Source of the DNA: Pseudomonadota bacterium | Lineage (GTDB): Bacteria; Bdellovibrionota; FAC87; UBA2466 | Length of the DNA: 26,336 nucleotides | Direction of reading: 5' to 3' | Assembly (NCBI GenBank): GCA_043718025.1 | Contig: JAYSWN010000132.1 | Span: 1-26,336, forward strand | In this document: piece after piece, positions 1 through 26,336 of the stretch | How the letters are laid out: every line of letters begins with the position of its first letter | Position numbering within the stretch: the first letter of the stretch is position 1 | The notes under the pieces: generated by a model | What the model was told of the DNA's origin: nothing | Seen by the model: the letters and a program-made list of their open reading frames with translations, nothing else | The model's database searches: none | Program-made: the position numbers and the translations under genes

Positions 1-468
1 TTTCGCAGTTGGGAAACTTCGGTGGCAAAGATCGGCGTCTGTATCTGTTGGGATCAATGGTACCCGGAGGCGGCGCGCCTCACCGCCATGAGTGGCGCCG
101 AGATTCTTTTTTACCCCACGGCAATCGGCTGGCACCCCTCCGAAAAAGAGAAGTACGGAGTTGCTCAACACTCAGCTTGGGAAACCATTCAGCGAAGTCA
201 CGGCATTGCCAATGGCTGTTATGTGGCCGTGCCCAATCGCATGGGGCATGAGGCCCCGGCGGGTGGCGACGGGATTCAGTTTTGGGGCCAGAGTTTTGTG
301 AGCGACCCCTCGGGGCAGATCCTTAAGAAGGCCTCGGTTGATCGGGAAGAGACGCTGCTGGTTGAAGTCGATCTCAAACGAGTCGATGAAACCCGCACCC
401 ACTGGCCTTTTCTTCGCGACCGCCGCATCGATGCCTATGGCGATATCACCAAACGGTTGATCGACTAG
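1..468 (+). CDS. aguB: Carbon-nitrogen hydrolase, N-carbamoylputrescine amidase (5'-truncated by window edge)
   Basis: Frame is open from base 1 (FRSWETSVAKIGV...). Nitrilase-family catalytic Cys motif ICWDQWYPEAAR, plus YPTAIGW, FWGQSF and C-terminal WPFLRDRRIDAY. Its TAG (466-468) overlaps the GTG of the agmatine deiminase gene. Confidence 0.9.
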   Translation, partial: FRSWETSVAKIGVCICWDQWYPEAARLTAMSGAEILFYPTAIGWHPSEKEKYGVAQHSAWETIQRSHGIANGCYVAVPNRMGHEAPAGGDGIQFWGQSFVSDPSGQILKKASVDREETLLVEVDLKRVDETRTHWPFLRDRRIDAYGDITKRLID

Positions 469-1514
469 TGTTTAACTTAAACGGAAAAACACCCGCGCAA
501 CTTGGCTACCGAATGCCGGCCGAGTGGGAACAGCACTCGGCCACTTGGTTGTCGTGGCCACGACGTGAAGGCATCAGTTTTCCCGACGCTTACGACGCCG
601 TCTTGCCGGCGTTGGTAAATTTAGCGACCGGAATTTCTCAATACGAAATGGTTTGTATTAACGTTGAAAGTGCGGGGCGCGAAAAAGAGGTGCGGGGCTA
701 CCTCGGTGACAAACTCAATTCCAATATTAAATTTTTTCACGTGGCGATCAACGAGCCGTGGTGCCGAGACCACGGCCCAATTTTTTTAAAGCGCGACGGC
801 GCCGACCCTCTGTTAATTTTGGACTGGGGTTACAATGCCTGGGGTGGCAAGTACCCCCCCTATGATTTAGACGACAAAGTTCCGACTGAAATCGGAAAAT
901 TACTTTCCCTCCCGGTGATTCATCCAAGCATGATTCTCGAAGGCGGATCTATTGAGGTCAACGGCAGTGGTACGTTGATTACGACGGAGAGCTGCCTGCT
1001 TAATCCCAACCGCAACCCTACTTTTAGTAAGCAACAGATCGAACAGCGGCTAAAAGACTATTTGGGCGTGACCAATATTTTGTGGCTGGGGGATGGCATC
1101 GAAGGCGACGATACCGACGGACACATTGATGACCTCACCCGCTTCGTGAATCGCCACACGGTGGTCACCGTAGTGGAAGACGACCCTTCCGACGTCAACT
1201 ACCACGCCCTGCAAGATAACTTACGGCGCTTAAAAACACTGCGCCTCGAAGACGGACGGCCGCTCGAAATTGTAACCCTGCCCATGCCCAACGCCGTGGT
1301 GCAAGAAGAGATGCGTCTGCCCGCCAGTTACGCCAATTTCTATATCGCCAATTCTGTGGTGCTCATGCCGATCTTTGGCGATAGCAATGATGACGTGGCG
1401 GTCGATATTTTGGCCAAACTGTTTCCGACGCGAAAGATTTTGCCCATTAACTGCCGAAAACTGGTGTGGGGCCTCGGCACGTTTCACTGCTTAACCCAAC
1501 AGCAACCGGCCTAA
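468..1514 (+). CDS. aguA: Agmatine deiminase (peptidyl-arginine deiminase family)
   Basis: Motifs RMPAEWE, WCRDHGP, NAWGGKY, LEGGSIEVNG, LLNPNRNP, DDTDGHID, ASYANFY and C-terminal GTFHCLTQQQP with the catalytic Cys; coupled to aguB. Confidence 0.95.
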   Translation: MFNLNGKTPAQLGYRMPAEWEQHSATWLSWPRREGISFPDAYDAVLPALVNLATGISQYEMVCINVESAGREKEVRGYLGDKLNSNIKFFHVAINEPWCRDHGPIFLKRDGADPLLILDWGYNAWGGKYPPYDLDDKVPTEIGKLLSLPVIHPSMILEGGSIEVNGSGTLITTESCLLNPNRNPTFSKQQIEQRLKDYLGVTNILWLGDGIEGDDTDGHIDDLTRFVNRHTVVTVVEDDPSDVNYHALQDNLRRLKTLRLEDGRPLEIVTLPMPNAVVQEEMRLPASYANFYIANSVVLMPIFGDSNDDVAVDILAKLFPTRKILPINCRKLVWGLGTFHCLTQQQPA

Positions 1515-1515
1515 T

Positions 1516-1650
1516 TCAAAAAAAAGAGCGGAGCCAAACCATTTGGACTCCGCCCATGGTGTGAAACCGTTAAATTCGTTTCGCCCACGCCCGATTTAAC
1601 GGGCGGCGTAGGCTCAGATATTTCAATCAGACATCGCGCGTTAACACCAG
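1516..1650 (-). ncRNA. Putative structured small RNA (~135 nt), family not recognised
   Basis: TACAAT -10-like hexamer (1663-1658), closing stem UGGUGU/ACACCA, internal hairpin GCCUAC-GCC-GCCCG-UUAAAU-CGGGC-GUGGGC, downstream AUUUAACGG complementary to the loop region, then a terminator. No credible ORF inside. Confidence 0.45.
1518..1553 (-). terminator. Intrinsic terminator oriented for a minus-strand transcript
   Basis: Minus strand reads GCGGAG-T-CCAAA-TGG-TTTGG-CTCCGC followed by TCTTTTTTTT. No U-tract follows the hairpin on the + strand. Confidence 0.75.
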
Positions 1651-1667
1651 TTTGTACATTGTACAAA
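1651..1667. promoter_or_regulatory. Palindromic operator-like site TTTGTAC-ATT-GTACAAA
   Basis: Perfect 8-1-8 palindrome in the AT-rich intergenic region upstream of the TetR gene, overlapping a minus-strand TACAAT; second copy at 22448-22464. Confidence 0.7.
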
Positions 1668-1785
1668 ATATATTTTACGCAAAAGTAAGGTCCTGTCTTT
1701 ATAAGTTTTAATTAACCCCATACAATGTTAACGGGCCGTCCCCCTTGCGCCCAATTTTTTACAACGGTATGGTTCGCGGCCTCAT

Positions 1786-2442
1786 ATGAAAAAAACTGCT
1801 TCTCCCAGTCCACTCGTCTTCCAGGTATTTCACACTCAACATGGAAAGACCGAAGAACGAAAAATCCGCATCATGGAAGCGGTAATCGACCTTTTGGCCA
1901 CCGAAGGCTTTGATAACACTACGTTCGAGTCGATTGGTAAGCGTGTAAAAATGCAGCGCACGCATGTGAACTACTATTTTTCGAGCCGAATTGAGCTGGT
2001 GAAAACGGCTATCCGCTACGCCGTAGCGTTGGGGCAGCAGATCACCATTAGCCACGTGCAAAAGGCCAGTACGTGGAGAGAACAGCTGACCGCGGTGATC
2101 GAAGGCCCGTTCGAGTGGGTAACCCGCTACCCCAAGCACACCGCCGTGATGGCGCTTTTTTATCAGCTCTGCTCTTACGACGGTGAGTTCCGTGCACTGC
2201 AAAATGTAATTCGGGCCGGGGGGGAAGACCGTTTGGCGGCCTGTTTCCAGGTGCCAATTGAAAGTGGAAAGCTAAATAAAAAGCAGGCGCGCGATCTTGC
2301 CCGCACCATTCAAGCGCTAATGACCGGGGCGCTGGTTAATAGTTTTGCTTCGGATTATCCTTTGGAGTTGCCCGCGCTCAAAGCCCAGACCGTAAAGACC
2401 GCGTTTGAGCTACTAGAGTTTCACATGGCGAAAAACGCTTAG
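1786..2442 (+). CDS. TetR/AcrR-family transcriptional regulator
   Basis: N-terminal HTH signature RIMEAVIDLLATEGFDNTTFESIGKRVKMQRTHVNYYFSSRIEL; 218 aa with a helical C-terminal ligand-binding region. Confidence 0.92.
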   Translation: MKKTASPSPLVFQVFHTQHGKTEERKIRIMEAVIDLLATEGFDNTTFESIGKRVKMQRTHVNYYFSSRIELVKTAIRYAVALGQQITISHVQKASTWREQLTAVIEGPFEWVTRYPKHTAVMALFYQLCSYDGEFRALQNVIRAGGEDRLAACFQVPIESGKLNKKQARDLARTIQALMTGALVNSFASDYPLELPALKAQTVKTAFELLEFHMAKNA

Positions 2443-3605
2443 CGCTTCTTGTTTTTTTTCCTAAGCTTCGGAACCGGATGGTGAAGTTGCAGTAAGTCTT
2501 CAACGCAAGTGGCCGAGTGAAATTCCGCCGTCAGCTCGTCAGATTGCACCAACCAGCCGTGATGCTTCGTCTCGCCATCAAATAGTTTCGCGCGCATCTT
2601 AGCATCAACCTCTCTTACCTCCCCGAACATGAAATAGAGGTCACGAAATTTAGTGTGCACGTTGTTAAGCTTTTTCCAAACCTTAAAACCTAGTCTGGCG
2701 TAGTACCTCATCAGATCTTCTGAGTAGGCATCGAGCCAAAGGTGGGAGACGCGACGACCGTACCTATGGCACGCCGTTGCGGGAATCGGCGTGCCGTCCG
2801 GCCATGCGGTTAACTCTTTTGGAAATTTTTGAACTCCCCAGTCGAACATCTTGTGGTCGTGGCCGATTAGGTAGAGGTACTTAAAAAGCTTACGAAACGT
2901 GGCCGGGTCCATGCCGAAATTCTTGAGCTCGATATTCTCGCCCTCTAACCAGTAGTGAAACCGATCTGACTTCGGAAATCCCAGCCTATGAAACTCTGTC
3001 TGGTAGGCTTCGGCTCGAAAATCGGCAATTTGGCTCCACACAAAATTAGGCTCGGTCTGAGGAAATCCCACCCCATCGAACCCCTTATTCAAAAAGTGAT
3101 TCTCCGAGGTCAACCGGCCGTTGACGTCGCCGGTATCCACCCTTAAGAAGGCCAAAATTTTATCCAAGCGCCGGTGTTCGGTAATGACTACCGCCGAGGA
3201 CTTTCCGTCTGCCATCGACTCGAATTCCCGCATGCCCTCGGTAATTTCATCACCGGCATCGCCGTAAACTTTTGGGGTTGCCACCACCTGATCGAGGTAC
3301 CAGCTATAAGGTAACGTTAAGTATTTATTGAGGAAGACATCTGAATCGGAGTGAAAATTTTTAGCCATTAATTGAGCGAGTCCGTCGCCTTCGCCGTAAT
3401 AATTGGCGTAGTGATCGGCCAGAATCACGAGCACGGTGTACAGTTTTTGTTGGGGGCCTTCCCCGATTCTAAGCTCATACGGAATCACGTAGTGGCCCTT
3501 CGCCCCAGCACAAAAAAACCAAACTGGCAAAGCAAAGCGCCATAAGCCGGAGAAAAGCGCATTTTTCGTTCTAAAGGGGGGCACGCTTTGGGGTATATAA
3601 CGCAT
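2439..3605 (-). CDS. Hypothetical protein, possibly exported, with GNAT-like C-terminal motifs
   Basis: Long ORF. Start placed at ATG 3605 (MRYIPQ) to avoid overlapping the divergent gene. Hydrophobic N-terminal stretch LFSGLWRFALPVWFFCAGAKG; ILAFLRV, IELKNFGM and LMRYYARLGFK recall GNAT elements. Confidence 0.65.
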   Translation of the reverse strand: MRYIPQSVPPFRTKNALFSGLWRFALPVWFFCAGAKGHYVIPYELRIGEGPQQKLYTVLVILADHYANYYGEGDGLAQLMAKNFHSDSDVFLNKYLTLPYSWYLDQVVATPKVYGDAGDEITEGMREFESMADGKSSAVVITEHRRLDKILAFLRVDTGDVNGRLTSENHFLNKGFDGVGFPQTEPNFVWSQIADFRAEAYQTEFHRLGFPKSDRFHYWLEGENIELKNFGMDPATFRKLFKYLYLIGHDHKMFDWGVQKFPKELTAWPDGTPIPATACHRYGRRVSHLWLDAYSEDLMRYYARLGFKVWKKLNNVHTKFRDLYFMFGEVREVDAKMRAKLFDGETKHHGWLVQSDELTAEFHSATCVEDLLQLHHPVPKLRKKNKKR

Positions 3606-3627
3606 TGAGTTGCACCAGTGTGAAAAA

Positions 3628-6600
3628 ATGAACTTTACGGGAAATGGGCGTAAGCCTTTGGCATTGCTTTGCTTTTTTGCAGGCGCTTTTAACCTGCTGA
3701 CGGCGCACGCCTTCGCTCGAACTTTCATTCCTTGCCGAGCCCTTTTAGAAGCTAACGCCGAAGGGTTAAGTTATCTCCCACCACGCTCAAGTAGCGCTTT
3801 AGAGAACCTGTTTCGCATGGTGATTCTGCCGGTGTTGGACGAAAGCGGCCGCCACGACCACGCCCAGATCAGCGTAAACAACCGAGCCCGAACCCTCACC
3901 ATAAAAAGCCCACTGGGCAGCTACACGATCCGCCTCACCGACAAGCCAACGGAGGCTTACCCGCGGCTGGGTCTGCCCGAAATTTCCATAGCGCCTGAGG
4001 GCTTAAGCTCGGAGATAATCTTTGATACCAAGACGCTCTATCAAGATTTAGAGCGCAGCCAGGGGGTCTTTCGCTCGGCCCTGCGCGCCGATTTTTACCT
4101 GCACCCTCACCTGCGATCGAATGAGAACCGCAGTAAATCCATTCTTTCTCACCCCCAGGGCATTGCATTGGCGGCGTTGATGGAGATGGAGAGCCAAGTA
4201 AAAGGCGGAAACGGTATCAAACGCGGTTTAGTCATGCCGGTGGGAATGGGAAAAACCGTGGTGGCCGCGAAATACGTGGCCGCCGTTGGCGGCTATAACC
4301 AGTCGATGGGCCATGAAGGCTGGAAGAAAAAACCCAAGACACTTTTTGTGGTGCAGAACAACCGCGTGCTCGACCGAGCGGTAGAAACGTTCTCCTCCGA
4401 ACTGGACCTTAAAAATATAGCGCTTATCTACGACGAAGGCGCCACCGCGCCAATCGACCCCGATTGCGAAATGGTGGCGATCACCCGTACCAGCTATTTC
4501 AATCGCATGTCCGAAATTCACCAGTTGATCACCGCCGATCCTGACCAACCATGGGTTATCGTATTCGACGAGGCGCATCACCTGGGCACGGAGGACGGCG
4601 AGTTCGACGACATCACCACCGATCTTCACAAAATAGCGGATGCCCGCCACCGAGTGTTGCTACTCACGCCAACTCCGTGGCATCCCGACGAGCCTCTGAT
4701 TACTGGCTACCTTGGCCAAAATATTCACGGCGCTTTTCTAAACGCCGAAGAGCAGCTTGATCTGCAGAACGGTCGTAAGCTTCCCGAACTCTGCCGACTG
4801 CAATACTACCGCGGCATGCAACGGGGATACCTATCCCCCCTCTACCACCTGAATTTGGTTCGTAACGTGGATGGCATTCCGACCGAAGAACTACTCACCG
4901 CGAGTGTTGCCGACGAAACCACGCGAACGCGCACGCTCACCCGCTACCGCAGCCTTCTTCACGACGTGAGCAAACGCATCAAGAACAATCGGGTTTCGGG
5001 CATGCCTGACCGGGCGGTAATTTACGTGGATTCACAAAGGCGCGCCGACATCTACGCCGCCGAACTGGCTGAGCTCTTAGGTGAAGAGGTTCGTTCTCTG
5101 CACAGCGGCCCCGGTGTCGACCCCGAAACTTTTGCTTGGTTCTCCGATAAAGGAAAGTTCGAAACGCCCGACGACTTGAAGAAACCTAAGTATCTCGTGG
5201 TTGTGGACATGTTCAATGAAGGCGTCGACATTCCTAGGATCAACCTCATCGTGCTTTTACGCCGGTACGGCGAAGACATGGGTGGCTTTCGAAATTTGAT
5301 TCAGCAGTTGGGCCGCGGTAGCCGCAATTTTTCGATCGACTCTTTTTTCAAGCTCCATCTGCGGCTACTTGACTACTCGCTTTACAGCCGTTGGTTACGC
5401 GACGGGCTGGGCCAAATTTCGGTGGAGCCACGCGACTTTCACGGCCAGCGCCTTAACCGGCCGCCCGGATACCTGATGATCGACGATGAAGTGATGGACG
5501 CCCTTCACTTTCAACTCGAGTACCATAAATTATTTCCGCGCGACGGCACTTTTGTTCAAGAGTTTCCCTTTTTTGATCTCGAAGTGTTCAAAGCTCAGTC
5601 GTTACGGAGTTTACATGAGCTGGCCATCAGTTACGCCGTGCCGAAATTTGGAAGCGAATTCGGTGCCAAAAAATTGATGCTTAAGGTTGCGAGTTTTCTT
5701 CCGACGAGTCCCGAAAAATCCAAACTGATCGAACAGCTTGAAGACGATGCCTATTGGGGGTGGAAGGCTAGAGATGGCGTCGAGGCAAAGCAAGGCAAAT
5801 CGGAGAGTGACGCCGCGGTTCAGAGAATCTTTCGCGCGTTGTACCGCATTGCCGCGTTACAGAAACTGACGAACGACGGAAGAGATCTCGAGCTCTCAAA
5901 AATTCATGAAACTTCAGAGCTTGAAGCGCTACTCGATCAGATTGATCCCCAACGCGTGAAATCGCTTACTCAAGTCGAACATAAACTACTCTTTCTCGAT
6001 AAGGATCGGGGGGCGTGGCCCCTAATCGCAAGCGAAGCTAGTGAGCGCCATTTAGGGAGGGTTTCGGATCCAAACGGGCTTAGAATCTTAATCGAGGCCT
6101 TGGCCCACAGCCTGCCAAAATCTCCGGAGCGAACCCAATTACTAAAACGCCTAGATGACAAAGGGGATCTAGCGATAAATTCTGACGACGGTCAGCGACT
6201 AAATAGTAGCGGCTACGCAGAACTTATTGCCGCAAGCCAAGAAGACGCCGTAAGGGTCAGGGGCAGCCTAAACCGCTGTTACCGCGCCCTCTACGCGATT
6301 GCCCTGATTTTGAAGCAAACTCCGGCCGGTGCCGATCTTGATCTAACCGCACTCCACGAACGTGCCGGAATCGAAAAGCTACTCAATCTCCTAGACCTCA
6401 AGCGCACTCGCATTGGAGTGGTCTTCACGCCCGAATTAAAAGACGTGTTTCTGAACGCCGATGGAGGCGGATTGCGAGTCTTTGCCTACTACGCGGCGAA
6501 TCTCGGAGTGTCCGACTTTTCGCGAAATCACGGCAGTACAAAAACTCTGTGGGCGCTGGCCGCGATATTGCCGGATTCGAAAGACCGCACCAACTTGATT

Positions 6601-7209
6601 GTAGATCTTAATGACATGAACAAATGGAAATGGGGGCCAAAAGACGGGGCGCAAATGACCAGCGAAGGATACGAAACCGCCTCGCGCCGTTTTTTCTTGG
6701 GCCTCTGTCGAATTGCGATGGTTCACAACCGCCTCAACCCCCATTTACACATTGACCTGAAAACACTTCACACGCGCGACGAAGCAGAAAAGTTTTATAA
6801 CTACTTGATTCTGGGTTTTGATCTTCCCCGCGCCACCAAGAAAGCCCTGGCCGACTTTTCGACCATCGCCGTTCCCCTTATCGAAGCACGGGCCAGAAGC
6901 TTAGGTATTTCGGCCTACGTTACCAATTACGGCCCCAAACGGATGGTACTGCAATTGGCAAAGCGGCTCGAAGAAAAATCTCCCGGCACGGTGCCACCTA
7001 AAGTTGTCGACGCACTAAATAATGACTTGCTGTGGGGCTGGACAAAGGGGCATGGGCAGATGCTTAAGAGCGGAACCAGCGAACGCTCGTTGCTAACCAC
7101 GTACCGAGGGTTTGCAACCATTGCGTACTTTATTAAGACTGAAGGAATAGAACTCCGGCTCGATGATAGAGACGACATAAACCTATTACTCGATCAGGCT
7201 AAACCTTAA
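3628..7209 (+). CDS. SF2 DEAH-box helicase/ATPase (ResIII-like core) with N-terminal signal-like peptide and four C-terminal repeats
   Basis: Walker A MPVGMGKT (4234-4257), VFDEAHH (DEAH at 4567-4578), motif III LTPTP, motif V VDMFNEGVDIP, motif VI IQQLGRGSR. Start taken at ATG 3628 rather than TTG 3610. Confidence 0.88.
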   Translation: MNFTGNGRKPLALLCFFAGAFNLLTAHAFARTFIPCRALLEANAEGLSYLPPRSSSALENLFRMVILPVLDESGRHDHAQISVNNRARTLTIKSPLGSYTIRLTDKPTEAYPRLGLPEISIAPEGLSSEIIFDTKTLYQDLERSQGVFRSALRADFYLHPHLRSNENRSKSILSHPQGIALAALMEMESQVKGGNGIKRGLVMPVGMGKTVVAAKYVAAVGGYNQSMGHEGWKKKPKTLFVVQNNRVLDRAVETFSSELDLKNIALIYDEGATAPIDPDCEMVAITRTSYFNRMSEIHQLITADPDQPWVIVFDEAHHLGTEDGEFDDITTDLHKIADARHRVLLLTPTPWHPDEPLITGYLGQNIHGAFLNAEEQLDLQNGRKLPELCRLQYYRGMQRGYLSPLYHLNLVRNVDGIPTEELLTASVADETTRTRTLTRYRSLLHDVSKRIKNNRVSGMPDRAVIYVDSQRRADIYAAELAELLGEEVRSLHSGPGVDPETFAWFSDKGKFETPDDLKKPKYLVVVDMFNEGVDIPRINLIVLLRRYGEDMGGFRNLIQQLGRGSRNFSIDSFFKLHLRLLDYSLYSRWLRDGLGQISVEPRDFHGQRLNRPPGYLMIDDEVMDALHFQLEYHKLFPRDGTFVQEFPFFDLEVFKAQSLRSLHELAISYAVPKFGSEFGAKKLMLKVASFLPTSPEKSKLIEQLEDDAYWGWKARDGVEAKQGKSESDAAVQRIFRALYRIAALQKLTNDGRDLELSKIHETSELEALLDQIDPQRVKSLTQVEHKLLFLDKDRGAWPLIASEASERHLGRVSDPNGLRILIEALAHSLPKSPERTQLLKRLDDKGDLAINSDDGQRLNSSGYAELIAASQEDAVRVRGSLNRCYRALYAIALILKQTPAGADLDLTALHERAGIEKLLNLLDLKRTRIGVVFTPELKDVFLNADGGGLRVFAYYAANLGVSDFSRNHGSTKTLWALAAILPDSKDRTNLIVDLNDMNKWKWGPKDGAQMTSEGYETASRRFFLGLCRIAMVHNRLNPHLHIDLKTLHTRDEAEKFYNYLILGFDLPRATKKALADFSTIAVPLIEARARSLGISAYVTNYGPKRMVLQLAKRLEEKSPGTVPPKVVDALNNDLLWGWTKGHGQMLKSGTSERSLLTTYRGFATIAYFIKTEGIELRLDDRDDINLLLDQAKP
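5587..7206 (+). repeat. Four degenerate ~120-140 aa protein repeats in the helicase C-terminus
   Basis: Recurring pattern G..K/R.(L/M)..(L/V)A..LP.S.(E/D)(R/K)..L...L.D...W.W...DG......R.(Y/F)RAL..IA......L.L..LH......LL, starting near 5587, 5992, 6448 and 6856. Confidence 0.7.
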
Positions 7210-7276
7210 CCAAACTAGTGCCCGGCGTCGAAGGTGTGTGGTAAAATTTAGTTTCACCCTTACCCAGGATCTTACT

Positions 7277-8653
7277 GTGAGAACTAACGCCCTAATCTAC
7301 TTTATCGGCGCAGCCATCCTGACTTTGACGGGATGCACCAATTCAAATGATGCCGTTGTCGAGAATTTACCGGACACTAAAGCCTTTAAGGTGACCCACA
7401 ATCTAGAACTAAGCGATATGACGGTGGAGCGCGAAATTGCCTCGACCAATAAACAGACCGAGCTCAATGCAATTTTTGCGCAAAAGACCCAGTACGACTT
7501 TAACTACGTGCCCGCCGGCCAGACCAGCCCGATTGTAGAGTTTGACGTTTATTCTCTCCACAAGGACGAGATAAAAATTTCCGGCATTACGATCTCGGGC
7601 AAAAATGCCAACGAGTTTTTGTTGCTAGAGCAGCCGGATTATCCGAGTTCATTAAAAAAAGAGTCTTCCCTTCGCGCCAAGGTGATGTTCTCTCCGCGCA
7701 ACAGTGGACAAAAGAGCGCCACCTTGTTTGTGAAATCTGAAAATCATGGAGCCTTTCGCGTGGAAATGAGTGGGAATGGCGGCGGCTCGCCGGAATTAAA
7801 TTTGGCGTTAATTCGGCCCGAGGGCGAATACCCCATTCCCAACCAATTTACGATGCGCGTACTTGAGCCAACCAAGCCTTTGGCCAGGGGAATTTGTTCC
7901 GAAACACCGCAAAAATTTACCTACCAGATCAGCAATCCGGTAAACCTCCCCCTCACCATTCAAACCGCCAAACTAGAAGGAGTTCACAACGCGATGTTTC
8001 AGCTTTCCGGCGCGATGAAATTTCCACTTACGGTGGCGCCCAACGGCAAAACCGCCATCACCGTTGAATTTCCGGGGGGGCATCCTGAAGGGTACTACCA
8101 AACTGCTTTAATTCTCGAATCAAACGATTTGAACGAAAGTATGTACACGGTGCCGATTAAGACTTACGCCCTGGCACCTACCCCCTGTTTTCAGTTAGCG
8201 GTAACGTCGAAGCCCAATGAAGTGCCCTCATTTCAGCCACTCTACAAAAAACCGCGCCTGGCACTGGGCGTGATTGCGGCCGAGACATCGTCGCAATTCG
8301 CGGTACAGTTAAAAAACACAGGCTTCGCGCCGCTACAAATCGCGGCGGACAAAGTCAGTTACGTCCTGACGCAAAAACCCTCGCCCATCTCAATGCTCCT
8401 ACAAATTCCGCCCACGGGAATCAGCCTTGCCCCGGGCGAGTTGTTAAACATACCCTTAAGCATTTCCACCACCGCCCAACGCGTTCCCTTTTCTGCCGAA
8501 CTGCGTTTTGCTTTGGTAACGACTTCAGCCGATCCCACTGCCGCTACGGTTGAAACGGTGTTTTCCACCACTCTTGAGGGCGTGGTGGGAACCCCGGCGC
8601 CCGCGCAAGACCCTTCGAATCTCGCCATCAAGCAGACCGAGGCCGCTAAGTAG
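7277..8653 (+). CDS. Predicted lipoprotein with tandem Ig-like (ASH / choice-of-anchor D type) domains
   Basis: Lipobox ILTLTG-C. Three beta-rich units with patterns such as ISNPVNLPLTI, LKNTGFAPLQI, PLTVAPNGKTAITVEF, ISLAPGE, ATLFVKSEN and TALILESND. GTG 7277 follows CAGGA; alternative start 7238. Confidence 0.75.
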   Translation: MRTNALIYFIGAAILTLTGCTNSNDAVVENLPDTKAFKVTHNLELSDMTVEREIASTNKQTELNAIFAQKTQYDFNYVPAGQTSPIVEFDVYSLHKDEIKISGITISGKNANEFLLLEQPDYPSSLKKESSLRAKVMFSPRNSGQKSATLFVKSENHGAFRVEMSGNGGGSPELNLALIRPEGEYPIPNQFTMRVLEPTKPLARGICSETPQKFTYQISNPVNLPLTIQTAKLEGVHNAMFQLSGAMKFPLTVAPNGKTAITVEFPGGHPEGYYQTALILESNDLNESMYTVPIKTYALAPTPCFQLAVTSKPNEVPSFQPLYKKPRLALGVIAAETSSQFAVQLKNTGFAPLQIAADKVSYVLTQKPSPISMLLQIPPTGISLAPGELLNIPLSISTTAQRVPFSAELRFALVTTSADPTAATVETVFSTTLEGVVGTPAPAQDPSNLAIKQTEAAK

Positions 8654-8678
8654 ACTTCTCCACATTCTCCACCGAGGA

Positions 8679-8701
8679 CGAGTGCCCGGTCACGGCGCTC
8701 G
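8679..8701. terminator. GC-rich hairpin between convergent genes
   Basis: CGAGTGCC-CGGTCAC-GGCGCTCG, an 8-bp stem with one G-U pair. No U-tract, so its function is uncertain. Confidence 0.35.
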
Positions 8702-8714
8702 CCCCACGATAGTG

Positions 8715-9011
8715 CTAGTTTACGGTCGCGCCTTCTTCGGACTCTTCCGCAACTTCGTTCTCATCGATCGGATCAGCGGCGAAATCTTCATCGTTAGACT
8801 CCGACCTTTTCTTTTTTCCTTTGGCGTTTCCCGCAGTGGGAGCGGCATCCACTGTTTCGGCCGGTGGCGCGGTGCCCAATAACACTAAGCAGGCCGCTTT
8901 GATTTTTAGCAGCTCTGAAATTTCAGTTTCAAGCACGCCAATGCGGCTCTCCACTACCTTGAGCTGCTTCTCGAGGGATTTGGGACTGATGAGGTTCAAG
9001 GGGATGTTCAT
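8715..9011 (-). CDS. Small hypothetical protein: coiled coil plus basic/acidic disordered tail
   Basis: GGAG RBS 5 nt before ATG; heptad pattern LEKQLKVVESRIGVLETEISELLKIK; KGKKKR patch followed by an acidic C-terminus. Confidence 0.75.
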   Translation of the reverse strand: MNIPLNLISPKSLEKQLKVVESRIGVLETEISELLKIKAACLVLLGTAPPAETVDAAPTAGNAKGKKKRSESNDEDFAADPIDENEVAEESEEGATVN

Positions 9012-9125
9012 GATGTCTCCGGGTTGTAGTCCTTTATACTAACCTTAACCGGACAAATGAATTGATTTCACCAAGCCCCGCGCGCCCTTGGCCACCGCGG
9101 AAGACGACGAGCCCTAATGATCACT

Positions 9126-10115
9126 TTAAGTGGGCGATCTTGCGGGTGCTAAAGCAACACGGCAATTGGACGGCGGCAAGTCGAGCGAAGTTTTCCACTC
9201 TGGACGGCGCAACTTCATCTGCTCTTGCACATACTCAATCCGCGATTTGGTACCCGCCGGAATCTCAACCGCACTGAGAATCGAAAGGCGCAGCCATCCT
9301 AATGCAACAAAATCGCCAATGGATCGCCGCTTCAGCGTAAGAATTTCAGCTTGGGGTGCCCAACGCAAAAGGTCTTGTTTCACCAAAAATAGTTGAATCG
9401 GCTTTGCCCCTGAATTTTTTAGGTCAGCGGAAGAGCAGACCCAAACCGAATCTCTTTCAAATCCGAGCACGCTGACCGGAAAGACTCCGTCGTCACTGCC
9501 CGATAGAAAATAGCCAGCTTCGTCTGCCGAAAGAGCCGCGGCCAATACGCTGGAAGTGCGAAACACTCGGTCGGAAACATCTTCGATGGGAATATTCATT
9601 ACTCTCGTCCGCGTCCCACCCTGCAGCTGGGGCGGAGGAAGAAGCTCTCTAATCTCGACCGAAAGAAAAATACTTTCCCGAAAACCCTCGCGCACCCGAA
9701 TGCCCAAGGGCTTTCCTAGCGACCAGGTGCCGTCTTCGGTTTCGAAGAGCAAGGCTCCCTGATTTTGGCGAAGGCGGTCCAGGGCGATGGCCAATGAGTC
9801 ACTCTCTCGCCAGCCCCAATCCCACTGTGAATCAGAACCAAAAGTGATGAGGGGTTTCATTCGTAGTGGCGGCCCACCAATTTTCTCACGGTCTTTTGAA
9901 TTGATTCGCGTGAACAGCGTTCCGGAAACTTCGTCGTACTCTTGAGTTTGGGAAATCGCCGGAAACGCCGCTTTAAAGGCGGAGTTGAAATTGGATTTGG
10001 GAATCAACACAGTGACCGGAAGACTATCGGGAACCACCGGCCCGCCCAGCAGCGGAAACGCGGCCAGCCCCCCTACCAACCCCATAAGACGCGGAAAAAA
10101 AGCTGCTTTTACCAT
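9126..10115 (-). CDS. Hypothetical protein, probably exported
   Basis: ~330-codon ORF filling the gap; hydrophobic N-terminus LMGLVGGLAAFPLLGG. Start is uncertain (10115, 10127 or 10151). No family recognised. Confidence 0.6.
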   Translation of the reverse strand: MVKAAFFPRLMGLVGGLAAFPLLGGPVVPDSLPVTVLIPKSNFNSAFKAAFPAISQTQEYDEVSGTLFTRINSKDREKIGGPPLRMKPLITFGSDSQWDWGWRESDSLAIALDRLRQNQGALLFETEDGTWSLGKPLGIRVREGFRESIFLSVEIRELLPPPQLQGGTRTRVMNIPIEDVSDRVFRTSSVLAAALSADEAGYFLSGSDDGVFPVSVLGFERDSVWVCSSADLKNSGAKPIQLFLVKQDLLRWAPQAEILTLKRRSIGDFVALGWLRLSILSAVEIPAGTKSRIEYVQEQMKLRRPEWKTSLDLPPSNCRVALAPARSPT

Positions 10116-10238
10116 CACCCCACCCATTCCCTTCACCCAAGAGCAACACATAGCGTTACGCTTTTCAACAAGGGTTTCGCCGCAAGCAAAAATTTAGGGC
10201 ACGCTTGCAGAAACTCGCCGCCCCGCGTACTGGTAAGC

Positions 10239-11441
10239 ATGTCCGACGCTCCGATCTCCGCCAGGCCCCACGTTTTTTATATTCGCCCCGCACCGGGCTG
10301 GCTGGAGCTAACGTTTCAAGAGGTTTCGGCTTTAATTAAGACGCCGCTACAAAAGTACAAATTCGAGCCTAAAGTCACCCAGTTGAAGGGCACGGTGAAA
10401 CTGCACCGCTGTGACTGGCGCCAGGGGTTAGAGGTGATGCTTCGTCTCACCACCGCCCACGATGTTGAGTGGTTAATCTTAGAATCAAAGTGCTCGAAGT
10501 GGTCTGAGGTCGACGCCATTTTAGAGCGGGTGCCGTGGGACGACATTCTCCCGAGCCGTGATGTATTGGTTCACGTCACCACCGACATCTCAGATGGCTT
10601 CTCCACTTCGTCGGGAAAACTGCGCGATAACCTATGCAAAATTGCCCGCGTCACCCATGCCTCGGAAGGGGCACCGTTTCGCTTTAAAACCGAGCTGCGC
10701 GGAGATTTTTTGCGAATTTCGATTAGCCTTTGCGGTGAGCCGCTGTACAAGCGCGGCTACAAGGCCAAGTTAGAGGCAACCGCGCCGTTAACCGAACATC
10801 AAGCTGCCGCCTGTACACGCTATGTTTTGGCCGGCGCCAAAGAGGCCTCAGCCGTAGGCTCGGTGTTTGTTCCGTTTGCCGGATCGGGAACGTTTGGGTT
10901 TGAGGCCGTGATCGTAGTCGCGGGAGCCGGACCGGGCGCTTTTTCACGCCAGTTCGCTTGCGATCTCTTTCCCGCAACGCCGGCCCCCACCATGAAATTT
11001 TTGCGCCGCAAAATCGCCGAGATTTTTAGTGGCACGGCCCTACCGCGCGTGTTTTTTAATGACTTCAATGCCGCCGCCGTTGCGGTACTTACCCAGAACG
11101 TTGCCGCTTTTCCAAAGAGCGCCGCATTCGAAATTTGCGAAGGCGATGTGTTTGGCTTGAAACCAAAATTTGCCGAACAAGGAAAGATTTTAGTCTTGCT
11201 AAACCCACCTTACGGCGACCGTTTGGCGGAAGAATCAAATATTCCCGCGCTCTATTCGCGCCTCGGGGCCTACATGCATTCACTGGCGGCGTCGCACCCC
11301 GGCCGAATTGTCGGCGGTTGCCTTTGTCCCGACGAACGTACCTGGAAAAATTTTCTAAAGGGCCTTGAAGTAGAAACCCCCGAAACCCACCATTTTACCC
11401 ACGGTGGAAAAGAGATGCGGGTGGTGCGGTGGCAGGCGTAA
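10239..11441 (+). CDS. THUMP-domain class I SAM-dependent RNA methyltransferase (RlmL-like)
   Basis: N-terminal APGWLELTFQEV, SLCGEPLYKRGYK...APLTEHQAA, SAM motif PFAGSGT and motif IV NPPYGDRL. Start placed at ATG 10239 (MSDAP). Confidence 0.82.
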   Translation: MSDAPISARPHVFYIRPAPGWLELTFQEVSALIKTPLQKYKFEPKVTQLKGTVKLHRCDWRQGLEVMLRLTTAHDVEWLILESKCSKWSEVDAILERVPWDDILPSRDVLVHVTTDISDGFSTSSGKLRDNLCKIARVTHASEGAPFRFKTELRGDFLRISISLCGEPLYKRGYKAKLEATAPLTEHQAAACTRYVLAGAKEASAVGSVFVPFAGSGTFGFEAVIVVAGAGPGAFSRQFACDLFPATPAPTMKFLRRKIAEIFSGTALPRVFFNDFNAAAVAVLTQNVAAFPKSAAFEICEGDVFGLKPKFAEQGKILVLLNPPYGDRLAEESNIPALYSRLGAYMHSLAASHPGRIVGGCLCPDERTWKNFLKGLEVETPETHHFTHGGKEMRVVRWQA

Positions 11442-12007
11442 CTTTAAGCGATTCTGAAGTCATCGATTGCACCCGACGCTGGATCTCTTCAATGGTGATT
11501 GGATTGAACCTATGCCCGTTTGCCCAACGAGTGTTCGACGCCGGCACGATTCACTATTCGGTTAGCAACGTCTTAACGGGGGAGAAGCTGGCCATCGAAC
11601 TCGCAACCGAGATCGAGAGATTGATGGCGTTAAATGTAACGTTGCGTGAAACCAGCTTTCTTATTCACCCGAAAGTGCTGACTGATTTTCGCGCGTACAA
11701 TGAATTCCTAGACGTAGCCGATCGGGTTTTGGTGGAGCTGGGCTTAGAGGGCAGTCTGCAAATTGCCAGTTTTCATCCCGCTTACCAATTTGCGGGAACG
11801 CGCGCCGATGCGGCAGAAAACTTTACCAATCGCTCACCCTTTCCGATGCTTCACCTACTGCGAGAGCAGAGTATTTCAACCGTTGAAAAAGAGTACGAAG
11901 ACCTTAGTGAGATCCCGCGCCGTAATGTCGCCATGCTCAACAAGCTCGGTACGAAACAAATTTTGCAGCGATTGAAAGACGCCAAAGTCCTTCCCCCCTA
12001 CAAGTAG
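11429..12007 (+). CDS. DUF1415-family protein
   Basis: Signature W...VIGLNLCPFA, QIASFHPAYQFAGT, ENFTNRSPFPMLHLLRE, IPRRN. Confidence 0.88.
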   Translation: MAGVTLSDSEVIDCTRRWISSMVIGLNLCPFAQRVFDAGTIHYSVSNVLTGEKLAIELATEIERLMALNVTLRETSFLIHPKVLTDFRAYNEFLDVADRVLVELGLEGSLQIASFHPAYQFAGTRADAAENFTNRSPFPMLHLLREQSISTVEKEYEDLSEIPRRNVAMLNKLGTKQILQRLKDAKVLPPYK

Positions 12008-12041
12008 AAATGGCCGAGCCGAATTTCTGGTTTAACCAGCT

Positions 12042-12866
12042 CTATCGTTGACAGGCGGAGCACCAAAAAGTCGAACGGCCGACGGTAACTCCCTTTTTAA
12101 TCGGTTTGGTGCATTTTGCGCACGGCTGATCAGCGCGATCGTAGACCGCAAAACGGCTTTGAAAAGAACCGGCGTTGCCTTCGGCATTGCGGTAGTCAGA
12201 AATGGTAGAACCGCCGGCGGCAATTGATTTGGTGAGCACCGATTGAATTGCCTGCACCAATCCGCCGGCCCGTGCGCAAGACAATCGACTGGCTCGGGTG
12301 TGCGGTTTTATTCCGGCGTAAAAAAGCGACTCAGAAGCGTAGATGTTGCCGACTCCCACCACCACGCTTTGATCCATGATCGCGGTTTTTATTCCGCAAT
12401 TCTTATTGCGCAAGCTTTTCCACAGCACCACGGCAGAAAATTCTTTCGCCAGCGGCTCGGGCCCTAACCTGGCTAACCTCTTTTTTTCGGTAGCGGCGTT
12501 CAGCACGTCGAGAATTCCAAAACGGCGCGGGTCGTTGTAAATTAAAGTGGAGCCGTTATTCAAAAAAATTCGTACGTGATCATGAAGCCGTGGTGAACTG
12601 CCAAGCCGTAAGTCGGCCTCGCTACGCCACGAGCCAGTCATTCCCAGATGGGAAAGAAAGTTCCCCCGATCGGTCAAGAAGATGAGGTACTTTGCCCGCC
12701 GTTGGACGCCGGTGATTCTGGCGCCTTCCATTTTTTTTAATTCAGCAACCGGAAACGGATCGCGCAAGTTCTCTCGCAAGAGTTGGAACTCCAAAATCCT
12801 TGGCTTATCGTTAAGGATATTTTCCAAACCGCGCTTTACGATTTCAACTTCGGGAAGTTCGGGCAT
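12042..12866 (-). CDS. mutM: Formamidopyrimidine-DNA glycosylase
   Basis: N-terminal MPELPEVE, RRAKYL, HLGMTGS, DPRRFG, GVGNIYASESLF and C-terminal zinc finger CAKC...GRSTFWCSACQ. Confidence 0.97.
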   Translation of the reverse strand: MPELPEVEIVKRGLENILNDKPRILEFQLLRENLRDPFPVAELKKMEGARITGVQRRAKYLIFLTDRGNFLSHLGMTGSWRSEADLRLGSSPRLHDHVRIFLNNGSTLIYNDPRRFGILDVLNAATEKKRLARLGPEPLAKEFSAVVLWKSLRNKNCGIKTAIMDQSVVVGVGNIYASESLFYAGIKPHTRASRLSCARAGGLVQAIQSVLTKSIAAGGSTISDYRNAEGNAGSFQSRFAVYDRADQPCAKCTKPIKKGVTVGRSTFWCSACQR

Positions 12867-12910
12867 CGAGCTGTTGTTACTTCAAAACCCCATAAAAAGG
12901 TACCTACGTA

Positions 12911-14503
12911 TCAACTCTCGCTTTCATTTAAGCCTAGGGATCGCCTTTTGCCCGTTCGGGAGGGGACAATAAGGCCAAACTTCGCCGGATTGATAATCAT
13001 TGAAACCAAGCTGCCGGAGGTTCCCAGAACGAAAAACAGCGCCGGAAAACCGCCTAAATAAGAGAGTGTCTTAATTCCCTCGAGCCCGCTCAAGCACAAC
13101 ATAAATAGCGCCAAAGCCCCAACCGTTCCACCCCACACTAATTTCAACCACAGCGGTGGTTCGTGACTGTCGGCAGAAATTCCGTGCGAACTCATTCCCG
13201 CCATCGACAGCGTATTAGAATCGGCCGCCGTCACGTAAGAAATAAAAGCGGTGATTAAGAAGGTCGGGATCACGATGCTTGCAAACGGAAATTTATCAAA
13301 CACCCGATAAACCAGCATCTCGGGTCCTGCGGAGCTTAGAATTTGCGCGAGATCGAGAGTCCCTAAGCTTTGCATCGCCAAAGCCGTGCCGCCAAAAATA
13401 CCCATCCACACGTAGGAAAATACGGCAGGAATGAGCAGATTGACGAGCAGAAAGCTGCGCACCGTGTAACCCACCCCCACTCTTCCCAAAAACGCCGCCG
13501 AAACCGGAGCCCAAGCCAGCCACACCGACCAATAAAAAACCGTCCAACTCCTTGGCCAAGGGTCGTCGACGGCAAACGAGGTAAAAAGGCTGCTGGAAAC
13601 AAAGTGGCGCACAAAGTGAGAACTGGCCGAGACCGCAAGCGCCCAGGTTTCCGCAATGGGACCGTAGTAGACCACCACGCCGGCGATAACGAAGAAGAAA
13701 AGCGTGTTGATATTGCTCAACCAGGTGATTCCACGGTGCACTCCCGATAGGGCCGAAAGCAAAAATGCCACGACGATTGAAACTCCGATCAAAATCCAGC
13801 AAGTGGGGCTGCTCTTAATTCCGTAGAGGTAATTTAAACCGCCCGCCAAGGTGAGCACTCCCGTGGCCAGCGAAGCCGCCATTCCCGCCACTAAGGCGAA
13901 GAGACAAAGGCTATCGATGGCCGGAGAAAATCTAGCGGCTACTCTTCTACCGATAAGGGGCGCCAGGCAGGACGAAAGGCTGAATGGAAGATTGAGATTA
14001 TGAAATGCCAGCGCAAAAACCAGAGCGGGGAGAGCGTATATCGCGCACGGAACAAACGACCAATGTAAAAAAAGCGACGACAACGCAAATTGAGCCGCCG
14101 GCCCGGAGCCCGGAACCAGCCCGAGCGAACGGGGCGGTTGGGTGAGGTGATAAATGGGCTCGGCCATTCCCCAAAATAAAATACCCACCGCCGTGGTGGT
14201 ACACAGCGAGATGGTGCACCACGAAACTGGCGACAAAAATCTTTTGGCCCCGGGGCCACCGATCACCACCCGTCCAAGGGGCGAAAAAAAGGCCAGAGTA
14301 CAGGCGAATAAAAAAAACAACGCCCCCCCCGCAAAAAGCGGCGACAATTTTCCCAAGGCCCAGGTATTTGCCCCGCTCACCACTTTTACAAAATGGGGCC
14401 CATCGAGGGACGCCGCCACCAAGGCCACTAGAATCAATAGAAAGGCGGGCCAGAAGACCCAAACCCGAAGATTGTGTTTCAAAGGAGCACCCACTACCAG
14501 CAA
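12911..14503 (-). CDS. BCCT-family (betaine/choline/carnitine) transporter
   Basis: About 12 hydrophobic segments; motifs GILFWGMAEPIYH, FLHWSF, GITWLSNIN, WTVFYWSVWLAWAP...FLGRVGVGYTVRSF, WMGIFGGTA and YVTAADS. TTG start abuts the upstream stop. Confidence 0.93.
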   Translation of the reverse strand: MLVVGAPLKHNLRVWVFWPAFLLILVALVAASLDGPHFVKVVSGANTWALGKLSPLFAGGALFFLFACTLAFFSPLGRVVIGGPGAKRFLSPVSWCTISLCTTTAVGILFWGMAEPIYHLTQPPRSLGLVPGSGPAAQFALSSLFLHWSFVPCAIYALPALVFALAFHNLNLPFSLSSCLAPLIGRRVAARFSPAIDSLCLFALVAGMAASLATGVLTLAGGLNYLYGIKSSPTCWILIGVSIVVAFLLSALSGVHRGITWLSNINTLFFFVIAGVVVYYGPIAETWALAVSASSHFVRHFVSSSLFTSFAVDDPWPRSWTVFYWSVWLAWAPVSAAFLGRVGVGYTVRSFLLVNLLIPAVFSYVWMGIFGGTALAMQSLGTLDLAQILSSAGPEMLVYRVFDKFPFASIVIPTFLITAFISYVTAADSNTLSMAGMSSHGISADSHEPPLWLKLVWGGTVGALALFMLCLSGLEGIKTLSYLGGFPALFFVLGTSGSLVSMIINPAKFGLIVPSRTGKRRSLGLNESES

Positions 14504-15691
14504 TTAAAAAAGACGTTGTTCAAAAGGGAAATGCGCCAAAAGCCGCGGTCCCTGTTTGGTAACTAAAATCTGTTCTTCAAGTTTGACCCCATCCCGTTTC
14601 CCTTTTTTACCAGCGTAATACTCCACGCTAAGCACCATGTTTTCTTCAATCACCCCATGCGGACGAAGTCCGTTTTGCTCGGGGTAGGGAAAAAAGGGAG
14701 GCTCATCATCAAGCCCCGCCCCATGAATCATGCAAGAATAGGCCTGTTCCCTATACTCTGGTCGCGACCGTGGAGCCTTGTGCAGAATCTCTTCGTAAGA
14801 CGTGCCCACTCGGCAGAGGTCGATCGTGCGTTGGATAAAATCATATGCAATCTGAAATGCCTCTTTTTGATCGGCATTGGCCTTCTCCCCGCAGAGGAAG
14901 GTACGTGAAATATCGCACAGGTACCCTTCGGGGCCCAGCATGTCGGTGTCAATGCCGACCAGATCCCCAGTTTCTACTTTGCGTTCCCCCGCCTCGTGAA
15001 ACCAGGGATTAGTCTTGTCGCCAGAAACCAACAGGCGGGTGCTGCAGTGCTCGCCACCTAACGCCAGCATCTGCCCCCAAAAAACTCCCATCAACTCATT
15101 TTCAGAAATTCCCGGTCGAATCGCTTTTTCGAGCGCGGCTAATGCGCTATCCGCTACGGCTCCGGATTGCTCTAGCAAAACGATTTCATCGGCGGTCTTC
15201 ACCCGTTTGGCCTCTTCCAGAGGCTCATCCGCGTCGCAGACGCGAAGCCCAGCCGCTTGCAGGCCAGAGTAGCCGTAGTGGTCGACAATATCGATTCCCA
15301 CTTTGGAACCTTGAGTTCCCCATTCCCGCATTAAAATTTGAATCTCTTCGGCCCACCGCTTCGCCGCTTCGGGCGCAGTGTGGTTGGCAAAGCGGAACTG
15401 CCACGGCGCAGCCGCTCGACTGCCCGGCCAAATTTGCTGCGCCCGAAAAAGGGCCTTTCCGTATTCAAAAACCACCGGCGCGCCGCTCGGGGGAACTACC
15501 GCGTAGCGGGCTAAATTCATCGCCGTCCAAATCGGCATCACCGAAGTTCCGGTGGCGTAACGAATGTTGATCGGACTATTTAGCACCAAGGCCCCAATGT
15601 CGCGTTGGCGCAGCTCGCGTTGGAGTTTTTCCAACCGCTCTTGTCGCAGGCGGACCGGGTCCCATTGATAGCCTTCGCCGAGTCGGCTCAT
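14504..15691 (-). CDS. M24 (Xaa-Pro peptidase fold) metalloenzyme, DddP (DMSP lyase)-like
   Basis: PINIRYATGT..MPIWT, TRLLVSGDKTNPWFHE, DTDMLG...CDISRT, YSCMIHGAGLDDEP, VEYYAG and GVKLEEQ. The metal ligands D/D/H/E/E and the NPWF.E and DTD motifs match DddP as remembered. Confidence 0.8.
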   Translation of the reverse strand: MSRLGEGYQWDPVRLRQERLEKLQRELRQRDIGALVLNSPINIRYATGTSVMPIWTAMNLARYAVVPPSGAPVVFEYGKALFRAQQIWPGSRAAAPWQFRFANHTAPEAAKRWAEEIQILMREWGTQGSKVGIDIVDHYGYSGLQAAGLRVCDADEPLEEAKRVKTADEIVLLEQSGAVADSALAALEKAIRPGISENELMGVFWGQMLALGGEHCSTRLLVSGDKTNPWFHEAGERKVETGDLVGIDTDMLGPEGYLCDISRTFLCGEKANADQKEAFQIAYDFIQRTIDLCRVGTSYEEILHKAPRSRPEYREQAYSCMIHGAGLDDEPPFFPYPEQNGLRPHGVIEENMVLSVEYYAGKKGKRDGVKLEEQILVTKQGPRLLAHFPFEQRLF

Positions 15692-16929
15692 CCACTAGCC
15701 CCCGAAGACCTTATCTGTATCTCCGCAAGCGTACGGGCCATTTCGTTGCGCATGATTGAAAGCCCCTCGTTGATGCCCATGCCGGGCTTCACCAGCAGGG
15801 CGTCAGCCCGTGCCGCCAAGGCCACGTGCACCGAGAGCATCGACGAAAGATCAGTTTCGATGCAACTGCCCCCCAAGAGTGCCTTCACGTCTCTAGATTT
15901 ACACATAGCCACTGCGGCTAACGAAGCGTGGAGAGAACCCAGAGTGGGCATCTTGATATGAACCCAATCCACCGCCTGAGCGTCCAAAAAGGCGGTGATG
16001 TCTTCGACGCTACTCGCCCACTCATCGACGGCCACCAGCACCGCCACCCCTTGTTCTCTCAGAGAACGACGCAGTTGACCCAACCGCGCCACCTGTTGAT
16101 CGCGTGAAGCCTCAAGGTAGGGGCTTTCCACCCGAACCTCATGCTCACCGCAGATGGCCTTCAATTTTTTTAGAAATGCGATCGCCGGTTCCTCTGCGTT
16201 TTTGAAAACCTTTCCCAGCGCCCCGTGCAGATCAAAGTGCAATGCAGGTCGATAGTCACGCGAGCCTAGCGTTTCAATGCGGCGGCAAAGCCAGTCGGCG
16301 TAATCGAGCAAAACTTCGCCATGTTGCCCAAACTGGCTCGAAACATTCTCCACTTGAGTGTGCGGCAGAACCGAAAGACGATTCATAATCATTTTATCGG
16401 CGCCGCCACGCCGGTCGTTACCGCACGACCCATGAAGCCGCACCGGTTGCGAAGAAAGTGGCACGCCCAATTCGGCGCAAAGAATCTCGGTGGGGGTGAC
16501 CCCGGCCCGCAGGGCAACTGCCTGTAAGAAGGCTTGGCTTAAACCGTAGCGCCAACTGGCCGGCAACGTGGCATCGCTACAAAATTCTGCACTATTCAAA
16601 AAGGAAGAGAAGCTGACTCCGCGCAAAGCCGGCGCGTAGGCATCCCGAATCCGGGCTTCAAGTTCAGCGGCACGCAACACCGGCTCGCGTCCCGACTTTC
16701 CGGCGTAAGACACTCCCACGCAATCGCCCCAGGCCACTTCGCCGCTTTCCAACTGCAAACCAACTGATACCGTCTCTGCCACTTCGCGGGCGTAATGAAA
16801 ACCGGCACTCACCGCAGACAGTTGCCAACGCTCACTCTCGGCGCACGGCTCGTCCACCAACGCTAAAACGTCTTCGCAGTAATAAGCGCCCTGACCGCGG
16901 GCCGTAATTATTTTGGAGATACGAATCAC
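15688..16929 (-). CDS. Methylaspartate ammonia-lyase homolog (enolase superfamily) with divergent substrate pocket
   Basis: GDC...GREP, RYGLSQA, DKMI, LPH, HFD, RVESP, VDEW, IKMP, GGSCIET and KPGMGINEG...NEM align with MAL. Start placed at GTG 16929, 2 nt after the ALDH stop; its TGA overlaps the next ATG. Confidence 0.88.
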   Translation of the reverse strand: MIRISKIITARGQGAYYCEDVLALVDEPCAESERWQLSAVSAGFHYAREVAETVSVGLQLESGEVAWGDCVGVSYAGKSGREPVLRAAELEARIRDAYAPALRGVSFSSFLNSAEFCSDATLPASWRYGLSQAFLQAVALRAGVTPTEILCAELGVPLSSQPVRLHGSCGNDRRGGADKMIMNRLSVLPHTQVENVSSQFGQHGEVLLDYADWLCRRIETLGSRDYRPALHFDLHGALGKVFKNAEEPAIAFLKKLKAICGEHEVRVESPYLEASRDQQVARLGQLRRSLREQGVAVLVAVDEWASSVEDITAFLDAQAVDWVHIKMPTLGSLHASLAAVAMCKSRDVKALLGGSCIETDLSSMLSVHVALAARADALLVKPGMGINEGLSIMRNEMARTLAEIQIRSSGASG

Positions 16930-16931
16930 GA

Positions 16932-18416
16932 TTAGTACTTGACCCAAATTGATTTAATTCTTGTGTAAGAATCTAGTGAATGAATCGCCATCTCCTTGCC
17001 CCATCCGCTCTGTTTAAACCCACCGAATGGCGCGGCAAAATCGTAACAACCGTAGTGATTGATAAACACCTGACCGGCGTCTAATTCATTTGCCACCCGG
17101 TGAGCACGCGAAAGATCAGACGTATAGACCCCCGCCGCCAAGCCGTACTCAGAGTCATTGGCTAACTGCAGCGCCTCTCGCTCGCTATTAAAGCGAAAAA
17201 CCGAAAGCACAGGACCAAAAATTTCGTCGGTTGCGATCTTCATTTTGGGTTTTACATCAATAAAAATGGCCGGCCGAATAAAATAGCCTTTGCCATTTTC
17301 TCCCGCCACATCGCGGTTTCCGCCCACGGCTAGCGTAGCGCCCTCGCGCTGCCCGATTTCCACGTAGCTTAAGATTTTGTTGAAATGCGCTTCGTGGCAC
17401 TGCGGCCCCTGTTCCACGAGGGGGTCGAAGGGGTTGCCGCACACTGTTTTTTTTGCTTTCTCAACCAGCCGTTCCACCACTTGATTGTGAATGGAATCTT
17501 CGAGCAAAAGGCGAGTTGGCTCAGTGCACTTTTCCCCTTTGTGACTAAACATGGCGGTAAAGGCACGATCGATTACCGTATCGAGGTTGGGCGCATCGGC
17601 AAAAATTATGTTGGGCGACTTGCCCCCCAGTTCGAGCGCCACCGATTTCAAGTTGGAACGACCTGAACTCTCCACAATCTTTTTTCCGATTGGGGTAGAA
17701 CCGGTAAACGAAATTTTTGCCACTTGGGGATGAAGGGCGAGCGCCTCGCCGCATTCGTTGCCGCCGGTAACCAGGTTAAAGACCCCGGCGGGTAAAGTCT
17801 GATCTTCATCGATTAATTCCGCCAGCCGCAGCAAAGTAAGTGAGGTGAACGGCGAGGGCTTAACCACCACCGAATTTCCCATCGCCAAGGCCGGAGCTAT
17901 TTTCCAACTGGCCAAGAGCAGAGGAAAATTCCACGGCACAATCAAAGCGCAGACGCCGACCGGTTCGCGCCGCGTAAAATTGAGAAAACCGGAATCGACC
18001 GGCGAAGTTTCGCCGTAAATTTTATCAATCCAACCTGCATAATAATCAAAAACATCGGCCGATTCGGGCAAGTCATCGAAGAAGGCTTCGCGGTACGTTT
18101 TACCGTTATCTAACGACTCAAGCGTCGCCAGTTCAGCCTGGTGCTTGCGAATCAAAGCGCCGATTCGCGCAACGGCCTGGGCGCGCCGACGTCGGGTCCA
18201 GGTTTTCCACTCCCCTTGACCGGCCCTGGTCGCCGCTTGCACCGCCCGATCCACATCACCGGCGCTGGCCTCGGGTATTTCGCACAATCGGGAACCATCG
18301 GTTGGATTCAGTGACAGTGAAGAGGGTAGCCTTGCTTCTTGCCACTTACCGTCGATATAAAGGGCTTTAGGTGAGTTTAACCAGCGCGCGGCCCATTCAA
18401 GAGTTGCGGTTTCCAT
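16932..18416 (-). CDS. NAD(P)+-dependent aldehyde dehydrogenase
   Basis: IVPWNFPL, VVKPS, FTGSTPIG, LELGGKSP, catalytic Cys in FSHKGEKCTEP, EIFGPV and APFGGFKQSGWG. ATG 18416 follows GGAGG. Confidence 0.95.
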   Translation of the reverse strand: METATLEWAARWLNSPKALYIDGKWQEARLPSSLSLNPTDGSRLCEIPEASAGDVDRAVQAATRAGQGEWKTWTRRRRAQAVARIGALIRKHQAELATLESLDNGKTYREAFFDDLPESADVFDYYAGWIDKIYGETSPVDSGFLNFTRREPVGVCALIVPWNFPLLLASWKIAPALAMGNSVVVKPSPFTSLTLLRLAELIDEDQTLPAGVFNLVTGGNECGEALALHPQVAKISFTGSTPIGKKIVESSGRSNLKSVALELGGKSPNIIFADAPNLDTVIDRAFTAMFSHKGEKCTEPTRLLLEDSIHNQVVERLVEKAKKTVCGNPFDPLVEQGPQCHEAHFNKILSYVEIGQREGATLAVGGNRDVAGENGKGYFIRPAIFIDVKPKMKIATDEIFGPVLSVFRFNSEREALQLANDSEYGLAAGVYTSDLSRAHRVANELDAGQVFINHYGCYDFAAPFGGFKQSGWGKEMAIHSLDSYTRIKSIWVKY

Positions 18417-18417
18417 T

Positions 18418-19251
18418 TTAAACCTCCAAAGGTCGCGCTTGCATGCGCCCGTACCGTATTTTTCGTAAATGCTCGCTCGAAACCACCCCGGGGCGGCTGT
18501 CGAAACCAAAGAGACCGATGAGACGGCTGGTGTTCCCTTTTATCTCGGTAACTCGGTGGATCGAATGGCGTCCCTTAAACAACAACAAAGTGCCTGGTTC
18601 GTTGGCTATCTCCACCACGCCCTCACGCGAACCTCGTAAGGTCGCCCTCACCTTTTCATAATTTTCATCGGTTGCGTTACGAATTAACGGAACGTATTCA
18701 AAATTTCCCCCGGCCTCACTGCTGCGAATGGCCAACGACGACACAAAATCGGTTTGATCAAAATGCCAGCGCAAATAATCGCCAGCCTTCATCACCGATA
18801 AGTTGAGAGCGCCCATGGGGTCAGCGTAACGAAATATCTTGGAGAGCCTAAGCACCCGGCCAATGAACAGCATCATCGGATCCCATTCAAAGATTTGGCG
18901 CAGCAGAGAAGTGCGGGGAAACTGATCGTAAGCCACCGCCCCTAATGATGTCGGAGCTTCCATTCTGCGTACGTGATCAGCCGGCAATTCAGGATCGGGC
19001 TGATCTAGATAGGCGTTGCCCATCAGATGATTATGGAAAGCCAATGGCTCGAGACTCACCCCATCGCTCACTAAACTTTCGACGGCCGCGGTGGTAACAA
19101 ATTGCTTTAGTTCACAGGCCCCGTTTTGTTCGAGTTCGGCGCGACAGTGGTCGATGAGCTTCTGCGCCCCCGCAGTTTCTAGGTTTTGAATGGGATACTT
19201 ACTAAGATTAATAATGTCGACGGCGCGCGCCGCCCCCAAGTCTGCCTGCAT
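18418..19251 (-). CDS. Fe(II)/2-oxoglutarate oxygenase of the HalD/BesD-like fold, HxD (hydroxylase-type)
   Basis: ALNLSVM..GDYLRWHFDQTDF, GGNFEYVP.IR, PGTLLLFKGRHSIHRVT and SRLIGL supply the His-X-Asp...His triad and a 2OG-binding Arg; strong RBS GGAGGGG. Confidence 0.78.
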   Translation of the reverse strand: MQADLGAARAVDIINLSKYPIQNLETAGAQKLIDHCRAELEQNGACELKQFVTTAAVESLVSDGVSLEPLAFHNHLMGNAYLDQPDPELPADHVRRMEAPTSLGAVAYDQFPRTSLLRQIFEWDPMMLFIGRVLRLSKIFRYADPMGALNLSVMKAGDYLRWHFDQTDFVSSLAIRSSEAGGNFEYVPLIRNATDENYEKVRATLRGSREGVVEIANEPGTLLLFKGRHSIHRVTEIKGNTSRLIGLFGFDSRPGVVSSEHLRKIRYGRMQARPLEV

Positions 19252-19269
19252 AACCCCTCCCCTAAAATA

Positions 19270-19313
19270 ATTTCCCCTTTGTGCTGTACCTCAGCCCTCA
19301 CAAAATGGGAAAT
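19270..19313 (-). promoter_or_regulatory. Long stem-loop just upstream of the operon's first RBS (terminator- or attenuator-like)
   Basis: Minus strand: ATTTCCC-A-TTTTGTG-AGGG-CTG-AGGTA-CAG-CACAAAG-GGGAAAT, followed by TATTTT and then the RBS. Confidence 0.45.
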
Positions 19314-19349
19314 GGAACTTGAATCGCAGTCCGGTTAAGCGCCACCGGA

Positions 19350-20321
19350 CTATTGCACGGTAAGTTTGGTGCTACAGCTATTCTTTCCTTTCTTGCTGAA
19401 GACCGTGCCCACCACGGTAACAACCCCTTGCTTCTCCCCCTCTTTACCGCGAAGGACAAAGGGGACATCAACGGCCGCGCCATCCAACATGGCGGATTCG
19501 ACCAGCCCCCGAGTTTGCATCGAGAGAATGGTCATTTCACCAACTTTAATCAGTTCTGGTTTTGCCTCTATTTTGCAGCCGATTTGGTCATCGATTCCAG
19601 ATTCATTTTCCGGAGGCGGCAACTCTGGACTGGGCAACTTTGGCGCGGGCTTCACCGGCACTTCAGGCTGCGGTTGCTCTTTGGGTCGCGGCTGGGGAAC
19701 GAGCTTCGGCTCTTCCTTGGGTCGCGGCAAAGGAACCCTCTTTGGTTCGGCTTTGGGCGCCGGCAGGGGATAGCTTTTAGGCGCCTTGGTCGGCGGTTTC
19801 TCCGGTTCCACGGGACGAGCGACTGGCTTTGGATCTAGCTCGCTTAGTCGGTGAAAAATGGGAACCATGCCTGGCTCTTCCCCCGGATAGATGTCATGAC
19901 CGGTCCGCCATTCGCCCAGCGGCTCTTCTGCAACATAATCTCCCATTTGGGGATGCCGACGCCACAGTTGCGGTTTCGTCTTGGGAATCACGGCATGCCA
20001 ATTCAGATTGTCGTTGAGGCGGTAGTAAATAGTGGACCCTAGTCGCTCTTTTCCGAGACGATGGCCGAGAATAGTTGAGTCCGGTACGATCGGCTCATCA
20101 CGGTCTCCGGTGACCCAACTCTGCGAGGAGCTACCATCGTCAAACCCTCGCGCCAAAATAAAAATGCCGCGGCCCAACTCCATTCGCTCTTCGTTAGCCA
20201 AAACATGCGTTTTTTTAACTTCGTGCCAGCGATAGTACTGTTTAGACACCACCTTTTTTTCCGCTGAAAAGGCGCTGTTTGAGATCAACAAAAGGACAAA
20301 AACAACAAAAGCCCGCCCCAT
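19350..20321 (-). CDS. Exported hypothetical protein with Pro-rich linker and small C-terminal beta domain
   Basis: Signal peptide MGRAFVVFVLLLISNSAFSA; P/K/E-rich linker with a two-copy 12-aa repeat (PKRVPLPRPKEE/PKLVPQPRPKEQ); C-terminal domain bracketed by two Cys. Confidence 0.8.
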   Translation of the reverse strand: MGRAFVVFVLLLISNSAFSAEKKVVSKQYYRWHEVKKTHVLANEERMELGRGIFILARGFDDGSSSQSWVTGDRDEPIVPDSTILGHRLGKERLGSTIYYRLNDNLNWHAVIPKTKPQLWRRHPQMGDYVAEEPLGEWRTGHDIYPGEEPGMVPIFHRLSELDPKPVARPVEPEKPPTKAPKSYPLPAPKAEPKRVPLPRPKEEPKLVPQPRPKEQPQPEVPVKPAPKLPSPELPPPENESGIDDQIGCKIEAKPELIKVGEMTILSMQTRGLVESAMLDGAAVDVPFVLRGKEGEKQGVVTVVGTVFSKKGKNSCSTKLTVQ

Positions 20322-20632
20322 ATTCACCCACCCGTGTCATTGGCAAATTTAACTGCCTTTCATTAGGTGTAGGGCAGCTACGATACGTTGCCAGTAGCTC
20401 AAATCTTTCAAGGTAGTGAAACAGGCACGCGCTGCGCCGCATCGCCCGTGAGGAGCGCGGGGGCGTCGTATTTTGGTTGCTCTCGCTCTGCTCGTGATGG
20501 TTGGGCGGCGCTTCCATCCGGGTGTGGTTCGAGCGCGTAGTGCAAGGCCGGTAGAGAACGGGTGACTCGAAGCCTCACGCAAAAAAGAACCTCGGGCGAC
20601 GACATTGAGACAAGTAAGGGGAACCAGGCACC

Positions 20633-20819
20633 CGTCCTTGCGAGCCACGAAGTGGCACGGCAATCCTTGGCCGATGATTGATCAGAGACAGAGTTTTACT
20701 TACATTATGGCGAATTGGACTGGTAGCGTCCTTTACATCGGCGTTACCAACAAATTTCAATGGAATGACCTTTATTCCACGGTGTGAGGATTGCTTCGGC
20801 CTGCGGCCTCGCAAAGACG
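20633..20819. mobile_element. REP/REPIN-like inverted-repeat pair enclosing a GIY-YIG remnant
   Basis: Left arm CGTCCTTGCGAG-CCACGAAGTGG-CACG-GCAATCC (20633-20666); right arm GGATTGC-TTC-GGCCTGCGGCC-TCGCAAAGACG (20788-20819). Outer 12 nt are complementary at 11 of 12 positions and inner 7 nt are perfectly complementary; each arm has an internal mini-hairpin. Confidence 0.65.
20674..20787 (+). pseudogene. Internally deleted small GIY-YIG nuclease gene (37 codons)
   Basis: MIDQRQSFTYIMANWTGSVLYIGVTN is the canonical GIY-YIG N-terminus. It joins through KFQ directly to the family's C-terminal WNDLY motif, so the core with the catalytic Arg/Glu is absent. Confidence 0.78.
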
Positions 20820-20929
20820 AGAGCGAAAACGCGCCAGCTAAAAGACGAGAGCGAAAACGCGCCAGCTAAAAGACGAGAGCGAAAACGCGCCAGCTAAAAG
20901 ACGAGAGCGAGAACGCGCCAGCTAAAAGA
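20813..20929. repeat. Tandem repeat, 4 x 28 bp plus a 5-bp partial copy
   Basis: Unit AAAGACGAGAGCGAAAACGCGCCAGCTA at 20813, 20841, 20869 and 20897 (last copy has one A>G); no spacers. Confidence 0.95.
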
Positions 20930-21088
20930 GGATAGAACCCCGAAGTAGTTCAATCCGCTCATCAGCCGTCAATTTGGTAGACGATCTTCTTGCGTATTCT
21001 TGAATTGGAATACACCGACATCCCGTTCAAATCCCAGTTTTCGATCTAGGGCACATCCCTTGCTCAATAAGCCAAGAGAAGGTGGCTT

Positions 21089-21709
21089 ATGAAGCGCGTA
21101 AATGTGTGGCTCTTACTGGTATCGATTTTAACGGTTGGCTTTTCGGCAGCTGGCGAAGAGGCAAAAATCTCCGGTCCGATTCGATTTATAGGCAATGGCT
21201 GTCTGCCATCGTACACAGAGTCAGTGGTGACGGAGGATCGAATGACGGCCTCCTTTCTGTTCAGTAAATTTGCGGTTGAAACTGGAAAATCCATTCATCG
21301 CTTCTTTGAGGCGCGTTGGTGTGAAATTCGAATTCCCCTTACCGTTTCCCCCGGTTACAAAATTCAGGTTCAGGGTTTGGATTATCGCGGATTTAAATCC
21401 ATGGCCCTACACGGCGACCGAACTGCAGCGCTTTTTGAAACGCAAATTTTGAGCCGCGGAGTTCTTAAATCTAGCGGTTTAAATTTGGTGACCGAAAACG
21501 GACCGTTCCGCGACGAATTCTTTTATGAACCAACCAAGAAAGTGACCTCCTTTGCGTGCGGCGGGGCAATGGAACTGAGAGTGCGTACTCAGGTTTCCGC
21601 TTTTTCAAACAGCTGCCGCGCCGGCTCAATGAGTGGAATCGAAATTGATTCGATCGATTTCACTTCGCAAGCCAACGCCGGCGACTTCACTTACGTTCCT
21701 TGTCGCTAA
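21089..21709 (+). CDS. DUF4360-family secreted protein
   Basis: Signal peptide; FIGNGC, SFLFSKFAV, CEIRIPLTVSPGY, DYRGF, CG..MELRVRT, IDSID and terminal C. Confidence 0.82.
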   Translation: MKRVNVWLLLVSILTVGFSAAGEEAKISGPIRFIGNGCLPSYTESVVTEDRMTASFLFSKFAVETGKSIHRFFEARWCEIRIPLTVSPGYKIQVQGLDYRGFKSMALHGDRTAALFETQILSRGVLKSSGLNLVTENGPFRDEFFYEPTKKVTSFACGGAMELRVRTQVSAFSNSCRAGSMSGIEIDSIDFTSQANAGDFTYVPCR

Positions 21710-21739
21710 AAAAAAACGCCCGTACCAAAAGTACAGGCG
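21708..21739 (-). terminator. Intrinsic terminator for the minus-strand DUF4360 gene
   Basis: Minus strand CGCCTGTAC-TTTTG-GTACGGGCG followed by a run of nine T. Confidence 0.75.
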
Positions 21740-21768
21740 CTCCTAAATTCGACTATTCAGACTAAGGG

Positions 21769-22419
21769 TTAGTTATTGCACTTACGCCAAGTCAACTTGT
21801 ACAAAATTGGCGTTTTGGTCGTGAGGTCTAAGCTATCCAAGCTGCTGTTGGATTGATCACCTCGCGAGTTAGAACTGACGTCAAGACTGCTCTTGATAGC
21901 AATCGTGGTGTCTTTTCCACACGGTCCCCAAACCAGGGCGGTCGCTTGCACATCATTTTTACGATAGTACTCACCGCGTAACACCCCGTTTTTGTCGACA
22001 CGAGAGTCTTCAACGGTTGGGTCCGGAAACTGATACTTGAATTGCGGTCCGCGCTTACCAACCAGAAAGTATTCTGCGGACAAGATGGCCGTGGCCCCAC
22101 GAGGAAGAAAGTTAAAACCCCGGAACTCACTGGTGATGATGGAGATACTTAATCCCGCGGGAACCCTTACCGGAATGCGAACGTCACACTTGCGTCGATC
22201 ATTCACTGCATTTTTGTCTGCCTTCACCGCGTACTTGCTAAAGAGAATGCTCAAGCTCTGTTTGTCATCGGTCAGCGCAATTTCGGTATCCTCTTTTGTG
22301 CATCCATCGCCGATAAATTTCGGATCGCCCAGAGTAAGCGCCGGCACTTCGTCTCCGATGGCCGACACCGATCCCAAGGCACAAAGCCCCATGAGTCCGG
22401 AAAGTAGTTTGTTCTTCAT
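21769..22419 (-). CDS. DUF4360-family secreted protein (paralog of 21089..21709)
   Basis: Signal peptide; FIGDGC, SILFSKYAV, RKCDVRIPVRVPAG, EFRGF, VWGPCG, LDSLD and LTWRKC; RBS AAGGGG. Confidence 0.88.
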   Translation of the reverse strand: MKNKLLSGLMGLCALGSVSAIGDEVPALTLGDPKFIGDGCTKEDTEIALTDDKQSLSILFSKYAVKADKNAVNDRRKCDVRIPVRVPAGLSISIITSEFRGFNFLPRGATAILSAEYFLVGKRGPQFKYQFPDPTVEDSRVDKNGVLRGEYYRKNDVQATALVWGPCGKDTTIAIKSSLDVSSNSRGDQSNSSLDSLDLTTKTPILYKLTWRKCNN

Positions 22420-22447
22420 TCGCTTTTCCCCTTTTGATTGATTCTTT

Positions 22448-22464
22448 TTTGTACGATGTACAAA
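22448..22464. promoter_or_regulatory. Second copy of palindrome TTTGTAC-N3-GTACAAA
   Basis: TTTGTAC-GAT-GTACAAA lies 28 nt upstream of the DUF4360 start codon; both 7-bp arms are identical to those at 1651-1667. Confidence 0.65.
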
Positions 22465-22668
22465 CGATCTATGTCACGGCGCGTAAATTGATTTCAACGA
22501 GAGTTGCGTCGGGATGCGTCGCGAGCGCGCACGTCTTGTGCAAACCCTTTACCAATAAGTGATTCAAAATAATTTGGGATCCCAAAAACAAATCAAAATG
22601 TGCCGACCAACCTCCGACTTAGGTTTTTTTCTCGACACTGGCTCATGCTCTCGGATTTAATTTCTTAA

Positions 22669-24132
22669 ATGTCGGAAAAATTTACACACCCTGCCCCGAA
22701 CGCCCCACAACTATCGCGAACCCTCGGCCTACTGCCCACGACCACGATCGTGATCGGCTCCGTAGTGGGTTCGGGAATTTTTGTGTCGTCAGGAGGAATG
22801 GCTCGCGATCTCGGTTCCGCCCCGATGCTTATCTTTGTTTGGGTATTGGGTGGAGTGCTCACCTATTTCGGGGCCTTAACCCAATGCGAACTGGTGGGGC
22901 AGATGCCCCGAACCGGAGGACTATACGAATACCTCAAAGAAATTTACGGAGAACCAATCGGCTTTCTTTACGGCTGGGCGAATTTTGCGATCGCCGGCAG
23001 CGGCTCAATCGCCGCGCTCGCCTTTATTTTTGCCAATCACGTGGGGTGGTTCGTGCCGCTTCCGCATTTGTCGGCAGACTGGGAAAAAGTGACGCTCCAT
23101 TTGCCTTACGTAGGAAATTTATTTCCCTTTGCCGATCTCGGAACCAAAGCGGTAGGCGCCGCACTGGTGTGTTGTTTAACCGCGCTCAACATTCGCGGGG
23201 TGAAACTGGGGGCCACGGTGCAGGTGGTTTCAACCCTATCCAAACTGGCGGCCATTCTCGCCATTGTGATGGTTGCCTTTATTTGGGGCAGTAAGGTGGG
23301 TTCGTTCGCAAACCTGAGCAGCGTCACGCCAAAAGGCGCCGCGCTTAATTATTGGACTCTGGTCGGCGCCATTGGCATGGCTCTTTCGGGCGCTTTTTGG
23401 GCGTACGACGGGTGGGGCAACGTGGCGTATATCGCCGGCGAGGTAAAAGACCCATCGCGAACCATTCCGAGAGCCATGTTGCTCGGCACACTTTCGTTCG
23501 TCGGACTCTACGTTTTGGTGAATCTCGCCTACCTCTACATTTTACCGATTGGAGCGATGGGTGAGGTGGCCGGCGATCGCATTGCCGCCCGAGTCGTTTC
23601 TGCGGTGATTGGCACGGCCGGGGGGAGCGTGGTGGCGGCCTTAATTCTTTTGTCGACGTTCGACACCACTAACTCATCCGTGCTCACCAATGCGCGGGTC
23701 TATTACGCCATGGCCACGCACGGAATTTTTTGGCAACGGGCGGCAAATATCCACCCCACCTTTCGTACCCCCCATTTTGCCCTGCTCTCGCAAGGGCTGT
23801 GGTCGATTTTTTTATTGATGAGCGGATCGTTTGAGCTGATTGCCAGCATGTACGTTTTTGTAAACTGGGTGCTCTACGTTCTGATGGCCCTGGGGGTTTT
23901 TATTTTACGAAGCCGTAATCCGCTAGCCGTAAGACCATTTACCATTCCCGGTTACCCCTGGGTGCCCGCTATCTTTACTCTCTTCTCTTTGGGTTATCTG
24001 GCGGTGACGCTGATCATGGATGTTCAAGCCTTTCGCGCTGGAGAACAGCCGATGGTTAACAGCGTGATGGGGCTATTGCTGGTTTTTTCGGGCCTGCCTT
24101 TCTACTTCTTGTGCAGAAATAAAAAGGTCTGA
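22669..24132 (+). CDS. APC-superfamily amino acid permease (LAT/SteT-like)
   Basis: LSRTLGL...IGSVVGSGIF, GAL..CEL..MPRTGGLYEYL, GFLYGW, WAYDGW.NV..IAGEVKDPSRTIPRA, ARVYYAMA and RPFTIPGYP; about 12 TM segments. Confidence 0.93.
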   Translation: MSEKFTHPAPNAPQLSRTLGLLPTTTIVIGSVVGSGIFVSSGGMARDLGSAPMLIFVWVLGGVLTYFGALTQCELVGQMPRTGGLYEYLKEIYGEPIGFLYGWANFAIAGSGSIAALAFIFANHVGWFVPLPHLSADWEKVTLHLPYVGNLFPFADLGTKAVGAALVCCLTALNIRGVKLGATVQVVSTLSKLAAILAIVMVAFIWGSKVGSFANLSSVTPKGAALNYWTLVGAIGMALSGAFWAYDGWGNVAYIAGEVKDPSRTIPRAMLLGTLSFVGLYVLVNLAYLYILPIGAMGEVAGDRIAARVVSAVIGTAGGSVVAALILLSTFDTTNSSVLTNARVYYAMATHGIFWQRAANIHPTFRTPHFALLSQGLWSIFLLMSGSFELIASMYVFVNWVLYVLMALGVFILRSRNPLAVRPFTIPGYPWVPAIFTLFSLGYLAVTLIMDVQAFRAGEQPMVNSVMGLLLVFSGLPFYFLCRNKKV

Positions 24133-24141
24133 CGGTCCCGT

Positions 24142-25047
24142 TTACTTCGCCGGAATCGCCGCGGTTCCCACTTGAAACTGCGCCAATAAATCTTGCCGCA
24201 GTCCGGCGGGAATCAGCGTGATGTGAGCCTCGCCCTCAATAATCTTATTCGTTTCTAAGATCGAAAAGAGCGCCTGCGCCACCTCTTTGTCTTTGGCAAT
24301 CTCTTGCAACGATTGGCCCACGATCTTGGGGCGCATCACCGCCGCTTTGGCAAATTCGACCGCTGCCTCTTTCTCAGCCGCACTGGCGATAAGGTTGACT
24401 TGGTTTACGCCGTCTTGGGTAATGGCGGAGGTGACTTGGCGCAGACGATTGACCACCTTTTCTTCAATCTGCTTAATCATCCCCACGTCCCGAAAATGAA
24501 CTTTTCGAATGTAAACCGAACCCAGCTCGTAGCCCCACTCTTTCGACTGCGGCGAGATCTCACGCCTTACCGCTTGGCTCATCTGGTGTCGGCTCTCCAG
24601 CATCTCGGCGAGCGGCATGTTGCTCAGGCATTTTACACCGGCATTGCCGACGTTAGCTTTTAACGACCCATATGGGTCGGCATTCTTAAAGAGGTGGGCG
24701 AGCGGATCATTAATGTACATTTCGTACCAAACCCCAATTCCCATCGGTGCGCCTTCTTCAGAGTTTACTGGAGTGCTACGTAGATAAACTTGGTCTACCC
24801 GCAGGTCGCAGCGGTAGGTCTGCCCAAAGAGTGGCGCCAAAATCGCCTGCTATCCCAACTTAGGCCATAGAAAGTGCAGGCCGGCTTCGGAAATCACCCC
24901 GAGCACGTTACCAAAAAGAACGTAGACCTTGGCCTCGCCCTCTTGCACGGTGGTGAAAAACCCGATGAGGCGAAGCAGACGAAGAAAAAACACTTCGAAG
25001 CCAAAAAGAAACAGAACAACGAAAGTGACGACGCCAAGAAAACTCAT
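24142..25047 (-). pseudogene. SPFH/band 7 domain gene interrupted by one in-frame TAG (24852-24850)
   Basis: ORFs 24850..25047 and 24142..24840 are in the same frame (...WPKLG*QAILAPLFG...). The N-terminal part has the TM anchor and VYVLFG...AGLHF; the remainder has the SPFH core and coiled coil. Confidence 0.8.
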
Positions 25048-26042
25048 GAGTTCACCTCGATCAAGGCGCGCGACGCTTCGCTATAGAGTTTAAGTCGCAC
25101 GTTTCTCACGTAGTTTTCGATGGCGCCCTTACCGCCTTGCTTAAGTATTTTCAGTTCGTCAGAAAGTTGATTGAGCATCTGCACTTCGGCCTGCGCCCGC
25201 ATGGTTTCAATTTCAACCGCACGACGTGACTGCACGATTTTTTGATCGGCAGAAGCTTGCGCTAAACTGATTTCCGAAGAGACTTGGTTGTGCGCCGTGT
25301 TGATTGCGGCTAAGGCCGATTCCACTTCGTGCGGAGGATCGATGCCGGTGATTAAGGTGGCATCAAGTCCAATTCCGTAGCGAGCGATGGAAGACTTACA
25401 CTCTTCGGCCATGCGCTGGCTTAAAGAATTTAAATTTTTTCTCAGGTCGTTAATGGAAACGCCCTGCACCTTCGCCCCCAACCCGAACTCATTAAGGTTC
25501 TCAGGAATTTCAATCGGTTTGGGCGCGGCGAAATTGGCAATGCGCTCACGCAAAATCGAAATAAAATAGCCCATCACGTGGGCCACCGGGCTCTTTACGC
25601 CGAAGAGGTACGCGTACAGATTTTTATCGGACACGCTAAACTGAATCTGGCCCCGTAGGCCCGTATTAAGCTGATCTTTAGTAACGGCTTCGAGCATCTC
25701 ACCGCCGCCGTTGGCGTTGGGGTTTTCTGGATCGTAGCCAATGCTAACGGTCTGAATGGCCACACTCACTTTTTGAATGCGCTGCCACGGCAATTTAAAG
25801 TACGGACCGCCCGGACGGATCACCCGAACCTGCGGGTAGTTGTAGCGAGTCTTTTCTTCTTCGGTCAGGGTGGCCGAGATGGGATCGCTCGATGTCGTCG
25901 ACTGCCCAATTCGCTCAACCCTGCCCAAGGTCAACTTCACCGCGCGTTCGTTCTGATCCACCGTATAGAAACCGGGGACAATGACCCGCACCGTCAACCA
26001 AAGCAGAAACCCAAAAAACCCGGCAATAAGAAATTCAAACAT
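25044..26042 (-). CDS. SPFH/band 7 domain protein
   Basis: N-terminal TM, GFYTVDQNERAV, PGGPYFKLPWQ, AVTKDQL, ITGIDPP.EV..A...I and Ala/Glu coiled coil; TGA overlaps the partner's ATG. Start at ATG 26042 (alternative 26069). Confidence 0.9.
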   Translation of the reverse strand: MFEFLIAGFFGFLLWLTVRVIVPGFYTVDQNERAVKLTLGRVERIGQSTTSSDPISATLTEEEKTRYNYPQVRVIRPGGPYFKLPWQRIQKVSVAIQTVSIGYDPENPNANGGGEMLEAVTKDQLNTGLRGQIQFSVSDKNLYAYLFGVKSPVAHVMGYFISILRERIANFAAPKPIEIPENLNEFGLGAKVQGVSINDLRKNLNSLSQRMAEECKSSIARYGIGLDATLITGIDPPHEVESALAAINTAHNQVSSEISLAQASADQKIVQSRRAVEIETMRAQAEVQMLNQLSDELKILKQGGKGAIENYVRNVRLKLYSEASRALIEVNS

Positions 26043-26111
26043 GGCCGAATCATAGAGGGCGATGGCCACAGCGACAAGGGGTTACTCCCAAAGGGACGGC
26101 GCCCCAAACCG

Positions 26112-26336
26112 CTAATTCTGAATCACGCCAACTCTATGTATAGCGGGTCCGCTTAAATTCCAGTTTTCGTCGCTTTCGAATTCAAACACCACGTCCGCCC
26201 GATCCCATTCGTTTGGAAGCTCCACTACGGCCGCCCGCCTTACCGGCATTTTCGAACCAGCAAATAGGTTGATCCGCTCGCCGGTGTCTGGATTGGCCAG
26301 AAACAGTCTTAAACTGTCGTTCAGATCTTCGGCCAC
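26112..26336 (-). CDS. C-terminal end of a hypothetical protein (runs off the window)
   Basis: Frame is open to the window edge, has protein-like composition and is co-oriented with the SPFH pair; no family recognised. Confidence 0.5.
   Translation of the reverse strand: MAEDLNDSLRLFLANPDTGERINLFAGSKMPVRRAAVVELPNEWDRADVVFEFESDENWNLSGPAIHRVGVIQN

Follow-up and report, generated by a model that had tools for sequence, protein, structure and literature searches.

Within the 26,336-nucleotide stretch of DNA analysed here (the window), the minus strand encodes at 15688..16929 a homolog of methylaspartate ammonia-lyase (MAL) that keeps the catalytic core of the family and carries an altered substrate pocket, which raises the question of what this enzyme cleaves. 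We propose, with a probability of roughly 0.6, that it is a Mg-dependent MAL-family C-N lyase acting on N,N,N-trimethyl-L-aspartate, from which it would release trimethylamine and leave fumarate, and that this reaction ends the breakdown of homoserine betaine.

Active site of the lyase and its branch of MAL homologs

The open reading frame (16929-15688, GTG start, 413 aa) encodes a full-length MAL homolog of the enolase superfamily, as judged by alignment, family HMM and predicted fold, for which trimethylaspartate trimethylamine-lyase is a predicted function. It aligns unambiguously with CtMAL (1KCZ, E 1.7e-67) and CaMAL (1KKO, E 8e-76), and passes the TIGR01502 equivalog profile at 339.9 bits (cut-off 286.15). 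The predicted model, with a pLDDT of 92.5, matches 1KKO at a TM of 0.94 and an rmsd of 1.8; across CtMAL, CaMAL and the Q73A structure 3ZVH, the TM is 0.92-0.94 and the identity 33-36%. A database-style annotation of the gene would be methylaspartase, and the source records of its homologs call them MAL.

In CtMAL numbering, with the window residue in parentheses, the lyase retains the Mg ligands D238 (D233), E273 (E268) and D307 (D302), together with H194 (H190), the base K331 (K326), R80 (R81), C361 (C356), L384 (L379) and M389 (M384). The changed positions are Q73 to S74 (codon 16710-16708), Q172 to S168 (16428-16426), F170 to H166 (16434-16432), Y356 to L351, Q329 to H324 and T360 to S355. 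A preliminary description, made by eye, had named the same six changes and had listed the Mg ligands, H194, K331, C361 and L384 as retained; formal alignment to 1KCZ and 1KKO bears out both lists, including the claim that Q73 and Q172 are not conserved, and adds the changes L196Q, Y240H and N362I. No aromatic cage for a trimethylammonium group was identified in the lyase.

The roles of these positions can be taken from the available parts of two MAL papers (PMC7241714, 10.1101/583088), in which the amine contacts are Q73 and Q172, the C1-carboxylate site consists of T360 and C361, the C4 carboxylate is bound by H194, Q329 and Mg, and the 3-methyl group lies against F170, Y356 and L384; Q172 also belongs to a hydrogen-bond network (PMC7241714). 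Thus, both amine-binding glutamines are replaced by serine, two of the three methyl-pocket residues are changed, and the C1-carboxylate site is preserved as S355/C356. With residues of the methyl pocket lost, fumarate suits the site better than mesaconate as a product. On the amine side of the pocket, the engineered CtMAL variant Q73A takes linear and cycloalkyl amines (PMC7586795, available portion).

The lyase belongs, by its sequence, to a separate branch of MAL homologs marked by these pocket changes. Thirty branch relatives were picked by their S172/H329 pattern from the 120 matches listed, so that S172 in 30/30 is part of the selection; features outside the selection pattern are shared as well, Q196, H240 and L356 in 30/30 and S73 in 29/30. 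Position 170 is H or Q. All 30 relatives keep the three Mg ligands, K331 and S360/C361, and 28 keep H194. We can conclude from the aligned residues that S73, S172, Q196, H240, L356 and I/V362 form the diagnostic set of the branch; because the set is common to 30 aligned relatives, a fault in a single sequence cannot account for it. In the comparison set of 119 canonical MAL loci with Q73/Q172, Q172 is present in 119/119, compared to 0/30 in the branch. Two of the changes named in the preliminary description are real but weaker evidence than was claimed there. The enolate-stabilising Q329 is also His in 12/119 otherwise canonical MALs, and T360S is not diagnostic because Ser is found at this position in 59/119 of them and because the T360S mutant of CaMAL shows wild-type kinetics (PMC7241714, available part). 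In a quick tree of 84 rows, assessed by SH-aLRT support only, the 30 branch rows and 10 further representatives fall on one side of a branch with a support of 93, apart from 21 canonical MALs.

Within the phylum of the window, the branch was found in 17/401 genomes, all from two families of one order. The closest named records come from Bdellovibrionota, Bdellovibrionaceae, Deltaproteobacteria, Pseudomonadota and Vulcanimicrobiota; they may overlap the surveyed genomes and were not added to the counts. ESM Atlas returned only generic MAL clusters for the lyase. In two genomes the match is irregular, being split into two frames in G167 and containing a TAG in G195.

The operon and its importers

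The lyase is the third of five genes arranged head to tail, encoding an Fe/2OG oxygenase, an aldehyde dehydrogenase (ALDH), the lyase, a DddP-like M24 protein and a BCCT importer, with junctions of 0-2 nt gaps or overlap. The first gene (18418..19251, minus strand) encodes an Fe(II)/2-oxoglutarate oxygenase with a BesD/HalD-like fold (Pfam HalD, E 6.8e-8). Its best fold matches are HalB, HalD, the lysine hydroxylase Hydrox and BesD (Z 20.2-21.5, rmsd 3.4-3.8, 222-240 aligned residues, 13-14% identity). Despite this likeness in fold, it differs from BesD, HalB and HalD at two points. It carries a His-x-Asp...His triad (H163, D165, H232; invariant in 64/64 aligned), in which the stretch WHFD lines up with WHWG in HalB and with WHWD in the hydroxylase, suggesting that it is of the hydroxylase type. 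In addition, Arg83 of HalB, which binds the substrate carboxylate (PMC10041140, available part), corresponds to T101, directly in the Hydrox alignment and by a two-residue count-back from the start of the HalB alignment, so the oxygenase would not bind an amino acid in the BesD way. An assignment of the oxygenase substrate from BesD-like residues failed. Plasmid homologs of the oxygenase at 33-37% identity sit in other gene contexts and are uninformative, as are three distant matches.

The ALDH (16932..18416, minus strand; Pfam Aldedh) forms a distinct subfamily with [HQ]KGEKC around the catalytic Cys, and its nearest named family is BADH, although it stays under all cut-offs shown. Its ATG, preceded by GGAGG, begins 1 nt past the oxygenase stop. 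It is the constant gene of the operon, the same motif being found in the operon loci listed. The M24-family protein (14504..15691, minus strand) scores 252.9 bits against NF043017, for which the cut-off of 600 is not reached, and thus stays below the equivalog score for DddP DMSP lyase. Its best PDB match is 4RZY (E 1.9e-56), with which the metal-site motifs align. The start of this gene overlaps the lyase stop (ATGA), indicating translational coupling. It is nonetheless accessory and absent from most loci, since an M24 match occurs in 5/16 of them, four being identified as the window, the L179 fragment, L180 and L186. The last gene (12911..14503, minus strand; start codon uncertain) encodes a betaine/carnitine/choline-family importer (PF02028, E 1.3e-116) whose PDB matches are BCCT transporters, among them BetP, choline and trimethylamine transporters, DddT and CaiT. 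The BCCT neighbour mentioned in the preliminary description is therefore present, two genes downstream of the lyase.

This context is repeated across the branch. In 16 branch loci (15 extended regions and the window), whose genomes are kin so that the counts are not independent, the ALDH was found in 15, the oxygenase in 14, BCCT in 11, M24 in 5 and glutamate mutase in none; the ALDH and oxygenase misses fall at contig ends, and gene order differs among the loci. Among the 119 canonical MAL loci, by comparison, 73 contain glutamate mutase and none the oxygenase or BCCT. GlmE was not found in the genome of the window (92% complete). Unlike MAL, the lyase therefore sits in an oxygenase-ALDH-BCCT operon without glutamate mutase, and since it departs from MAL in amine pocket, methyl pocket and pathway, it should not be filed as EC 4.3.1.2.

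Most carriers have an importer of a betaine-associated family. An OpuAC/OsmF-type ABC importer replaces BCCT in L188 and L227, no BCCT lies nearby in G139, G143 and G167, and Peribacillus R9-11 has a lyase-BCCT fusion. Importers outside the betaine families are a peptide-type ABC in Ensifer and an MFS protein in Priestia.

Replacement of the lyase and of the first oxidase

A further clue to the substrate comes from loci in which another enzyme takes the place of the lyase. The oxygenase is present in 23/401 genomes of the phylum, seven of them without a MAL match. In five of the seven, an aspartase-family ORF of ~390 aa lies between the oxygenase and the ALDH; in the sixth, the contig ends at that point, and in the seventh (G203), a 7.8 kb contig carries the oxygenase and an ABC importer and no ALDH or lyase. 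These five genomes gave the only matches below 1e-150 to the aspartase variant, and none has the MAL variant.

Aligned with AspB of Bacillus sp. YM55-1 (1J3U), the aspartase variant keeps S140, T141, S318, S319, T187, K324 and N326, and shows T101I (a residue that we take to touch the amine in AspB), N142S/A, H188C, I320F and M321F. In AspB, T187, M321, K324 and N326 form the alpha-carboxylate pocket, S318 is the base, and H188 and N142 contact the amine; T187, K324 and N326 had to be mutated for acrylate acceptance (PMC11744663, available part). Over 121 rows of top homologs, comprising the 120 matches listed and a Priestia row and including Bacillales, Binataceae and Myxococcota proteins, K324 and T187 each occur in 120, S318 in 121, C188 in 118 and N142 in none. 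Ordinary aspartases of the same phylum keep T101 and N142 in all of 23 rows, but have Q at 188 in 23/23, so that less weight can be given to position 188 than to the changes at N142 and T101. The operon was absent around two alphaproteobacterial matches.

The MAL and aspartase variants thus represent two unrelated folds that keep an aspartate-shaped site and drop the hydrogen-bond partners of the amine. Our reading of these residues is that both folds would bind a C4 dicarboxylate with a bulky amine lacking N-H, and the substrate probably keeps both carboxylates of aspartate. The preliminary description had envisaged that the enzyme naturally cleaves an N-substituted substrate, which would fit the BCCT neighbour, and this idea gains support from the conserved context and from the lost amine contacts of the aspartase substitute. 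Acrylate and mesaconate, which it had put forward besides fumarate as amine acceptors, are unlikely because the substrate probably retains both carboxylates.

The first oxidative step is likewise carried by different enzymes. In eight lineages, some of them cultured, the oxygenase slot is filled by a Zn alcohol dehydrogenase or an aldo-keto reductase. The former accompanies the same ALDH and aspartase variant in G201, G322, G773, G834, G869 and Priestia megaterium, and the latter in Ensifer adhaerens and Vibrio pelagius. In G201 and G322, the set comprises a betaine-type ABC importer (by ORF resemblance), the aspartase variant, the ALDH and the Zn alcohol dehydrogenase, and neither genome gave an oxygenase match. 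Priestia megaterium and 3/261 genomes sampled from a Bacillales order carry this lyase-ALDH-ADH set. As three enzyme families occupy one slot before the ALDH, the first step probably converts a primary alcohol to an aldehyde, which then becomes an acid. If two oxidations turn an alcohol into an N-substituted aspartate, that alcohol is a homoserine substituted at the nitrogen, and the BCCT or OpuAC/OsmF importers together with the lyase-BCCT fusion make N,N,N-trimethylhomoserine (homoserine betaine) the simplest natural candidate. The lyase would then probably act on a trimethylammonium compound that the two enzymes upstream of it produce.

Proposed pathway and alternative readings

In the proposed route, the BCCT protein would import homoserine betaine, as its family suggests, and the oxygenase would hydroxylate C4 of the homoserine unit. 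The resulting gem-diol, or a hemiacetal if the glyceryl ether were still attached, would collapse to trimethylaspartate semialdehyde, which the ALDH would oxidise to trimethylaspartate. In the lyase, by analogy with the roles given in the available parts of the MAL papers, the C4 carboxylate would be bound by Mg with H194/H329, the C3 proton would be removed by K331, and the C1 carboxylate would be held by S360/C361. Trimethylamine could depart from C2, needing no proton, into the space opened by Q73S/Q172S, and fumarate would enter the TCA cycle. As to the further fate of the amine, the search of the window's genome for a trimethylamine-using enzyme gave no MttB and one weak FMO-like match. 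As to DGTS synthesis, a DUF3419/BtaA-like gene in the same genome sits in an unrelated cluster.

Whether the ether is cleaved in the same operon is a further question. Fe/2OG hydroxylases can cut ethers via a hemiacetal, an established chemistry of the family by which the oxygenase could open the ether of DGTS directly. In Vibrio and Priestia, the lyase operon is adjoined by an orthologous FGGY kinase, an SDR and an alkyl-DHAP-synthase-like flavoprotein (E 1e-46), a module that, by analogy, would suit a glyceryl ether; the dehydrogenase-type operon of Ensifer adjoins a dihydroxyacetone kinase. A need for the alkyl-DHAP-synthase-like module in ADH-type genomes was not borne out, as 5/5 tested contain only paralogs of 26-34% identity; among four oxygenase-type genomes, one has a full-length paralog at 31%. 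Matches to the module occur in 30 plasmid records (25 listed), and only those of Vibrio and Priestia were also met in the lyase searches. Because the module is not general, breakdown of free homoserine betaine can be claimed more safely than cleavage of the ether.

The alternatives differ mainly in what the amine carries. A less probable reading, though one of real weight, keeps the chemistry and changes the substituent to N,N-dimethyl, N-methyl or a larger N-alkyl, or else the starting alcohol to a sulfonium analogue or to the head group of DGTA, the lyase freeing that amine from the corresponding acid. The replacement evidence would accommodate this, as it defines the carbon skeleton and shows that hydrogen bonds to the amine are lost, but does not set the number of methyl groups; the amine scope of CtMAL Q73A and the non-betaine importers of some carriers point the same way. 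However, the importers are mostly BCCT and OpuAC/OsmF, trimethylhomoserine is the N-substituted homoserine reported to be abundant in nature (10.1101/2021.03.10.434842, PMC9892843; available parts), and, on chemical reasoning, the oxidised head group of DGTA would be a malonate rather than an aspartate skeleton. It is quite improbable that the substrate is a monocarboxylic onium acid, with beta-alanine betaine or DMSP yielding acrylate or carnitine being dehydrated, and that the oxygenase and ALDH serve to process what precedes or follows that acid. The coupled DddP-like gene, the DMSP and carnitine carriers among BCCTs, and the loss of Q172 from the MAL hydrogen-bond network are consistent with such an acid, but the interchangeable aspartase keeps the very residues that were mutated for acrylate acceptance, S360/C361 are invariant in the branch, and most loci dispense with M24.

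Still more doubtful is a scheme in which the oxygenase splits a C4-onium or C4-amine bond, the substrate being S-methylmethionine, DMSHB or a derivative of diaminobutyrate; the product would be the semialdehyde of aspartate or malate, and the lyase would afterwards remove ammonia or water. The oxygenase fold is indeed nearest to that of amino-acid side-chain oxidisers, yet the alcohol dehydrogenases and aldo-keto reductases in the same slot cannot perform this cleavage, and one would not expect a lyase for plain aspartate to give up its amine contacts in both folds. The least likely reading of all is an ordinary 3-methylaspartate ammonia-lyase that has drifted; its TIGR01502 score, intact fold and core, and the names given to its homologs would agree with this, whereas the complete separation at Q172, the altered F170 and Y356, the missing glutamate mutase in neighbourhood and genome, and the separate position in the tree argue against it. 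We thus favour trimethylaspartate as the substrate of the lyase.

Such a reaction would resemble those of AspB and EDDS lyase in its predicted type, in which an aspartate skeleton loses its amine and fumarate is formed, although these enzymes belong to the aspartase/fumarase superfamily, whose fold is unrelated to that of the window's lyase; the AspB-like substitute takes the place of MAL in the operon, but without T101, N142 and H188. Among trimethylamine-forming systems, CutC and CntA/B use radical or Rieske-oxygenase chemistry, and these enzymes and DMSP lyases free trimethylamine or dimethyl sulfide from onium compounds, often beside BCCT; the proposed route differs from CutC and CntA/B in being a polar beta-elimination after two oxidations. 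EDDS lyase is a natural lyase for an N-substituted aspartate, and choline trimethylamine-lyase is mentioned in the same source, whose available portion does not list a quaternary amine leaving group for aspartase-type lyases (PMC7586795).

A search of the open-access literature gave no description of the MAL branch, no mention of trimethylaspartate and no account of how homoserine betaine is broken down. Trimethylated homoserine is the main osmolyte of Trichodesmium and a likely source of trimethylamine, whose fate 'remains unknown' according to the available part of 10.1101/2021.03.10.434842. Homoserine betaine is also the head group of DGTS, a betaine lipid common in the membranes of algae and bacteria, and the ether-breaking enzymes of DGTS 'have not yet been identified' (PMC9892843, available part). 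For both gaps, the operon supplies specific genes and a chemical prediction for each step, and it has carriers in culture such as Ensifer adhaerens W2-B9 and Priestia megaterium MLY91. We tentatively suggest, as a wider reading that may well prove too bold, that the operon encodes the missing catabolism of homoserine betaine and the DGTS head group, that the oxygenase would also cut the glyceryl ether by O-dealkylation, that enolase and aspartase folds may have independently become trimethylaspartate trimethylamine-lyases, and that Bdellovibrionota-like predators, Bacillales, Vibrio and rhizobia could thereby form trimethylamine in a new way that involves no radical chemistry. If the assignment is true, it would correct the annotation of this group of MAL homologs and of the aspartase variant, which is widespread (at least 120 matches); as naturally occurring C-N lyases whose amine pocket is widened, both may serve as starting points for biocatalysis.

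Operon versions and partial gene sets on other replicons

The Bacillales versions of the operon (L278:6665-14537 and L279:5292-13257) contain extra genes. One encodes an enzyme of the mandelate-racemase/MLE family, which could be a betaine racemase; the others are for a second ALDH and for an Fe alcohol dehydrogenase. A natural fusion of 852 aa, in which the variant aspartase is joined to a BCCT transporter, is encoded on a Peribacillus plasmid (L270:11935-14493). On a Pseudomonas plasmid (L194:7944-10181), a homolog of the oxygenase (35%) is paired with a homolog of the DddP-like M24 protein (37%), and MAL is absent from this locus.

A module of an FGGY kinase, an alkyl-DHAP-synthase-like flavoprotein and an SDR was found at L268:14173-17887 and L269:1-4078, and the flavoprotein has matches in 30 plasmid records. 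The module, which resembles the ygc genes of E. coli, is possibly a general route of glyceryl-ether cleavage.

Other genes of the window and its genome

A DUF3419/BtaA-like gene is present in the window's genome (L266:1489-2604, G000:C66), flanked, as judged by eye, by a dehydrogenase-like ORF and an AMP-binding-like ORF; it does not evidently serve DGTS synthesis. Within the window, positions 1-1514 carry an agmatine deiminase gene (PF04371) preceded by a carbon-nitrogen hydrolase-like fragment, recognized by eye, which probably belong to ordinary polyamine metabolism. Pfam assigns ResIII and Helicase_C domains to a 1199-aa protein (3610-7209), the long C-terminal part of which has zero Pfam matches, and two convergent DUF4360 genes lie at 21089-22419.

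Further branches of the MAL family

A second remodelled MAL branch consists of proteins of ~460 aa (P0016, P0019, P0024 and others; loci L008, L010, L011, L015 and L084-L097), which are mostly from Anaerolineae/Chloroflexota according to the record titles. These proteins carry E or A at residue 73 together with H170, Q172 and F356, and mostly M at 384. Neither glutamate mutase nor the oxygenase was found near any of the 34 non-canonical MAL loci. In additional MAL-like branches (P0258, P0269, P0271, P0273, P0275, P0278, P0279, P0285 and P0289), position 18 is K, R, I, Y or T and position 73 is I, A, T or V. This variety at the two residues suggests further undiscovered reactions in the MAL family.
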